A stretch of 64,000 nt of DNA, taken from contig JACKDL010000007.1 of NCBI GenBank assembly GCA_020633555.1, forward strand, positions 93,821 through 157,820. The letters run 5' to 3'. Source of the stretch: Myxococcales bacterium. GTDB taxonomy: Bacteria > Myxococcota_A > Bradymonadia > UBA7976 > UBA1532. The first letter of the stretch is position 1, and each line of letters opens with the position of its first letter. Positions 1-64,000 of the stretch are shown in pieces. The position numbers were made by a program, and so were the translations under genes. The notes beneath the pieces are model-generated. The model ran no database searches and was not told the DNA's origin. It saw nothing but the letters and a program-made list of their open reading frames with translations.

Positions 1-789
1 ACCGTCCCCCAGTGGGCCTGTCCACCGTCCACGCACAGCGTCTCGCCGGTGATGTAGCGCCCGGGCGGCCCCGCCAGGTAGGCCACCGCCCAGGCCACGT
101 CCTCCATGGTCCCCAACCGCTTCAGCGGGATGTGCTTGGGGACCTCGGTCTCGATCTGAGCCCGCACCGCCTCGGGGTATGTCTCCAGCCCGCTCGAGCG
201 GATCACACCGGGGGCCACGGCGTTCACCAGGATGCCGTGGCGGGCCCACTCCAGCGCCAGGCTCTTGGTCAGGTTCACCACGCCGGCGCGCGCGGCGCCC
301 GTGTGGGCCATGCCCGGGAAGCCGCGCCACATGTTGGCCACGATGTTGATGATCCGCCCCGGCCGCTTGCTGGCCTGCATGCGCTTCGCCACCGCCTGGC
401 TCATGAACCAGGTGCCGTTGAGGTTGGTGTCGATGACCGCGCGCCAGCCCTTGGGCCGGATGTGCAGGGCGGGCGAGGGGAACTGCCCGCCGGCGTTGTT
501 CACCAGCACGTCCACGGGCCCCAACGCGGCCTCCACCTCGGCGGTCCAGGCGTCGCAGGCCTCGGGGTCGCGGATGTCCAGGGGCGCAGCGAAGACCGTC
601 GCGCCGCCCGCGCGCAGATCGGCCGCGGCCCCCTCCAGCCGCTCCGCCTTGCGGGCGCCGATGGCCACCCGGGCCCCCAGCGCGGCGCACTCCTCGGCGA
701 TGGCCAGGCCAATGCCGCTGCCGCCGCCGGTCACCACCACCACCTGATCCGCGAGCAGGTCGCTGCGGAAGACCTCACTGGCGCGCATG
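1..789 (-). CDS. short-chain dehydrogenase/reductase (SDR) family oxidoreductase; C-terminus runs off the window start
   Basis: Reverse-strand translation from ATG at 789-787 gives MRASEVFRSDLLADQVVVVTGGGSGIGLAIA... (Rossmann TGxxxGIG), then NNAG and a YxxxK-type region. No stop before position 1, which is why it is absent from the ORF track. Confidence 0.8.
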
Positions 790-952
790 GCCCCTCCCCA
801 TCCCAAGGATGGCGCGCATCGAACCATGGGGCCCGCGGCCCGGACAACTGCACCCCGGACAACGGCGCCCGCACCGCGGCGCCGCGGGCACCCACGGCTG
901 GCACCGTGGGCGTCCCCCGTGCCACCATCCCGCCCCGGCTGGAGGAGGTGGC

Positions 953-1513
953 ATGAGCGCGCGGGTGTGGTGGGTGCCCATCCTGGTCTTGGCGGCGGTG
1001 GCCACCTTCGTGGTGCTGCGCCCGCCCCCGGGGCCGGCCCCAACGCCTGCGCGGCTGGGCCCCGACGCCGCCGTGCCCAGCGCGCCCCCCAGCGCCGTGA
1101 CCTCGGCGGATCCCCGCGCCGTACGCCGGGCCATCGCCGTGCAGGCCCCCGACGAACGGGCCGGCCAGGCGCCGGCGGTCCGGCGCCGCGCCCGCATGGC
1201 CCCCGAGGACGTGCATCACGCGGCCACCGGGGTCTCGCCGCTGGTGTACCAGTGCTACCAGGCGCGCGTGGCGGCCGGGGCGCGGCCCGCCGGCCAGCTC
1301 AAGCTCGCCTTCACCCTGGTCAAGCGTGGGGGGTACGGTGAGCCCACCGCCCTGAGCGTCCAAGAGGAAGCCGTGGGCGATCCTGCGCTGGTGGAATGCA
1401 TCCGGGGAGGCCGCGTCGAGGCGTTCCCGGTCATGGGCGACGACGCGGAGATCGATCTGAGCATCCCGTTCACCCTGCCGCCGCCCGAGGAAGTCGAAGG
1501 GAGCGCGCCATGA
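953..1513 (+). CDS. secreted/membrane protein with AgmX/PglI-like C-terminal domain
   Basis: GGAGGAGG RBS 4 nt upstream of ATG 953. N-terminal hydrophobic segment VWWVPILVLAAVATFVV. C-terminal VYQCYQ...LKLAFTLVKRGG...VECIRGG...FP resembles the myxobacterial AgmX/PglI C-terminal (TonB-C-like) domain. The stop overlaps the next start (ATGA). Confidence 0.55.
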   Translation: MSARVWWVPILVLAAVATFVVLRPPPGPAPTPARLGPDAAVPSAPPSAVTSADPRAVRRAIAVQAPDERAGQAPAVRRRARMAPEDVHHAATGVSPLVYQCYQARVAAGARPAGQLKLAFTLVKRGGYGEPTALSVQEEAVGDPALVECIRGGRVEAFPVMGDDAEIDLSIPFTLPPPEEVEGSAP

Positions 1514-2562
1514 GCCGCCACGTGCTGGTGGGCCTCGCCCACGCCGCCCTGCTGTTGGGGCTGTCGCTGCCCGGCCTGGCCGATGGCCCGGCCTGGCAAT
1601 ACAAGGTGGTCGATCAGGTGAAGCCGGGTCAGCCGGCGAAGCTGATCCTGGGCTCGGCCAACGGCGCCCACGGCGTCGAGCTGAGCCTGGTGAGCGACGC
1701 GGGTGCCAAGAAGGTTTTCAAGATCAAGCATTTGAAGGCGGGTCAGCAGAAGACGCTGAGCTGGAAGGTGCCCGTGGGGGTCTCCCACTGGACGGGCACG
1801 CTCACCGGCAGCGCCGAGGGCGAGACCACCTCGGGCCAGGTGGAGTTCAAGGTGGTGGCCGCGCGCCCCCTGGACGTGAAGATCAGCAAGAGCGAGGTGG
1901 ATCTGGGCGCCGGCCGCATCGTGGTGCACCCGAGCAACCCGCTGGCCAAGGCCGAGCTGAAGCTCTTCGGCGGTGAGGGTGAGCTGTTCGACGGCGAGGC
2001 GGCCATCGAGGCGGAGAGCCCGACCAAGGCCATCCTCACCTTCGACCCGCCCGACGAGACCATCAAGCGCGTCGAGCTGAAGCTGCATGATCCCTACGGC
2101 TACTGGGCCGCCCTGCGGGTGGTGGCCTGGTACGCCGAGATCGATCACGAGGACGTGGAGTTCGAGACGGCGCAGGCCACCGTGCGGCCCAGCGAAGCGC
2201 CCAAGATCGACAAGGCCATCGTGGCCCTGCACCAGGAGGTGGCCCGCTTCCGGCGCGAGCTGGGCGACGCCTCGGCCGGGGTCGAGGTGCGCGTCTACGT
2301 GGGCGGCTACACCGACACCGTGGGCAGCAGCGCCGACAACCGGGCGCTGTCCACCGAGCGGGCCCAGGCCATCGCGCGCTACTTCCAGGCCCACGGGGTC
2401 AAGGTGCCCATCTACTATCGGGGCTTCGGCGAGGACGCCCCCGCCGTGGCCACCGACGACAATGTGGACGAGGCGCGCAACCGCCGGGCGGTGTACGTGC
2501 TCGCCAACGTGCCGCCGCGGGGCCCGGCGTTCCCGCGGGCGGCCTGGAAGCGCCTGCAGTGA
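1510..2562 (+). CDS. OmpA-family protein (signal peptide, C-terminal OmpA-like peptidoglycan-binding domain)
   Basis: Signal peptide MSRHVLVGLAHAALLLGLSLPGLA. C-terminal GGYTDTVGSSADNRALSTERAQAIARYF...ARNRRAVYVL matches the OmpA_C consensus (TD..GS...N..LS..RA..V...L...G...NRRV). Confidence 0.8.
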   Translation: MSRHVLVGLAHAALLLGLSLPGLADGPAWQYKVVDQVKPGQPAKLILGSANGAHGVELSLVSDAGAKKVFKIKHLKAGQQKTLSWKVPVGVSHWTGTLTGSAEGETTSGQVEFKVVAARPLDVKISKSEVDLGAGRIVVHPSNPLAKAELKLFGGEGELFDGEAAIEAESPTKAILTFDPPDETIKRVELKLHDPYGYWAALRVVAWYAEIDHEDVEFETAQATVRPSEAPKIDKAIVALHQEVARFRRELGDASAGVEVRVYVGGYTDTVGSSADNRALSTERAQAIARYFQAHGVKVPIYYRGFGEDAPAVATDDNVDEARNRRAVYVLANVPPRGPAFPRAAWKRLQ

Positions 2563-2603
2563 TCCTGCGGTTGTCCAAGAACAGCGATCCGAGAGGAGGC
2601 GAC

Positions 2604-3482
2604 ATGCGCCGCATCATGTGGGGCCTGCTGGGGCTGGCCCTGGTGGGGCTGCCGGCGGGCTCGGCCCTGGCCGAGAAGAACCCGGCCGAGAAGAACCCGG
2701 CCGAGAAGACCCCGGCCGAGAAGAAGCTCGACGCGGCCGATCCGCAGGCCACGAAGGCGATCATGCGCCTGATCAAGCGGGCCGAGCGGGCGGGCTACGA
2801 GCGCCACGACAAGAAGCGCTACTTCGAGGCCTTCACCGCCGACGCGGTGTGGGTCCGGGGCCGTCGGCCGGTGGCCGGCGAGTACGACCTGACCTGGAGC
2901 CGCCCCGAGTTCGAGCGCTACCGCGGCCTGCAGTGGGACGTGCCCCCCAGCGGACGCGACCGCATGTTCTTCCACGACGAGGAGGTGCAGGTCGAAGGCG
3001 ACAAGGCCCAGGTGGAGGTCGAGGTGCGGCGCAGCTTCTTCGGCGGCGACGGTGTCGAGGGCGTGCGCTATGAGCTGGTGAAGGACCGCAAGGGCTGGCG
3101 CATCGCCCACCGGCGGGAGTGGCCCAAGACCGAGGTCCTGGGGGTCGAGTCCTTCCGCTACGACGACGAGGGCTGGTTGGCGCTGGACGAGGAGCTGGCG
3201 GTCAAGGAGGGCGAGAGGGCCATTACCGGGCTGGCCCGGACGGTGGCGCTCGTGCGGGCCCTGCGCCACCAGGAGGCCTATGAGCTGGCGAAGGCCCTGG
3301 CCGCGACCCGGAAGTCTGACGGCACGCTCGACCTGCAGGCGGTGGTGGCCCACGCGGCGCTGGCCGTCGAGGTGAAGCAGATCGACGAGGCCATCGAGGT
3401 GATCAAGGCCGCGCGGAAGGAAGATCCCTCGGTGGAGGCGCCCATGAAGCTGCGCCACCTGATCCCGAGGACGCTGAAGTAG
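2604..3482 (+). CDS. secreted hypothetical protein with N-terminal EKNPA/EKTPA pentapeptide repeats
   Basis: GAGGAGG RBS 4 nt upstream of the ATG. Signal peptide MRRIMWGLLGLALVGLPAGSALA is followed by AEKNPAEKNPAEKTPAEKK. The remainder is a balanced, soluble-looking sequence (possible NTF2/SnoaL-like fold). Confidence 0.6.
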   Translation: MRRIMWGLLGLALVGLPAGSALAEKNPAEKNPAEKTPAEKKLDAADPQATKAIMRLIKRAERAGYERHDKKRYFEAFTADAVWVRGRRPVAGEYDLTWSRPEFERYRGLQWDVPPSGRDRMFFHDEEVQVEGDKAQVEVEVRRSFFGGDGVEGVRYELVKDRKGWRIAHRREWPKTEVLGVESFRYDDEGWLALDEELAVKEGERAITGLARTVALVRALRHQEAYELAKALAATRKSDGTLDLQAVVAHAALAVEVKQIDEAIEVIKAARKEDPSVEAPMKLRHLIPRTLK

Positions 3483-3496
3483 GCTGAGGCAGCGGG

Positions 3497-3528
3497 CCCG
3501 GGCGCACCCCGTCGGGGCGCGCCCGGTT
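3497..3528. terminator. perfect inverted repeat CCGGGCGC-N12-GCGCCCGG between convergent genes (bidirectional terminator candidate)
   Basis: Seen directly at 3497-3528, in the 53-bp gap between the + gene ending at 3482 and sdhB ending at 3536. Confidence 0.45.
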
Positions 3529-3535
3529 GAGGTCG

Positions 3536-4296
3536 TCAGGTGGTCTGCGAGACCACCACCGCCTTCAGGTAGTCGCGGTTCAGGCGGGCGATGTAGTCCA
3601 CCGAGATGCCCTTCGGGCACGCCGCCTCGCACTCCCCGTGGTTGGTGCAGCCGCCGAAGCCCGCGGTCTCCATGGTCTCGACCATGGCCCGGGCCCGCGA
3701 CAGGCGCTCGGCCTGCCCCTGGGGCAACACCCCCAGGTGGGTCGCCTTGGCCGACGTGAAGAGCATGGCCGAGGCGTTCGGGCAGGCGGCCACACAGGCG
3801 CCGCAGCCGATGCAGGTGGCGGCGTCCATGGACAGATCGGCCACGGCCTTCGGGATGGGGATCTCGTTGGCGTCGCCCGGGCTGCCGGTGTTGATCGAGA
3901 TGTAGCCGCCGGCCTGGATGATCTGATCGAAGGCCGAGCGATCCACCGCCAGATCCTTGATCACCGGGAAGGCCGTGGCCCGCCAGGGCTCCACCCACAC
4001 CTCGGCCCCGTCCTTGAACTCCCGCATGTGGAGCTGGCAGGTGGTGGTGAGGGTGCGCGGCCCGTGCGGCATGCCGTTGATGACCATGCCACACATGCCG
4101 CAGATGCCCTCGCGGCAGTCGTGGTCGAAGGCGATGGGCTCCTCGCCCTTCTGGATGAGCTCCTCGTTGATCTCGTCGAGGGCTTCGAGGAACGAGGCGT
4201 CCTTGCTGACGGCGTCGCGGTGGAACTTCTGAAACTGGCCCGAGGCGTTCGGGCCGGCCTGCCGCCAGATGTTCAGGGTCAGCTTGATGGTCTGGC

Positions 4297-4300
<4 letters not shown>
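3536..4300 (-). CDS. sdhB: succinate dehydrogenase/fumarate reductase iron-sulfur subunit
   Basis: Three Fe-S cysteine clusters: [11 protein letters not shown] (2Fe-2S), [12 protein letters not shown] (4Fe-4S) and [13 protein letters not shown] (3Fe-4S). GTG start at 4300 overlaps the sdhA stop (GTGA). Confidence 0.93.
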
Positions 4301-6231
<1,931 letters not shown>

Positions 6232-6248
6232 GGTTCCGGCTCCTGTTC

Positions 6249-6923
6249 TCAGCCCACGATCCCGGCCATGAAGGCCACCGGGATCGAGATGTTGCCCACA
6301 CCGACCACCAGCGCGACGGCGACGGCGGCCTGCTTGCGCAAGGCGTTGTACTTGCGGTGGTTGAGGCCCACCGACTGCAGCATGCTCCACACCCCGTGGT
6401 AGAGGTGCATGGCCAGGGCGATGTTGCCCAGGATGTACAGGGCCGAGATCCAGGGGACCTCGAAGCCGGCCTTCATCCGCTCGAACACCGCGAACTCGTC
6501 GGCCACCGCGGGCGCGCCCACGGGGATGTGCAGGGTCAGGTGGGCCAGGTGGTAGAGGATGAAGAACAGCAGCACGAAGCCGCCGTACTTCATGGTCTTG
6601 GCCGCGTAGCTGGTCACCGCGTCGTGCTTGACGTGGTAGCGCGAGGCGCGGGCCGCCGCGTTCTGCTTGACCAGCGAGATGGCCGCCCAGGCATGCAGCA
6701 CCACCGCGCCCAGCAGCACCAGGCGGGCCACCCACAGGCCGCCGCCGAAGCTGCGCAGGAGCAGGGCGTAGGCCTTGAGGGCCGCCGCCGGGTTGGCGGA
6801 GTACACCTGCATGTTCCCGAGCATGTGGGCGATGACGAAGCCCACCATGATGAAGCCGGTGACGGCCATGATGGCCTTCTTGCCGACCGTGGTCTGATGA
6901 AGCGCGAGCGCCTTGGTGGCCAT
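6249..6923 (-). CDS. sdhC: succinate dehydrogenase cytochrome b558 membrane subunit (Bacillus/delta-proteobacterial type)
   Basis: 224 aa from [16 protein letters not shown]. Five predicted TM helices with conserved His ([28 protein letters not shown]). Gene order C-A-B. Confidence 0.85.
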
Positions 6924-7129
6924 CGTTCCTCCTACCCGGCTGGGGGCGACCTCAAAAGAAGAACGCTCCTTAGCAGCCTGGGCGGTCGAAGTAAATCCGA
7001 TGCAGATACAAGGGCCGGGGCCCCGGTCGCGGACCTTGCGGACGGCGGGCGATGGTGGCCTCATGGGCGGGCCGCGCCGGCCAGGGGGGTCGGGGCGCGC
7101 CGCAACGGTCCCAAACGAGGAGACGGAAG

Positions 7130-7417
7130 ATGGCCGACGTCCGGGTCACCGAGCCGCACAGCTTCAGCGCCGCCGAGGCCAAGGCCAAGATCGGCGCCTT
7201 CGAGGAGATGCTCGCCAAGTACCGCGTGAAGGTGGACTGGGCCGGCAACAGCGCCAAGCTCAAGGGCATCGGCGTGTCGGGCGACATCAACGTCACCGAT
7301 CGCGACTGCACCGTGCTGGTGAGCCTGGGCCGCATGGCGAAGATGGCCGGCATCGATCCGGTGAAGCTCGAGGGCTCCATCCGCAAGCGGCTCAAGGCCG
7401 CCTTCAGCCCCGAGTAA
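7130..7417 (+). CDS. polyhydroxyalkanoic-acid-system family small protein (PHA_gran_rgn-like)
   Basis: 95 aa: MADVRVTEPHSFSAAEAKAKIGAFEEMLAKYRVKVDWAGNSAKLKGIGVSGDINVTDRDCTVLV... resembles TIGR02610-type PHA granule proteins. GGAGACGGAAG RBS. Confidence 0.6.
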   Translation: MADVRVTEPHSFSAAEAKAKIGAFEEMLAKYRVKVDWAGNSAKLKGIGVSGDINVTDRDCTVLVSLGRMAKMAGIDPVKLEGSIRKRLKAAFSPE

Positions 7418-7427
7418 GCCGCCCCCC

Positions 7428-8729
7428 ATGCGCCAGCTCGGCCGCGACTTCTTCGCCCTGCTCGGGGCGCAGTTCCTGGGCGCCTTCAACGACAACCTGT
7501 TCAAGCAGATCGTGTTGTTGCTGGCGGTGGACACCCTGTTCCCCGGCAAGGACATGCAGGGCTTCGCGTTCGCCGTGTTCGCGCTGCCCTTCGTGCTCTT
7601 CTCGGGCGCGGCCGGCGACCTGAGCGAGAAGTACAGCAAGCGCTCGATCATCGTGCGCATGAAGATCCTCGAGATCGTCATCATGCTGTTCGGCATCGGC
7701 GCGCTGCTGCTGGTGCCCCGCCAGGGCACGGCGGCGCCCGGCTACGCCTGGCCGGTGCTGCTCGTGGTGCTGGGGGTCATGGGCACCCAGTCGGCCTTCT
7801 TCGGGCCCGCCAAGTACGGCGCCATCCCCGAGATCGTCGGCGGCGACCGCCTGGTGCGCGCCAACGGCGGCATCGCGATGACCACCTTCCTGGCGGCGCT
7901 GTTCGGCATCGGGTTGGGCGGCCCGTTGTTGGATCACTTCGGGCCCGGGGTGGCCCCGCCCGCCGAGCCCAAGCTCTGGATGCCCGGGGTGGTGTGCGTG
8001 GGGTTGGCGGTGGCCGGTACGCTCATCGCGCGGCGCATGGGACCGCTGAAGGCGCTGCGGCCCGAGCTGACGATCAGCCTGAACCCCTTCGGCCGCCTGT
8101 GGAGCACCAGCAAGAAGCTGCGCGGCGAGAAGGGGCTGATGAGCCTGATCCTGTTGAACAGCTTCTTCTGGTTCAACTCGGGCGCCATCAGCCAGGCCAT
8201 GAACGGCATGAGCGTGCCCGAGTACCTGGGCATGCAGCGCAAGAGCGAGGTGACCTGGCTGACCACCACCATCTCGGTGGGGATCATCCTGGGCAGCCTG
8301 CTGGCGCCGTGGTTGGCGAAGCGGCTGCGCCTGTCGTGGCTGGTGATCGGCGGGACCGTCACGATGGTCGCCGCCCAGTCCCTGCTGCTGCTCATCGGGA
8401 CGGTGGTGACCCGCGACGGGTATGCCTTCGAGCTGGCCATGGGCGCGCTGGCGGTGGCCGGGGTGGCGGGGGCGGTGCTGATGGTGCCCATTCAGAGCTA
8501 CCTGCAGGACGCGCCACCGCCGGGCGAGCGGGGCCAGGCCTTCGCGGTCAACAACTTCATGAACTTCCTGTTCATGTTCCTGGCCGGCGTCTTCTACCAG
8601 CTCGTCGTGGCGTCCGTGGGCCCCACCATCGCGCAGGCCTGCGGCGGGGCCGCCCTGCTGCTGTGGATGCTGAAGAGCCTGCCCGCCATCCGGGCGATGC
8701 ACATCGAGGGTCACGCCGAGTGGACCTGA
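7428..8729 (+). CDS. MFS transporter (LplT/lysophospholipid-transporter-like)
   Basis: 433 aa with 12 predicted TM segments. N-terminus LGAQFLGAFNDNLFKQIVLLLAV is typical of the LplT/MFS_1 family. Confidence 0.8.
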   Translation: MRQLGRDFFALLGAQFLGAFNDNLFKQIVLLLAVDTLFPGKDMQGFAFAVFALPFVLFSGAAGDLSEKYSKRSIIVRMKILEIVIMLFGIGALLLVPRQGTAAPGYAWPVLLVVLGVMGTQSAFFGPAKYGAIPEIVGGDRLVRANGGIAMTTFLAALFGIGLGGPLLDHFGPGVAPPAEPKLWMPGVVCVGLAVAGTLIARRMGPLKALRPELTISLNPFGRLWSTSKKLRGEKGLMSLILLNSFFWFNSGAISQAMNGMSVPEYLGMQRKSEVTWLTTTISVGIILGSLLAPWLAKRLRLSWLVIGGTVTMVAAQSLLLLIGTVVTRDGYAFELAMGALAVAGVAGAVLMVPIQSYLQDAPPPGERGQAFAVNNFMNFLFMFLAGVFYQLVVASVGPTIAQACGGAALLLWMLKSLPAIRAMHIEGHAEWT

Positions 8730-8745
8730 GGACGAGGAGTCGACG

Positions 8746-9222
8746 GTGATCGGGGTCATGTTCGTGTGCCTGGGCAACATCTGCCGCTCGCCCATGGCCG
8801 AGGGGGCCTTCCGCAAGCACGTGGAGGCCGCGGGCCTGGGCGCGCACTTCCGCATCCTGTCGTCGGGCACGGCCGGCTACCACGTGGGCGAGGCGCCTGA
8901 TCCGCGGGCCCAGAAGACGGCGCTGGGCCACGGCGTGGACATCTCGATGCTGCGGGGCCGCCAGCTCGTCAAAGAGGACCTGGCCAGCTTCGACTACGTG
9001 GTGGCCATGGATCGCAGCAACTGGACCAACATCCAGAAGCTGTACAAGCGGGGCCACACCGCGAAGACCAGCATGCTGCTCGAGGAGCTGCCCGACGCCG
9101 GCACCACCGAGGTGCCCGATCCCTACTACGGCGGCGACGCGGGCTTCGAGCACGTCTGGTCCCTGGTGGACCGCGCGGGCGCCCGGCTGCTCGCGCGGCT
9201 GCGGCGGGCGCACGGGCTGTAG
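8746..9222 (+). CDS. low-molecular-weight protein-tyrosine phosphatase
   Basis: P-loop VCLGNICRSPMAEG (CX5R) near the N-terminus and a DPYYG motif near the C-terminus. GTG start with GAGGAG RBS 8 nt upstream. Confidence 0.9.
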   Translation: MIGVMFVCLGNICRSPMAEGAFRKHVEAAGLGAHFRILSSGTAGYHVGEAPDPRAQKTALGHGVDISMLRGRQLVKEDLASFDYVVAMDRSNWTNIQKLYKRGHTAKTSMLLEELPDAGTTEVPDPYYGGDAGFEHVWSLVDRAGARLLARLRRAHGL

Positions 9223-9271
9223 CTTCGCTCGGGCTGCGCCCTCGCTAGACCGCTCGGGCTGTGCCCTCGCT

Positions 9272-9297
9272 GGGAGGGGGCCTGCATGCCCCCTCCC
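9272..9297 (+). terminator. GC hairpin GGGAGGGGG-N8-CCCCCTCCC downstream of the phosphatase gene
   Basis: Seen directly; a perfect 9-bp stem with no U-tract. It is preceded by a 21-bp direct repeat (9226-9246 and 9252-9272). Confidence 0.35.
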
Positions 9298-9720
9298 GAC
9301 CGCCGGCGGGCGCCGGCGCCCACCCCCAGGCCGGCCCTCGTCCCATCGCGGCCTTCGGCCGCGTGTGCCTCGGGCGACACCCTCACAGCGTCTTCGGTGC
9401 GTCCTCGCTCGCTGCGCTCGCTGTGGGCGCCCTCATCCTCGTTCGGGGTCGCACGGGCGAGCCCGCGCCTGGCCCTCGGGCCTGCGGCCCGAGAGGGCGG
9501 GACACACAGCCTGAGCGGGGAATGCTTTTGAATTCAGGCTCTTGCGATTTTCTCAGAACAAACTTCGCCGCCGACCGTAAGAGGCGGGCAGTGACCTGAC
9601 ACGGTTGCGGCGTCAGCAACTCCCCCAACCGCTGGCGACGCAGAACACGCAGACCCGACTTCGGAGCGACTCCCCCATCGTCTCCCCCGGTCGATGCGCT
9701 CTTCGGGTCACAGTTCGGGC

Positions 9721-9757
9721 CCCGGCGTTTCCCCCAACGCCGGGGCCTTTTTTTTGC
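9721..9757 (+). terminator. canonical rho-independent terminator (CCCGGCGTT-tccccc-AACGCCGGG followed by GCCTTTTTTTT)
   Basis: Seen directly on the + strand at 9721-9757: a 9-bp perfect stem plus an 8-T run. It is unusual in a ~70% GC genome and would terminate a + strand transcript arising between ~9300 and 9720. Confidence 0.8.
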
Positions 9758-9870
9758 CCTCAGGTCGCCCGACACCCCACAGCCAGGCCGCCCCCGCGAC
9801 GCGCGGAGGCCATTGCGGTGGGGTCATAGACCCGACACCTTGGAGCGACCACCGACACCCCGAGGTCCCC

Positions 9871-10167
9871 ATGCACTTGCGAACCGCTGTCAGCACCGCC
9901 CTGCTCTGCCTGGCCTGCACCCCCACCGGAAGCCCCACGCAGGCCCCCAAGAGCGCCGCCCCCGGCTCCGCGGCCCCGGTCAGCGCTGCGGCGCCCGCCA
10001 GCGCGGCGCCCGCCAGCGCGGCGCCCGCAAGCGCGGCTGCGGAGGAGACCCGACGGGGGGTGAAGCCCCACTACGTGCCCTGCGATCCGGCCCACCCCGA
10101 GCTGCCGTGCACCCCCGAGCCCACTCTGGCCCCGCCGTCGGCGGCCCCGGCGCCCGCCAACGACTGA
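9871..10167 (+). CDS. small lipoprotein with AAPAS tandem repeats
   Basis: MHLRTAVSTALLCLACTP gives a lipobox LLCLAC. The mature part is low-complexity (SAAPGSAAPVSAAAPASAAPASAAPASAAA) followed by a Cys pair. Confidence 0.5.
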   Translation: MHLRTAVSTALLCLACTPTGSPTQAPKSAAPGSAAPVSAAAPASAAPASAAPASAAAEETRRGVKPHYVPCDPAHPELPCTPEPTLAPPSAAPAPAND

Positions 10168-10240
10168 CCTCCCACGCCGGGGCTTGCCCCGGACTCGCCC
10201 CCCGCCGCACCGTACGGCCACACCGACGAGGGGGACCTGA

Positions 10241-11438
10241 ATGACTCGACACAACCTCTGGATGGCCGTGGCCCTGGCGGGCGCGCTGTGGGCCTGCGAC
10301 GACGCCGACGACAGCCCGACCGACGCCGGCATGGGCGGCCAGGGCGGCGCGGGCGGCGCGGGCGGCGCGGGCGGCGCGGGCGGCGCGGGCGGCCAGGGCG
10401 GCATGGGCGGCGCGGGCGGCCAGGGCGGCGCGGGCGGCCAGGGCGGCGCGGGGGAATGGGTGGGGCGGCGACGATCCGTGCGTCACGGCCTGCACCACGC
10501 TGGCCGACTGCGCGGCCCAGGACACCTACTGCCCGGGCATCGACCCCGGCGCGTCCCGCGACGGCCTGTACGCCGGCTGTCTGGACTCGTGCGCCAACAT
10601 GGCCGCGCTGGCCACCATCGTGAACGGCTTCGGCGGCGACTGCGCCCGGGTCATCCCCACGGTCAGCACGGCCAGCGCCGACTTCGCGGCGAGCTGCGAG
10701 GGCGGCGGCATGGGCGGCGCGGGCGGTGAGGGCGGGATGGGCGGTGCTGGGGCGCGGGCGGTGCCGGTGGCGCGGGCGGTGCCGGTGGCGGGCGGCGCCG
10801 GTGGCGCGGGTGGCGCGGGCGGCGCGGGCGGCGCGGGCGGGGGGGAGGTGCCGGCCTGCGGCGCCGGGAGCGACTGCAACGCCGACGCGGACTGCCCGGG
10901 GGCGACCTGTCGCTCCATGACGGGCCCCGGCGGCGTGTGCACCTGCGTCGGCCCCGCCCCCGAGCCGCAGCGCAACTTCTGCGACGGGGGCGGCGGCCCG
11001 GGCGGTGGCTGCTGTGCCGACGCGGACTGTGCGGATCAGGGCCCCGGCGCCGTCTGCCAGGCCGAGGGCTACAACGCGCTCGATGGCTACTGCGGCGGCG
11101 CCGCCCCGCCCGACTGGAACGCTTGTCGGGTGGACGGCTGCGCGCAGGACGCGGACTGCGGCAACGCCGACTTCGTGTGCGTGCCGCGCGGGGCCTATGC
11201 CCACCGCTACGCCGTGTGCGCCCGGGTGGCCTGCCGCACCGACGCCGACTGTGGCGCCCGGGCGGGGGGCGTCTGCTCGCCCTTCTTCACCCGTTGCCGC
11301 AGCGACGGCTTCTTCTGCCGCTACCCCGACGATCCCTGCACCACCGACCAGGACTGCCAGGGCAACGAGCCCATGAGCTGTGTGCCCAACGCCAACGGCC
11401 AGGGCACCCAGTGCGTGGTGGATCTGCCGGCGCCGTAG
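10241..11438 (+). CDS. lipoprotein with GGxGG glycine repeats and C-terminal D-x-DC...C cysteine-repeat domain; reading frame broken by a 1-bp G-homopolymer length change near 10443-10447
   Basis: The ATG at 10241 begins a lipoprotein signal (MTRHNLWMAVALAGALWAC), followed by GGQGGAGGAGGAGG... repeats. After the run gcgGGGGGaat the protein-like frame switches (GNGWGGDDPCVTACTTLADCAAQDTYCPG...). It then continues to 11438 with repeated DADCPGATC / DADCADQGPGAVC / DADCGNADFVCV / DADCGARAGGVCS / DQDCQGNEPMSCV units. That frame has a TGA at 10242-10244 and no start of its own. Confidence 0.55.
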
Positions 11439-11454
11439 CCGCTCCCCCTTCGGC

Positions 11455-14298
11455 TCAGGGGGCCTCGCAGCGGTCGCGCCAGGCGAACACCTGCTCGGCG
11501 CGGGGCGGCCAGGCGGCGGCCAGGCCGTAGCGGTTGTCGGCCTCTTCGCAGTCCGGCCACTTCTCGACCGTGGGCCAGTCGCCGCGGCTGAACTTGTAGT
11601 CGAACCACTCGCCCCGTGGCGCGCGCAGGGTGCCCGCGGCCGTGCCGTCGGCCTGCCACGCCAGGGGGTGATGGACCTGCCAGCCGTCCACGCTGCTGGC
11701 GATGTGCACGGGCCGGTCGCGGGGGGTGTCCTCGGGCACCTGCACCTCGAAGGGCACCTCGACCCACGCGGGCTCGGGGCCTTGGGCGGCGCCCGTGATC
11801 ACCAGGGTGAAGGCGGCGACGTCCGGCACCGTGAGCCACAGGCTGCGGTCCTGGGGATCGTGGCGCACGTCGGCCACGGGCAACCCGTCGAGGGTCACGG
11901 CGGTCGGCGGTTGGTCCAAGGGGCGGATCCGCAGGTGCAGCGGGCCCGCCGGCGGGGCGTCGCCCGCGGCCGAAAGGCTGAAGCCGTCGGCGCGGGGCGA
12001 GAGCACGTACTCGATGTGGCCCACGGCCTCGCCGCCACCGTCCAAGACTCGCGTCTGGCGGGTGGGCGTGGGGCCCGGGAACAGCTCCAGCGTCAACGGG
12101 CCCGCGGCCTCGGCGGCGCTGCGGGCCGCGGGGCCGGTGGGCACGATGGCGCCCTCACGCAGGAAGAGGGGCAGCGCCGCCAGGCGCACCGACGGGGTGA
12201 TGCGGGCAGGCCCCTGGATCACCCGGCCGCTCCACCAGTCCAGCCAGCGGCCGGGGGGCAGGTCCAGGGGTCGGTCGGTGGCCCCCTCGGCCAGCACAGG
12301 CGCAGCCAACAGCCAGGGGCCCAGCAGGGCCAGGTCGTCGGCGGGCGGGTGCTCGGGGAAGTGCCAGGCCACAGGGCGCAGCACGGGCGCGCCGGTGGCG
12401 TGAGCGGCGTCGAACAGGCCCTCCAGGTAGGGCAGGAGGCGCACCCGGAGCTGCAGGAAGGCGCGGCTGATGGCCAGCACCTCGGGGCCGAACATCCAGG
12501 GCTCCTGGCCGGCCACGCCTGAGGTGAAGTGCCCGCGCATGAAGGGGCTGATGACGCCCAACGCCATCCAGCGGGCGAAGAGCTCGGGGCTGGCGCCCCC
12601 GCTGTAGCCGCCGATGTCGGTGCCCGTGAACGGCTGCCCCGAGAGGCCCACGCCGAGCATCATGGGCAGGCTCTCGGCCAGCGCCCACCAGGCGCTGGGG
12701 GCGTCGCCGGTCCAGTGCCCGGCCACGGCCTGCGTGCCCGCGAAGCCGGCGCGGCTGAGCACGAAGGGGCGCTCGCCGGGGCGCGCGGCCCGCAGCCCCT
12801 CGGCGGTGGCGCGGGCCTGTTGCAGCGCGTAGACGTTGTGGCCCTCGGCCATGGTGGTGGGGCGGCCGTCGCCGGCGAGGGGGATCGCGTCGTCGACGGT
12901 GGCTTCGCCGCCGCTCTCGGGGAACAGGGTCGGCTCGTTGACGTCCAGCCAGATGCCGTGCACCCCGCGCTCGGCCAGCGCCTGCACCTGGGCCGCCCAG
13001 AAGGCCCGGGCGGCCGGCAGGGTGAAGTCGGGCCACGCCGACTCCCCGGGCCACGCCTGCCCCGTGAACAGGCGGCCGTCGGGCCAGCGCAGCAGCAGGC
13101 CCTGGTCGCGGGCGGCTGTGAACACGGGCCAGCCCTCGTCCACCTTCAGGCCCGGATCGGCGATGGCCACCGTGCGGACGCCCAGCGCGGCCAGGTCGCC
13201 GACGAGGCCCTCCGGATCGGGGAAGTACTCGGGATCAAAGGTGAAGCTGCGAAAGCCGTGCATGTGCTGGATGTCGAGCCACAGGGCGTCCACGGGCAGG
13301 TCGCGATCGCGGAAGCCGTGGGCGATGGCGCGCACGGTGGCGGCGTCGGGCCAGCCCCAGCGGCTCTGGTGGTAGCCCAGGGCCCACCGCGGCGGGCGGG
13401 CGGGGCGGCCGGTCAGCGCGGTGAAGCCGTCGAGCACGCCCGCCAGGTCGGGGCCCGGCAGAAGGTACAGGTCCAGCTCGCCGCCTGCGGCGCGAAGGGT
13501 CACTGCGTCGGGGGCGGTGGCGTCCAGGGTGCTGGTGAAGGCGTTGTCCAGGAACACACCCAGGGCGCGGCCGGCGCCGTCCACGCGCTGGTAGAAGGGC
13601 ACACACAGGTACAGCGGGTCCTGGCCGGGCCCGTAGCCGCCGAAGTCCGGGTCGTAGGCGTCCACCCCGCGGCAGGTCAGGGTGCGCCCGCGGCGGTCCA
13701 GGGCGCCGCCGCGGGCCCCGAAGCCGAACAGGCGGGTGTCGGGGGGCAGAGCCGCGGTGGTGGCCCCGGGCGTCGGCGGCGTCTCGGTCCGCAGCACCGC
13801 CCCGTCCACGTCGGTCAGGGTGGTGCCGCAGTCGGCGTGGACGGTCAGGGCCCAGCCATCGGTACAGAGGACGATGGCCTCGCCGTCGGCCCGGGCCACT
13901 CCGTGCGGCGCGACGGGCCAGGCGTCGGCGGGCACGGCCCACGACCGCGAGGGCGGCGCGTCGGCGGCGTGGCGGCGCAGGCGCACGCCCGCGGGCCCCG
14001 GGGTGACGGTGAGGACATGATCGGCGCACGGGACGGTGAGGGGGCTCGCCGCCAGGGTGGCGCCGGGGGGGCAGGCGGCGAACGGGGGGCCGCTGTCGGC
14101 CGGATCCTGGTCAGCGGCACCCTGATCGGCCGGGCCCTGGTCGACGGCGTCCTGATCCGCTGGGCTGGCGTCGGTGGGGCCGCGATCCGCGGCGCCCGTG
14201 TCGGCGAGGGCGGCGTCGCCGCCGGGCTGGGCCGTGGGGGCCTCGGCGCCCCCGGGATCACAGCCCAGGAGCGCGAGCGCCAGCGCCCAGCGTCGCAT
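11455..14298 (-). CDS. glycoside hydrolase family 31 alpha-glucosidase/alpha-xylosidase-like, secreted, with C-terminal carbohydrate-binding-like domain
   Basis: 947 aa with an N-terminal signal. GH31 catalytic region: GIWLDVNEP (nucleophile Asp region WLDMNE-type), HNVYAL, and GFAGTQAVAGHWTGDAPSAWWALAESL (GH31 signature around the acid/base Asp). The C-terminal ~100 aa are W/Y-rich (starch-binding-like). Confidence 0.85.
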   Translation of the reverse strand: MRRWALALALLGCDPGGAEAPTAQPGGDAALADTGAADRGPTDASPADQDAVDQGPADQGAADQDPADSGPPFAACPPGATLAASPLTVPCADHVLTVTPGPAGVRLRRHAADAPPSRSWAVPADAWPVAPHGVARADGEAIVLCTDGWALTVHADCGTTLTDVDGAVLRTETPPTPGATTAALPPDTRLFGFGARGGALDRRGRTLTCRGVDAYDPDFGGYGPGQDPLYLCVPFYQRVDGAGRALGVFLDNAFTSTLDATAPDAVTLRAAGGELDLYLLPGPDLAGVLDGFTALTGRPARPPRWALGYHQSRWGWPDAATVRAIAHGFRDRDLPVDALWLDIQHMHGFRSFTFDPEYFPDPEGLVGDLAALGVRTVAIADPGLKVDEGWPVFTAARDQGLLLRWPDGRLFTGQAWPGESAWPDFTLPAARAFWAAQVQALAERGVHGIWLDVNEPTLFPESGGEATVDDAIPLAGDGRPTTMAEGHNVYALQQARATAEGLRAARPGERPFVLSRAGFAGTQAVAGHWTGDAPSAWWALAESLPMMLGVGLSGQPFTGTDIGGYSGGASPELFARWMALGVISPFMRGHFTSGVAGQEPWMFGPEVLAISRAFLQLRVRLLPYLEGLFDAAHATGAPVLRPVAWHFPEHPPADDLALLGPWLLAAPVLAEGATDRPLDLPPGRWLDWWSGRVIQGPARITPSVRLAALPLFLREGAIVPTGPAARSAAEAAGPLTLELFPGPTPTRQTRVLDGGGEAVGHIEYVLSPRADGFSLSAAGDAPPAGPLHLRIRPLDQPPTAVTLDGLPVADVRHDPQDRSLWLTVPDVAAFTLVITGAAQGPEPAWVEVPFEVQVPEDTPRDRPVHIASSVDGWQVHHPLAWQADGTAAGTLRAPRGEWFDYKFSRGDWPTVEKWPDCEEADNRYGLAAAWPPRAEQVFAWRDRCEAP

Positions 14299-14299
14299 G

Positions 14300-15355
14300 T
14301 CAGCCGTCGCCCAGATCGGCGCCCAGGTCCCGCAGCAGCTTGATGAAGTCGCGCGGCGGCTGCAGCTCGATGCGGGGCTGGCCGCCCTCGTCCTGGGCCG
14401 CCTGGAACACGTAGGGCAGCTCCACCCAGTCCTCGTCGCGGCGCCAGTACACCTTCGGCGACAGGGGATCGGGGTACTCCTGGTGAAGCTGGCGGGCGAT
14501 GGAGGCCATCCAGCCGTAGGCGCCGGCGGCGCTCTTGTCCTTCAGGGGGTGGAACAGCGCGCCGTGACGGCTGGGGAAGGCCAGCAGCACGCCGTGGGGC
14601 CACGCCTCGCCCTCTTCGGGCTCGTGCTCGGCGGCCCAGGCGCTGACGAAGAAGCCGTTGCCCACGATGAGCTGGCCCTCGACGCCGGGCATGGCCTCGA
14701 CGGTCTGGACCTGCACGGCCTCGGTCTCGCGCACGTGCGCCAGGCCGTAGGCGATGGCGTCCTCGGCGTCCTCCACGTGGCCCTTCCAGGCGGCCAGGTG
14801 GGCCTTGGGCACCGTGTGCTCGAAGCCGCCGTGGTCGTACATGAGCACCGCCACCAGCCCGGGGGCGAAGTCGGCGGTGACCATGGCGCTGCGGTCCAGG
14901 TTCATGCCCTCGACGTACTCGGTGCTGAAGAACTGAGTCTTCAGCAGGCCCTTGGCCTTCGCCCAGCCCGGCCCCTCGGCGTCGGCGGGCGGTGCGGTGG
15001 GGGCGGGGCGATCCTCGGGCATGGCCGGCTCGTCGGCGGCCTCGTGCAGGGTGCTGCGGCCCAGGCGGGCCATGAGCAGGTCGTCCACCTCGCGGCGGCG
15101 CGCCTCGGGATCCTCGGTGGCGGCCAGCCGGTCGGCCACCTTGAAGAAGCTGACGGTCACGTCGCGCTTGGGCATGCGCACGGTCATCGCGCCCATGCGC
15201 AACGTCTTCGAGAGCTGGGGGATGCCCCGCCGCTCCAGGTCGCTCTGCAGCCACTCGATGAAGTCGTCGAAGCGGGCCTTGGTCTCGAAGGCGCGCGCCC
15301 AGCGGGGGGGCTTGGGCTCGCCGCCGCCCCCGAAGATCTTTCCGAACAGTCCCAT
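14300..15355 (-). CDS. hypothetical protein (no recognisable domain); tightly coupled upstream of the GH31 gene
   Basis: 351-aa ORF with balanced composition. Its stop at 14300-14302 lies immediately before the GH31 ATG at 14298. N-terminus MGLFGKIFGGGGEPK. Confidence 0.55.
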   Translation of the reverse strand: MGLFGKIFGGGGEPKPPRWARAFETKARFDDFIEWLQSDLERRGIPQLSKTLRMGAMTVRMPKRDVTVSFFKVADRLAATEDPEARRREVDDLLMARLGRSTLHEAADEPAMPEDRPAPTAPPADAEGPGWAKAKGLLKTQFFSTEYVEGMNLDRSAMVTADFAPGLVAVLMYDHGGFEHTVPKAHLAAWKGHVEDAEDAIAYGLAHVRETEAVQVQTVEAMPGVEGQLIVGNGFFVSAWAAEHEPEEGEAWPHGVLLAFPSRHGALFHPLKDKSAAGAYGWMASIARQLHQEYPDPLSPKVYWRRDEDWVELPYVFQAAQDEGGQPRIELQPPRDFIKLLRDLGADLGDG

Positions 15356-15413
15356 GGCTCCTCCCGCGGTGCGGCGCGCAGTCTCGTCAGCCGCACCGCC
15401 CGGCGCAAGGCTG

Positions 15414-15797
15414 TCACTCGGGGGCGGCCCACAGGGCCATGGGGGCCTCTTGCAGCAGCGGGTGCCGCACGGGGGTGTCGGGGGTGAGCACGAAGCGGGT
15501 CTGCCCTTCGGCGGGCACCTTCAGGGGCGCCTCGGCCTCCAGGGCCACCCGGCGGCCGTTCAGGTCCACCTCGAAGGTCACCCGGCCGCGCCGGCCCTCG
15601 TCGTCCAGGCCCACGTCGATCTCGGCGCTGGCCTGGCCGGGCAGCAGCCGGTCGGGGCTCTGGTAGGTCTGGTTGCTGGTGGTCCAGCGCATGTTCTCGA
15701 TGGTGACGCCGGGCACCTGGTTCTCGAAGACGAGGGTGGTGGGCTCACAGGCCACCAGGCCCAACAGCACGAGGGCGAAGAAGAGGGCGCGGTTCAT
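15414..15797 (-). CDS. small lipoprotein
   Basis: MNRALFFALVLLGLVACEPT gives a lipobox LVAC. 127 aa. The ATG overlaps the stop of the upstream gene (ATGA). Confidence 0.65.
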   Translation of the reverse strand: MNRALFFALVLLGLVACEPTTLVFENQVPGVTIENMRWTTSNQTYQSPDRLLPGQASAEIDVGLDDEGRRGRVTFEVDLNGRRVALEAEAPLKVPAEGQTRFVLTPDTPVRHPLLQEAPMALWAAPE

Positions 15798-16409
15798 GGG
15801 ATCACCTCCGCGGCGTCCAGGCCGTGGGCCGTCAGGGTCAGGGCGCCCACGTGGGCGCTGGCGTCGCCGCGGGCGACGTGGAAGGGCAGCCAGTGCGAGA
15901 AGCTCAGCGCCACCCGGCGGCCCCCGGCGTCCTCCAGGATCACCTCGGCCACGCGGGCCACGTGATCGCCGGCGGCCAGGGTGCGGTCGAGCACGCTCAG
16001 CCAGGCGCGCACGTCATCGGGCGGGCTCTCCACCAGGGCGACGTCGTCGGTGAGGTGGGCCACCAGCAGCAGGCTGCGGGGCTCGGGCAGCAGCCGCCAC
16101 CCCGCCACCGGGGGGGCCGAGGCGGCCTGCGGGGCCACGGCGAAGCGGCCCCAGGGCTGGCCGTCCACCTCGAGGGCCACGGCCACCACGTGCGCGGGAT
16201 CCACCGAGGCGTCGGCGTGGGCGCCCAGGGGACCCTCCAGGCCCGCGGGCACGCGCAGGTCCAGGGTGAGCAGCAGCGTGTCCACCTGGCGCTCATCGGG
16301 GTTGGCCGTCACCGCCTCGCTGGGGGTGGGGGGGGGGCCCACGTCGCAGCCCGTCAGGGGGCGCGGCGAGGGCCAGGCTGAGCAGCAGTCGCTGGGTCTG
16401 GCCGAGCAT
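15794..16409 (-). CDS. lipoprotein; signal peptide and RBS-linked ATG (16409) are out of frame with the body because of a C5 homopolymer (16357-16361 on +)
   Basis: GGAGG RBS 7 nt upstream of ATG 16409. With one C removed the N-terminus reads MLGQTQRLLLSLALAAPLTGCDVGPPPTPSE... (lipobox LTGC), joining the 182-aa ORF that the track starts at GTG 16342. Confidence 0.5.
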
Positions 16410-16546
16410 GAGAGACCTCCGGTTCAGGTGACGAATCTGTCTCTGTTCAAAGGGCGTGCCATCGCCGCTGCCCCGCCCGGGCGGGGCTGCGGGCGCCGCC
16501 GTGAACCGGCGTTGACGGGGCGGTGTGACCGGGAGAAGGTGCGGGC

Positions 16547-17324
16547 ATGTCGAGCACCGAGTCGCCGCTGAAGGCCTGGTGGGGTCCCCACGCGCTGCCC
16601 CCGCCGGGCGAAGGGCTCCACTGGCGCATTGGCCCTCTGAGCCTCTGGGTCCGCGCGTGGCCCGGCGGCTGGAGCGTGCACTGCGCCGACTCCGGGGATC
16701 CCGTGGACGAGGCGCTGATCGTGGCCGAGCCGGGCCTGGCGCCCCCTGAGGCCGACCGCATCCGGCTGGCTTCGGAGCGGCTGGGCGGCACCGTGGTGCT
16801 GGGCGCCCGCTGCCCCGACCGGGTCATCGCGGTGCGCCCCGAGATCGCGCTCACCGTGCTGCCGGGCGACCGGGTGACCCTGTTCGTGGGCACGGCCGTG
16901 TGGCTCACGCTGGGCACCGAGGCCGGTGAGGTGGTGCACGAGCTGCCCGTGTACCGCCCCACCGACTCCTGGCTGGGGCCCGACACCCGATCGGGGATCC
17001 TGGCCTACGCGGGCGCACGTCGGCCCGCACGGTGTTGGCGGATCTGCCGCCGCGGCCCGGTCGGGCGGTCACCCGCCTGACCCTGGTGAACAGCACCCGG
17101 CGGCCGCTGGCCTTTGAGCGGGTGGTGCTGCCCATGCCCTCGCTGGCGCTCTACGCCGATCCGGATCACCGGCTGTGGACCGATGACGTGACCTACGAGC
17201 TCAGCGCCGATCCCGAGGGCACGGTGCGCACCGCGCCGCCCGGCTCACACCCGCGCATGAGCCCCCGCGCGAGACCAGCGAGGGCAGCGCCTTCCGCCGC
17301 GCCTGGGAGGCCCTCTTCCGGTGA
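16547..17324 (+). CDS. hypothetical cytoplasmic protein, interrupted by two apparent frameshifts (near 17030-17080 and 17230-17260)
   Basis: GGGAGAAGG RBS upstream of ATG 16547. Protein-like sequence continues across three frames: ...LGPDTRSGILAYAG, then LADLPPRPGRAVTRLTLVNSTRRPLAFERVVLP...DPEGTVRTAPPGS, then LTPAHEPPRETSEGSAFRRAWEALFR with a stop at 17322-17324, just before the MscS start. Confidence 0.4.
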
Positions 17325-17328
17325 ACGC

Positions 17329-18164
17329 ATGAACGATCTCATCCAAAGCGCCTGGGCCTGGCTGAACAGCCCCACCGCCGATCGCTACTGGCAGTCGGCG
17401 CTCATCCTGGTGAGCGGGATCTTCATCACCCGCTGGATCACCCGGGCCGCCGGCGCCCTGGTGGAGCGCCACCGTGGCGCCAACTCGGCCATGATCACCC
17501 GGCGGCTGCTCACCTATGGCCTGTACAGCCTGGTGGTGCTCAGCGTGCTGCAGCACCTGGGCTTCAAGCTCAGCGTGCTGCTGGGCGCGGCGGGTGTGCT
17601 GACCGTGGCCGTGGGCTTCGCCGCCCAGACGTCCGCCAGCAACCTCATCGCGGGCTGTTCCTGATGGCGGAGCGGCCGTTCCTGGTGGGCGACGTGGTCG
17701 AGGTGGACACCGTGCTGGGTGACGTCATCAGCATCGATCTGCTGAGCGTGAAGCTGCGCACCTTCGACAACCTGCTGGTGCGCATCCCCAACGAGACCAT
17801 GGTGAAGGCCCGGCTCACCAACTACACCCACCACCCCATCCGGCGGGTGGAGATCCCCTTCAGCGTCGCCTACTCGAGTGATCTGCCGAAGGTGAAGGCG
17901 GTGCTCGAGGAGGTGGCGTACCACCACCCCCACGCCTTCGACGAGCCCGAGCCGGTGATCCTGTTCCAGGCCTTCGGGGCGTCGAGCATCGATGGCGTGT
18001 TCCGGGTGTGGTGCCAGCGGGCGCAGGTGCTGCAGGTGCGCTCCGAGCTGGTGGTGCGCATCAAGCAGGCCTTCGACGCCGCGGGCATCGAGATCCCGTT
18101 CCCCCAGCAGGTGGTGCATCACATGGGGGCGCCGCCGTTGCGGGAGAGCCCCGCCGGGGCCTGA
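17329..18164 (+). CDS. mechanosensitive ion channel, MscS family; one frameshift at about 17655
   Basis: MNDLIQSAWAWLNS...GAAGVLTVAVGFAAQTSASNLIAG, then (other frame) MAERPFLVGDVVEVDTVLGDVISIDLLSVKLRTFDNLLVRIPNETM. This matches the MscS TM3/beta-domain consensus (GxAxQ...SNxxSGxx...RPFxxGDxxE). The junction NLIAG|LFLMAERPF needs a single missing C in gcgggCctg. Confidence 0.8.
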
Positions 18165-18221
18165 CGGGCGGCCTGATGCCCGCCCCGGGCGGGGCGGGGA
18201 GGGCCCGCAGCTCAGCGAGGC

Positions 18222-19181
18222 TCAGACGCTGAGGGACTCGCGCTGGACCAGCCAGCCCAGCTCCTCGGCCTTCTCGACCATGTCCTCGTCGCCCTTATCG
18301 AACACGATGGACAGGCCTTCGCAGTTCTCCAGCAGCTCGAAGTCGTTCATCGAGTCGCCCAGGGCCAGCACGGGGCTGCGGCCCACGGTGTCCAGGAACA
18401 TCTCCAGCTTGCCCTCGCCAATGGGCCACGGCTCCTCGGGGCGGTCGGTCATGCTGCCGCCCTGGAGCTGCAGCTCGATGCCCAGGCAGCGCTCTTCGGG
18501 GAAGTTCAGCCGCCGGGCCAGGGCCCGCAGCACGTACTGGTTGCTGCTCGAGACGATCCAGGTCTGGAAGCCGTAGGCGTCCAGGGCGCGCAGCAGGTCG
18601 ATCATCTCGTGATAGACCCGGATGCCGGTGGGCACCACCATCCCGTGGAACGGCGGACCGTGGGCGATCTCCTCCTGACCCAGCGAGCGGTCGAGCTCGT
18701 AGTCCAGGACCTCCTCCACCAGATCGGCCACCGTGCGCTCGTGCAGGCCCTTCAGCATGCGCGCGGCGAACAGGTAGGCCTGCTCGCGGTCGGTCTCGCG
18801 CAGGGTCTCGTAGACGCCGATGAGCCCGGCCCGGTAGCGCCGGTACGCGGCGGTGTCCATCACCTCGCCGTCCGAGCGGCCGGCCACGGCCTTGTAGGCG
18901 GCCTGGATGGCGTCGCGGCCCATCTTGTCGGGCACGATGTGCCAGAAGCCCCGATCGGTCTTCAGCCGGCGCCGGGTGACCATGAAGCGCAGCATGGCCT
19001 CGCCGATGTCGTGGTGGATCAGCGTCTCGTCGCAGTCCATCACCACCAGCGGGGGCTGGGCGGGGTTGTAGTCGGGGCTGTCGACGCCGTGCTTGCGGAT
19101 CAGCTCGGTCAGCGCGGCGTGGATGTGGGGCTCCCAGGCACCCAGCTGGAGGATGCTCTCGTCGTGCTCGGACTGGCTCAT
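18222..19181 (-). CDS. HAD-superfamily hydrolase
   Basis: 320 aa from MSQSEHDESILQ. HAD motif I VVMDCDETLIHHD (DxDxT). Later S/T-containing motif II region and ALGDSMNDFELL (motif IV GDxxND). Confidence 0.8.
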   Translation of the reverse strand: MSQSEHDESILQLGAWEPHIHAALTELIRKHGVDSPDYNPAQPPLVVMDCDETLIHHDIGEAMLRFMVTRRRLKTDRGFWHIVPDKMGRDAIQAAYKAVAGRSDGEVMDTAAYRRYRAGLIGVYETLRETDREQAYLFAARMLKGLHERTVADLVEEVLDYELDRSLGQEEIAHGPPFHGMVVPTGIRVYHEMIDLLRALDAYGFQTWIVSSSNQYVLRALARRLNFPEERCLGIELQLQGGSMTDRPEEPWPIGEGKLEMFLDTVGRSPVLALGDSMNDFELLENCEGLSIVFDKGDEDMVEKAEELGWLVQRESLSV

Positions 19182-19293
19182 GTCACCATCGCGGAGTGCT
19201 GGACCGCGCCGCCGCGGAGGGGCGCGGGCAGGATGGACGCCCGGACCAGGTTGGCCGGGGCGAAGGGATCTGAAGGGGGTGGGGCACTGGCGC

Positions 19294-20565
19294 TCAGCGC
19301 CGGCGCCGGCGGGCCAGCAGGGGCAGGCCCAGCAGCAGGGCCCAGGCCCAAGGGGTGCCGCGGCCGGGATCGGCCGAACAGCCCCCGCCTCCGCCGCCGC
19401 CGCCCGAGCTGCCCATGTCGGCGTTCGGGGTACCACCCATGTCCAGGGCCGGCTCTTCGCCGCCCATGTCGGCCTCGCCTGTGGCCATGTCGACCTCGCC
19501 CATGGCCATGTCGGGCTCGTCGCCGCCGCAGTTCAGGCCGGTGATCTCGTGCTCACGGGCGTAGGCGCCGCTGCCCTGGGGGCTGAACTCGAAGGTCTTG
19601 CCGTTGGTGCGGAACACCGCCGCGCTCATGCGGGCGTGCAGGCGGGTGAGGAAGCTGGCGCCCGAGGCGCTGCGCAGGTTCTCGAGGCCCTCGTCCTGGA
19701 AGGTGGTGTTGTCCACGGCGCCGGCGAACTCGGTGACGAACACCTGGGTCTGCAGCGGGGCCACCTGGGCGTCGAACTGGGCGCGGTAGTCGGTCTGGTT
19801 GGGGCCGGTGAAGGCCATGGCCCCGAAGTCCAGCTCGCGGGTCATCAGGTTGCCGTTGGCCCGCCCGCTGTCGAGGGTGAAGAACACCAGATCGGCCACG
19901 CCCTCGGGGATGGCGGTGGCGATGGGCCGGGTGCCCACCCGCAGGGCGCCGGGGCCCTCGGGCCACGTCACGCTGATGATGGGATCGAGCTTCTGCGTGC
20001 CCAGGGCGGCGGTGTCGATGTGCACCGCGATGAACATGTAGTTCTGGTTCAGGGTGTCGTCGATGGCGGCCTGCAGGGCCTCGTCGACGGTGTAGCCGCG
20101 GGTGGTGGTGAGGAACTCGGTGAGCTCGCCGGCCTCGACCTCGGCGGCCTCGAACACCCGCCCGGTGAGGCCACCCGCGGGCACGGGGCCCCACTCGTCG
20201 GCCTGCCGCTCGTTGGCGCGGGCGCCGGTGGGCATGCCGTCGCAGACGCCGTCCAGCACGGGGTGGGTGGTGTCGCTGAGCTCGTCGAGCACCGCCTGGC
20301 TGGCGGGGGACGCGGTGACGTTGTTGTCCCGCGCGTTGGGCACGTTGGGCACGGCGATGAGCCAGACGAAGTCGGCGGGGGTGCCGGCGTACTTCACCTG
20401 GGTGATGAGCTCCACCCGGTCGGCGTGGCGGACCAGGAGCGAGCGCGAGGCCTCCATGGCGATGGTGGAGCCGTCGGGCCCGACGAAGGTGCCCACGGCC
20501 CCGGCCGGGGCCACCGACAGGGCGGCCAGGCAGGCGCCCGCCACCAACCGCTTCAGTCCACGCAT
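19294..20565 (-). CDS. secreted hypothetical protein with MYXO-CTERM sorting tail
   Basis: Signal peptide MRGLKRLVAGACLAALSVAPAGA. C-terminus GGGGGGGGCSADPGRGTPWAWALLLGLPLLARRRRR is the MYXO-CTERM pattern (Gly-rich, Cys, then TM plus Arg cluster). The body may be DUF2330-like; that is my recollection, not verified. Confidence 0.65.
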   Translation of the reverse strand: MRGLKRLVAGACLAALSVAPAGAVGTFVGPDGSTIAMEASRSLLVRHADRVELITQVKYAGTPADFVWLIAVPNVPNARDNNVTASPASQAVLDELSDTTHPVLDGVCDGMPTGARANERQADEWGPVPAGGLTGRVFEAAEVEAGELTEFLTTTRGYTVDEALQAAIDDTLNQNYMFIAVHIDTAALGTQKLDPIISVTWPEGPGALRVGTRPIATAIPEGVADLVFFTLDSGRANGNLMTRELDFGAMAFTGPNQTDYRAQFDAQVAPLQTQVFVTEFAGAVDNTTFQDEGLENLRSASGASFLTRLHARMSAAVFRTNGKTFEFSPQGSGAYAREHEITGLNCGGDEPDMAMGEVDMATGEADMGGEEPALDMGGTPNADMGSSGGGGGGGGCSADPGRGTPWAWALLLGLPLLARRRRR

Positions 20566-20662
20566 GTCGCTCGCCCTCCCTGTCCTCGCCGGACGTGGCC
20601 TCAACAGATTCGCGCAAGGTAGGACGGGCCCGGGTTGGCGTCAACCACGCCACCCGTGGGCC

Positions 20663-22153
20663 TCAGTCCGCCAGCCGGTGCTGGAACAGCGCAGGCCCGT
20701 CCGCGCCGTCGGCGATCCAGGCCACGCGGTCGGGCCCCGCGGCCAGGTCGTCGGGGTGGACGGCGCCGGCGAACAGCGCCGCGCTCACGCCCGTGCCCAG
20801 ATCGGCGTGGCGCAGGACCCCGGCCCCCTCGTCGATCCACACCACGTGATCGCCCACCACCCGCGGCGCTCGGTGCGGCCCGGGGCTCGCGGTGATCTGG
20901 AAGCCCGTGCGGGCGCTGCCGGTCAGGGGGACGGCCCACAGGGCCTGCTCGCCCAGGGCCCACACCGCCCAGCGGGCGCCCGCGGCCGGGGGACCGCTGG
21001 GGCGCACGGGCACCAGGCCGTCATCGAAGGCGGCGCCCTGCCACAGGACGCCCTCGGCCTGCCCGCCGACCCACTGCCGGGCCGCCCACCGCTCGGGGCC
21101 GAGGGGCACCGGATCGCTCAGGGCCAGCTCGGGGGCCACGTCGCGCACGCCGCGCTGACCCCGGTCGTGGCGCTTCAGCAGTGGGCGCTCGCCCACCACG
21201 GCGTGCCACATCAGCAGGTCGTCGTGCACTGCAGGGCGCCCCGGGGTGCTCTGCCCCGTCAGGTCGAAGGCCTGGTCGGTGTCCAGGGCCCAGACGCTCG
21301 CGCGGGGACAGTGAGCGGGGCCGTCGGCGGGGGCCAGGCAGGGCTCGGGGGTCGTCAGCCAGGCCACCAGGCTCGCGCTGCAGGCGGGGTGGGCCGCGGG
21401 GATGTCCGACGTGGCGGCTTCGATGGGGCCGGCCTGCCAAGCGCCCGCGCCGTCCTCCGTCAGCCGCCACAGGGCGTCGTCGACCACCACCACCAGCTCG
21501 CCGCTGCCACACACCGCCGGGTGACGCGGGCCTGCGCCCAGGGCCAGCGGCACCTGGCAGGCTTCGTCCACCTGGCCGTCGCAGTCGTCGTCTTCGCCGT
21601 CGCAGATCTCGCCCGCCGCGGGCGCCTCGCTCTGGCCGGCGGCGGAGCTGCACGCGCGCCCCGGGGCCCCATCGGCCGCGCACTCCCAGACGCCCTGCCG
21701 GCCGCAGGCGGTGCAGTCCCCGCCCAGGTCCAGCCCCTCGTCCACGGCGCCGTCGCAGTCGTTGTCCAGACCGTCGCAGCGCTCCGAGGCGCCGGGCCAG
21801 ACGGCCGGGCGGCTGTCGTCGCAGTCCAGCAGCCAGCCGGCCAGCGGGGGGTCGAGCGGGGTGTCGCAGCGGGCCGGGGCGCAGTCGCCGTCCACGTCCT
21901 CGCAGGTCAGGTCCAGGGCGGCCACCAGGGCGCAACGTTCGGCGGGCAGGGCCGGCGGCTCGGTGCAGCCCAACCCCGCGATGAGCTGGGCCGGCGGCGG
22001 ACAGTCGGGGGTCATGTCGGGCCGGTCGGGCCGCGGGCCCTGATCGAAGCAGGGGCCCCCGTCGCACACGCCGATGCCCGACAGGCTGTCGTCGCAGCCC
22101 GCCAGGGCGGCGATCAGGGCCAGCGCCGCCCGCCAGCCGGCCCCGGGCTTCAC
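20663..22153 (-). CDS. Cys-rich lipoprotein, paralog 3 (two MopE-like CxGxDNDCDGxxDE repeats plus ~280-aa C-terminal W-rich domain)
   Basis: GTG start at 22153 overlaps the upstream stop (GTGA). The signal VKPGAGWRAALALIAALAGCDDS gives a lipobox LAGC. Repeats: CDGLDNDCDGAVDEG and CDGEDDDCDGQVDEA. The C-terminal domain carries LWRL / VWAL / LWAVPL / VVWID motifs. Confidence 0.7.
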   Translation of the reverse strand: MKPGAGWRAALALIAALAGCDDSLSGIGVCDGGPCFDQGPRPDRPDMTPDCPPPAQLIAGLGCTEPPALPAERCALVAALDLTCEDVDGDCAPARCDTPLDPPLAGWLLDCDDSRPAVWPGASERCDGLDNDCDGAVDEGLDLGGDCTACGRQGVWECAADGAPGRACSSAAGQSEAPAAGEICDGEDDDCDGQVDEACQVPLALGAGPRHPAVCGSGELVVVVDDALWRLTEDGAGAWQAGPIEAATSDIPAAHPACSASLVAWLTTPEPCLAPADGPAHCPRASVWALDTDQAFDLTGQSTPGRPAVHDDLLMWHAVVGERPLLKRHDRGQRGVRDVAPELALSDPVPLGPERWAARQWVGGQAEGVLWQGAAFDDGLVPVRPSGPPAAGARWAVWALGEQALWAVPLTGSARTGFQITASPGPHRAPRVVGDHVVWIDEGAGVLRHADLGTGVSAALFAGAVHPDDLAAGPDRVAWIADGADGPALFQHRLAD

Positions 22154-23601
22154 GGCAGCGCCTGCCGCCGTAGCGCGCCCTCGCCGTCGATCCAGATCAC
22201 CGCCTCGGGCCCGACGCCTCGCTGATCCCGGGCGGGCAGGGGCGACACCAGCGGTCGCGCCACCCCGGTCTGCAGATCCAGGCGCATCAGGGCGCCGGCG
22301 CTCTCGTCGGCCCACAGCAGCCCATCGCCCCGCAACGCCACGGCGCGGTGCGGCCCCGGGCTGGTGGTGGGCTGGAACCCCACGGCCGGCTCGCGGCTCA
22401 GATCCATGACCCACAGGCCGGCCCCTGCGTCGTAGGGCCACGCCAGCCAGTCGTCGTTCGCGGCGGGGGGCTCGGCGGCGCCGGGCTGGAGATCCAGGGC
22501 CGGATCAAGCCCCGCCGCCAGCCAGGCCACGCGGGGGACACCGGCGATCCACTGGCGGGCCACGACCCCGTCGGCCACGGGCGCCGGATCGCTCAGGGCC
22601 AGCCCCGGCTCAGGACGGGTCAGCCCGACCTCACCGGGGGCGTGGCGCACCAGGCCCGGCACGCCCTCGATGACCACGTGCCACCACAGGCTGCCCTGGC
22701 CGTCGAAGGCCAGCCCTGCGGCGGCGGTGGGCCCGGTGAGATCCACCGGCCCGTCGGCGGTGAGGCGGACCACCGAGGTGCCCACACACCGCTCGGGGCC
22801 GTCGACGGGGGCGGTGCAGTCGCCGCCCGCCAGCCAGGCGGCCTCGTCGCCTGCACACACCAGGTGATGGGCCGGGAGGGCGCCCGCGGCGGACACGACC
22901 TGGGCGGCCCAGGCGCCGTCCTCGCCGGCGTCCAGGCGCCAGACGGCGCCCTCCGCCACCACGAGCGCCCGCTCGCCGCCACAGTCCACGGGCCAGCTCA
23001 GGGCTCCGGGCGGGCCGGCCAGGGCGCAGCCCTCGTCCACGGCGCCGTCGCAGTCGTTGTCGAGGCGGTCGCAGGCCTCCGCCGGGAACTCCAGGGCGCC
23101 GCTCTGCCCGGGGGCGCTCGAGCAGGCCAGGCCGCCCTCGGACACGCCGCGGGCGCACTCCAGCTTGCCGGGCTCGCCGCACGCGTCGCAGCCGCGCCCG
23201 ATGTCGGCGAAGTCCTCGTCGGTGGCGCCATCGCAGTCGTCGTCCAGCTCGTTGCAGGCTTCGGCGGCGTCCGGGCGCACACTGGGCCGGCTGTCGTCGC
23301 AGTCGGTGAGCCGGTCGGCATAGGGCGCCAGGGCGGCGGGGAAGGCGCAGCCCGGGGCTACGAAGCAGTCGCCGTCGGCGTCCACGCACTCGGGCAGGTG
23401 GGTGGCCACGAAGGGGCAGACGGCCGCCCGCACCGGCTCGGGGGCGGTGGCGCAGCCCGTGGGCAGGTCCAGCGCGCCCCCAGGGCAGGCCGGGCCCGCC
23501 TCGTGGTCGGGGGCGCCGCCGGCCGGCTCGAAGTCCGCCGCCGAGCACGCCACCTGGCCCAGGCTCAGCGCCAGGGCGAAGAGGGGGCCGCGCGGGCTCA
23601 C
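22150..23601 (-). CDS. Cys-rich lipoprotein, paralog 2 (two MopE-like repeats plus C-terminal W-rich domain)
   Basis: GTG start at 23601 overlaps the upstream stop (GTGA), with a GAGGTG RBS. Signal VSPRGPLFALALSLGQVAC. Repeats: CNELDDDCDGATDED and CDRLDNDCDGAVDEG. The C-terminal domain is colinear with paralog 3 (AVWRLDAGEDGAW..., LLWADESAGAL...). Confidence 0.7.
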   Translation of the reverse strand: MSPRGPLFALALSLGQVACSAADFEPAGGAPDHEAGPACPGGALDLPTGCATAPEPVRAAVCPFVATHLPECVDADGDCFVAPGCAFPAALAPYADRLTDCDDSRPSVRPDAAEACNELDDDCDGATDEDFADIGRGCDACGEPGKLECARGVSEGGLACSSAPGQSGALEFPAEACDRLDNDCDGAVDEGCALAGPPGALSWPVDCGGERALVVAEGAVWRLDAGEDGAWAAQVVSAAGALPAHHLVCAGDEAAWLAGGDCTAPVDGPERCVGTSVVRLTADGPVDLTGPTAAAGLAFDGQGSLWWHVVIEGVPGLVRHAPGEVGLTRPEPGLALSDPAPVADGVVARQWIAGVPRVAWLAAGLDPALDLQPGAAEPPAANDDWLAWPYDAGAGLWVMDLSREPAVGFQPTTSPGPHRAVALRGDGLLWADESAGALMRLDLQTGVARPLVSPLPARDQRGVGPEAVIWIDGEGALRRQALP

Positions 23602-24863
23602 GGGGTCACCTCGGGCAGCGGCTGGTGTTGCACCCGCCACTGGCCGTAGCCGTCCTGCTCGGCCCAGATCAGCCGCCCGCCGCCCACGGTGGGGTGCCGG
23701 GCGCTCAGCGGGTTCGCCGTGCGGCTGCGGCGGCCCGGATCGGCGGCCCACAGGGCCTCGACCACGTACAGGCCGGGCTGGTAGCGGGCGCTGGCCACCC
23801 AGCCCTCGCCGGCCACCAACTCCACCCGGTGCACCGGCGCGTCGGCGTCCAGATCCACCGGCCCGTCCACCAAGGCGTCGCGGTCCAGCCGCCACAGGTG
23901 CTGCTGCCCGTCGGCCGTCGCCTGCAGCCAGAACAGGGACCTGCCAGCGCTGTGCAGGCGGGCCTCGCGGTCGACGGCGCCCGCCAGGGGCACGGCGATC
24001 CGGGGGGTGCAGCCCGGCCCGCGGGCCACCACCAGCTCAGTGCGCCCGCGGGCGCCGCGCTCGAACCAGGCGGCCCAGTCGGCGCCCAGGGCGGGCCCCC
24101 ACTGATCGGCGTCCCGTTGGCGGCACTGCGACAGGCCCCCGGCTCGCTTGAGCACGACGCCGTCGCGGCCCAGATCCCGTTCCACCAGCGCCAGGTCGTC
24201 CCCGGCGGCCGCCGGCTGCCGCTGGGCGGCGGGGCGGGGCAGGGGGAAGGCGGCGGCCCCTGTGGTCAGGTCGACCCGCCGCACGTTGGGCGCGGCCGCG
24301 GCGTCGGGGTTGGGCGTGACGTGATACAGCGCCGCGCCGGCCACGACGGGCTCCACCTGGGTGGGCAGCAGCGTCAGGGTCTGGGGCTCGGCGTCGGGGT
24401 GGGCCCGCGCCACCAGGGCCAGGCCGCCCTCGGCGGGCGCCAGCCACACCACGCCGGCCGCGGTGCAGAAGGCCCAGGGCGCTGCGCCCGCCGCAGGCGC
24501 CAGCTCCGTCAGGGCCGCCGGCCCCGCCTCCGTGAAGCATGTGGGCGCCGGCCGCGCGGCGTCCATGGCCAGGTCCGGGCCCGCGTCGACGGCCAGATCA
24601 GGGCCGGCGTCCTCGGCGCCGACGTCCTGGTCCATCTCGACGGTGCCGCCGGCGCCGCCTGCGCCCCCTTCGCCGCCGGCGCCGTCGGGCTGGGGCAGGG
24701 CCGGCCCACGGGCCACGCAGCGGCGGGCCACCAGATCGCACCGCTCGCGCAGGGGGTCCAGGCAGTCGGTGTCGACGGCACACTCGGCGCGCTCGGCGCC
24801 GTCGTCGAAGAACAGCGAGCAGCCGGCGAGGGCGGTCAACAGCAGGGGCCACAGGGTTCGCAT
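23598..24863 (-). CDS. lipoprotein, paralog 1 (N-terminal Cys cluster, Gly-run, C-terminal W-rich domain related to paralogs 2 and 3)
   Basis: ATG 24863 with a GAGGGG RBS. MRTLWPLLLTALAGCSLFFDD gives a lipobox LAGC. ECAVDTDCLDPLRERCDLVARRCV, then GGEGGAGGAGG, then a domain with VVWLAP / LWRLDRDA / LIWAEQDGYGQWRV. The track's 626-aa ORF is an upstream read-through. Confidence 0.65.
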   Translation of the reverse strand: MRTLWPLLLTALAGCSLFFDDGAERAECAVDTDCLDPLRERCDLVARRCVARGPALPQPDGAGGEGGAGGAGGTVEMDQDVGAEDAGPDLAVDAGPDLAMDAARPAPTCFTEAGPAALTELAPAAGAAPWAFCTAAGVVWLAPAEGGLALVARAHPDAEPQTLTLLPTQVEPVVAGAALYHVTPNPDAAAAPNVRRVDLTTGAAAFPLPRPAAQRQPAAAGDDLALVERDLGRDGVVLKRAGGLSQCRQRDADQWGPALGADWAAWFERGARGRTELVVARGPGCTPRIAVPLAGAVDREARLHSAGRSLFWLQATADGQQHLWRLDRDALVDGPVDLDADAPVHRVELVAGEGWVASARYQPGLYVVEALWAADPGRRSRTANPLSARHPTVGGGRLIWAEQDGYGQWRVQHQPLPEVTP

Positions 24864-24871
24864 CGTGCCCC

Positions 24872-26377
24872 TCACCGCAGCAAGAACCAGACCAGCCCCA
24901 CCGCGGCGGTGGTGAGCCCGATGCCGAGCAGCACGTCGGCGGTGAGCGCCTGGTCGTCGCGCTCGGCGAACAGATCGTCGAGCCGGCGCCGGTCCACCGC
25001 GGGCGAGGTGTAGCCGTCGATGTCGCGCTGGGTGGCCAGCGCCTGGGCCCCGGCCACCAGACCCCCGGCCGCGATCAGCCCGCCCACCGCCAGCGTGATC
25101 TGCGGGCCCGGCCCGTCGGGCGCGGCGGCGCGGGCCGGCCCCCCGGGCGTGCGCCGCCAGCGCACCTCCAGCGGCAGCGGCGCGCAGCCTCGGGGATCGC
25201 CGCAGGTCGGCACCACGAACTGGCCCAGCGTGAGCCCGAGCCCGGGGGCGGTGGCCTGGTAGACGTGGCGCCCCGGCGGCAGGTGGAAGCCCGCGGGGTC
25301 CACCGCCTGCTGGGCCACCACCAGCCGGCTGATGGCGACGGGCGCCTCGGTGCCGTCCAGGCCCTGGGCCGTCAGGGGGTGGGGGGCCGTGATCCGGGCC
25401 GCGTGCCGCGCGTCCGCGCAGCCGGTGGGGCGCGGCACGGCCACCGCCACGGGGGCGGGGTGGGGCCCCTCGGGCCACAGGGTGACAGTGCGCGGCCCCC
25501 AGGGGCCCGGGCCGGCGCCCGCCAGGGGCACGCCGGGGGGCTCGGTGGTGACCTCCAAGCTCACCGGGCAGCGGCGCAGCGCCACCTGGATGGGCCCCCC
25601 CTCGGCGGGCAGGGCGACCCGCGCCGCGAGGTAGCCGGGGGCCTGGACCGTCACTGTGCCGCCGCCCCGCAGCCCCTCCACCGGGATGGGCCCCTCGGGG
25701 CCCACCAGGGCCACACCGTCCACGGCCGCGCCGTCATCGGTGACGGTCAGGGTCACGGGGCACGCCTTGCCGGGCACGGCCACGGCGCCGCCGCCCAGGG
25801 TGACGCCTTGGGGCGGCGCGGCGCACCGGCCCACGCGGCCTAGGCGCCAAGGCCCGGGTCGCAGGGTCAGCCGGTGGCTGCCGGCGGGCAGCTCGAGCTC
25901 GATGGGGGCCTCGCCGTCCAGCGGCGGCGCCAGGCGCACCGTCCCCCCGGGGCTGTTCAGGGTCACCGGGCGTGCCCCCGCCGCGGCGGGCCAGCCGGGG
26001 GCGTCGGGCACGCGGGCCCACGCGTTGTCCAGCCGGGCGGCGGCCCGCTTCTCGGCCATGGCGGCGGGGGCCAGGGCCTGGGCGGTGACCAGGTGACGCA
26101 CCGCTTGCCAGGCGTGGTGGGCGCGGTCCGCCGCCGGTCGACTCAGGAAGAAGGCGGCCGAGCCGGCCACGTAGTGGGCGCAGGCGCGGGCGGCAGGCGT
26201 GCCCTCCGCTGCGGCGGCCTGCGCCTCGGCGAGCACGGCCGGCCAGTCAGCGGGGCCGGCGGCGTCCAGGCGGGTGAACAGGGCGGTGTGGGTGGGGGGC
26301 AGGGGGCCCTCGCAGGGGTGCGCCCACGCGGCGGCGCTAAGGCCGAACGCGACAGCGAACGCGGCGAGTCGCCCCAT
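24872..26377 (-). CDS. secreted PEGA-domain protein with C-terminal TM anchor
   Basis: Signal MGRLAAFAVAFGLSAAAWA. Repeated approximately 60-aa units such as VTLTVTDDGAAVDGVALVGPEGPIPVEGLRGGGTVTVQAPGYLAARVALP and VSLEVTTEPPGVPLAG...VTLWPEGPH match the PEGA beta-sandwich pattern. C-terminal hydrophobic helix LTTAAVGLVWFLL. Confidence 0.6.
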   Translation of the reverse strand: MGRLAAFAVAFGLSAAAWAHPCEGPLPPTHTALFTRLDAAGPADWPAVLAEAQAAAAEGTPAARACAHYVAGSAAFFLSRPAADRAHHAWQAVRHLVTAQALAPAAMAEKRAAARLDNAWARVPDAPGWPAAAGARPVTLNSPGGTVRLAPPLDGEAPIELELPAGSHRLTLRPGPWRLGRVGRCAAPPQGVTLGGGAVAVPGKACPVTLTVTDDGAAVDGVALVGPEGPIPVEGLRGGGTVTVQAPGYLAARVALPAEGGPIQVALRRCPVSLEVTTEPPGVPLAGAGPGPWGPRTVTLWPEGPHPAPVAVAVPRPTGCADARHAARITAPHPLTAQGLDGTEAPVAISRLVVAQQAVDPAGFHLPPGRHVYQATAPGLGLTLGQFVVPTCGDPRGCAPLPLEVRWRRTPGGPARAAAPDGPGPQITLAVGGLIAAGGLVAGAQALATQRDIDGYTSPAVDRRRLDDLFAERDDQALTADVLLGIGLTTAAVGLVWFLLR

Positions 26378-26999
26378 CGTCTCCCCCCTCCGCCGAGCCC
26401 ACCGTCAGGGTGAGCCGCAGCGCCTCATGGGCCCCCCGGGCCGTGCGCAGCGCCCGGGCCAGCGCCGCGGGGCAGCGGGGCCCCTGGCACTGGCCCTGAT
26501 CGTAGCCGGGCGTCAACCACTCGGCTGTGAACAGCCGTTCACCCCCGGCGGCGCCCCCACAGTCCACCTGGCCCCACACGGGCCCGTCGGCCACCGGGAA
26601 CAGGGTGCCCAGGCCGCGCAGGTCGACGCGAGGGGGCCGCGCAGCGCGCAGGGCCGCCCAGCCGTCGGCGGCGATGGTCAGCCCATCGGCGGCGGGGGTC
26701 AACCGCGCCGGATCCAGGCGCCGGCCCAGCCAGGCGCGGCCCCCGGCGTCCAGCCGAGTCCAGGCGTCGGCGGGATCATCGTCCGTCAGCCCGGCCCAGG
26801 CTGCCGCCGCCGCGAAGCGAGCGGCCGGCGTCCCCCCACGAATCTGCAGCCCGGCCGCGTCGGAGGTCACCTGCACCGCGCTCAGGTCGGCGGGCCAGCG
26901 GGCCGGAGCCCGCAGCGCGCCCGCCTCGGGCGAGCGGGCGTCCGCGGGGGCGGCGTCCGTGGGGCGGCGTCGGGCGCGGCCGCGTCGCGGGGACGGCAT
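26337..26999 (-). CDS. hypothetical; either a separate small secreted protein or, more likely, the frameshifted extracellular C-terminal domain of the upstream Ser/Thr kinase
   Basis: The downstream two-thirds (AWAGLTDDDPADAWTRLDAGGRAWLG...FTAEWLTPGYDQGQCQGPRCPAAL...) is compositionally protein-like. The kinase-frame tail after its TM helix is R/G/P low-complexity. This ORF overlaps the kinase C-terminus by 224 bp and the PEGA gene start by 41 bp. Confidence 0.3.
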   Translation of the reverse strand: MPSPRRGRARRRPTDAAPADARSPEAGALRAPARWPADLSAVQVTSDAAGLQIRGGTPAARFAAAAAWAGLTDDDPADAWTRLDAGGRAWLGRRLDPARLTPAADGLTIAADGWAALRAARPPRVDLRGLGTLFPVADGPVWGQVDCGGAAGGERLFTAEWLTPGYDQGQCQGPRCPAALARALRTARGAHEALRLTLTVGSAEGGDDGATRRVRCRVRP

Positions 27000-28698
27000 G
27001 AGGCCGGGCGTCCACCGTTGCGGCCGGGGCAGGGGCGGGCGATGGGCCGGGCCACAGCGCCCAGCCGGCGCCGGCCAGGGCCACCAGCCCGGCCACCAGC
27101 CAGGGCCGGCGACTCGTGGGCATGGCCAGCGCCTCCGTGGGCGGGGCGCTCGGGCCCACGGTGGCGTCCAGCGCGCCCTCGGACAGCCGGTCCAGGGCCC
27201 GGGCCACCTCGCCGGCGTCAGCGGGCCGGGCCGCCCGATCCAGCGCCAGGCACTGGTCCACCAGAGCGCACAGGGGGGCCGGCAGGTCGGGCGCCACCTC
27301 GGCCAGCGGCCGCACGCCCCGGTCCAGCAGCACCGCGAAGATGGCCTGCTGCGATTCGCCCGGGTTCGCGCGCACGCCCGACAGGCACTCGTAGATCACG
27401 GCCCCCAGCGCGTACACGTCGGCCCGGGCGTCCACCCGCTCGCCCTTGAGCTGCTCGGGGGGCATGTACTGCAGCGTGCCCATCATCCGGCCCGACTGGG
27501 TGTGCACCTCGGGCTGCGCCAGCTTCGCCAGCCCGAAGTCCAGCAGCTTCACGAAGTCGTCGGCGTCGCCGCGGCGCACCAGCATGATGTTGTCGGGCTT
27601 GAGATCGCGGTGGATCACTTGCCGCCGGTGGGCCTCGGCCAGGGTCTGTGCCACCACCCGCCCCACGCGCAGCGCCTCGGCCCGGGGCAGCGCGCCACCC
27701 GCCAGCCGGTCGCCCAGGGTCACCCCGTCCAGCAGCTCCATCACCAGGAAGGGCTCGCCGCGCACGGGGTCGTGGCCCACGTCGAACACCCGCACCACGT
27801 GGTGGCTGGTCTCGGCCAGCGCCTGGGCCGCCCGCGCCTCCTGGATCATGCGGGCGCGCAGCCCGGCGGCCTCTTCCTCGGGCAGGCCCTCGGGCAGCTT
27901 CAGCACCTTGATGGCCCGCTGCACCTTCAGCCGGGTGTCCTCGGCCAGGTAGACCTCGCCCATGCCGCCCTGGCCCAGCCGCTTGAGCAGGCGGTAGCGC
28001 CCGCTGTCCAGGGCGTCGCGGCCGGCGATGGCGGCGCCGCAGGCGGGGCAGAAGGCGGCGGTGGGGTCGTCCACCTCGGCCCCGCAGGCCGGGCAGCGCC
28101 GCGCCGCCGCGGCGGGCAGGCGGGGCAGCACGGTGGCGCCCAGATCCCCCGCGGCCCACCCGCCGACGCCGGCCGCGGCCGCCGCCAGATCGCCCGCATA
28201 GACGGGTCCTGCGTCCAGCAGCCGCCTGGCCACCGCCCCGAGCAGGGGGCTGGGCCCCTGACGGTTCTCGGGCTCGGCGCGGGCCCCCACCGCCCACCCG
28301 ACGGACGCTGCGGCGCTCGGCGACGCGGGGCAGTCCAGGATCACCCCGGCGCTGCGCGGGAGCTCCGCGAGCAGCTCCTCCAGCGCCAGGCCCGTGCGCT
28401 CCAGCCGGCTGGCCCGTGCGTCCCGGGGCAGAAAGGCCCCGTCCCGCACGGCGCCCGACAGCAACAGCAGCGGCGGCTGCGGGCTGGCGGCCAGCCAGCT
28501 CAGGCCCTCCAGCAGGTTCGCCAGCAGGGGCCGGTGGCGATCGTCGGGGGCGTCGTCCAGCAAGGCGCGGACGCGGGCGCCGCCCTCGTCCAGCCGCTGC
28601 GCCAGCCGGCGGAGCACGGGGGTCACCCCGGGGTGGTCGGGCAGGGCCGGATCCAGCCAGGCGCGCGCGCCGACAACGAGGGCCCTGCGTTCGGTCAT
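26776..28698 (-). CDS. Ser/Thr protein kinase with N-terminal ~200-aa unknown domain, zinc-ribbon, Hanks-type kinase domain and one TM helix
   Basis: Zinc ribbon CPACGAEVDDPTAAFCPACGAAI. Kinase motifs: GQGGMGEVY (Gly loop), AIKVLK (VAIK), HRDLKPDNIML (catalytic loop), DFGLAK (DFG), TLQYMPPE (APE). TM helix RRPWLVAGLVALAGAGWALW. The C-terminal boundary is uncertain (see 26337..26999). Confidence 0.85.
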   Translation of the reverse strand: MTERRALVVGARAWLDPALPDHPGVTPVLRRLAQRLDEGGARVRALLDDAPDDRHRPLLANLLEGLSWLAASPQPPLLLLSGAVRDGAFLPRDARASRLERTGLALEELLAELPRSAGVILDCPASPSAAASVGWAVGARAEPENRQGPSPLLGAVARRLLDAGPVYAGDLAAAAAGVGGWAAGDLGATVLPRLPAAAARRCPACGAEVDDPTAAFCPACGAAIAGRDALDSGRYRLLKRLGQGGMGEVYLAEDTRLKVQRAIKVLKLPEGLPEEEAAGLRARMIQEARAAQALAETSHHVVRVFDVGHDPVRGEPFLVMELLDGVTLGDRLAGGALPRAEALRVGRVVAQTLAEAHRRQVIHRDLKPDNIMLVRRGDADDFVKLLDFGLAKLAQPEVHTQSGRMMGTLQYMPPEQLKGERVDARADVYALGAVIYECLSGVRANPGESQQAIFAVLLDRGVRPLAEVAPDLPAPLCALVDQCLALDRAARPADAGEVARALDRLSEGALDATVGPSAPPTEALAMPTSRRPWLVAGLVALAGAGWALWPGPSPAPAPAATVDARPHAVPATRPRPTPPHGRRPRGRPLARGGRAAGSGPLARRPERGAGDLRRGRAADSWGDAGRSLRGGGSLGRADGR

Positions 28699-28754
28699 GG
28701 GGCGGACGCTACGGGATGGGCGCCCGGGCGGGCAAACTCGGCTAGCATGGCCGG

Positions 28755-30227
28755 ATGAGCGCGCTGGATCTCCGCACCGTCATCGAAGGCGTCGGCGCCC
28801 GCCTGCTGGCGCTGCTGCAGGCCGCCGACGACCGCAGCGAGCCCGTGGTGCGGCAGGCCTCGCCCGACACCCTGGCCCTGGCCTTCCAGGCGGCCGGGGC
28901 GGGCCTGCCCATCGACCGCGATCAGGCCCCCACGGGCACCCCCGCCTTGCTCGCCGCCGTCGACGAGGTGCTGCGCTGGAGCGTGCGGACGCTGCACCCG
29001 CGCTTCTTCAACCAGAACTTCGCCGGGGCGGATCCCGTGGCCGTGCTGGGCGACTGGGTGGGCGCCGCGCTGAACACCACGCAGGCCACCTTCGAGGCCG
29101 CGCCCGTGTTCACCCTCATGGAGCGCGAGGTCATCGCGGGCCTCGCCGCCCGCGCCGGCTTCGCCACCCACGAAGGCCTGTTCCTGCCGGGCGGCAGCAT
29201 GGCCAACCTCCACGCGCTGCAGCTCGCCCGCTGGCGCGCCCAGCCCGACAGCCTGCGCACGGGCAAGGTGCCAGGCCGGCTGGTGGCCTTCACCAGCGCC
29301 GAGGCGCACTACTCGCTGGGCAAGGCCATGGCCCTGCTGGGCCTGGGCAGCGACAACCTGGTGGCCGTGCCCACCGGCCCGGACGGCGGCATGGACGTGG
29401 TGGCGCTCGACAAGGCCATCCGCCAGGCACGGCGGCGCCAGGAGCGCCCCTTCTTCATCAACGCCACCGCCGGCACCACCGTGCGCGCCGCCTTCGACCC
29501 TTTGCGGGATCTGGCCGACGTGGCCGACTTCCACGACCTGTGGCTGCACGTCGACGGCGCCTTCGGGGCCTCGGCCCTGTTCAGCGGCCGCGAGCGCCAC
29601 CGCATGCGCGGCGTGGCCCGTGCCCACAGCCTCGCCTGGAACCTGCACAAGATGGTCGGTGCCACCCAGCAGTGCGCCGCGTTCCTGGTGCGCGAGCCTG
29701 GGCTGCTCGGGCGGGTGTTCGGCGGCGGGGCCGACTACCTGTTCCAACCCGACAAGCCCCACGCGGGCCTGGACAGCGGCGATCTCACCTACCACTGCGC
29801 GCGCCGGGTGGACGCTCTGAAGGCGTGGTTGCTGTGGAAGGCCCGCGGCGACGCCGGCCTCGGGGCCCGCGTGGAGCGCGCGGTGGATCTCGCTGAGCAC
29901 GCCGAGGGGCGGATCCTGGCTGACGACCGCTTCGCCCTGGCCGCCGCCCGTGGCTTCACGAACGTCCTGTTCTGGTGGGTGCCGCCGGATCTGCGCCCGC
30001 TGGACCTGGAGGCCCCGGGCGTGGCCCCGCGGCTGCACCGGATCACCACCGCCCTGAAGGACCGCATGCAGCGCGACGGCCAGACCATGCTCAGCTACAT
30101 GCCCCTGGGCGAGCGGCCCAACGCCCTGCGGCTGCTGTGCCTGAACCCGGCCACGACCCCGGCCGACGTCGACCACGTGCTGGCCCTCATCGACGGCTAC
30201 GGCCAGGCGCTGCCCCGGCCGGTCTGA
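28755..30227 (+). CDS. pyridoxal-phosphate-dependent group II decarboxylase (glutamate/cysteine-sulfinate/diaminobutyrate decarboxylase family)
   Basis: 490 aa. SLAWNLHKM carries the PLP-lysine of the group II decarboxylase signature (S..N.HK). It also has the family's HVDGAFG motif. It is divergent from the kinase gene, with a 56-bp spacer. Confidence 0.8.
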   Translation: MSALDLRTVIEGVGARLLALLQAADDRSEPVVRQASPDTLALAFQAAGAGLPIDRDQAPTGTPALLAAVDEVLRWSVRTLHPRFFNQNFAGADPVAVLGDWVGAALNTTQATFEAAPVFTLMEREVIAGLAARAGFATHEGLFLPGGSMANLHALQLARWRAQPDSLRTGKVPGRLVAFTSAEAHYSLGKAMALLGLGSDNLVAVPTGPDGGMDVVALDKAIRQARRRQERPFFINATAGTTVRAAFDPLRDLADVADFHDLWLHVDGAFGASALFSGRERHRMRGVARAHSLAWNLHKMVGATQQCAAFLVREPGLLGRVFGGGADYLFQPDKPHAGLDSGDLTYHCARRVDALKAWLLWKARGDAGLGARVERAVDLAEHAEGRILADDRFALAAARGFTNVLFWWVPPDLRPLDLEAPGVAPRLHRITTALKDRMQRDGQTMLSYMPLGERPNALRLLCLNPATTPADVDHVLALIDGYGQALPRPV

Positions 30228-30242
30228 CGGCGTCCCGATGCC

Positions 30243-31193
30243 TCAGCCCAGGGCGCGGCCGATCTCCGCCTGAATGACGCTGATGAGCGTGCCCTCGTTG
30301 ACCTCGGGATCCCCGGCGTGGTGCAGCCCGATGACCTCCGCGCGGCCGTCGAAGACCGGCGAGCCGCTCATCCCCCGCAGGGTGGCGCTGCGGTAGGTCA
30401 GCCACTGCTGGCGCACCTCGTCCACGGTGCGCGGCGGCATCGAGAAGGCGCGCGCCCCGCCCTCGGGGTAGCCCACGGGCAGCGCCCGGGTGCGGCCGGT
30501 GAGCACGTCCCGCCGGCTCAGGGGCAGGGGCGCGACGGGCGGGGCGGTCGCCAACCGCAGCAGGCTGGCGTCCAGGTCGGTGTGGGGGGAGGACCAGATC
30601 ACCTCAGCCACCGGGTGCTCGGCGACCAGGGCGTCATCGGCACCGAAGTGCGCGGCCACCAGCGCCGACGGCGGGCGGGCCCCCTTGGCCTGATCCACCG
30701 CCGCCTCGCTGCAGACGTGGGCGTTGGTCATCACCAGAATTTCGCCCTCCAACGAGGGGTGCAGCGCCTCGCCCGCCACCGCGAAGCCGGTGCCGTGCCC
30801 GCGAGCGGCCCCAGGCGCTTGCAGCCGCAGGACGCCAGGCAGGCGCTGGACCAACGCCACCAGCAGGGCGGTGGGGGCCAGGGTGTCGCCGTCCAGCACG
30901 ACGAAGGTGGACGCGTCCTCCAGGTAGGGGCGCAGGCGCAGATCGAGCGCGCGGGCGTCGCCCCCGGCACGCACCCAGGCCTGCACCGCTGCGGCCGCGG
31001 AGGCCAGGGCGTCGCTGGCCAGCGCGGCCTCGGCGCGCACCCCCCACACCGCGGGCGTCGGCGTCGCGCCCGCGAGGGCTGCCAGCGCCGCCGCGCCGTC
31101 GGCACGGCCGGCGGGCACCGGCAGGGGCAGCGCCGGCAGGTTCCCGCCGGCTCGCACCTGCTGCGCCAGGCTCGTCAGGGGTCCCGGCGCCAT
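30243..31193 (-). CDS. trypsin-like (chymotrypsin-fold) serine protease
   Basis: 316 aa from MAPGPLTSLA (ATG 31193 overlaps the upstream stop, ATGA). Catalytic triad context: VMTNAHVC (His), DLDASLLRL (Asp), GMSGSPVFD (GDSGGP-like Ser). Confidence 0.75.
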   Translation of the reverse strand: MAPGPLTSLAQQVRAGGNLPALPLPVPAGRADGAAALAALAGATPTPAVWGVRAEAALASDALASAAAAVQAWVRAGGDARALDLRLRPYLEDASTFVVLDGDTLAPTALLVALVQRLPGVLRLQAPGAARGHGTGFAVAGEALHPSLEGEILVMTNAHVCSEAAVDQAKGARPPSALVAAHFGADDALVAEHPVAEVIWSSPHTDLDASLLRLATAPPVAPLPLSRRDVLTGRTRALPVGYPEGGARAFSMPPRTVDEVRQQWLTYRSATLRGMSGSPVFDGRAEVIGLHHAGDPEVNEGTLISVIQAEIGRALG

Positions 31194-33229
31194 CAGCGCC
31201 CCCCGAGCTTGAAGCGTGGCCGCTGCTCGGTGTGCTTGTGGTGTTGATGGTGCTCGTAGTGCAGCCGCAGGGTCACCCGCCCCGCCGGCGCGAAGATCAC
31301 CTCGCCCAGGTTCGCCTGGCTGACCAGCGGTGAGCGTGCCTGAACGCCGACGTTCTCCAAGGTGAAGGCGTCGCTGGGGGCGGGCTCCCCGTCGGCATCC
31401 AGCAGGGCCACCGTGAAGGCCTCGCCGTCGGCCTGCAGGGTCCGCTGCGCCGCCGCCAGGACGGGCAGCGCGGCGTCCGAACCGGGCTGGTTGGCTTGCA
31501 GGCGCTCGCCGTCGAGGAACCAGGCCGTCCACTCGCCCATGCCGTCGTTCTTCAACGCGCTGGCCACCAGGTTGATCACCCGCCGGCCGCCCCGTGGGCC
31601 GCTGCCGTCGAGCACCGACGCGAAGCCGTAGTGCACATCCCCCGACAGCACCACGGTGGGCGGCCCGTCCAGCAGGCGCCGCAGCAGGTGATTGAAGGTG
31701 GGCGACACCGCCCAGGGCTCGGCGTCGTACTCCACGGCCCGGTCGTAGTCGCCGTCCACCAGGTCCTGCACGCCCTCGATGAGCTTCAACCCCAGCACCG
31801 GCGCCGGGGCCACGGCCACCTGCAGCGCCAGATCGGGCCGCTCCTCGGCGGTGGGCAGCGCGTCGTCGATGTCCTCGGCGCTCATCAGAGCGACGCCCTC
31901 GCCCGGGAACTGGCGGCGGGTGCGCCCGTCCAGCGCCACCAGCCGGTAGCCGGGGGCCTCGACGCTGTAGCCCCAGCGGAAGGGCAGCGGCCGGCCGGCC
32001 TTCAGCGCCGCGGCCGTCTGGCGCTCGGCCCACGCCGCCTGGTCCAGCTCGGCCGCCGGCGGCACGCCCAGCAGGCGGTCCAGCTCGGCCAGCCGGGCCT
32101 CGTCCACGCCGCCGTCCACCCCGTCCAGCAAGGCCAGCAGGGCGGCGCCGGGGCCCTGCCCCTCGAAGTCCTCGGGCCGGTTGCCCCAGTGCTGGAACAG
32201 CGCGTAGGCCGCCAGCCCGTTGCGGATCACCCGCCGGCCCAGGTCGGTGCTCAGCGCAGCGGCGTTCCAGCGGGCCCGCAGCCCCCAGTCGTCGGTGATC
32301 TCGTGGTCGTCGAAGATCATGTAGGTCGACATGTTCGCCAGCGCCCGCCGCGCCTGCCGCAGGGTGTCGTGGAAGCCCTTCACCGCCTTCGACTCGGCTC
32401 GCTGCGCCAGATCCTCGGGCCAGACCACCGGCGACCACGCCAGCAGGTACATGGCGCAGAACTCGGCGAAGCTGATCAGGTGCCCGCGGGCGGTGGTGGT
32501 CAGGCCGCCTTCGCCCCGCACCAGGGCCTTGCGGGCGTCGGGGGCCAGGCGGGCCCCGTACCGGGCGCCCAGCCGGCGCCGCTCACCGTCGCCCAGCAGG
32601 TCGTCCCCCAGGTGAATGGCCGCCCCCAGCACATGCAGATCCACGTCGTCGGCGTAGATCTGGTCCCCGCTCAGCACGAGCTGGTGGGGGCGGGGCTGGC
32701 CGCCCAGCAGGGCCTCCAGGGCCAGCGTGTCGGCCAGCGCCAGCCCGTCGGAGCCCGTGCCATGGGGCTTGCGGCAGGAGCCCGTGAGCAGCCGCAGGGC
32801 CGCCGGATCGGCGGGCGGCAGGCACACCGAGGGCAGCCCCTCGTTGGTCTGCAGCAGCACGCGGTCCAGGGCGGTGCTGCGGTCCCAGGCGCCGGTCACC
32901 AGGGTCCCCAGGCACTGGAGCCCCCCGGTGAAGCCGTCGGCCGAGATCCGTACGTCGTAGTGGTACGTCTCGCCCCAGCGCAGCCCCGCGTTCACGGGCC
33001 GGGCGGTGACCACCGCCAGGTGCAGATCGCGCCCGATCCGCGCGGTCCGCCGCCGGCCCAAGGCGCACGGCTGGCCCTGGGCCACGGCGGTCGCCCCTTG
33101 GGCCACCACCAGCGTGAGTTCACAGGGCGCGCGGGTCACCACGAAGACGCTGATCCCCTGATCGGCGGTGGCCCGCCGAACGATGGGGCCGCAGAGGATC
33201 ATCGGCCGGTCGCTGGCCGCCATGGGCAC
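31193..33229 (-). CDS. PhoD-like metallophosphatase family protein
   Basis: 678 aa. LVLSGDQIYADDVD (GDxIY), MIFDDHEITDDWG (DDHE) and VVLSGDVHYGFAS (GDVH) are the PhoD/PF09423 hallmark motifs. N-terminal beta-sandwich-like region. Confidence 0.7.
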   Translation of the reverse strand: MPMAASDRPMILCGPIVRRATADQGISVFVVTRAPCELTLVVAQGATAVAQGQPCALGRRRTARIGRDLHLAVVTARPVNAGLRWGETYHYDVRISADGFTGGLQCLGTLVTGAWDRSTALDRVLLQTNEGLPSVCLPPADPAALRLLTGSCRKPHGTGSDGLALADTLALEALLGGQPRPHQLVLSGDQIYADDVDLHVLGAAIHLGDDLLGDGERRRLGARYGARLAPDARKALVRGEGGLTTTARGHLISFAEFCAMYLLAWSPVVWPEDLAQRAESKAVKGFHDTLRQARRALANMSTYMIFDDHEITDDWGLRARWNAAALSTDLGRRVIRNGLAAYALFQHWGNRPEDFEGQGPGAALLALLDGVDGGVDEARLAELDRLLGVPPAAELDQAAWAERQTAAALKAGRPLPFRWGYSVEAPGYRLVALDGRTRRQFPGEGVALMSAEDIDDALPTAEERPDLALQVAVAPAPVLGLKLIEGVQDLVDGDYDRAVEYDAEPWAVSPTFNHLLRRLLDGPPTVVLSGDVHYGFASVLDGSGPRGGRRVINLVASALKNDGMGEWTAWFLDGERLQANQPGSDAALPVLAAAQRTLQADGEAFTVALLDADGEPAPSDAFTLENVGVQARSPLVSQANLGEVIFAPAGRVTLRLHYEHHQHHKHTEQRPRFKLGGR

Positions 33230-33239
33230 CTCCCTCGCG

Positions 33240-34802
33240 TCACCCCACGGGCAGCGCGTGCTTGTCCACCTTGCCCCGGTCGTTGCGCGGCAGGGCGTCC
33301 ACGAACACCACCTCGCGGGGGTACTTGTAGCGGGCCAGCCGCGCCTTCACCCAGCCCTGCAGCTCGGCCGCGAGCGCCCCATCGGTGGCCCCGCGGCACG
33401 CCACGAAGGCCCGGGTGAGCACCAGCCCGTCGCGCTTCACCCCCACCACGGCCGCCTCGATGACCCGCGGGTGCGCGCACAGGCAGTGCTCCACCTCGGT
33501 GGGGCTCACCCACTGGCCGCCCACCTTCAACAGGTGGTCCGCCCGACCCTGGAACCAGTAGTAGCCCTGGGCGTCGCGGGTGAACAGGTCCCCCGAGCGG
33601 CACCAGTGCCCGTGAAACGTCCGCCAACTCGTGTCGCGGTCCAGCCAGTAGCCCTGGGCCACGCTGTCGCCCTGGATCCACAGCACGCCGGCCTCGCCCT
33701 CCGGCACCTCGGCCGCCCCGGGCCCCTGCGCGTCGGCGGGCAGCAGCCGCAGGGTGTAGCCGTCCACCACCCGCCCCAGGCTGCCCGGCTTGATGTCGCC
33801 CGGCCGGTTGCTCAGGTAGATGTGGAACATCTCGGCGCTGCCGATGCCGTCGTACACCGGCACGCTGAACCGCGCGTCCCAGCGCTCGAGCAGGGCCGGG
33901 GGCAGCGCCTCCCCGGCCGACAACGAGAAGCGCAGGCTCGAGAGATCCACCGTCGCCCCCGCCTGGTCCGCCTCGAGCAGCCGCGCCATCAAGGTGGGCA
34001 CGTTGGTCAGCACCGTCGCCTTGTAGAACCGCACCGCCCAGGCCACCCGCTCAGCGGTGGGCTTCTCGCTGAACAGCGCTGCGCAGGCCCCCACCGCGAA
34101 GGGGAACATCAGGTTGGTGCCCGTGGCGTAGCCGAAGTACAGCCGCGGCACGCTCACGCACACGTCATCGGCGCGGTAGCCCAGGGTGCCCTTGGCGTAC
34201 ACCTCGGTGTTGAAGGCGAAGTCCCGGTGGGTGTGCATGGCCGCCTTCGGGCGCCCGGTGCTGCCGCTGGTGAACAGCCAGATGGCGGGCTGGTCGCGGT
34301 GGGTCGGCGCCACCGGCACGCGGGCCGGCGCCTCGGCCATGGCGGTGATCAAGCAGTCCGGGCGATCCAGCGGGCACTCGTCGTCCGCCTCCAGGGTGCC
34401 CGTCGAGGCCACCGCCAGCACTGGCCGGTCGTGCAGGGCCAGCGCGTCGGCCACCGCCGCCGTGGTGATCACCGCCGCCGCCTGCACGTAGTCGATGACC
34501 GCCCGCAGATCCGCCGGGGGTGTCAGCGGGTTGCCCAGGCACACCACGGCCCCCAGCTTCAGCGCGCCGAAGAAGGCCCACGCGAAGGCCGGCAGATCGG
34601 GCAGCACCAGGTACACCCGCTCGCCGGGCCGCACCCCCGCCGCCTGCAGCGCGCCCGCGACGCGCCAGGCCCGCTCGGCCACGTCGGCGTAGCTCCACAG
34701 GCTGTGCCCGAAGCGAACGGCCGTGCGCCCGCCGTGGCCCTCGGCCAGGCGGTCGAACAGGAAGTAGTCGGCCAGATTGAACGTCTCGGGGAACGTGGGC
34801 AC
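33240..34802 (-). CDS. AMP-dependent aryl-CoA ligase (benzoate/4-hydroxybenzoate-CoA ligase-like, ANL superfamily)
   Basis: 520 aa. AMP-binding motifs: LFTSGSTGRPKAAMHTH (T[SG]-S[G]-G-[ST]-T[SE]-G-x-[PALIVM]-K), YGxTE-like GIGSAEM, GDLFTRDAQGYYWFQGRADHLLKVGGQWVSP, and C-terminal PRNDRGKVDKHAL. Confidence 0.85.
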   Translation of the reverse strand: MPTFPETFNLADYFLFDRLAEGHGGRTAVRFGHSLWSYADVAERAWRVAGALQAAGVRPGERVYLVLPDLPAFAWAFFGALKLGAVVCLGNPLTPPADLRAVIDYVQAAAVITTAAVADALALHDRPVLAVASTGTLEADDECPLDRPDCLITAMAEAPARVPVAPTHRDQPAIWLFTSGSTGRPKAAMHTHRDFAFNTEVYAKGTLGYRADDVCVSVPRLYFGYATGTNLMFPFAVGACAALFSEKPTAERVAWAVRFYKATVLTNVPTLMARLLEADQAGATVDLSSLRFSLSAGEALPPALLERWDARFSVPVYDGIGSAEMFHIYLSNRPGDIKPGSLGRVVDGYTLRLLPADAQGPGAAEVPEGEAGVLWIQGDSVAQGYWLDRDTSWRTFHGHWCRSGDLFTRDAQGYYWFQGRADHLLKVGGQWVSPTEVEHCLCAHPRVIEAAVVGVKRDGLVLTRAFVACRGATDGALAAELQGWVKARLARYKYPREVVFVDALPRNDRGKVDKHALPVG

Positions 34803-34839
34803 GACGACCTCCTGCGGCTGGGAGCCCGTCGAGCATGGA

Positions 34840-35283
34840 TCAACCGTGGGCGGTGATCCAGCGGTCCAGGGCGTTGGCGAAGCGCTGCTTGACCCGCTCG
34901 TCGTACGGCGCCGGCCCGCCCGTCTCCACGCCCACCTCGCGCAGGCCGTCCTTGAAGTCGCGGATGCTCAGCGCCTCGCGCACGTTGTCTTCGTCCAGAT
35001 GGCGGCCGCGCGGTGTGATCACGAGCGACCCGTTCGCCACCGCCCGCGCCGCCAGCGGGATGTCGGCGGTCACCACCAGGTCCCCCTCGCCACAGCGCTC
35101 GGCGATGTAGTCGTCGGCCACGTCGGGCCCCCCGGGCACCTGCACGAAGCGCATGGGGGCGCCCACCTGCATCCACTGGTTCGCCACCAACGTCACCGTG
35201 ATCGGCCGCCGCTGCGCGGCGCGGTGCAGGATCTGCTTGCACGGCCGCGGCGCGGCGTCCGCGTCCACCCAGACCTGGCCCAT
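34840..35283 (-). CDS. YaiI/YqgE family protein (UPF0178/DUF188)
   Basis: 147 aa from MGQVWVDADAAPRPCKQILHRAAQRRPITVTLVAN, matching the UPF0178 N-terminal consensus (IWVDADACP..K..L.R.A.R...V.VAN). Confidence 0.75.
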   Translation of the reverse strand: MGQVWVDADAAPRPCKQILHRAAQRRPITVTLVANQWMQVGAPMRFVQVPGGPDVADDYIAERCGEGDLVVTADIPLAARAVANGSLVITPRGRHLDEDNVREALSIRDFKDGLREVGVETGGPAPYDERVKQRFANALDRWITAHG

Positions 35284-35398
35284 ATATGCCCTCCAAGCGC
35301 TGTTTTCCTTCGGGTCCGGCAGCATAGCTGGGGCTGACAGCCGGGCCAAAAGCTGCTGTCATGCGTTCTTTCGTGCGGCGCGAGGGGAGCGAGCACCC

Positions 35399-36202
35399 AT
35401 GGAGCACGGTCAGGCCGCCTGCAGGACGTTGTCCCGGATCCGGGAGCGGCGCCCGTTGGTGCACAACATCACCAACTTCGTGGCCATGGACATCTCGGCC
35501 AACGTGCTGCTGGCCGCGGGGGCCTCGCCGGCCATGATCCACGCCGTCCAGGAGGCCGCCGAGTTCGCGCTGCACGCCGACGCGCTCGTGGTGAACATCG
35601 GCACCCTGAGCGAGCCCTGGGTGGGCGGCATGCGCGCCGCCATCGATCAGGCCGTGCACCGCGGCATGCCCGTGGTGCTCGACCCCGTGGGCGTGGGCGC
35701 CACCACCTACCGCAACCAGGTGGCCACCCGGCTGGCGGCCTTCGCCACGGTCATCCGCGCCAACGCCAGCGAGATCCTGGCGCTGGTCGGCGAGGGGGGC
35801 CGCGGCCAGGGCGTCGACGCCACCCACGACATCCACCAGGCCCTGCCCGCCGCCCGCAGCCTGGCGCGGCGCTTCAAGGCGGTGGTGGCGGTGACGGGCC
35901 CGGTCGACTTCGTCACCGACGGCGATCGCACCTTGGAGATCCGGGGCGGCCACCCTCTGCTCACCCGCGTCACCGGCGCCGGCTGCGCCCTCAGCGCGCT
36001 GGTGGCGGCGGCCCTGGCCGTCGAGCCCAACCCGCTGCACGCCGCGGCCCACGCCTGCGCGCTGTACGGCGCAGCGGCCACCCGCGCCGGCAAAGAGGCG
36101 AAGGGCCCCGGCAGCTTCCGGGTGGCCCTGCTGGACGCCCTGTACAACCTGGACCCCGCCGACGCCGTGGGCGACCTCGACCTGCGGGCGGTGGCGCCAT
36201 GA
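35399..36202 (+). CDS. thiM: hydroxyethylthiazole kinase
   Basis: 267 aa from MEHGQAACRTLSRIRERRPLVHNITNFVAMDISANVLLAAGASPAM, the ThiM N-terminal consensus. Later VVAVTGPVDFVTDG and TGAGCALSALVAAALA. GAGGGGA RBS. Confidence 0.88.
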   Translation: MEHGQAACRTLSRIRERRPLVHNITNFVAMDISANVLLAAGASPAMIHAVQEAAEFALHADALVVNIGTLSEPWVGGMRAAIDQAVHRGMPVVLDPVGVGATTYRNQVATRLAAFATVIRANASEILALVGEGGRGQGVDATHDIHQALPAARSLARRFKAVVAVTGPVDFVTDGDRTLEIRGGHPLLTRVTGAGCALSALVAAALAVEPNPLHAAAHACALYGAAATRAGKEAKGPGSFRVALLDALYNLDPADAVGDLDLRAVAP

Positions 36203-36843
36203 CCGCCGGCATGACCCCCGATCTCAGCCTGTACCTGGTGACGGACCCGCACCTGCTGCGGGGGCGCAACCTCATCGACACCTGCGAGGCCGCAGTGGCC
36301 GGCGGCGTGACCCTGGTGCAGCTCCGCGACAAGACCGCCGAGGCCCGCGACCTGCTCGAGATGGCCCGTGGGCTCACCGCCCGCCTGGCGCCCCACGGCG
36401 TGCCCGTCATCGTCAACGATCGGGTGGACGTGGCCGCGGCGGCCGGGTGCGGCTGCCACCTGGGCCAGCGCGACGTGCCCCTGGCGGCGGCGCGGGCCAT
36501 CCTGGGACCCGACGCGGTCATCGGCGTCAGCGTCAGCACGGTGGCCCAGGCCCGCGAGGCGGCGGCCGCCACCTACCTGGCGCCCAGCCCCGTGTTCGCC
36601 ACCACCACCCGCAGCAGCAGCGCCGATCCCCTGGGCATCTCGGGCCTGAAGGCCATCGTCCAGGCCACCGACCACCCGGTGGTGGCCATCGGCGGCATCA
36701 GCCTGGACAACGCCGAGGCCATCGGCCGCACCGGCGCCGCGGGCCTCGCCACCATCACCGCCCTGATGCGCACGCCCGACATCGGGGCCGCCGCCGGGGC
36801 CCTGCGGCGGGCCTTCGCCGCCGGGCGGGCCAGGCGGGCGTGA
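36199..36843 (+). CDS. thiE: thiamine-phosphate synthase
   Basis: 214 aa. LYLVTD...GGVTLVQLRDK...VIVNDRVDVAAAAGCGCHLGQRD...VGVSVST...YLAPSPVFATTT...GL...VAIGGI matches the ThiE consensus. The start overlaps the thiM stop (ATGA). Confidence 0.9.
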   Translation: MTAGMTPDLSLYLVTDPHLLRGRNLIDTCEAAVAGGVTLVQLRDKTAEARDLLEMARGLTARLAPHGVPVIVNDRVDVAAAAGCGCHLGQRDVPLAAARAILGPDAVIGVSVSTVAQAREAAAATYLAPSPVFATTTRSSSADPLGISGLKAIVQATDHPVVAIGGISLDNAEAIGRTGAAGLATITALMRTPDIGAAAGALRRAFAAGRARRA

Positions 36844-36897
36844 CCTCGGGCGGCCCTCGGCTGTCTGTTCCCCGTCCCCCCGCCTGCAAGGACCGCC

Positions 36898-38259
36898 ATG
36901 CGCACCGCCCCCCTGGCCCTGATCCCGGCCCTGATCCCCTGCCTGCTTCTCGCCGCCTGCGACGATGACGGGGGCGAGCCCACCCCGCAGCAGGTGGCCG
37001 ACGGGGGGCTCGCTGACGGTGGCGCCCCCGACCAGGCCCCCGCGCCCACCTGCGACGACTCGCAGCCCCCGCTGGTGATGGCCCACGGCTTCCTGGCCTC
37101 GGGCGACACCTGGTCGCCCCACGCCCGCCGGTTCGCCGCCAACGGCCACTGCCCCGACCGCTACGTCGCCTTCGACTGGGACACCCTGAACCGCCGCGCC
37201 GATCACGCCGCCGCGCTGGACGCCGTCATCGACGACCTGCGGGCGGCCACCGGCGCCGCCCAGGTGGATCTCATGGGCCACAGCGCCGGGGGCAACCTGG
37301 GCTACGAGTACCTGGCCGACCCCGCCCGCGCCGCCAAGGTGGCCCACTACGTCCACGTGGGCAGCTTCGCCAACGAGGGCCCCGCGGGCCCCCCGGGCGC
37401 CGAGCCCGTGCCCACCCTGAACATCTGGTCGCCCGCGGACACCGTGGTCGAGGGCGCCGACATCCCCGGCGCGCAGAACCTGTCGCTGCCCGACCTGGAC
37501 CACTACGCGGTGGCCACCGATCCGGCGGCCTTCGAGGGCCTGTACACGTTCCTGTACGGCGCGGCGCCGGCCACGACTGCCGTCGCGCCCGCCGAGCCGG
37601 TGTGGGTCGCGGGCCGCGCCGCCGAGCTGGGCGGCAACGCCCCCGCCGCGGGCGCCGCGCTGGCCATCTGGCCCGTGGATCCCCTCACCGGCCAGCGGGT
37701 GGGGGCGCGCCCCGAGCACAGCCTCACCGTGGGCGACGACGGCGCCTGGGGCCCGGTGGAGATCCAGCCCGGCGTGCCCTACGAGTTCCATGTCACCCCC
37801 ACGGGCGGCGGCCGGCAGGTGCACTACTACCGCGAGGCCTTCCAGGCCCCCGATCCGCTGGTGTACCTGCGCACGCTGCCCACCAGCGGCCTGGCGGGCA
37901 CCCTGCTGGGCGGGGTGCCCTTCGCCAACGCCCACACGGTGGTGATCGTCTTCTCGGCCCGCCAGGCGGTCATCGCCGGCCGCGACACCCTCGCGCTGAA
38001 CGGCGAGGCCCTGGCCACCGAGGAGCTGGCCTCCCCGGAGGACACGCTCATCGCTCTGTTCGCCTACGATCAAGAGGTGGACGGCCAGGACGGCGGCCCC
38101 CTGTCGGCCTTCTCGGCCTTCCCGTTCCTGAACGGGGTCGACCGCTACATCCCCGCCGACGCCACCCGCGCCGTCACCGCCGAGCTGAACGGCCGCTTCC
38201 TGGCCGCGCCCCGCTGGCCCAGCGCCGCCGACGGGGCGGTGGTCTTCGTCTTCGAGTAG
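36898..38259 (+). CDS. lipoprotein alpha/beta-hydrolase (lipase/esterase-like) with C-terminal beta-rich domain
   Basis: MRTAPLALIPALIPCLLLAACDDD gives a lipobox LLAAC. Nucleophile elbow VDLMGHSAGGNLG (GHSxG). Upstream PLVMAHGFLASGDTW forms an oxyanion-hole-type HG motif. Confidence 0.75.
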   Translation: MRTAPLALIPALIPCLLLAACDDDGGEPTPQQVADGGLADGGAPDQAPAPTCDDSQPPLVMAHGFLASGDTWSPHARRFAANGHCPDRYVAFDWDTLNRRADHAAALDAVIDDLRAATGAAQVDLMGHSAGGNLGYEYLADPARAAKVAHYVHVGSFANEGPAGPPGAEPVPTLNIWSPADTVVEGADIPGAQNLSLPDLDHYAVATDPAAFEGLYTFLYGAAPATTAVAPAEPVWVAGRAAELGGNAPAAGAALAIWPVDPLTGQRVGARPEHSLTVGDDGAWGPVEIQPGVPYEFHVTPTGGGRQVHYYREAFQAPDPLVYLRTLPTSGLAGTLLGGVPFANAHTVVIVFSARQAVIAGRDTLALNGEALATEELASPEDTLIALFAYDQEVDGQDGGPLSAFSAFPFLNGVDRYIPADATRAVTAELNGRFLAAPRWPSAADGAVVFVFE

Positions 38260-38265
38260 GCGGGG

Positions 38266-38814
38266 TTACGGCCGCCCGAACACCTGGGCGTGCACCCGCT
38301 GATCGGCGGTGAGCTCTGGGTGGAAGGCCACGCCCCAGAACGGGCCCTGGCGCACGCCCACCGGCTCCCCCTCGAAGGTGTGCGTCACCTCGACGCCCGG
38401 GCCCAGATCCAGGATCCGCGGCGCCCGGATGAACACCAGCGGGAGGTCGCTGCCGTCGGCGGTGGCCTCGAAGCTGTGCACCTGCCGGCCCCAGGCGTTG
38501 CGGGCCACGGTCACGTCCAGCCAGCCGAAGCTGGCCTGCGCGGGGTGGGTGACGGCGCGGGCGCTCAGGATGAGCCCGGCGCAGGTGGCCAGCACGGGCT
38601 TGCCGGCCGCCACGTGGCCGTCCAGCGCGCCCTTCAGGTCGAAGCGGTCGATGAGCTTCAGGTGGGTGGTGCTCTCGCCGCCCGGCAGGATCAGCCCGTC
38701 GCAGGCGGCCAGCTCGGCGGCGGTGCGCACGGGGCCGGCGTCGTGCCCCAGCGCGCGGGCGGCCTGGATGTGGGCCGCCCAGCCGCCCTGCAGCGCGAGG
38801 ACGCCGACCTTCAC
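38266..38814 (-). CDS. pdxT: pyridoxal 5'-phosphate synthase glutaminase subunit
   Basis: 182 aa. MKVGVLALQGG...LILPGGESTT...ATCAGLILSA (catalytic Cys in GATase1 context)...HPELT. Confidence 0.9.
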   Translation of the reverse strand: MKVGVLALQGGWAAHIQAARALGHDAGPVRTAAELAACDGLILPGGESTTHLKLIDRFDLKGALDGHVAAGKPVLATCAGLILSARAVTHPAQASFGWLDVTVARNAWGRQVHSFEATADGSDLPLVFIRAPRILDLGPGVEVTHTFEGEPVGVRQGPFWGVAFHPELTADQRVHAQVFGRP

Positions 38815-38815
38815 C

Positions 38816-39697
38816 TCACCAGCCCCGGTTGGCCAGGCGCTCGGCCTCGGGCAGGGTCTTCATCTCGATGCCGCTCATGGCGGTGCCCAGGCCCGTGCTG
38901 ATCTCGGCGAGCTTCTTGGGATCCTCCCAGTAGGTCACCGCCTCGACCACGGCCTTGGCGCGCTTGGCGGGGTCCTCGCTCATGAAGATCCCGCTGCCCA
39001 CGAACACCGTCTCGGCGCCCAGGGCCATGCACAGCGCGGCGTCCGCCGGGGTGGCCACGCCGCCCGCGGCGAAGTTGGGCACCGGCAGCTTGCCGTGCTC
39101 GTGCACGTACACCACCAGGTCGTACGGCGCGCCCAGGTTCTTCGCCTCGGTCATCAGCTCCTCGCGGCCGAGCTGGGTGATCCGACGGATCTGCTCGCGG
39201 AGCTTGCGCAGGTGGCGAACGGCCTCCACCACGTTGCCCGTGCCCGCCTCGCCCTTGGTGCGCAGCAGGGCCGCGCCCTCGCCGATGCGCCGCAGGGCCT
39301 CGCCGATGTCGGTGCAGCCGCAGACGAAGGGCACCTTGAAGGGGTGCTTGTCGATGTGGAACTCGTCGTCGGCGGGGGTCAGCACCTCGCTCTCGTCGAT
39401 GAAGTCCACCTCGAGGGCTTCCAGGATGCGGGCCTCCATGAAGTGGCCGATGCGCACCTTGGCCATCACGGGGATGCTCACGGCGGCCTGGATGGCCTTG
39501 ATCATCTCGGGATCGCTGGCGCGGGCCACGCCGCCGTCCCGGCGGATGAGGGCGGGCACGCGCTCCAGGGCCATGACGGCGCAGGCACCGGCCGCCTCGG
39601 CGATCAGCGCCTGCTCGACGTTCATCACGTCCATGATGACGCCGCCCTTGAGCATCTCGGCCAGCCCCACCTTGGCCTGGAAGGTCGACTTCTCCAT
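38816..39697 (-). CDS. pdxS: pyridoxal 5'-phosphate synthase lyase subunit
   Basis: 293 aa from [49 protein letters not shown]..., near-identical to the PdxS consensus. The track ORF is longer; I chose the internal ATG matching the conserved N-terminus. Confidence 0.92.
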
Positions 39698-39829
39698 CGA
39701 AGGTCCTCCTGCGGGCGCCGCGCGGGCGCCTTCAAACTCAGAAAAATCGGTGACTGATGCGCGGCGTTGTAGCGGGTTGCGAACGGTTTTCAAAGCGGCG
39801 CCGCGCCGCAAAGCCCCCGTCGCCGGGCC

Positions 39830-41539
39830 TCAGGGCTGCGGGAGCAGCCGGTGGTGCACGCTGGGCGCGTGCCCCGGGGCGTCGGCCTCGACGGCTGCGC
39901 CGACCCGCAGCAGCCGCCCCTCGGACCAGGCCGGCCCCATGATCTGCAGCCCCACGGGCAGCCCCTCGTCGTCGTAGCCGCAGGGCACCGACAGGGCCGG
40001 CAGGCCCACCAGGTTGCCGATGGGCGCGAAGCGCATGATCTGCTCGGTGACCGCCAGGTTCGACTCCCCCGCCTTCAGCGCGCCCGGGTGGATCACCGGC
40101 GCGGTGCGGCCGGTGGTGGGCGTGAGCACCACGTCGCAGGCCTGGAACAGGTCCAGGAAGCGGTCGAAGAAGGCCTGCCGCACCCGCTGGGCCTGCGCGT
40201 AGTCGGCGGCCAGCAGGCGCCCGGCCAGCGCCAGGTTCAGGCGGGTGTCCAGCCCCAGGGCCCCGCGGTGGTGCTTGAAGTGCCGCTGCAGGGCCGCGTG
40301 CATCTCGCTGGTGATCGTGACCAGGTGCGCCGTGCGTAGCAGCGCCAGCTCGGGGATCTCGATGGGCACCACCCGCGCGCCGCGGGCCTCCAGCTTCGCC
40401 ACCGCGGCGTCGCAGGCCGCGCGCACCCCGGGCTCGGCGTGCTCGAACCAGGGCCGGAAGATGCCCAGCCGCAGCCCCTTCAGGTCCAGCTCGGCCAGGT
40501 CCTCCAAGGTCACCGGTGGCTGGGCCCCGCTGTTCACGTCGCAGGCGTCGGGCCCGGCCATGATCGCGTAGGCCACCGCCGCGTCGCGCACCGAGGCCGC
40601 CAGCGGCCCCACGTGGGCCACGCTCCAGCACAGGGGCGCCGCGCCGTGCTCGCTGATGCGCCCGAAGGTGGCCTTCAGCCCCACCACCCCGCACAGGGCG
40701 GCAGGCACCCGGATGGAGCCGCCGCCGTCCGCGCCCACGGCGATGGGGCACAGGCCCGCCGCCACCGCCGCGGCCGATCCGCTGGAGCTGCCGCCGGTGG
40801 CCCGCGCCGGGTCGTAGGGGTTGCGGGCGGCGCCGTGGTGCGGGTTCACCCCCGTCACCCCGATGCCCACCTCGTGCATGTTGGCCTTGCCGATGAGCAC
40901 CGCGCCGGCGGCCCGCAGCCGGGCCACCACCGTGGCGTCATGGGGCGCGGGGCCCTTCGCCAGGAAGGTGGTGCCCACGGTGGTGGGGTAGCCGCGCTGA
41001 TCCAGCTCGTCCTTCACCGCCACCGGCACCCCGTCCAGGGGCCCCAGCGGCGTGCCGGCCTGCCACCGGGCGGTGGAGGCCGCCGCCTGCTGTCGCACCT
41101 CGTCGGCGTGCTGGGCCAGCAGCGCCCGCAGGGGCGGCGTGGCCTGGTCGCTGGCCTGCGTCGCCGCGATCACCGCCTCGGCCACCTGGCTGGGGGTGGC
41201 GCGGCCGGCGCGGTACGCGGCGGTGAAAGCCGCGGCCGTCTCGAAGGGGAAGTCGGCCCGGTCCTCGCTGGGCCCGGCCTGGGGCACGGCGGGGGCGGGC
41301 GACTGCGCCTCGGCCCGCGGCAGCGCCCGCGCCGCCCGCAGGATGGGGTGCTCCGCAGGCAGCGGCGCGTCCACCTCGGCGGCCCGGAAGGCGTCGACGC
41401 CGATGTCGCTCAGGAACTTGCCCGCCAGCGCCGTCCCGGTGCCCGGCGCCTCGGCCAGCCCCACCAGGGTGCGCAGCAGCGCCCCGCGGCTCACCGGCGC
41501 CTTGAACTCGAACAGGTCGTACACATCGCTCATGGCCAC
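39830..41539 (-). CDS. amidase (amidase-signature family)
   Basis: 569 aa. The AS signature GGSSSGSAAAVAAGLCPIAVGADGGGSIRVPAALCGVVGLKATFGRIS contains the Ser-cisSer-Lys catalytic region. Confidence 0.85.
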   Translation of the reverse strand: MAMSDVYDLFEFKAPVSRGALLRTLVGLAEAPGTGTALAGKFLSDIGVDAFRAAEVDAPLPAEHPILRAARALPRAEAQSPAPAVPQAGPSEDRADFPFETAAAFTAAYRAGRATPSQVAEAVIAATQASDQATPPLRALLAQHADEVRQQAAASTARWQAGTPLGPLDGVPVAVKDELDQRGYPTTVGTTFLAKGPAPHDATVVARLRAAGAVLIGKANMHEVGIGVTGVNPHHGAARNPYDPARATGGSSSGSAAAVAAGLCPIAVGADGGGSIRVPAALCGVVGLKATFGRISEHGAAPLCWSVAHVGPLAASVRDAAVAYAIMAGPDACDVNSGAQPPVTLEDLAELDLKGLRLGIFRPWFEHAEPGVRAACDAAVAKLEARGARVVPIEIPELALLRTAHLVTITSEMHAALQRHFKHHRGALGLDTRLNLALAGRLLAADYAQAQRVRQAFFDRFLDLFQACDVVLTPTTGRTAPVIHPGALKAGESNLAVTEQIMRFAPIGNLVGLPALSVPCGYDDEGLPVGLQIMGPAWSEGRLLRVGAAVEADAPGHAPSVHHRLLPQP

Positions 41540-41787
41540 ACCGCGCGGCGCAGGGCCGCCCCCAGGCGCAGGTCGTCCCGCCGCCCCACCCAGGCCACCC
41601 GCGCGCCAAAGGGCACGCCCAGCAGCAGGGGGGCGAACATGGCCAGCGTGCGCGCGCCCTCGCTCAGCTCGCCCAGCGCCGGGCGAAGCACGGTCAGGGC
41701 CACCATGCTCAAGGTGGCCATCAGGGTGAAGCCCACCCCGAAGTAGACGACGTTCAGTGCCTTCGGCCGGGGCCGCTGTGCCTCGGC
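41530..41787 (-). CDS. small two-TM membrane protein, hypothetical
   Basis: 85 aa: [86 protein letters not shown]. It starts 3 nt after the icmF stop and is the C-terminal end of the otherwise off-frame 1255-aa ORF. Confidence 0.4.
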   Translation of the reverse strand, partial: AEAQRPRPKALNVVYFGVGFTLMATLSMVALTVLRPALGELSEGARTLAMFAPLLLGVPFGARVAWVGRRDDLRLGAALRRAVWP

Positions 41788-41789
41788 CA

Positions 41790-44700
41790 TCACATGTTCC
41801 GTCGGTACTGGCCGCCCACGCCGAACAGGGCGTCGGAGATCTGGCCCAGGCTGGCCACCTTCACCGTCTCCATCAGCTCGGCGAAGACGTTGCCGCCCTC
41901 CTGGGCCACCTGGCGCAGCCGCGCCAGCGCGGCGGGCGCGCGATCGGTGTTGCGCCGGTGGAAGGCCGCCAGCCCGTCGAGCTGGGCCTGCTTCTCGTCT
42001 TCGGTGGCCCGGATCAGCTCCGTCTCCACCACCCCCTCGGGCGCGTGGTCGGGCAGGAACGTGTTCACCCCGATGATGGGCAGCTCGCCGGAGTGCTTCT
42101 TCTCCTCGTACAGCAGCGACTCCTCCTGGATCCGGGCGCGCTGGTACATCAGCTCCATGGCCCCCAGCACGCCGCCGCGCTCGGTCAGCCGGTCGAACTC
42201 GGCCAGCACGGCGTCCTCCACCAGCTCCGTCAGCCGCGACAGGAAGTAGCTGCCCTGCAACGGGTTCTCGTTCTTCGTCAGCCCCAGCTCGCGGTTGATG
42301 ATGAGCTGGATGGCCAGCGCCCGGCGCACCGACTGCTCGGTGGGGGTGGTGATGGCCTCGTCGTAGGCGTTGGTGTGCAGGCTGTTGCAGTTGTCGGCGA
42401 TGGCGTACAGCGCCTGCAGGGTCGTGCGGATGTCGTTGAAGTCGATCTCCTGCGCGTGCAGCGACCGGCCCGACGTCTGGATGTGGTACTTCAGCTTCTG
42501 GCTGCGCTCGCCGGCCCCGTACAGGTCGCGCAGGGCCACCGCCCAGATGCGCCGCGCCACCCGCCCGATCACCGCGTACTCGGCGTCGATGCCGTTGCTG
42601 AAGAAGAAGCTCAGGTTCTGGGCGAAGGCGTCCGGATCCATGCCCCGGGCCTTGTAGTACTCGACGAAGGTGAAGCCGTTGGCGAGCGTGAAGGCGAGCT
42701 GGGTGATGGGGTTCGCCCCCGCCTCGGCGATGTGGTAGCCGCTGATGCTCACCGAGTAGAAGTTCCGCACCCGGTTGCTCAGGAAGTACGCCTGGATGTC
42801 GCCCATCATCTTCAGGGCGAACTCGGTGCTGAAGATGCAGGTGTTCTGGGCCTGATCCTCCTTCAGGATGTCGGCCTGCACGGTGCCGCGCACCCGGGCC
42901 AGCGTCTCGGCCTTCACCTCCGCGTACTCCGCCGCGTCCAGGAGCTGATCGCCGCTCACGCCCAGCAGGCCCAACCCCGTGCCGTCGTGCCCGGGCGGCA
43001 GCTCGCCCCGGTAGCCGGGCACGTCGGGCGCCAGCTCGGCGATGCGCGCCTGCGCCGCCTCCCACCGGCCGGTGGCCTTCAGCCGGGCCTCCACCTGCTG
43101 GTCGACGGCGGTGTTGAAGAACATGGCCAGCAGCATGGGCGCCGGCCCGTTGATGGTCATGCTCACGCTGGTGCTCGGCGCGCACAGATCGAAGCCCGAG
43201 TACAGCCGCTTCGCGTCGTCCAGGGTGGCCACGCTCACCCCGCTGTTGCCCACCTTCCCGTACACGTCGGGCCGGCGGGCCGGGTCTCGGCCGTACAGGG
43301 TCACCGAGTCGAAGGCGGTGCTCAGCCGGGCCGCCGGTTGCCCCTTCGACAGGTAGTGGAAGCGCCGGTTGGTGCGCTCGGGGTGGCCCTCGCCGGCGAA
43401 CATGCGGGTGGGGTCCTCGCCCGCGCGCTTGAAGGGGAACACCCCGGCCGTAAAGGGGAACTGGCCCGGTACGTTCTCCAGCCAGCGCCACTTCAGCAGC
43501 TCGCCCCAGTCCTCGCTGTCGGGCAGGGCCACCTTCGGGATCTCGGTGCCCGACAGCGTGGTCAGGTGGTTGGCCACCCGGATCTCGCGGCCGCGCACGC
43601 GGTACACGTTCTCGGGCGCGCGGTAGTTGGTCTGCAGCGCCCGCACGTCGGCCAGCAGGCTGCGGCTGTCGGCGTCCAGCTCGTGGATGGCGTCGTTGTA
43701 CAGGGCGCGCAGCCGGTGGGTGGCCTCGTCCAGCGCGTCCTCGCCCACCTCGTCGGGATCGTAGGCCTGCGCCCATTCGGGCACGTCGTCGCCCAGGGCC
43801 TTCAGGGCCCGCCGCAGGCCGTCGGCCCGCCGGGCCACGGCCACCTGCTCGTCGCCCCGGTGCTTGTAGTTGCGCACGGCGTCGGCGATCTCGCTCAGGT
43901 AGCGCACCCGCCGGGGGGGCACCAGCACGTCCATGCCCGGCGCCCGCTTCGGCAGCTCGCCCACCGGCCAGTCCGTGGGGCCCCGGTCGCTCAGCAGCGT
44001 CATCAGGTGGGCGAACAGCGCGTCCGTGCCGGCGTCGCCGAACCGGCTGGCGGTGCAGGCGAACACCGGCATGGTGTCGGCGCGCCGATCGAAGGCCCCC
44101 TTGTTGCGCTGCATCTGCTTCTTGACGGCCTTCAGGGCGTCCTCGGCGCCGCGCTTGTCGGCCTTGTTCAGGGCCACCACGTCGGCGTAGTCCAGCATGT
44201 CGATCTTCTCGAGCTGGGTGGGGGCGCCGAACTCCGGGGTCATGACGTAGAGCGCGGCGTCCGACAGGTCCACCACCTCGCTGCCGCTCTGGCCGATGCC
44301 CGCCGTCTCCAGGATCACCAGGTCGAAGCCGGCGGCCTGCAGCACCGCCAGCGCGTCGCGCACGGCGGCGGGCACCGCGGTGTTCGCCGCCCGGGTGGCC
44401 ATGGAGCGCATGAAGGCGCGGCCGTCGCCCAGGGCGTTCATGCGGATGCGATCGCCCAGCAGGGCCCCGCCCGAGCGCCGACGGGTCGGATCCACGCTCA
44501 GCACGGCCACGGTGCGGTCGGGCCAGGTCACCAGCAGCCGCCGCAGCAGCTCGTCGGTCAGCGAGCTCTTGCCCGCGCCCCCTACGCCCGTGATGCCCAG
44601 GACGGGCGGCCGCACCTCGGGCCCCCGGCGTGCCAGGTCGCTGCGCAGGGCCGCCAGCCGCCCCGCCGCCTCGGTCCCGCCCTGCTCGGCCTGGTGGTGC

Positions 44701-45218
44701 AGCGCCTCCACGGCGGTCAGCACCCGGGCGACGGCCGCCGCCTCGCCTTGGAAGAACGCGTCGTCCAGGGTGGGCAGCTCGGTGGCCGGCGGCCGGGTCG
44801 CCTCTTCGATCATGTGCCGGATCATCCCGGTCAGGCCCATGCGCCGGCCGTCCTCCACCGAGTAGATCCGCGCCACGCCCCGGGCGTGAAGGGTGGCGAT
44901 CTCCTGATCGGTGATGGTGCCGCCGCCCCCGCCGAAGACCTTGATCTCGGAGCGCCCGCGCGCGCGAAGCTCCTCCACCATGTAGGTGAAGTACTCCATG
45001 TGCCCGCCCTGGTAGGACGACACGGCGATCCCGTGGGCGTCCTCCTGGACAGCGGCGTCCACGATCTCGGCCACCGAGCGGTCGTGGCCCAGGTGGATCA
45101 CCTCGGCCCCTTCGGCCTGCAGGATGCGCCGCATGATGTTGATCGCGGCGTCGTGGCCATCGAACAGGCTGGCGGCCGTCACGAACCGGACGGGGGTCGG
45201 ATCGAGGTCGGGGGCCAT
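41790..45218 (-). CDS. icmF: fused isobutyryl-CoA mutase (B12-binding domain + MeaB-like G-protein + mutase catalytic domain)
   Basis: 1142 aa from [12 protein letters not shown] (AGGAG RBS 7 nt upstream). B12 domain [25 protein letters not shown] (DxHxxG). P-loop [13 protein letters not shown] and NKADK (MeaB GTPase). C-terminal methylmalonyl-CoA-mutase-like TIM-barrel region ([12 protein letters not shown]...). Confidence 0.88.
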
Positions 45219-45350
45219 GGGCGCTCCTGGCTGCGAGAGGGTTGGGTATGGTGCCGCCCCTGGACAGGGGCTGCAACTCGGCCCGAAAACGATCCATCCT
45301 AGCGCGCCCGCACCCCGTGCGCGGCGGCCATCGGCCCGTGAGGAGGCGCC

Positions 45351-46709
45351 ATGCAGGTCCAGGAAGGCACCCGGGTGCTGCTCGTCGACGACGACCACGC
45401 CTTCGGGGTGGCCATGGCCAAGGCCCTGCGCCGCCGCGGCTTCCACGTCGAGATCGCAGAAGGGGGGCGCGCTGCCCTCCAGGCCCTGGCGCGGCCCGCG
45501 GACCAGGCCCCGGCCGTGGCCGTGCTGGACCTGCGCATGCCCGAGGTGGACGGGCTGGAGGTGCTGCGCCGCACCCCCGACCGGGTGACGCCCGTGGTGG
45601 TGCTCACCGGCCACGGCACCGTGCCCGACGCGGTGGAGTGCATGCGGCTGGGCGCCTACACCTTCCTCACCAAGCCCGTGGACGCCGCGGACCTGGCGCC
45701 GGTGCTCACCCAGGCGGCACGCCCGCTGGCGCCCGAGGTGGGCCACGAACTGGTGGGCGAGAGCGACGCGACCCGGCAGCTCCGGCGGCTGCTCGATCGC
45801 CTGGCCGAGGCCGACGAGCCGGTGCTGCTGACGGGCGAGACGGGCACGGGCAAAGAGGTCGCCGCCCGCCGGCTGCACCAGGCGTCGCGCCGCGCCGAGC
45901 AGCCCTTCCTGGCCGTGAACATGGCCTGCCTGCCCCGCGACCTGGTGGAGAGCGAGCTGTTCGGCCACGCCCGCGGCGCCTTCACGGGCGCCGACCGGCG
46001 CAAGGCCGGGCTCTTCGAGGAGGTCCAGGGGGGCACCCTGTTCCTCGACGAGGTGGCCGAGCTGCCCCTGGAGCACCAGGCCAAGCTGCTGCGGGTGCTG
46101 GAGACGAGCACCTTCCGGTCGGTGGGCGAGAACCGCGAGCGCGCCTTCCACGGCCGCCTCGTGGCCGCCACCCACCAGGATCTGCTGGGCCTGGTGCGCG
46201 AGGGGCGCTTCCGCGAGGACCTGTACTACCGCCTGCAGGTGCTGCCGCTGGAGCTGCCCGCGCTGCGGCAGCGCCGCGACGACATCGTGCCCATCGCCCG
46301 CCACTGGCTGGCGCGGGTCGCCACGAGCCCTGTCCTTCAGCCCCGAGGCCGAGCAGCTGCCTGCTGGCCACGACTGGCCGGGCAACGTGCGCGAGGTGGT
46401 GAACCTGTCGCGCCGCGTGTCGCTGTTCGCCGAGCGGGGGCGCGTGGACGCGGCGCTGGTGAGTCGGATGCTGGCGGCCAACCCGTTCCCGGCGCCCGCC
46501 GCGCCGTGCCCGCCGCCCGCCGAGCCGCGCCGACGCCGCCCGAGAGATCAGCCTGGAGGCGCTCGAACGCCGCCACATCCAGCGGCTGCTCGCCCACCAC
46601 CACAACATCACCCGCGTCGCCCGGATCCTCCAGACATCAACCGCCGCACCCTGCAGCGCAAACTGCGCGCCTGGGGCATCGATCACGATCGACTTCGGCG
46701 GGCGACTGA
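45351..46709 (+). CDS. sigma54-dependent response regulator (NtrC family); C-terminal third disrupted by at least 3 apparent frameshifts, end approximate
   Basis: Receiver domain [25 protein letters not shown]...[15 protein letters not shown]+ sigma54-activator domain: [18 protein letters not shown] (Walker A), GAFTGA (sigma54 contact), GTLFLDEV (Walker B), [10 protein letters not shown]. After [10 protein letters not shown] the expected ...[20 protein letters not shown]... and the Fis-type HTH (..[17 protein letters not shown]) are found in other frames. Confidence 0.75.
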
Positions 46710-46834
46710 CCCGCGTCGCGCGCCGGTGCGGCAAAATGCATGCGGCAAGGCGCGCACCCGCGCCCGTCAAATGCCGCCAAGCGTGTTTGACTGGACAAAC
46801 CAAGACCTCGGTGCTGAAAAGCGCCGCGCCTGCG

Positions 46835-46850
46835 TGGAACGCGTCTTGCT
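46835..46850 (+). promoter_or_regulatory. sigma54 (RpoN) -24/-12 promoter TGGAAC-gcgtc-TTGCT upstream of actA
   Basis: Seen directly: GG at 46836-46837 and GC at 46848-46849 with exact 10-nt spacing. Good fit to TGGCAC-N5-TTGCW. It lies about 110 bp upstream of the actA ATG, directly downstream of the sigma54-dependent activator gene. Confidence 0.6.
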
Positions 46851-46961
46851 GGTTCGGACTTGCGCCCAGGGATGGCGCCTTGGGGAGACGGCCGCCGCCG
46901 CGGCAGTAACGCCGGCCCGTGTTCGAGCGATGCTCGGCGGCGCGCACGAGGTTGCCGGAGG

Positions 46962-47654
46962 ATGAGCAACGAAGAACGCCGGAGCCGAAAGACGCCGTCG
47001 AGCCCTCGTCTTTCCACGCAGTGGCACAACAAGCATCCCGCTGCTCATCTTCGGGATCATCGGGCCGGTCGCCACCGTCGCCGTGATCGGCGCGTCTGGT
47101 ACTGGTTCAGCCCAGAGTTCACCGACGTCGGCTACCAGCCGGAGCAGCCGGTGCCGTACAGCCACAAGCTGCACGCGGGCGAGCTCGGCATCGACTGCCG
47201 CTATTGCCATACGGGCGTCGAGACACGGCGCACGCCCGGATGCCCCCGACGCAGACCTGCATGAACTGCCACGCCCACATCAAGACCGAGAGCCCGAAGG
47301 CTGCGCCGGTGCGCGAGAGCTGGGAGAGCGGCACGGTCGGTGGAGTGGGTGCGGATCCACAAGATCCCCGACTACGCCTACTTCGACCACAGCGCGCACA
47401 TCCGCGCGGGCGTCGGCTGCGAGTCGTGCCACGGGCGGATCGACCAGATGGTGGTCGTCAGGTGACGAGCCGCTGAGCATGGGCTGGTGCCTCGAGTGCC
47501 ACCGCGCGCCCCGAGAACCACCTGCGCCCCACGTCAGGAGGTCACCAAGATGGGCTACGAGGCGCCGGGCGGCGACCAGCTGGCGCTGGGAAGAAGCATG
47601 GCCGAAGAGAAGAACATCAACCCGCCGATCCACTGCTCGGGGTGCCACCGATGA
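46962..47654 (+). pseudogene. actA: Alternative Complex III pentaheme cytochrome c subunit ActA; not translatable as given (multiple single-base frameshifts)
   Basis: Five CxxCH motifs are recoverable across frames: CRYCH, CMNCH, CESCH, CLECH, CSGCH. N-terminal TM ...[19 protein letters not shown]... and [40 protein letters not shown] are in different frames. Stop after ...IHCSGCHR at 47652-47654. 'Pseudogene' here may equally mean sequencing error. Confidence 0.65.
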
Positions 47655-50600
47655 TGAACGGACCAACGATCGCAAGCACTGGCGCAGCCTGGACGAGCGC
47701 GAGGCCACCCCGGCGTGGCGCGAGGCGGTCGGCAACGAGTTTGCTGAGGACGTCGTCGCGCCGGAGATGGATGGGCCCACCGGCGCCACTTCCTGGGCGT
47801 GATGGGCGCGTCGATGGCCATGACCAGCCTCGCGGGCTGCGTGCGGCGGCCGGAAGAGAACATCCTGCCCTACGCCCAGGCGCCCGAGAGGTGCTGCCGG
47901 GCATGCCCAAGCTGGTACGCCACGGGCACGCAGCATCGGCGGCGACGCCATCGGCCTGCTGGTGGAGAGCCACGAGGGGCGCCCGACCAAGATCGAGGGC
48001 AACCCCGCCCACCAGCACGAGCCTGTCGGGGGCGCACCTGGCCATGCACCAGGGCATGGTGCTCGACCTGTACGATCCGACCCGTCGCGCCTCAAGACGC
48101 CGCGCAAAGGGGCCTCGCGGCGAGTGGGAGGACGCGACCAGCTTCATCGTGCGACCCACTTCGCCGGCCTGCGCGAGGGCCGCGGGGCCGAGCTGGCGGT
48201 GCTCTGCGCCGACCTGCCCTCGCCCACGCTCCTGGCGCTGCGCGAGCGGTTCGTCGCCACCTTCCCGGCAGGCGCTGGTACACCTTCGAGTCGGTCAGCG
48301 ACGACAACCAGTGCGCGCGGGCCTGCAACGCGGTGTTCACGGACAGGGCGCCAAGCCCGGTGAGGCCCTGCGGCCCCACTACCGGCTGCACGAGCGCTTC
48401 GACGTCATCGTGCTGGCCATCGACGCCGACTTCCTCGGCACCGAGGGCGACGCGGTGCAGAACGCGCGGCATCTGGGCCGAGACGCGCAGCGTCGACAAG
48501 GCCCGGCGACCGCGATGAGCCGGCTCTACGCCGTCGAGGGAACTACTACAGCGTCACCGGCACAACGCCGATCACCGGCTGCGGCTGCGCAACGCCGAGG
48601 TGGAGCAGTTCACCTTCGGCCTCGCCGCCAAGCTGGCCGAGCAGCGGGCCGCCGGCACGCCCGCCGGCCGTGCTGCCGCGCGCCGCCAGAGGGTCGCCGC
48701 GCGCTCGGCGCGGCGTCGACGCCAAGGCGCAGAAGTTCATCGACGCCGCCGCCGACCTGCTGCCGATCCCGCGAACGGCGCGGACTGGCCGCGCCGCTGC
48801 TCATCGCCGGCCGCCGCCAGAGCGCCGGTGGTGCACGCGCTCGTGGCCGCCATCAACCAGGGCGCTCGGCGCGCAGGGCGTCACGCTCCAGTACTACTTC
48901 GACCAGCCCCGTGCGGACGACGACGACGCGACCGGCGCGACATGGCGGGGCTGAAGGCGCTGGTCGACGCGCTGCAACGGCGGATCAGGTCGAGACCCTG
49001 GTCATCCTGGGCGGCAACCCGGTCTACACCGCCCCGGGCGACCTCGACTTCGCCGCCGCCATGAAGAAGGGCAAGCACCCGCATCGTGCCTGGCGGACCA
49101 GCACGACGAGACCAGCGGCCCTGGCCACCTGGGCCATCCCGCGGGCCCATTTCCTCGAGGCCTGGGGCGACGTCTGGCCGCGCCACCGACGGCACGGTCA
49201 CCATCCAGCAGCCGCTGATCGCGCCGCTGCACGGCGCCTGGAGCGAGATCGAGCTGCTCGCGCGCAGTTGCTCGGCGACGGCAAGACCGACGGCTACGAC
49301 GTGGTGCGCGAGCTCTGGAAGCGCAAGCACGGGCGCCAAGGGCTTCCACAAGCGCCTGGCGGCGCTGGCTGCACGACGGCCGCATGCCTGAGCCGTTCTT
49401 CGGGGCCTTGCCGGCCTACAAGAACGTCAACCAGGGCGCTGGGCGATCTGCTCGCCGGCGCCGGGCCCCGGCCCCCGACGGAGGCCAGCCCGCGAGATCA
49501 TCTTCGTCGACGACGCCCGAACCTGTTCGACGGCCGCTTCGCCAACAACAGCTGGCTGCAGGAGGCCCCGGACCCGCTGACCAAGCTCACCTGGGACAAC
49601 GTGGCGCTGATCAGCCCGGCCACCGCCAAGCGCCTGGGCATCGAGGATGAGGACCGCGTGCGGGTCGAGGATCAACGGCGCCGTCGCTCGACACCGCCGC
49701 CTGGATCCTGCCGGGTCTGGCCGACAACACCGTGGCCGTGGCGCTCGGCTACGGGCGGCAGTTCGACAACTACCTGCCCTACCACGACAGGGGGCATGGT
49801 CGGCTTCGACGTCAACCGCGCTGCGCAGCCACACCGCGCCCGGCTGGGCCGCGGCGCGCGGGTCAGCAAGCGCGCCGGCAGTACCCGCTCGCCTGCGTGC
49901 AGCACTACGACCGGCAGGAGCCGGGCTACGGCTACCCAGCCCGCGCCCATGGTCCGCGAGAACGACGCTCGAGGGCTTCGCGGCAAGGACCCGAGTTCGC
50001 CAAGTCGGGCATCATCGAGCACGGCGAGCGCCGGCACGGCGCCGCCGAGATGCGGTGGTCCTCCACCCGCCGCTGAAGACCCTGTACGGCGCACGCGACC
50101 CCGCAGGACAGCAAGGGCATGCAGTGGGGCATGGTCATCGACCTGAACCGCTGCACCGGCTGCAACGCCTGCGTGGTGGCCTGCCGTGTCCGAGAACAAC
50201 ATGCCCTCGGTCGGCAAGGACCAGGTCATGCGCGGTCGCGAGATGCACTGGATCCGCATCGACCGCTACTTCGTCGGCGACGATGCGGCCCCCAGGTCGT
50301 GCACCAGCCCCATCGTCTGCCAGCAGTGCGAGATGGCGCCCTGCGAGAACGTCTGCCCGGTCGCCGCCACCGACGCACAGCCCCGAGGGGCTCAACGACA
50401 TGGCCTACAACCGCTGCATCGGCACGCGGTACTGCGCGAACAACTGCCCGTTCAAGGTGCGGAAGTTCAACTTCTACAACTACTCGAAGGGCAGCCCGAG
50501 GTCTACCACATGGTGCGCAACCCCGACGTCACGGTGCGATTCCGCGGCGTGATGGAGAAGTGCACCTACTGCGTGCAGCGCATCAACCGCACAAGCGCCG

Positions 50601-50851
50601 GGCGAAGCCCAGTTTGCGTCCGACCGCGAAGGTGGCGCAGAGGTCATCGACGAGATCGTCAGGTCGCCTGCCAGCAGGCCTGCCCGACCCAGGCCATCAC
50701 CTTCGGCGACATCAACGACAAGGACAGCGAGGTCAGCAAGTGGAAGGCCCAGGATCGGGACTACCAGCTGCTGAGCGAGCTGAACCTGAAGCCGCGCACG
50801 TCGTACCTGGCCAAGGTGCGCAACCCCAACCCCAAGCCTCGGCTGGGCTGA
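47650..50851 (+). pseudogene. actB: Alternative Complex III molybdopterin-oxidoreductase-like Fe-S subunit ActB; fragmented into at least 10 frame segments
   Basis: Recoverable pieces in order: DRKHWRSLDEREATP, Tat-like SRRHFLGVMGASMAMTSLAGC, ENILPYAQAPE, EVLPGMPKL, ESHEGRPTKIEGNPAH, WYTFESVSDDNQ, MSRLYAVEG, then the ferredoxin-like C-terminal module [22 protein letters not shown] / [18 protein letters not shown] / [26 protein letters not shown] / KCTYCVQRI. It ends ...NPKPRLG at 50849-50851. The start is unresolved. Confidence 0.65.
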
Positions 50852-50855
50852 GACG

Positions 50856-52270
<1,415 letters not shown>

Positions 52271-52278
<8 letters not shown>

Positions 52279-52810
52279 CAAGAAGCGCAACTGGGGCGTG
52301 GTCGCGCAGTTCGCCAACCCGGCGGACCTGCTCCACGCGGCCCAGAAGGCTCGCGAGGCGGGCTACAAGAAGTTCGAGGTCTACTCGCCCTTCCCCGTGC
52401 ACGGGATGGACGACGCCATGGGCCTGCCCGGCTCCAAGGTGCCCTGGATCTCGCTGATGGGTGGCCTGACGGGAATGACCATCGGGCTCACGCTGCAGTG
52501 GTGGACCGGCGCGGTGGACTACCCGCTCGTCATCGGCGGCAAGCCCCTGTTCGCCTGGGAGTTCGGTCTCCCGGTCACCTTCGAGCTCTCGGTCCTGCTG
52601 GCCAGCTTCGGCACGGTCTTCGGCATGTTCGCGCTGAACAAGCTGCCCAAGCCGTACCACCCGCTGGACAAGGTGCCGATGTTCAAGGGCGTGACGGACG
52701 ACAAGTTCTTCATGTCCATCGAGGTCGCCGATCCGATGTTCGACCTGCACAAGAGCCAGGCGTTCCTCGAGGAAATCGGCGGCACGAACGTCACCGTGGT
52801 GGAGGAGTAA
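52271..52810 (+). CDS. actD: Alternative Complex III subunit ActD (DUF3341 family)
   Basis: 179 aa from [51 protein letters not shown], the conserved ActD N-terminus, followed by two TM helices. The start overlaps the actC stop. Confidence 0.85.
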
Positions 52811-52817
52811 GCGCGAC

Positions 52818-53477
52818 ATGGCGTGGACGAAGCACATGCTGCGCGTCGCCCTGGCCGGTGTGGCCGGCGTGGCGCTCCTCAGCGGGTGTCGGGGCACCCC
52901 GTCGGCCGAGCCGCCGGTGCACCTGAACCCCAACATGGACACCCAGGACAAGTACAAGCCCCAGCGGATCTCGACCTTCTTCGAGGACGGTCGGGCCATG
53001 CGCCCGCCGGTGCCCGGCACCGTGGGCCGCGACCTGCTGGACACCCAGATCCTGGGCAAGAAGGACGACCGCTTCCTCCGTGAAGACGACGCCTTCTGGC
53101 GCGGGCAGGACGAGAACGGCACCCAGGTGGACAAGATCCCCGTGGCTGTCGATCTGAAGCTCCTGAAGCGGGGCCAGCAGCGGTACGACATCTACTGCGC
53201 GCCCTGCCACGACGCGGCGGGCTACGGGCAGGGCACCGTCGCCATGCGCGGCAAGCTCAACGTCCCCTCGTACCACCAGGACTACATCCGCGGGTACAAG
53301 GACGGCTACATCTTCGACGTGATCAGCAACGGCTCGCCCTCGCAGATCATGAAGGGCTACAAGCACCAGATTCCGGTCGCCGACCGCTGGGCCATCGTCG
53401 CCTACCTGCGGACGCTGCAGCGCAGCCAGAACGCGACCGCGGCGGACGTGCCGCCCGAGCAGCAGGGGAAGCTCTGA
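52818..53477 (+). CDS. actE: Alternative Complex III monoheme cytochrome c subunit ActE (lipoprotein)
   Basis: Signal plus lipobox LLSGC. Single CAPCHD heme-binding motif. 219 aa. Confidence 0.85.
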   Translation: MAWTKHMLRVALAGVAGVALLSGCRGTPSAEPPVHLNPNMDTQDKYKPQRISTFFEDGRAMRPPVPGTVGRDLLDTQILGKKDDRFLREDDAFWRGQDENGTQVDKIPVAVDLKLLKRGQQRYDIYCAPCHDAAGYGQGTVAMRGKLNVPSYHQDYIRGYKDGYIFDVISNGSPSQIMKGYKHQIPVADRWAIVAYLRTLQRSQNATAADVPPEQQGKL

Positions 53478-54685
53478 TGGGTCACGACAAGCAGTTCACC
53501 GACGCCCCCAAGCTCGACGCGGGCATGGCGGACAAGGCCTTCAAGATCGCTGCGGCGGTCGGGGCCGTGGGGATCCTGGCGAGCGTGGGCCTGGCCTTCT
53601 CGGGCGATGAGGCGAAGCACCAGTTCTTCTTCAGCTGGCTCACCGCCTTCATGTGGTGCCTGACCATCGGCCTGGGCGCGCTGTTCTTCATCATCATCCA
53701 CCACCTGACCCGCGCCACCTGGAGCGCGAGCACGCGGCGGATCGCGGAGAACGTGGCCATCAACCTGCCGCTGATGGCCATCCTGTTCATCCCCATCGCC
53801 ATCGGCCTGCACGATCTCTACCACTGGAGCCACGAGGAGGCCGTCGCCAACGACCCCATCCTGAAGTGGAAGGCCGGCTACCTGAACGCGCCCTTCTTCT
53901 TCGTGCGCGCCGCGGTGTACTTCGCGGTGTGGGGCGGGCTGGCGTGGTTCTTCCGCAGCAACAGCGTCAAGCAGGACGAGTCCGGCGACGAGGCCCTGAG
54001 CTTCAAGATGCGGCGGCTGGCCCCCGTGGGGATCCTCACCTTCGCCCTGTCGGCCACCTTCGCGGCCTTCGACTGGACGATGAGCCTGGATCCGCACTGG
54101 TTCAGCACCATGTTCGGCGTCTACACCTTCGCGGGCGGCGTGGTCTCGTGGTTCGCCTTCGGCATCCTGGCCATCGCCTGGCTGCAGAAGAGCGGCGCGC
54201 TGAAGCACACCATCACCACCGGCAACCGGCACGACTTCGGCAAGCTGATGTTCGGCTTCATCGTGTTCTGGGCCTACGTGACCTTCAGCCAGTACTACCT
54301 GATCTGGTACGCCAACATCCCCGAGGAGACCGCCTGGTTCGCCCACCGGTCCGTCGAGGGCTGGAGCAACATCGGCGCGCTGATCATCATCGGCCACTTC
54401 ATCGTGCCCTTCTGGGTCCTGCTCAGCCGGCACGTGAAGCGCTTCCCCCTCAGCCTGAACCTGGCCGCGGTGTGGATGCTGCTGATGCACTTCGTGGATC
54501 TGTACTTCGTGATCATGCCGACGCTGCACCACCACGGCCTGCACTTCCATGTGCTGGACCTGACCACCCTGCTCGGGGTGGGTGGGGTGTTCGTCGCGGC
54601 CTTCGCCTTCCGCTTCAAGAAGGACGCCGCGGTGGCTCACAAGGACCCGCAGCTCCTGGCCTCGATGAGGTACGACAATGCCTGA
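53477..54685 (+). CDS. actF: Alternative Complex III NrfD-like membrane subunit ActF
   Basis: 402 aa with about 10 TM helices. A second NrfD-like subunit of the locus. The start overlaps the actE stop (TGATG). Confidence 0.85.
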   Translation: MGHDKQFTDAPKLDAGMADKAFKIAAAVGAVGILASVGLAFSGDEAKHQFFFSWLTAFMWCLTIGLGALFFIIIHHLTRATWSASTRRIAENVAINLPLMAILFIPIAIGLHDLYHWSHEEAVANDPILKWKAGYLNAPFFFVRAAVYFAVWGGLAWFFRSNSVKQDESGDEALSFKMRRLAPVGILTFALSATFAAFDWTMSLDPHWFSTMFGVYTFAGGVVSWFAFGILAIAWLQKSGALKHTITTGNRHDFGKLMFGFIVFWAYVTFSQYYLIWYANIPEETAWFAHRSVEGWSNIGALIIIGHFIVPFWVLLSRHVKRFPLSLNLAAVWMLLMHFVDLYFVIMPTLHHHGLHFHVLDLTTLLGVGGVFVAAFAFRFKKDAAVAHKDPQLLASMRYDNA

Positions 54686-55049
54686 GCACGCGCACGAGGA
54701 GCACACCGACGGGGCACACGCCGGGGGGCACGGGGACCACGGTCACCACGACCACCACCCGCTGCCCCCTCCGGAGCCGGACGCCGTCGCGGCGGTCAGC
54801 ATCTTCGCGTGGGGCTTCGGCACCTTCGCGCTGGTGGTGGCCACCATCGGCCTGTTGAGCGGCTACTTCTGGATGGAGCGCCGCGCCGAGGAGCACGTGA
54901 AGGTCTACGAGTCCTTCGTGCCCAAGGCGCAGGTGGAGGCCCAGGCCGTGGCGCAGAAGCGCCTGGAGGGCTACCGCAAGCTCGAGAACGGCAAGGTGCA
55001 GATCCCCATCGAGCGGGCCATGGAGCTCGAGGCGAAGGGGCAGCGCTGA
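54678..55049 (+). CDS. small single-TM protein with His-rich N-terminus (possible ActG-like accessory subunit)
   Basis: MPEHAHEEHTDGAHAGGHGDHGHHDHHP, then TM VSIFAWGFGTFALVVATIGLLSGYFWM, then a charged tail. The start overlaps the actF stop. Confidence 0.6.
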   Translation: MPEHAHEEHTDGAHAGGHGDHGHHDHHPLPPPEPDAVAAVSIFAWGFGTFALVVATIGLLSGYFWMERRAEEHVKVYESFVPKAQVEAQAVAQKRLEGYRKLENGKVQIPIERAMELEAKGQR

Positions 55050-55053
55050 GCCG

Positions 55054-55890
55054 ATGCGGTGGGTGATGCCCTCTTTCAGACCCGGCGTGCTCGCCTTGGT
55101 CGCGATGATCCTCGCGGCCGGGGCGGACGTGTGCGCCGAGGAGCTGAACCCCAAGGAGTTTGACGGGGTCGGCATCACCGAGCACCTGGGGGACGCCGTG
55201 CCGGCGGACCTCACCTTCAAGGACGAGACGGGGAAGTCGGTCCGCCTGGCGGATTACTTCGACGGCGAGAAGCCGGTCATCCTGACCCTCGTCTACTACA
55301 ACTGTCCGATGCTCTGTAACATGGTCCTCAACGGGGTCATCGAGGGCATCCGGCCGTTGGACTGGCGCCCGGGTCGGGACTACCGAATCCTCAGCGTCAG
55401 CATCGATCACCGCGAGCAGCCCGAGCTGGCTGCGGCGAAGAAGAAGAGCTACCTGACCGAGCTGGGCGACGAGTCCGCCGGCGCCGGGTGGCACTTCCTC
55501 ACCGGCGATCGGCAGGCTATCAAGGCCCTGGCCGACGCGGTGGGCTTTGGCTTCCGGTACGATCCCGACCGGATGGAGTATGCCCACGGGGCCGCGATCT
55601 TCATGGTCTCGCCCGAGGGCAAGCTCACCCGCTATCTGTACGGCATCCAGTTCGAGCCCAAGCAGCTCAAGCTGGCGCTGACCGAGGCGGGCCAGGGCAA
55701 GCTGGGCAGCGCGATCGACCAGTTCGTGCTGCGCTGCTATCACTACGACCCCGACAGCCGGAAGTACGGCATCTATGTCTGGGGCGTCATGCGCATGGGC
55801 GGTCTGCTGACCGTCCTGATCATCGGGTTCATGCTTTTGGTTTTCTGGCGGCGCGAGCGCCGCCGCGGCACGGTCGTCAGCCCCGCATAG
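55054..55890 (+). CDS. SCO1/SenC family copper chaperone for cytochrome oxidase assembly
   Basis: Thioredoxin-like domain with CPMLC (CxxxC Cu-binding) in ...PVILTLVYYNCPMLCNMVLNG.... N-terminal signal/TM and a C-terminal TM anchor. Confidence 0.85.
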   Translation: MRWVMPSFRPGVLALVAMILAAGADVCAEELNPKEFDGVGITEHLGDAVPADLTFKDETGKSVRLADYFDGEKPVILTLVYYNCPMLCNMVLNGVIEGIRPLDWRPGRDYRILSVSIDHREQPELAAAKKKSYLTELGDESAGAGWHFLTGDRQAIKALADAVGFGFRYDPDRMEYAHGAAIFMVSPEGKLTRYLYGIQFEPKQLKLALTEAGQGKLGSAIDQFVLRCYHYDPDSRKYGIYVWGVMRMGGLLTVLIIGFMLLVFWRRERRRGTVVSPA

Positions 55891-55943
55891 GGCCGGCGAT
55901 CTGCTGGACGCGACGCGGGCCTGAGGGGGCCACGGAGAGTGTG

Positions 55944-56894
55944 ATGGCGAGCGGTAGCGAAGGCGGCTTCTGGCTGCCTCCCCAGGGATCCACGGCCGCG
56001 GGTGGGGTCGACGGTCTCTTCGACTTCATCTACTGGCTGAACGTGTTCTTCTTCGTGCTCATCACGGGCGCGGTCGTGTACTTCGTGATGAAGTACAAGC
56101 GGAAGAGCGACGACCAGCTCGCGACCTCACAGGTGGGGCACAACACCCTCATGGAGGCCACCTGGACCTTCGTGCCCTTGATCCTGGTGATCGTCATCTT
56201 CGCGTGGGGCTTCCGCACCTACCTGAACCTGACGGTGGCCCCCGAAGGGGCCTACCAGGTGAAGGTCACGGGGCAGAAGTGGAGCTGGAACTTCACCCAC
56301 CCCGACGGGACGGTGAACACCGGCGAGCTGCACGTGCCGGCGAACCGCCCGGTGAAGCTGCTGCTCAGCTCCCGCGACGTGATCCACTCCTTCTTCGTGC
56401 CGGACTTCCGCATCAAGCAGGACGCCGTGCCCGGCCGCTACACCACCGCCTGGTTCCAGGCGAAGGCGGCGGGTGAGCATCAGGTGTTCTGCACCGAGTA
56501 CTGCGGCAAGGACCACTCGGCCATGCTGGCGAAGGTGCTCGTCCTCAGCGAGGAGGAGTTCGACGCCGGCAAGTGGAAGGTCAGCAAGCCGCCCGAAGGG
56601 ATGAGCGTCGCCGACTGGGGCGGCGACCTCTACAACAAGGTCGGCTGCAAGGCCTGCCACAGCGTGGACGGCAGCAAGCTGGTGGGTCCGAGCTTCAAGG
56701 GCCTGTTCGGCCGTGAAGAGAAGATCCAGGGCCAGGACCCGGTGATGGTCGACGAGAACTACCTGCGCGAGTCCATCATGGACCCGCAGGCCAAGATCGT
56801 CGAAGGCTTCGCGCCCGCCATGCCCTCGTACAAGGGGCAGCTGGACGACGCGAAGATCGACGCCATCATCGAATACATCAAGACGCTCAAGTAA
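55944..56894 (+). CDS. coxB: cytochrome c oxidase subunit II, caa3-type (CuA domain fused to C-terminal cytochrome c)
   Basis: Two N-terminal TM helices. CuA site HSFFVPDF...FCTEYCGKDHSAM (H...CxExCGxxHxxM). C-terminal CKACHS heme c motif. Confidence 0.92.
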   Translation: MASGSEGGFWLPPQGSTAAGGVDGLFDFIYWLNVFFFVLITGAVVYFVMKYKRKSDDQLATSQVGHNTLMEATWTFVPLILVIVIFAWGFRTYLNLTVAPEGAYQVKVTGQKWSWNFTHPDGTVNTGELHVPANRPVKLLLSSRDVIHSFFVPDFRIKQDAVPGRYTTAWFQAKAAGEHQVFCTEYCGKDHSAMLAKVLVLSEEEFDAGKWKVSKPPEGMSVADWGGDLYNKVGCKACHSVDGSKLVGPSFKGLFGREEKIQGQDPVMVDENYLRESIMDPQAKIVEGFAPAMPSYKGQLDDAKIDAIIEYIKTLK

Positions 56895-56909
56895 CGGGGT
56901 TCTGCGCAC

Positions 56910-58547
56910 ATGAACGCGACGACGACCCAGGCCGCTGTCGACCACGCGGACGCTCCGTACGAGGTCGACTACCTGAACTGCAAGAAGGGGATCCGCCACT
57001 GGCTGATCACCGTCGACCACAAGCGCATCGGCGTGATGTACCTGTGGTCGGTGATCGCCTCGTTCCTGCTGGGTGGCGTGCTCGCGCTGCTCATCCGGGC
57101 CGAGCTGTGGGGCCCCGGCGAGACCATCATGGGCCCGGACACCTACAACCGGGTGTTCACGCTGCACGGCCTGGCGATGGTGTTCCTCTTCATCATCCCC
57201 GGCATCCCGGCGGCCTTCGGCAACTTCGTGCTGCCGCTCATGCTCGGCGCGAAGGATGTGGCCTTCCCCCGGCTGAACCTGGCCAGCTTCTACGTCTACG
57301 TGGTGGGCTCGGTCATGGCGCTGTGGGCCATCATCGCCGGCGGCGTGGACACGGGCTGGACCTTCTACACCCCGTACAGCACGGGCGTGAGCGGCTCGGT
57401 CATGATGATGACCCTGGCCGCCTTCGTGCTGGGCTTCTCGTCCATCTTCACGGGGCTGAACTTCATCGTCACCGTGCACAAGATGCGCGCCCCGGGCATG
57501 ACCTGGGACCGCCTGCCCCTGGCGGTGTGGGCCTTCTACGCCACGGCGATCATCCAGGTGATGGCCACCCCGGTGCTGGGCATCACCCTGCTGCTGCTGG
57601 CCATGGAGCGCGCACTGGGCGTGGGCATCTTCGACCCGCAGCTCGGCGGCGATCCCGTGCTGTTCCAGCACTTCTTCTGGTTCTACAGCCACCCCGCCGT
57701 GTACGTGATGATCCTGCCCGGCATGGGCGTGATGAGTGAGCTCATCACCACCTTCGCCCGCAAGACCATCTTCGGCTACCGGGCCATCGCGCTGTCGTCC
57801 ATCGCCATCGCGGTCATCAGCTTCCTGGTGTGGGGCCACCACATGTTCGTGTCGGGCCAGTCGGCCTACGCGGGGATGATCTTCAGCTTCCTGACCTTCC
57901 TGGTGGCCATCCCCTCGGCCATCAAGGTCCTGAACTGGGTGGCCACCCTCTACGGCGGCAGCATCAGCCTCGAGACGCCGATGCTCTACGCCATCTGGTT
58001 CCTCATCCTGTTCACCATCGGCGGCCTGACCGGGATCTTCCTGGGCACCATGGGCACCGACGTGCACCTGCACGACACCTACTTCGTGGTGGCCCACTTC
58101 CACTACGTGATGATGGGCGGCACGGTCATGGCCTTCTTCGGGGCCCTGCACTACTGGTGGCCCAAGATGTTCGGCCGCATGTACAACGAGAAGCTCGCGA
58201 AGATCGCGGCCTGGCTCGTCTTCATCGGCTTCAACATCACCTTCTTCACCCAGTTCGTTCTGGGCAGCCGCGGCATGCCCCGGCGCTACTACGACTACCT
58301 CCCGGAGTTCGAGACCCTGCACAAGATCTCGACCTCGGGGACGTGGTTCCTGGGCGTGGCCGTGCTGATGATGATCGGCTACCTCTTCAGCTCGCTGAAG
58401 AAGGGCGAGAAGGCGCCGGCCAACCCCTGGGGCGCCCGCTCCCTGGAGTGGTCGATCCAGTCGCCGCCCATCGAGCACAACTTCCACGAGATCCCGACGG
58501 TGGTCGAGGGGCCGTACGAGTACCCCAAGGCCGGGGCCAAGGCCTGA
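56910..58547 (+). CDS. coxA: cytochrome c oxidase subunit I
   Basis: 545 aa, 12 TM helices. Conserved WFFGHPEVY-type region ([17 protein letters not shown]), heme a/a3 and CuB histidines ([18 protein letters not shown]). Confidence 0.95.
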
Positions 58548-58568
58548 GGCGACGGAGCTGACACGCAC

Positions 58569-59219
58569 ATGAGCACGCTCGTTCGACACGAAGTCGCCCA
58601 TCACTTCCACTCCGCGGATCAGGAGTCATCCTCCGCGAAGCTGGGGATGTGGCTGTTCCTGGTCACCGAGGTCCTGCTGTTCAGCGGGCTCTTCGTGGCC
58701 TACACGGTCATCAAGTCCATCAACCCGGTCATGTGGGCCGAGGCGTCGAAGACCCTCGACGTGACCATGGGCACGGTGAACACCCTGGTGCTGATCACCA
58801 GCTCGTTCACGGTGGCGCTCGCGACCCGCGTGGCGCAGACCAACAAGAAGGGGGAGAAGAACGGTCAGCTCGTCGGCTTGCTGGCGGCGACCGTCCTCCT
58901 GGCCGGCTGCTTCCTGGTGGTGAAGTACTTCGAGTACAGCCACAAGATCCACATGGGGCTCCTGCCGGGCACCCACTACTTCTACAACGGGATCGACGCC
59001 GCCAACCCGCACCTGTTCTTCGGGGTCTACTTCCTGATGACGGGCCTGCACGGCATCCACGTGGTCATCGGGATGATCGTGCTGACCTGGGTCATGCTGC
59101 GCGCCATGAAGGGCCACTTCTACGAGGACTACTACACCCCCGTGGAGCTCGGCGGCCTGTACTGGCACCTGGTGGATCTGATCTGGATCTACCTCTTCCC
59201 CCTGCTCTACCTGGTCTAA
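58569..59219 (+). CDS. coxC: cytochrome c oxidase subunit III
   Basis: 216 aa, 5 TM helices, typical CoxIII ends ([16 protein letters not shown]... ...[17 protein letters not shown]). Confidence 0.9.
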
Positions 59220-59232
59220 GGGAGGTCTTCCG

Positions 59233-60090
59233 ATGAGTGCCGAGCACACGGCCCACGGTGAGGGCCACCACCACCACATCACCCCGCTGAGCCACTACTT
59301 CGCCGTCTTCGGCGCCCTGTTGGTGCTCACCGCGGTGACCGTCTGGATCGCGCAGTTCCACTTCGGCGCGGCCAACACCCTGATCGCCATGCTGGTGGCG
59401 ACGATCAAGGCCAGCCTGGTGGCCCTGATCTTCATGCACCTGCTGTACGACGATCGCCTGAACAGCCTGACCTTCCTGTTCGGGCTGCTCTTCGTGGCGC
59501 TGTTCTTCATCTTCACGCTGACCGACGTGTACACGCGCGGGTTCATCGACCCGGTGCGGGACAACCACTACCTGCGCGACGAGCAGGTGGCCCAGCTCAA
59601 GCTGGCCGCCGAGGCGCAGCAGGACCTGCCGGCCCAGTACCCGAAGAAGACCATCGGCGAGGACTACCCGGTGGCCGAGGACGAGCGGGTCAACCCGCCC
59701 GCGCCGCCGCCGCCGCCCGCGCCCCCTGCTGCCCCGGCCACCGACGCCGAGGGCAACGTGATCGCGGCGCCCGAGGAGGCCCCCAAGCCGGCCTTCGCCG
59801 TCGATCCCGCCAAGGCCGAGCAGGGCAAGGCGCTGTTCGCCAGCAAGACCTGCGCGGCGTGCCACAGCCTCGACGGCAGCAAGCTGGTGGGGCCGACGAT
59901 GAAGGGCATCTGGGGCCGCAAGGAGGTCATGGCCGACGGCAGCGAGGTCATCGTCGATCAGGCCTACTGGCTGGAGTCCATCAAGACGCCCAACGCCAAG
60001 GTGGTGAAGGACTTCCCGCCCGCCATGCCCGTGCTGCCCGTCAGCGACGAGGAGGCCGAGGCCATCCTGCACTACGTCAACTCCCTGTGA
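59233..60090 (+). CDS. cytochrome c oxidase subunit IV (prokaryotic CoxIV family) fused to a C-terminal monoheme cytochrome c domain
   Basis: N-terminal His-rich segment and three TM helices (HYFAVFGALLVLTAVTVWIA...). Pro-rich linker PPAPPPPPAPPAAP. C-terminal CAACHS heme motif within a KLVGPTMKGIWGRKE... cyt c fold that parallels the CoxB C-terminal domain (KLVGPSFKGLFGREE). Confidence 0.8.
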   Translation: MSAEHTAHGEGHHHHITPLSHYFAVFGALLVLTAVTVWIAQFHFGAANTLIAMLVATIKASLVALIFMHLLYDDRLNSLTFLFGLLFVALFFIFTLTDVYTRGFIDPVRDNHYLRDEQVAQLKLAAEAQQDLPAQYPKKTIGEDYPVAEDERVNPPAPPPPPAPPAAPATDAEGNVIAAPEEAPKPAFAVDPAKAEQGKALFASKTCAACHSLDGSKLVGPTMKGIWGRKEVMADGSEVIVDQAYWLESIKTPNAKVVKDFPPAMPVLPVSDEEAEAILHYVNSL

Positions 60091-60422
60091 GCTGACGCCG
60101 TTGGGGCCCTCGCGGCCCTGACGCCCACCGCCTCCGCGGCGGTCCCCGCCACAGACGCCCTCCGGCGAAGTCGCCCCCCAGGCACCGCGCGTGTCGCACG
60201 GGGGGCTCTCGGCCCACTGGCCTGCGAGCAGGCTGTTGAAAATCGCTCCCGTCGCGAGCCGACCCCGTGGAATCCGCGGCTCCTGCGTTGCCGTCTCCTC
60301 GACGATGCTCTGGCATCGCCTGCGGGCCGCCGCCTTGGATCCGCGGCCCCACGGGGCCGTTCGCTCGGTCCGCGAATTTCAACAACCTGCTAGACTCCCC
60401 GACGTCGACTCGGGGGATCCCC

Positions 60423-63200
60423 ATGCGCACTCTCACGCTGCTGGCGCTGCTGGCGTCGCTGGCCCTGGCGGCCTGCGATCACGAGCCACCGCCGTACTTC
60501 GACCCCAACGCGCAGCCCAACATCGGTCTGCAGGACGCGGCCCCGCGACCCGATCGGGGCGGCGGGGGTGGCGGATCCGGCGGTGCGGGCGATCTGGACG
60601 GGGGGGCACAGGACGCGCAGGTGCCCGACCAGGCCCCCGACATGGAGGTGGACTCGGCCACCTTCGCCCCCATCGCGTTCGATGTGCAGACCCGGGTGGG
60701 CGACCGCAACACGGTGGCGGGCCTGGAGAACCGGGTGACCTGCGAGGTGCTGGACCAGGTGGGCGAGCCCATCGGCGGGGTGGCCACGGTGGTGGAGGTG
60801 CTGCCCGACAACGGCTTCGAGCGCACCGAGGTGGGCCTGGTGGGCGGCCTCGCCCGCGACTACGAGATCACGTGCTTCGCCCCGAGTCTGGGCCTGCGGG
60901 ACGCTACGCCGGCATTGTGGACGGTGCTGCCCGGCCGAGCGGCGACGGTGACCACGGCCCTGGCCACCGACGCCATCGAGGCGGGCGGTGAGGTGGAGGT
61001 GGGCTGCCGGGCCTTCGACGCCTACGGCAACCCGGTGGCGAACCCAGGGCAGTTCACGATCCGCGTGGATCCCCAGCCGCCCGCGCTGGACGTGCTGGGC
61101 AGCACGCTGCGCTTCCGGTCGGCCGGGGAGTTCGAGGTCCGCTGCGAGCTGGCCGGGGCCGAGGCGGCGCCGGGCCGCACCCTGAGCGTGGCCCCCGGGC
61201 TGCCGGCACGGCTGGTGATGAGCCTGTTCCCCGATCGCCCGGTATATCGGGTGGGCGACGTGGTCGAGATCGTGCCGGTGGTGAGCGACCAGTACGACAA
61301 CCCGATCCCCGACGCCCCCTTGGTGTTCGAGAGCGACCCGCCGCTGGAGCAGTTCGGGGCGGCGCGCCTGCGCTGTGCGCCCGAGGGCCGCTACGCCCTG
61401 ACCGTGTCGGTGGACGGCGAGACCTTCCAGGATCGGGCGCTGCGCGCCGACGCCGACATCCTGGTGGACTTCGGGGGGCCCGGGATCACCTGCGATGATC
61501 CGCTGGAGGGCGAGTTCATCGTGCTGCCCGAGGGCGGGCACGGCGAGCTGCGCGGCACGGTGCGCGACGTGGCCGGGGTGCGCTCGGTGTCGGTGGATGA
61601 GGTGCCGGTGGACCTGCAGCCCGACGGGTCTTGGCGGGCCGACGTGGCGCAGGCCTGGGGCCTGAACGTGCACGAGGTGGTGGCCGGTGACGCCGTGGAC
61701 GCCGAGAACAGCACGTTCTGCGCGTACTTCGCGGCCGGCGACTACCTGAACGAGAACCAGTTCCTGAGCAGCGCCATCCAGCTCCGCATGGGGCAGGGGG
61801 CGGTGGACGACGGGGATCCCGACCGCCCCCTGAGCAGCCTGGGCGACGTGATCCGCCGGGTGATCAACAGCCAGGGCCTGGTGCAGACGGTGGATGAGGC
61901 GGCCCGGGCGCAGAACCCCATCGTGCCCACCGAGTGCCGGGTGCGGGTGCTGGGTGTCTGCCTGTTCCGCTTCGGGGCCGAGTACGAGGGGCTGGCCATC
62001 GGCGGGCGCAACACGCTGGGCATGAGCATCGTGGACGGCGGCCTGCAGTTCCGGGTGAGCGTGCGCAACATCTCGGTGCGGGCGCGGCTGCGGGGCACGC
62101 TGGGCAACCGGGCGCGCATCGACGCCGATCACGTGACCATCGCGCTGACCTTCGATGTGGGCCTGCGGGGCAACGGCAGCCCCGATCTGCGCCTGCGCTC
62201 GGTGGACCAGGTGAGCGTGGGCGACCTGCACAGCGACTTCAGCGGGTTCATCACCGGGGCGATCCTGGAGCTGGCCTTCTGGGCCTTCGAGGGGCTGATC
62301 CGCGACACCATCACCGACGCCATCCGCGACTTCCTGCAGGACGAGATCGACGCGGTGCTGACGGACCTGTTGGGCAACGTGGACATCGGCGAGCTGAGCC
62401 AGGGTGTGGACGTGCCCAGCTTGACGGGCGGCGCGTCGGTGCCGCTGACCTTCTCGGTGGGCCTTGACCGGATGGACCTGGGCGGCGGCCGGATGATGGT
62501 GGGGGTGAAGACCAAGGTGGACGGGCCCGACCGGCTGGCGCAGCGCTCGCCCGGTGTGCCGCTGCCGCCGGGCTCGGGCTTCATGGAGCTGCCCGGGGAT
62601 CGGACGGTGGGCGCCGCGGTGCAGCTCGGCATTGTGAACCAGGTGCTGCACGGCCTGTGGCGGGCGGGGTACTTCGAGGCCGAGGCCGGGGGCCTGGTGG
62701 GGGAGCTGGCGGAGGACCTGCCCGAGGGCGCCGAGGTGTTCCTGAGCCTGCCCCAGGCGCCGGCGGTGATCGGGGTGGCCGATGAGGCCACCGTGCGGAT
62801 CTTCATCGGTCCCATGTCGGCGGGCGTGGTCTACCCCGGCTTCTTCGTGGAGCCGTTCCGCCTGCGGGTGGCGGCTGAGCTGTCGGCGACGGTGCGGCTG
62901 GTGGGGGAGCGGGACCTGGAGTTCGAAGGGGTGACGGTGGAGGCGCTGCACCTTGGCCTGGGCACCGACGTCCCCCAGCGGTCACGGCAGGTGCTGGAGA
63001 ACACGCTGACGCGGATCCTCCAGGCCATCATCGACAACGCCCTGAATGACGGGCTGCCGGTGCTCCCGCTGCCCGACTTCGTGATCCCCGACGACCTGGG
63101 GCGCTTCGACCTGCCCGCCGGGCGGGGCTTGGGGCTGCGGCAGCCGCGGCTCTCGGGCACCGAGGCCCGCTGGATCCTCGACGGGAACTTCGGGGAGTGA
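60423..63200 (+). CDS. large lipoprotein (925 aa), hypothetical, beta-rich/Ig-like repeats probable
   Basis: MRTLTLLALLASLALAACDHE gives a lipobox LAAC. GGGGGGSGGAG run. Long balanced sequence with repeated V/T/G-rich beta-strand patterns. No catalytic motif recognised. Confidence 0.6.
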   Translation: MRTLTLLALLASLALAACDHEPPPYFDPNAQPNIGLQDAAPRPDRGGGGGGSGGAGDLDGGAQDAQVPDQAPDMEVDSATFAPIAFDVQTRVGDRNTVAGLENRVTCEVLDQVGEPIGGVATVVEVLPDNGFERTEVGLVGGLARDYEITCFAPSLGLRDATPALWTVLPGRAATVTTALATDAIEAGGEVEVGCRAFDAYGNPVANPGQFTIRVDPQPPALDVLGSTLRFRSAGEFEVRCELAGAEAAPGRTLSVAPGLPARLVMSLFPDRPVYRVGDVVEIVPVVSDQYDNPIPDAPLVFESDPPLEQFGAARLRCAPEGRYALTVSVDGETFQDRALRADADILVDFGGPGITCDDPLEGEFIVLPEGGHGELRGTVRDVAGVRSVSVDEVPVDLQPDGSWRADVAQAWGLNVHEVVAGDAVDAENSTFCAYFAAGDYLNENQFLSSAIQLRMGQGAVDDGDPDRPLSSLGDVIRRVINSQGLVQTVDEAARAQNPIVPTECRVRVLGVCLFRFGAEYEGLAIGGRNTLGMSIVDGGLQFRVSVRNISVRARLRGTLGNRARIDADHVTIALTFDVGLRGNGSPDLRLRSVDQVSVGDLHSDFSGFITGAILELAFWAFEGLIRDTITDAIRDFLQDEIDAVLTDLLGNVDIGELSQGVDVPSLTGGASVPLTFSVGLDRMDLGGGRMMVGVKTKVDGPDRLAQRSPGVPLPPGSGFMELPGDRTVGAAVQLGIVNQVLHGLWRAGYFEAEAGGLVGELAEDLPEGAEVFLSLPQAPAVIGVADEATVRIFIGPMSAGVVYPGFFVEPFRLRVAAELSATVRLVGERDLEFEGVTVEALHLGLGTDVPQRSRQVLENTLTRILQAIIDNALNDGLPVLPLPDFVIPDDLGRFDLPAGRGLGLRQPRLSGTEARWILDGNFGE

Positions 63201-63202
63201 GC

Positions 63203-64000
63203 ATGCGCACGACGATTCTGCTGGGCCTGGGGCTGCTGGCCCTGGTGGCTTGCGACGACGCGGCGCCGAGCGGCGAGGCCCCCGGCGGGGGCGACGCGTT
63301 GCCCCTCCAGGACCTGGGCGGCGCGGGCGCCGGCGGCGGGGGCGGGGGCGGTGGGGCGCCCGACATGGCCGCGCCGGACATGGCTGGCCCGATGGCTCGG
63401 CCTGCGTTCATCGAGCTGGCGCTGGAGCCGCGGCGGCCCCTCTACACCCGCGCCGAGGCGCCGCGGGCGGTGGCCGCGGTGTACGACCGGATCGGCCGTG
63501 AGATCCCGGCGGCGCAGGTGGATCTGCGCTTCGACGTGCAGCCGGCCGCCATGGGTCAGGTGGCCGCCGACGGTACGGTGACCTTTGCCCAGGAGGGGCA
63601 GGGGGCGGTGCGCGCCTGCGTGCGGGGCACCGATCTCTGCGGGCGCGCGACCTTCTACGTGGACGACGGGGCGCCCGGCCTGGAGGTGACCCAGCCCCAG
63701 CGCGGGGCAGTGCTGGCGGGCGAGCCGGTGATCCAGGTGGCGGGCCGGGCCGATCCCGGCGCGGCGGTGTTCGTCAACGACCAGCCGGCCCAGGTCCAGG
63801 CCGACGGGACCTTCACCGCGGAGGTGCCCGCGGCGTTCGGCTACAACCGCATCGACGTGGTGGCCGACGACCGGGTGCGCCGGCCGCCGGCCCGGGTGGT
63901 GATGGAGGTGATCCAGGCCCCCGAGCTGCTGGCGGTGGACGACCGCGGCGTCGATCTGAACGACGCCATCCGGGTGCGCATCGATCAGCGGCTGCTGGAC
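63203..64000 (+). CDS. lipoprotein, hypothetical; C-terminus beyond window end
   Basis: ATG 63203 is 2 nt after the previous stop. MRTTILLGLGLLALVACDDAAP gives a lipobox LVAC. GAGAGGGGGGGGAP run. The frame is open to the window end. Confidence 0.55.
   Translation, partial: MRTTILLGLGLLALVACDDAAPSGEAPGGGDALPLQDLGGAGAGGGGGGGGAPDMAAPDMAGPMARPAFIELALEPRRPLYTRAEAPRAVAAVYDRIGREIPAAQVDLRFDVQPAAMGQVAADGTVTFAQEGQGAVRACVRGTDLCGRATFYVDDGAPGLEVTQPQRGAVLAGEPVIQVAGRADPGAAVFVNDQPAQVQADGTFTAEVPAAFGYNRIDVVADDRVRRPPARVVMEVIQAPELLAVDDRGVDLNDAIRVRIDQRLLD

What the first reader, a model, noticed from the sequence alone, without database searches (positions are those of the whole stretch)
9300..9760. Candidate small RNA in a 650-bp noncoding island ending in the only canonical intrinsic terminator of the window
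The 650-bp gap between the phosphatase stop (9222) and the lipoprotein start (9871) is the largest noncoding gap in the window. It contains a locally AT-richer core (GGGGAATGCTTTTGAATTCAGGCTCTTGCGATTTTCTCAGAACAAACTTCGCC, 9520-9572). It ends in a perfect 9-bp stem plus T8 terminator on the + strand (9721-9757). Such a hairpin-U-tract signal is rare in 70% GC genomes, where most genes lack U-tract terminators, and it typically marks sRNAs in Myxococcota. The ORFs called here by the track (9261-9599 and others) are compositionally implausible. The phosphatase already has its own GC hairpin at 9272-9297, so the terminator is not needed for that gene.
Basis: seen in the sequence. Interest (0 to 1): 0.55.

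Follow-up and report, generated by a model that had tools for sequence, protein, structure and literature searches.

The report
C-rich-loop small RNA gene, Myxococcales
The noncoding island most likely holds a self-contained gene for a small regulatory RNA of about 170 nt, with its own promoter and terminator and four CUCCCCC motifs, a known type of regulator seen here in an uncultured myxobacterium and absent from RNA databases.

Summary
Window 9717-9755 is a 12-13-bp GC hairpin followed by T8. That T8 is the only A or T run of 6 or more in all 64 kb. The stretch at 9500-9583 has the lowest GC in the window.

This block is the only intergenic sequence shared with the one other genome that carries it, a related Myxococcales MAG (L002). 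There it lies inverted next to the same phosphatase gene. That rules out a phosphatase terminator or a leader of the downstream lipoprotein gene.

The block contains:
- an ECF-sigma-type promoter-like site, GAAC-N16-CGTAAGAG, with identical spacing in both genomes;
- a predicted RNA of about 168 nt (about 9588-9756).

All 47 consensus base pairs are kept in both genomes, six of them through compensatory double changes. Four YUCCCCC motifs occur, three in hairpin loops with unpaired probability of at least 0.96. A 49-nt core is 96% identical, against 66% at four-fold degenerate sites.

No Rfam family reaches its threshold. The best sub-threshold hits are ar14 and sX13, which are C-rich-loop, anti-Shine-Dalgarno-type sRNAs.

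My reading is a new family of a known kind of trans-acting sRNA. Expression, sigma factor and targets are untested, and only two copies are known. Interest is modest.

The parts
9535..9583 (+). Promoter-like region. An A/T-rich tract (GATTTTCTC) is followed by an ECF-sigma-type -35 GAAC (9556-9559), a 16-nt spacer and a -10 CGTAAGAG (9576-9583).
   Evidence: It has the lowest GC in the 64 kb. Homology with L002 begins here. GAAC-N16-CGTAAGAG is present with identical spacing in L002. GAAC-N16-CGTAA occurs once in the window, against 0.04 expected. AAC/CGT is the hallmark of ECF promoters (PMC8103513). No sigma-70-like site was found.
9588..9756 (+). Predicted sRNA of about 168 nt. The 5' end is inferred to within a few nt from the promoter geometry; the 3' end lies in the T8 run.
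   Evidence: Folding gives -75.4 kcal/mol with z = -4.06; the L002 copy gives -80.2 kcal/mol with z = -6.43. The consensus structure has 47 pairs, all kept in both copies, six of them compensatory. No conserved ORF is present, and indels of 2, 1 and 1 nt separate the two copies.
9591..9599 (+). P1, 5' strand (GUGACCUGA). It pairs with 9703-9711 (UCGGGUCAC) and closes the body of the RNA.
   Evidence: nine pairs, one of them U-G in the window and C-G in L002.
9602..9649 (+). Hairpin P2, with CUCCCCC (9620-9626) in its apical loop.
   Evidence: Thirteen pairs, five with compensatory double changes against L002. The loop C5 run has unpaired probability 1.00 in both copies.
9656..9693 (+). Hairpin P3. 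The loop carries CUCCCCC (9670-9676). A second CUCCCCC (9682-9688) is half sequestered by pairing of its CUCC with GGAG at 9663-9666.
   Evidence: This hairpin is part of the 49-nt core 9663-9711, which is 47/49 identical to L002, against 66% at four-fold sites.
9694..9702 (+). Invariant unpaired linker AUGCGCUCU.
   Evidence: It is identical in both copies and unpaired in the consensus fold. Its function is unknown.
9703..9711 (+). P1, 3' strand (UCGGGUCAC).
9717..9755 (+). Intrinsic terminator: a 12-13-bp GC stem, the loop UCCCCC (fourth C-rich motif, 9729-9735) and T8.
   Evidence: One compensatory pair against L002. Homology with L002 ends 3 nt after the T run.

Best explanation
Window 9535-9758 is a stand-alone gene for a structured trans-acting small RNA of about 168 nt.

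Transcription would start near 9588 from an ECF-sigma-type promoter (GAAC-N16-CGTAAGAG), that is, under a stress or envelope-type alternative sigma factor. It would stop at the strong hairpin-U8 terminator.

The RNA folds into a closing stem, two internal hairpins and the terminator hairpin. It displays YUCCCCC motifs in three apical loops, plus a fourth that is partly masked. These C-rich, anti-Shine-Dalgarno-like loops would pair with G-rich ribosome-binding regions (GGGGGA/GGGGGAG) of target mRNAs. Pairing would mostly block translation initiation or change mRNA stability, as shown for sX13, the ar14/cuckoo (CcsR, NfeR1) RNAs and GsrN.

**Shown:**
- a discrete conserved block whose orientation is independent of its neighbours;
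- the terminator;
- a conserved structure with compensatory changes;
- C-rich motifs placed in accessible loops;
- purifying selection on the core.

**Inferred:**
- that it is transcribed;
- the start site and the sigma factor;
- pairing with mRNAs and its direction of effect;
- the identity of the targets.
For: **An autonomous unit.**
- blastn and MAFFT align only 9534-9758 to L002 2127-2349, on the opposite strand, at 73-74% identity. The flanks on both sides cannot be aligned.
- In L002 the terminator faces the 3' end of the phosphatase gene.

**Promoter.**
- The region has the lowest GC in the window.
- GAAC-N16-CGTAAGAG is conserved, with 7 non-conserved nt before the conserved GTGACC in both copies.
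- The motif is unique in the window, with 0.04 expected.

**Terminator.**
- It carries the only T run of 6 or more in 64 kb.
- It is the only convincing terminator hit.

**Structure.**
- Fold z-scores are -4.06 and -6.43.
- 47/47 consensus pairs are kept in both copies, six through double changes and seven or eight through one-sided changes.
- With the partners slid by 1-3 columns, only 31-45% of cells pair and 0-1 double changes remain.

**Motifs.**
- Four of the 19 YTCCCCC sites in the whole window (both strands) lie within 116 nt on one strand.
- The C5 run of three of them has unpaired probability of at least 0.96 in both copies.

**Selection.**
- The core 9663-9711 is 47/49 identical, against 0.66 identity at 353 four-fold degenerate sites in the flanking genes.

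**Resemblance to known families.**
- The only Rfam hits, all below threshold, lie on the + strand over 9601-9757. They are to C-rich-loop sRNAs: ar14 at 29.3 bits, plus NsiR1, anti-hemB, 6C and sX13. For the L002 copy sX13 is the best hit.

**Mechanistic precedent.** PMC3771888, PMC4615179 and PMC5869019.
Against: - No expression data of any kind are available.
- Only two copies are known, so the covariation rests on a single pairwise comparison. 9 of 500 column shuffles reach the observed values.
- A third related genome lacks a copy at the syntenic site.
- A structured-pattern scan of JGI metagenomes found no further copy.
- Overall identity (74%) is only modestly above the four-fold-site background (66%); the constraint is concentrated in the core and the stems.
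- No ECF sigma gene was found among the ten candidate ORFs of the window tested against Pfam (five sigma-sized ones plus neighbours). The -35 is GAAC rather than a full GGAAC.
- No target was identified. A naive duplex search was uninformative in this GC-rich DNA.
Confidence: 0.6

Rival explanations
1. It is a protein-titrating (sponge) RNA. The repeated C-rich loops would be binding sites for an RNA-binding protein, as the GGA loops of CsrB/RsmZ bind CsrA, rather than seeds for mRNA pairing.
For: The RNA has several near-identical motifs displayed in loops of repeated hairpin modules. An invariant unpaired linker has no obvious pairing role.
Against: No poly(C)-binding regulator is known in this lineage, and none is encoded next to the RNA in either genome. 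Characterised RNAs with this design (sX13, ar14/cuckoo, GsrN) are reported or proposed to act through C-rich loops, by mRNA pairing where tested. The motif contains CUCC, the core of the anti-Shine-Dalgarno sequence.
Confidence: 0.12
2. It is a remnant or passenger of a small mobile or rearranging cassette. The promoter-like and terminator sequences would have no present regulatory role, and the apparent conservation would reflect recent shared ancestry.
For: Orientation, and order relative to gene X, differ between the two genomes. Only two copies are known. The adjacent 312-nt spacer in the window looks like an insertion, with tandem and inverted repeats.
Against: Four-fold sites of the neighbouring genes are near saturation (66% identity), yet the core is 96% identical and every stem pair is kept through 13-14 substitutions. 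No terminal inverted repeats or target duplications bound the block. There is no second copy in the window, in any fetched locus, or in the plasmid, phage or viral collections.
Confidence: 0.1
3. It is a cis-acting leader or attenuator of the downstream lipoprotein gene (9871-10167). Alternatively, it is the 3' UTR and terminator of the phosphatase operon.
For: In the window it lies on the same strand as both genes, 115 nt upstream of the lipoprotein ATG.
Against: In L002 the block is inverted, so its terminator points at the phosphatase 3' end. No gene follows it there, and the lipoprotein gene is absent from that site. In the window a 312-nt non-conserved spacer and a separate promoter-like site lie between the phosphatase and the RNA.
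Confidence: 0.04
4. It encodes a small protein.
For: GC-rich DNA gives long stop-free stretches. An ATG at 9694 opens a frame that runs through the terminator into the lipoprotein frame.
Against: GC3 is 0.70-0.74, against more than 0.9 in real genes. Indels of 1 and 2 nt separate the two copies. No frame with a start codon is conserved beyond the block that is already conserved at nucleotide level. Substitutions follow the stem pairing, not codon positions.
Confidence: 0.03

Closest known systems
sX13 of Xanthomonadaceae (Rfam RF02232; PMC3771888)
   Same: Both are stand-alone intergenic sRNAs in a GC-rich genome. Both have three stable stem-loops, each with a C-rich (4C/5C) apical loop, including UCCCCC in the last loop. 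sX13 represses mRNAs that carry G-rich motifs at the ribosome-binding region. It is the best sub-threshold Rfam hit for the L002 copy.
   Different: Scores are 17.6 and 24.8 bits against a gathering score of 50, so there is no detectable homology. This RNA is longer (about 168 nt against 115 nt). It has a predicted closing stem and a fourth motif, and comes from a different phylum. The sX13 promoter is not of ECF type as far as I know.
ar14 / cuckoo RNA family (CcsR, NfeR1; Rfam RF02344; PMC4615179)
   Same: Both are built modularly from 2-4 similar hairpins that all carry the same anti-Shine-Dalgarno-like C-rich loop motif, with variable stems. Copies sit in different genomic neighbourhoods, and the RNAs are stress-induced. 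ar14 is the best sub-threshold Rfam hit for the window copy, at 29.3 bits and E = 0.002.
   Different: The loop motif is CUCCCCC, not CCUCCUCCC. The score is half the gathering threshold (58.8). Cuckoo RNAs do not form multiloops and were described in the alphaproteobacterial orders Rhizobiales and Rhodobacterales. This RNA has a closing stem and comes from Myxococcales.
GsrN of Caulobacter (PMC5869019)
   Same: GsrN is an sRNA transcribed from an ECF-sigma (sigma-T/EcfG) promoter of the GGAAC-N15-17-CGTT type. Its exposed loop of six cytosines recognises G-rich mRNA leaders.
   Different: GsrN has one C-rich loop and activates katG. It is processed, and it is confined to Caulobacteraceae and Rhizobiaceae. 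No sequence similarity was seen. The promoter assignment for this RNA is inferred only.
6C RNA of Actinobacteria (Rfam RF01066)
   Same: Both have C-rich hairpin loops in a high-GC lineage. The terminator hairpin gives a weak hit.
   Different: The score is 21 bits against a gathering score of 47, and only the terminator hairpin aligns. The architecture and the phylum differ.
Pxr, the best-characterised myxobacterial sRNA (PMC5684412)
   Same: Both are three-stem-loop sRNAs from Myxococcota.
   Different: No Pxr hit appears in either Rfam search. As far as I know Pxr has no repeated C-rich loop motif. There is no evidence of relatedness.

Membership tests
Rfam ar14 / cuckoo RNAs | Covariance-model score at or above the gathering threshold (58.8 bits) | tested here: not met
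   29.3 bits. There is no hit in gathering mode.
Rfam ar14 / cuckoo RNAs | Each hairpin loop carries CCUCCUCCC | tested here: not met
   The loops carry CUCCCCC or UUCCCCC. Family definition from PMC4615179.
Rfam ar14 / cuckoo RNAs | 2-4 adjacent hairpins without a multiloop | tested here: inconclusive
   Three motif-bearing hairpins are present. However, a conserved 9-bp closing stem makes a multiloop in the MFE and consensus folds.
Rfam sX13 | Covariance-model score at or above the gathering threshold (50 bits) | tested here: not met
   17.6 bits for the window and 24.8 bits for L002.
Rfam sX13 | Three stable stems with apical 4C/5C loops | tested here: met
   This is a functional resemblance, not homology.
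Trans-acting C-rich-loop (anti-SD-type) sRNA, as a functional class | An independent transcription unit, with its own promoter and an intrinsic terminator, not tied to a neighbouring gene | tested here: met
   The block is inverted relative to its neighbours in L002, and homology is bounded by the promoter-like site and the terminator. The promoter is predicted only.
Trans-acting C-rich-loop (anti-SD-type) sRNA, as a functional class | C-rich motifs exposed in hairpin loops and conserved | tested here: met
   All four motifs are conserved. The C5 run of three of them has unpaired probability of at least 0.96 in both copies.
Trans-acting C-rich-loop (anti-SD-type) sRNA, as a functional class | Secondary structure maintained by compensatory substitutions | tested here: met
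   47/47 pairs are kept, six through double changes. Slid controls give 0-1 double changes. Only two sequences were available.
Trans-acting C-rich-loop (anti-SD-type) sRNA, as a functional class | A discrete stable transcript is expressed | not testable with these tools
   No transcriptome data are accessible.
Trans-acting C-rich-loop (anti-SD-type) sRNA, as a functional class | Base pairing with G-rich ribosome-binding regions of target mRNAs | tested here: inconclusive
   duplexfold against 39 gene starts did not separate from background. The neighbouring gene at 10241 has GAGGGGGA 5 nt before its ATG, complementary to UCCCCC. That match is only 6 bp.
ECF-sigma-dependent sRNA (GsrN-like) | AAC at -35 and CGT at -10 with a spacer of about 16 nt, upstream of the RNA 5' end | tested here: met
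   GAAC-N16-CGTAAGAG is present in both copies. Hallmark from PMC8103513. Sigma dependence itself is untested.
cis-regulatory leader / attenuator | A fixed position and orientation upstream of the regulated gene | tested here: not met
   In L002 the block is inverted and no gene lies downstream of it.

The most novel reading that the evidence does not exclude
This would be an independently evolved, lineage-restricted counterpart of the alphaproteobacterial 'cuckoo' RNAs. It would be a multi-seed anti-Shine-Dalgarno sRNA cassette, driven by an ECF sigma factor, that relocates or inverts as a unit while staying linked to the same two genes: an LMW tyrosine phosphatase and a secreted Gly/Cys-rich lipoprotein. 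It would tune translation of G-rich-RBS envelope or secreted proteins in an uncultured Myxococcales clade.
Probability: 0.3. Interest if true: 0.45.

Novelty: new member of a known kind. Interest (0 to 1): 0.33.

Why it matters
Very few sRNAs are known in Myxococcota beyond Pxr, and none in uncultured lineages. If this RNA is expressed, it would add a new family to the recurrent design of repeated C-rich loops that mimic the anti-Shine-Dalgarno sequence. That would support the view that this design evolves convergently in GC-rich bacteria. It would also give a concrete handle, a promoter motif plus a seed motif, for finding an ECF-sigma regulon and its post-transcriptional arm in these genomes. 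The work also shows that U-tract terminators in genomes above 70% GC can be used efficiently to flag sRNA genes. The gain is incremental and does not change any concept.

Tried and rejected
1. **Rfam.** Gathering mode on the whole window gave nothing. E-value mode gave only sub-threshold hits. There are no tRNA or tmRNA genes.
2. **Genome-contig scan.** I used the loose pattern GGAGNNNYTCCCCCNNNNNCTCCCCC.
3. **Metagenome-contig scan.** I added a downstream T6 to the pattern. It gave 36 hits, none homologous.
4. **Other collections.** Two viral-contig scans, plus blastn against plasmids and phages, gave nothing.
5. **Synteny.**
   - Phosphatase homologues at 75% identity (L003/L169/L170) and at about 59% identity (L004-L009) carry no copy.
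   - Homologues of gene X (L166-L168) carry no copy either.
   - The lipoprotein and the P0148 protein were not on record.
6. **Other promoter types.** The tool's sigma-70 consensus scan found no site; sigma-54, sigma-32 and sigma-28 consensus were compared by eye. None fits both copies.
7. **ECF sigma gene in the window.** Pfam on ten candidate ORFs (five sigma-sized ones plus neighbours) found none.
8. **Target prediction.** RNA.duplexfold on 39 gene starts could not be told from background in this GC-rich DNA.
9. **Small ORF.** Rejected.
10. **Mobile-element boundaries.** No convincing terminal repeats were found.

Full report
**1. What is in the sequence**

The window has 72.6% GC. Its phosphatase protein is identical to proteins of two NCBI 'Myxococcales bacterium' MAGs.

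The co-directional MFS-transporter and LMW-phosphatase genes end at 9222. The next coding-like signal begins near 9830-9871, with a small lipoprotein ORF whose GC3 is 0.90. The ORFs listed across the gap have GC3 of 0.70-0.74, whereas real genes here exceed 0.9.

The terminator is real. GGGCCCCGGCGUU / UCCCCC / AACGCCGGGGCC(U) lies at 9717-9748 and is followed by T8. That T8 is the only A or T homopolymer of 6 or more on either strand of the 64 kb. Terminator scans of the whole window found no other site with an uninterrupted T run. Their other 19 hits are short stems with broken T tracts inside genes, no more than modestly above shuffle expectation (9 against 4.0 +/- 2.0 in the first 20 kb; at or near expectation elsewhere).

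The AT-richer core is also real. The 50-nt windows within 9500-9583 fall to GC 0.42, the lowest value in the window (mean 0.726, sd 0.073).

**2. The real unit is 9535-9758**

The phosphatase has very few close relatives among 5.8 billion proteins: one at 84% identity (P0002) and one at 75% (P0003). The rest are at 61% or below.

The contig of the 84% relative (L002, MAG GCA_030424955.1) carries the same element immediately after its phosphatase gene, but on the opposite strand. MAFFT and blastn align window 9534-9758 to L002 2127-2349 (minus strand) at 73-74% identity. The similarity starts in the AT-rich tract and stops 3 nt after the T8. The 312 nt between the phosphatase and the block, and everything after the terminator, have no counterpart in L002.

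The gene on the other side of the block in L002 is the homologue (74% amino-acid identity) of the Gly/Cys-rich secreted protein gene at window 10599-11438. Its order relative to the RNA differs:
- window: phosphatase>, RNA>, lipoprotein>, X>;
- L002: phosphatase>, <RNA, <X.

A single block inversion cannot give this arrangement. The RNA block therefore behaves as a separate unit.

The terminator is not the phosphatase terminator. The block is also not a leader of the lipoprotein gene, which is absent from that site in L002.

**3. Promoter**

Both copies carry, at the start of the homology, an A/T-rich tract followed by GAAC, exactly 16 nt, and CGTAAGAG. Then come 7 nt that are not conserved, and then the conserved GTGACC that begins the first helix.

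GAAC-N16-CGTAA occurs once in the window, with 0.04 expected from shuffles. AAC at -35 and CGT at -10 is the recognised hallmark of ECF-sigma promoters (PMC8103513). CGTAA-type -10 elements are documented for some ECF groups (PMC4336711).

The sigma-70 scan found nothing. By inspection no sigma-54, sigma-32 or sigma-28 consensus fits both copies.

I therefore place the start near 9586-9590, giving an RNA of about 168 nt. This is inference. No ECF sigma gene was found among the ten candidate ORFs of the window tested against Pfam, five sigma-sized ones plus neighbours.

**4. The RNA**

Each copy folds much better than its shuffles:
- window: -75.4 kcal/mol, z = -4.06;
- L002: -80.2 kcal/mol, z = -6.43.

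The RNAalifold consensus has these elements:
- a 9-bp closing stem P1 (9591-9599 with 9703-9711);
- hairpin P2 (9602-9649);
- hairpin P3 (9656-9693);
- a 9-nt unpaired linker;
- the terminator hairpin.

All 47 pairs form in both copies. Six have changes on both sides (five in P2, one in the terminator) and seven or eight have one-sided G-U-type changes. Sliding the 3' partners by 1-3 columns drops pairing to 31-45% and double changes to 0-1. With two sequences this is suggestive rather than statistical proof: 9 of 500 column shuffles reach the observed values.

The element's signature is the motif YUCCCCC. The whole window contains 19 matches on both strands (40 expected from composition). Four of them lie at 9620, 9670, 9682 and 9729 on the + strand. 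By my own Poisson estimate from the background rate of the other 15 sites, four matches in 116 nt has a probability of about 1e-9.

All four motifs are conserved in L002. In both copies the C5 runs of three motifs sit in apical loops with unpaired probability of at least 0.96. The fourth is half masked by pairing of its CUCC with an upstream GGAG. The hairpins are also repeats of one another: 9600-9629 against 9709-9738, and 9615-9627 against 9665-9677.

The constraint is concentrated. Four-fold degenerate sites of the three neighbouring genes are only 66% identical between the two genomes (n = 353). The 49-nt core 9663-9711 is 47/49 identical, and paired columns are 80% identical against 67% for unpaired ones.

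No small protein is supported. GC3 is not coding-like, indels of 1 and 2 nt separate the copies, and no frame with a start codon is shared beyond the block that is already conserved at nucleotide level.

**5. Comparison with known families**

No Rfam 15 family reaches its gathering score anywhere in the window, and there is no tRNA or tmRNA.

In permissive mode the hits pile up on the + strand over 9601-9757. They are to ar14 (29.3 bits against 58.8), NsiR1, anti-hemB, the betaproteobacterial toxic sRNA, 6C and sX13. For the L002 copy, sX13 is the best hit (24.8 bits against 50).

Several of these (ar14, sX13, 6C) are RNAs with C-rich loops in front of a terminator. The resemblance is one of design, not of ancestry. 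The membership tests therefore fail for each named family:
- the score is too low;
- the motif is CUCCCCC rather than CCUCCUCCC;
- the phylum is different;
- the predicted multiloop is not part of the cuckoo definition (PMC4615179).

Functionally, the closest matches are:
- sX13, with three stem-loops, 4C/5C loops and repression of mRNAs with G-rich ribosome-binding regions (PMC3771888);
- the ar14/cuckoo RNAs;
- GsrN, for the combination of an ECF promoter with a C-rich loop (PMC5869019).

**6. Mechanism proposed**

I propose an ECF-sigma-controlled, trans-acting sRNA whose exposed UCCCCC loops pair with GGGGGA(G)-type ribosome-binding regions.

The neighbouring gene at 10241 has GAGGGGGA 5 nt before its ATG and is a candidate target. 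However, a 6-bp match is not evidence by itself, and a naive duplex scan was uninformative.

A protein-sponge role, a decaying mobile cassette, a cis leader and a small ORF are the rivals. The last two are contradicted by L002 and by composition.

**7. How widespread it is**

I found no further copy in any of these:
- the window itself;
- the 170 fetched loci (blastn and nhmmer);
- the third related genome's phosphatase locus;
- loci of gene-X homologues;
- JGI metagenomes, by structured pattern;
- viral contigs;
- plasmids and phages.

My first scan of the GTDB genomes was too loose and saturated with chance hits. The distribution across Myxococcota genomes therefore remains untested. That is the main gap after expression.

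**8. Verdict**

The element is best described as a new, narrowly distributed family of the known class of C-rich-loop sRNAs. It is a solid candidate, unannotated and absent from Rfam, but not conceptually new. Interest is about 0.33.

Noticed in passing
window 46480-47753: This is the only other stretch of 300 nt or more without a coding-like GC3 signal. It holds the end of an NtrC-type activator gene whose C-terminal HTH looks frameshifted. It also holds a near-consensus sigma-54 promoter, TGGAACGCGTCTTGCT (46835-46850, +). Finally, it holds what reads as the multihaem cytochrome ActA of an alternative complex III operon (CxxCH motifs; ActD lies at 52247-52810), broken by several frameshifts. 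This is either a pseudogene or indel errors in the assembly.
   Followed up: partly
window 9223-9534: The 312-nt GC-rich spacer between the phosphatase and the sRNA promoter is absent from L002. It carries a 25-nt tandem repeat CGCTCGGGCTG[C/T]GCCCTCGCT (9226-9246 and 9251-9271), an inverted partner at 9505-9518 and a GC palindrome at 9272-9297. The NCBI contig of the same species (L001, 99.8% identical) ends inside it, at 9467. It may be a small insertion or a repeat-like element.
   Followed up: partly
window 10241-11438; L002 2384-3133 (-): The Gly-rich/Cys-rich secreted protein next to the sRNA is read as two overlapping ORFs in different frames in the window (10241-10729 and 10599-11438). 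This is probably one lipoprotein gene with a frameshift in the Gly-rich repeat. Its homologue stays next to the sRNA in L002 despite the rearrangement. The family has no Pfam domain and only 27 database relatives.
   Followed up: partly
window 9871-10167: This is a small Ala/Pro-rich lipoprotein ORF with the lipobox LLCLAC and the repeat AAPASAAPASAAPASAA. It has no exact match in the protein collection and no counterpart at the corresponding site in L002.
   Followed up: no
L017 about 6056-6081 (-) and L029 about 2879-2904 (-): Two contigs labelled 'uncultured delta proteobacterium' share a nearly identical stretch of about 200 nt. It contains GAGGGGGAGTTCCTCCCCCTCACACTCCCCC followed by GAGGGGGGAG. 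This may be a different conserved hairpin element and is unrelated to the finding.
   Followed up: no

Follow-up and report, generated by a model that had tools for sequence, protein, structure and literature searches.

Analysis of the window (the whole stretch of DNA studied, 64,000 nucleotides) revealed a minus-strand operon encoding a Hanks-type Ser/Thr kinase, a membrane protein with predicted TPR-like and transthyretin-like domains (A) and three predicted lipoproteins (B, C, and D). The operon is conserved in uncultured Myxococcota, with two or three such lipoproteins, and its products most likely form a sensing complex in the envelope, as opposed to a system for handling copper. It is plausible, if somewhat short of an even chance, that the operon constitutes an envelope signalling module in the form of a "split" β-propeller receptor kinase. 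Searches of Pfam, NCBIfam, PADLOC, the PDB, and the literature returned no characterised system with this layout, in agreement with a preliminary description of the locus. The individual folds are all known and ordinary; it is their combination that is uncharacterised, and the value of the finding is architectural, with neither a fold nor a chemistry that is new.

The four tightly packed minus-strand ORFs reported earlier are present: A (24872–26377, 501 aa), B (23598–24863, 421 aa), C (22150–23601, 483 aa), and D (20663–22153, 496 aa). Their GC3 is 0.94–0.95, compared with 0.84 for the plus-strand shadow ORFs. GTGA start/stop overlaps were seen at B/C and C/D as described, but the 9 bp overlap claimed for A/B is in fact an 8 nt spacer, the junction reading TGA-GGGGCACG-ATG. 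Throughout the operon, neighbouring genes either overlap or are no more than 8 nt apart, and the kinase gene, which belongs to the operon as its first gene, would overlap A by 41 nt. A promoter/terminator scan, uninformative at this GC content, found no terminator-like sites at or between the gene junctions, the sole minus-strand terminator consensus match lying inside gene A. All four products A–D carry Sec or lipoprotein signals, and the mature proteins contain even numbers of cysteines (8, 8, 20, and 22, respectively), which is consistent with periplasmic disulfides.

The kinase gene (26337..28698, minus strand) is frameshifted in the window. Homologous kinases match it in two frames by tblastn (26986–28698 and 26340–26966), thus indicating that the gene is interrupted here and would end at 26337; the preliminary description had correctly placed a zinc-ribbon kinase immediately upstream of A, but its coordinates of 26776–28698 represent a truncated reading. 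The kinase is a single uninterrupted ORF in nine relatives, and removal of any one base within about 26899–27098, a position downstream of the transmembrane helix, restores an ORF of 786 aa, with an overlap onto the start of A like that of locus L002. Contig L016 has an additional C at its 5′ end, which was considered as a repair of the frameshift and rejected: a single insertion leaves the frame broken, whereas a single deletion mends it. The frameshift might reflect decay of the module in this genome, although an error of assembly is no less likely. The encoded protein consists of a cytoplasmic N-domain of around 195 aa, a Zn-ribbon (Zn_Ribbon_1, 26.4 bits), the kinase domain (PF00069 Pkinase, 137 bits), one transmembrane helix, an Asp/Ala/Pro-rich linker, and a conserved periplasmic domain of around 190 aa with four cysteines that are invariant in an alignment with relatives. 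HRDLKPDN and DFG are kept in the window kinase and in eight relatives, which identifies it by sequence as a Hanks-type (eukaryotic-like) Ser/Thr kinase with intact catalytic motifs. Profile searches against PDB sequences placed neither the N-domain nor the ectodomain in a recognisable family and gave only a weak metacaspase hint (E 0.076); the N-domain is a possible pseudo-caspase. No propeller similarity was detected in the 4-Cys ectodomain.

Protein A has a signal peptide with a predicted cleavage site at AWA|HP, followed in the predicted model (pLDDT 82.6) by a TPR-like helical domain (residues 28–122, nt 26012–26296), about four transthyretin-like β-sandwiches (residues 136–406, nt 25160–25972), and, at the C-terminus, a membrane hairpin of two helices joined by a conserved cytoplasmic loop (residues 424–500, nt 24875–25108). 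The TPR matches include BamD, YbgF, and the YfgM complex. The sandwiches resemble the transthyretin-like domains of carboxypeptidases D and M (1qmu, 1uwy, and 5aq0; Foldseek probability 0.98–0.99) and the tandem-domain TIE protein 6fwv (Foldseek E 1.3e-8), and the model is that of a transthyretin-like, seven-stranded prealbumin-like β-sandwich fold. A had been called a PEGA-domain protein, but neither PEGA nor any other Pfam model matched it at E ≤ 1; among six A homologues, PF08308 reached at best 11.5 bits (E 0.29) against a cutoff of 20.8, and CarboxypepD_reg 13.7–18.8 bits against a cutoff of 32.3. Judging from the predicted model, A resembles PEGA only at the level of fold or clan, PEGA usually being assigned to the transthyretin-like/carboxypeptidase-regulatory structural class of β-sandwiches. 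No Pfam or NCBIfam model reached its threshold on A, on B, or on the homologues of either; an EACC1 match on one A homologue (E 0.008) was judged spurious or unsupported.

C and D share the architecture that had been ascribed to them as paralogues (42 % identity, E 3e-64), each with two PF11617 stretches in a Cys/Asp-rich stalk. These lie at about nt 23215–23304 and 23032–23118 in C and about nt 21737–21826 and 21563–21649 in D, and score 52.4 and 62.9 bits, respectively, against a cutoff of 27, so the DNDCDG units do fit the MopE-type model. The stalks are followed by C-terminal predicted β-propeller domains (nt 22153–23025 in C and 20666–21556 in D). The predicted fold of D is a β-propeller, with the two features by which propellers were defined here, namely radially arranged four-stranded blades and a strong structural match to solved propellers. 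The preliminary description would have been refuted by a match of the C-terminal domains to a well-known family of assigned function; this holds by half, in that the fold is well known but no function is assigned to the domain. Lipobox signals had been claimed for both proteins. By inspection against the pattern [LVI][ASTVI][GAS]C, D has a canonical LAGC and C an atypical GQVAC, while an orthologue of C (P0133) has a canonical LAGC; B, C, and D are all predicted from their sequences to be lipoproteins. The last blades of C and D are similar to the "GDRIVW" β-propeller repeat surface proteins (TIGR04275, beta_prop_Msarc), more than 1,000 of which, with multiple repeats, enter an exhaustive C/D profile search at E 1e-30 to 1e-3. 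TIGR04275 itself recognises one repeat in D with 25.5 bits; both C and D fall below the curated cutoff of 85 bits, which corresponds to several canonical repeats. With a home-made repeat HMM, a single blade was matched in D, and one or two blades in each of the C/D homologues L001C and L001D, while the scores of window C, L005C, and the B family did not rise above those of shuffled controls. Most C/D blades are degenerate in comparison with this family, which lacks the lipoprotein, MopE-stalk, and kinase-operon context.

B carries a canonical lipobox (LAGC) and a mini-module of four cysteines (ECx5Cx7Cx6C), from which an acidic Pro-rich linker leads to a C-terminal domain of around 315 aa (nt 23601–24551). 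Its cysteine cluster differs from that of C and D, contrary to the claim that B retains the cluster of the other lipoproteins; a Pfam scan found no PF11617 in B, and BLASTP detected no similarity to C or D. Profile comparison suggested a remote relationship: hhalign of the B family (11 sequences) with the C/D family (36 sequences) gave a probability of 91 % and E 1e-6, with controls below 0.5 %, and aligned B 211–414 to D 206–411. This replaces an earlier comparison of thinner profiles (4 and 9 sequences), which gave 10 %. The B domain is thus probably a β-propeller distantly related to those of C and D. The home-made "GDRIVW" repeat HMM does not separate B from shuffled controls (3.1–3.3 bits versus a maximum of 2.0). 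The picture of three paralogous lipoproteins therefore holds for C and D, which are close paralogues, with B only a remote propeller relative. An Ezh2_MCSS match on B (19.3 bits, cutoff 27) was judged spurious or unsupported.

The genes are conserved together, as the preliminary description had proposed to check. Word-based homologue searches undercount such low-complexity, high-GC proteins (four matches for A and two for B), and homologues were gathered by a pattern scan of genomes and an exhaustive HMMER search. As far as the contigs reach, the order kinase–A–B–C was found in 12/12 loci from at least ten distinct Myxococcota MAG lineages (Myxococcales, Nannocystaceae, and Bradymonadia). Roughly 40 cassettes are known, and the MAGs come from freshwater and engineered habitats. 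Each protein is built of common, promiscuous domains, and Myxococcota have very many kinases and lipoproteins, so that unrelated envelope genes lacking any joint function might come to lie side by side by chance in a gene-dense, high-GC genome. This explanation is barely credible, however: the order and tight junctions are kept in all 12 loci at 30–57 % protein identity while the flanks differ, and the A, B, and C/D families are found essentially only in the cassette context. Chance adjacency is already refuted by this synteny across divergent lineages. Neither the closest relative, L007, nor the other single-copy loci have a second MopE lipoprotein such as D, which indicates that the heteromer of three lipoproteins proposed earlier is not a conserved feature. 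C groups with the single copy of L007; D is a lineage-specific duplicate of a C-type gene, second copies having arisen by separate duplications.

Downstream on the same strand, as described previously, lie genes for a DUF2330 protein with a MYXO-CTERM sorting signal (19294–20565; PF10092, 35.7 bits; TIGR03901, 25.2 bits, cutoff 20) and a cytoplasmic HAD-IB family phosphatase (18222–19181; PF12710, 53 bits; TIGR01488, 43.5 bits, cutoff 45). These were the only other conserved neighbours among the 12 loci. The DUF2330 gene is found 3′ of the cassette in five of the approximately nine loci with enough downstream sequence, which makes its linkage facultative, and the HAD gene accompanies it in the same five. 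Conservation of the phosphatase (88 % identity to L007) far exceeds that of the proteins encoded by the cassette. In a PADLOC search, the generic kinase domain alone matched (PD-T4-6 and mad6 models), with no match for A, B, C, D, or the DUF2330 protein; the cassette does not correspond to a known anti-phage defence system.

The preliminary description proposed a metal-sensing or metal-handling module, in which the DNDCDG repeats of C and D would bind copper and the kinase would respond to metal status. We consider this very unlikely. PF11617 is above threshold on both proteins, and the N-terminal 24 residues of MopE* do add to weak Cu(II) retention on IMAC (PMC3423442). However, MopE binds Cu(I) with high affinity through His132, His203, and Kyn130, outside the motif, and the motif region (residues 15–45) falls within the first 46 residues, which the crystal structure does not show; it is disordered or cleaved there (PMC3423442). 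The 30-residue motif is what C and D have in common with the methanotroph copper-binding surface proteins MopE and CorA (2vov), whereas neither protein has an equivalent of the His/His/kynurenine core that binds Cu(I): profile and single-sequence searches of the PDB for homology to the MopE* core with His132, His203, and Trp130 (kynurenine) aligned only residues 15–45 of 2vov_A, and profile searches of the B and C/D families against PDB sequences returned the MopE motif only. The potential ligands in C and D are Asp, Asn, and disulfide-bonded Cys, with only 2 Met and 7–11 His; the 12 loci have no conserved metal-homeostasis gene near the cassette, including any of the cop, cus, or cue type; and B, which is free of the motif, is kept in the cassette just as well as C. 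Hundreds of secreted Myxococcota proteins unrelated to these also contain PF11617, in fusions with lectin, fibrinogen, and LamG domains, as would be expected of a structural module.

The copper idea derives from the family name, and the Pfam label "Cu-binding_MopE" is no evidence for copper; the available structures point instead to a Ca2+/disulfide structural module. The teneurin C-rich domain, the one motif-like module of solved structure, which Tucker et al. aligned to PF11617 (PMC3278476), binds three Ca2+ ions and contains three disulfides in its 1.5 Å structure (PMC9058538), and CaCl2 stabilises MopE* (PMC3423442). Teneurin and thrombospondin type-3 repeats have a Cys-flanked LDNDxDGxxD-type acidic loop like that of C and D, and teneurins likewise set this module beside a transthyretin-like domain and a β-propeller. 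HMMER searches of the PDB gave no sequence match between teneurin and C or D, so the published alignment (PMC3278476) serves as a lead. By analogy, the Asp-rich DxDxDG-type (MopE/TSP3-like) repeats would most likely bind Ca2+ and stiffen the C and D stalks.

A mechanism is proposed where the kinase would be a single-pass protein with a cytoplasmic catalytic domain and a small disulfide-bonded periplasmic domain, and A an inner-membrane protein presenting a periplasmic TPR-like protein-binding domain and a rod of around four transthyretin-like β-sandwiches, anchored through its C-terminal hairpin with the short conserved cytoplasmic loop. Each of the lipoproteins B, C, and D would bear a β-propeller on a stalk, disulfide-rich in C and D and composed of the 4-Cys knot and acidic Pro-rich linker in B. 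The propellers could act as ligand- or partner-binding heads that A links to the kinase ectodomain, and occupancy of the heads would alter cytoplasmic kinase activity, possibly also via the cytoplasmic loop of A. We infer both the physical assembly of kinase, A, and lipoproteins and the direction of signalling from propellers to kinase; the clustering of the genes is equally compatible with a kinase that regulates A–D instead of being regulated by them.

That second arrangement would correspond to a structural, adhesive, or trafficking assembly of A, B, C, and in some loci D, with the kinase phosphorylating the A loop as an on/off switch. Tyr456 in the loop is invariant and followed by Thr in several members, the TPR matches of A point to envelope machines, propeller lipoproteins are established components of such machines, and a DUF2330/MYXO-CTERM surface protein is often found downstream of the cassette. 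BAM (BamD and BamB) and Tol–Pal (CpoB/YbgF and TolB) also pair a TPR protein with a propeller; however, they are unrelated to the cassette in sequence, neither BamB nor TolB ranks among the best propeller matches, and a kinase is no part of those systems. Near the cassette there is no conserved gene for BamA, Tol, Pal, or any other component of such machines, those for BamA, TolA, and Pal being unlinked, and the conserved periplasmic domain of the kinase suggests that it receives information and does not only send it. We regard a kinase-regulated machine as possible but rather unlikely.

Bacterial Ser/Thr kinases with a fused β-propeller sensor domain are well established, as in Mycobacterium tuberculosis PknD with its NHL propeller ectodomain, and related receptor kinases include Thermomonospora PkwA (WD40) and plant ACR4/CRINKLY4. 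The split receptor kinase proposed here differs from the PknD type in that the propellers are not fused to the kinase, each operon encoding one to three of them as lipoproteins in their own right, on Cys/Asp-rich stalks; in that a TPR and β-sandwich membrane protein is always added; and in that the kinase has its own, unrelated 4-Cys ectodomain. A more ambitious version, which we hold only as a doubtful possibility, is a modular multi-subunit receptor kinase in which exchangeable, duplicable propeller lipoproteins would serve as ligand-binding co-receptors and dock, by way of the TPR/β-sandwich membrane scaffold, onto a Hanks kinase whose ectodomain is cryptic and whose cytoplasmic part includes a pseudo-caspase domain. 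If true, it would represent a prokaryotic counterpart, limited to uncultured Myxococcota, of the complexes that receptor kinases form with co-receptors in eukaryotes. Eukaryotic-like kinases are extremely numerous in Myxococcota, their input signals being mostly unknown, and the operon offers a concrete case of how such a kinase might take envelope signals via separate co-receptor subunits.

The four minus-strand ORFs of the preliminary description, A (24872-26377, 501 aa), B (23598-24863, 421 aa), C (22150-23601, 483 aa) and D (20663-22153, 496 aa), are present, and because GC3 is 0.94-0.95 in their frames versus only 0.84 in the long plus-strand shadow ORFs, these are the coding frames in a window of ~75 % GC. 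Start and stop codons overlap as GTGA at both the B/C and C/D junctions, as described, whereas A and B do not overlap by 9 bp but are separated by an 8-nt spacer (TGA-GGGGCACG-ATG). A consensus scan of the minus strand revealed no terminator-like site at or between the gene junctions, the sole match lying within gene A. Mature A, B, C and D contain 8, 8, 20 and 22 cysteines, respectively, and these even counts fit the expectation for disulfide-bonded periplasmic proteins.

Full-length homologues are rare (four for A, two for B and six for C/D in a word-based search of 5.8 billion proteins), and loci were collected by looking up contigs and by scanning GTDB species genomes with a profile of A. 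This yielded 12 distinct loci, all in metagenome-assembled genomes that carry the label Myxococcales, Nannocystaceae, Bradymonadia or simply "bacterium", with no cultured organism among them. The order kinase-A-B-C is the same in every locus as far as the contigs reach (tblastn), so the predicted joint conservation of the genes holds in 12/12; protein identities across loci are 30-57 %, and neighbouring genes overlap or are set apart by tiny spacers. Such conserved synteny rules out chance adjacency. A second MopE-type lipoprotein is limited to the window, L001, L002, L011 and perhaps L009; only a single MopE-propeller lipoprotein is encoded in the closest relative, L007 (GCA_030424955.1). A neighbour-joining tree points to at least two independent C/D tandem duplications; since the second copy arose by separate duplications, the conserved core is the kinase, A, B and one C-type lipoprotein, rather than a set of three paralogues.

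The operon includes the kinase, which is frameshifted in the window. Kinases of the related loci (810-852 aa) match in two frames, 26986-28698 and then 26340-26966 (tblastn), and the gene is a single continuous ORF in nine relatives. The frame is restored by deletion of any one base within ~26899-27098, giving an ORF of 786 aa with its end at 26337; the overlap of this ORF with the start of A would be 41 nt, identical to that seen in L002. The frameshift site is the Asp/Ala/Pro-rich low-complexity linker of the kinase; L016, an independent assembly that is 99.87 % identical, has its 5′ end precisely there and differs in the length of a C-run. The window could contain either a genuine pseudogene or an assembly error. 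A 490-aa plus-strand ORF (28755-30227) diverges from the kinase and starts just 56 bp from its start codon.

Domain matches confirmed that the protein upstream of A combines a Zn-ribbon with a Ser/Thr kinase. The order is an N-domain of ~195 aa, the Zn-ribbon, an intact catalytic domain (HRDLKPDN and DFG), one transmembrane helix, the low-complexity linker and a periplasmic domain. The conserved, cytoplasmic N-domain (residues 1-195; 28114-28698, minus strand) has weak metacaspase/Peptidase_C14 similarity (PDB 4f6p, E 0.076; Pfam, E 0.004 in 1/8 members) and mostly unconserved catalytic His and Cys positions; judged from sequence, it may be a pseudo-caspase domain fused to the kinase. The conserved periplasmic domain (26340-26900, minus strand, ~190 aa) features four invariant cysteines and a "GDRLxTAxWxTxGYxxGxC" block, has no relative in Pfam or PDB, and is an unclassified ectodomain.

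Protein A had been described as a PEGA-domain protein, but Pfam and NCBIfam scans gave no match to A, and PEGA scored at best 11.5 bits among six homologues scanned (cutoff 20.8). The structure model (pLDDT 82.6) features about four beta-sandwiches (residues 136-406) similar both to tandem Ig/transthyretin-like arrays and to the transthyretin-like domain found in carboxypeptidase D/M (Foldseek E 1.3e-8; probability 0.98-0.99), and "PEGA-like" is therefore acceptable at the fold level only. A C-terminal two-helix hairpin encloses a conserved loop of ~35 residues. In the model this loop would lie on the cytoplasmic side, and it is a candidate site for docking of, or phosphorylation by, the kinase. 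Within residues 424-500 (24875-25108), the loop between the helices carries an IDxYT-like motif and an invariant Arg473; one A homologue has a weak EACC1 match there (E 0.008).

The relationship proposed among the three lipoproteins stands for C and D, which are 42 % identical over nearly their full length (E 3e-64), and B is only a remote relative. No significant Pfam or NCBIfam match was found for B, nor any BLASTP similarity to C or D. Alignment of a B profile (11 sequences) with a C/D profile (36 sequences) gave 91 % probability (E 1e-6, 190 columns), with a second alignment in a shifted register (83 %), as expected for repeating blades, and controls with A below 0.5 %; by this profile comparison, B is probably a distant propeller relative. 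It differs from C/D at the N-terminus, where a 4-Cys mini-module leads into an acidic Pro-rich linker. When the propeller profile was searched exhaustively with HMMER, 38 representatives were returned at E ≤ 1e-30. Almost all of these, among them every one of the 29 that were inspected in full, are lipoproteins of ~450-600 aa that share the stalk-plus-propeller layout; the others are two multi-repeat proteins, a single read-through ORF and fragments. The weaker matches include more than 1,000 TIGR04275-type multi-repeat surface proteins ("PAISGDRIVWxDxRNGNxDIYMYDL"). At the start of C (23545-23601), the lipobox is atypical (GQVAC) and the n-region weakly charged, while the orthologue P0133 has LLAGC; another possible GTG start lies at 23640.

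The downstream MYXO-CTERM protein, which belongs to DUF2330 (19294-20565, minus strand), and the HAD-IB hydrolase, a phosphatase (18222-19181, minus strand), were both verified by family matches. They travel as a pair downstream of the cassette in five loci, and clustering of flank ORFs from the 12 loci revealed nothing else conserved. HAD identities (88 % and 65-68 %) are far above those of the cassette proteins. L010, L012 and L015 encode extra Ser/Thr kinase paralogues no more than a few kb from the cassette, and an ECF sigma/anti-sigma (zf-HC2) pair lies upstream in L002.

A metal-sensing or metal-handling role had been proposed from the DNDCDG units, which do score against PF11617 (Cu-binding_MopE), with two stretches each in C (52.4 bits) and D (62.9 bits; cutoff 27). 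In PDB, the stalk matches nothing but residues 15-45 of MopE*, whereas the high-affinity Cu(I) site of MopE, His132, His203 and kynurenine-130 (PMC3423442), lies outside this shared stretch. The N-terminal 46 residues are invisible in the MopE* crystal, the first 24 are credited with weak Cu(II) retention on IMAC only, and MopE* is stabilised by CaCl2 (PMC3423442). C and D have just two Met each and no His/Met clusters, and no metal-homeostasis gene is conserved beside the cassette (flank ORFs, 12 loci); copper sensing is very improbable. Hundreds of unrelated secreted proteins also carry PF11617, in fusions with lectin, fibrinogen and LamG modules. Tucker et al. aligned its consensus with the teneurin C-rich region (PMC3278476), a link to the C/D stalk not detected by our sequence search. 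The 1.5 Å structure of that domain has three disulfides and three Ca2+ held by conserved acidic residues in TSP-3-like and LDL-A-like geometry (PMC9058538). By analogy with this published alignment, the motif is most plausibly a structural repeat stabilised by Ca2+ and disulfides.

We tentatively favour the cassette as a putative split beta-propeller receptor kinase, in which the propeller lipoproteins would act as binding heads on the TPR/beta-sandwich scaffold A, the periplasmic domain of the kinase itself would be the point of contact, and the output would be phosphorylation in the cytoplasm. The main rival reverses the direction, with the kinase controlling an envelope assembly made up of A-B-C through the cytoplasmic loop of A; the conserved loop is consistent with this, although we consider it rather unlikely. 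None of the folds is new (Hanks kinase, TPR, transthyretin-like sandwich, beta-propeller and MopE/TSP3-like repeat), and Ser/Thr kinases with propeller sensor domains are likewise known. What is new here is the conserved split into kinase, scaffold and lipoprotein propellers, and its restriction to uncultured Myxococcota. The cassette is a solid, conserved and uncharacterised module, not very surprising in a phylum rich in kinases and lipoproteins.
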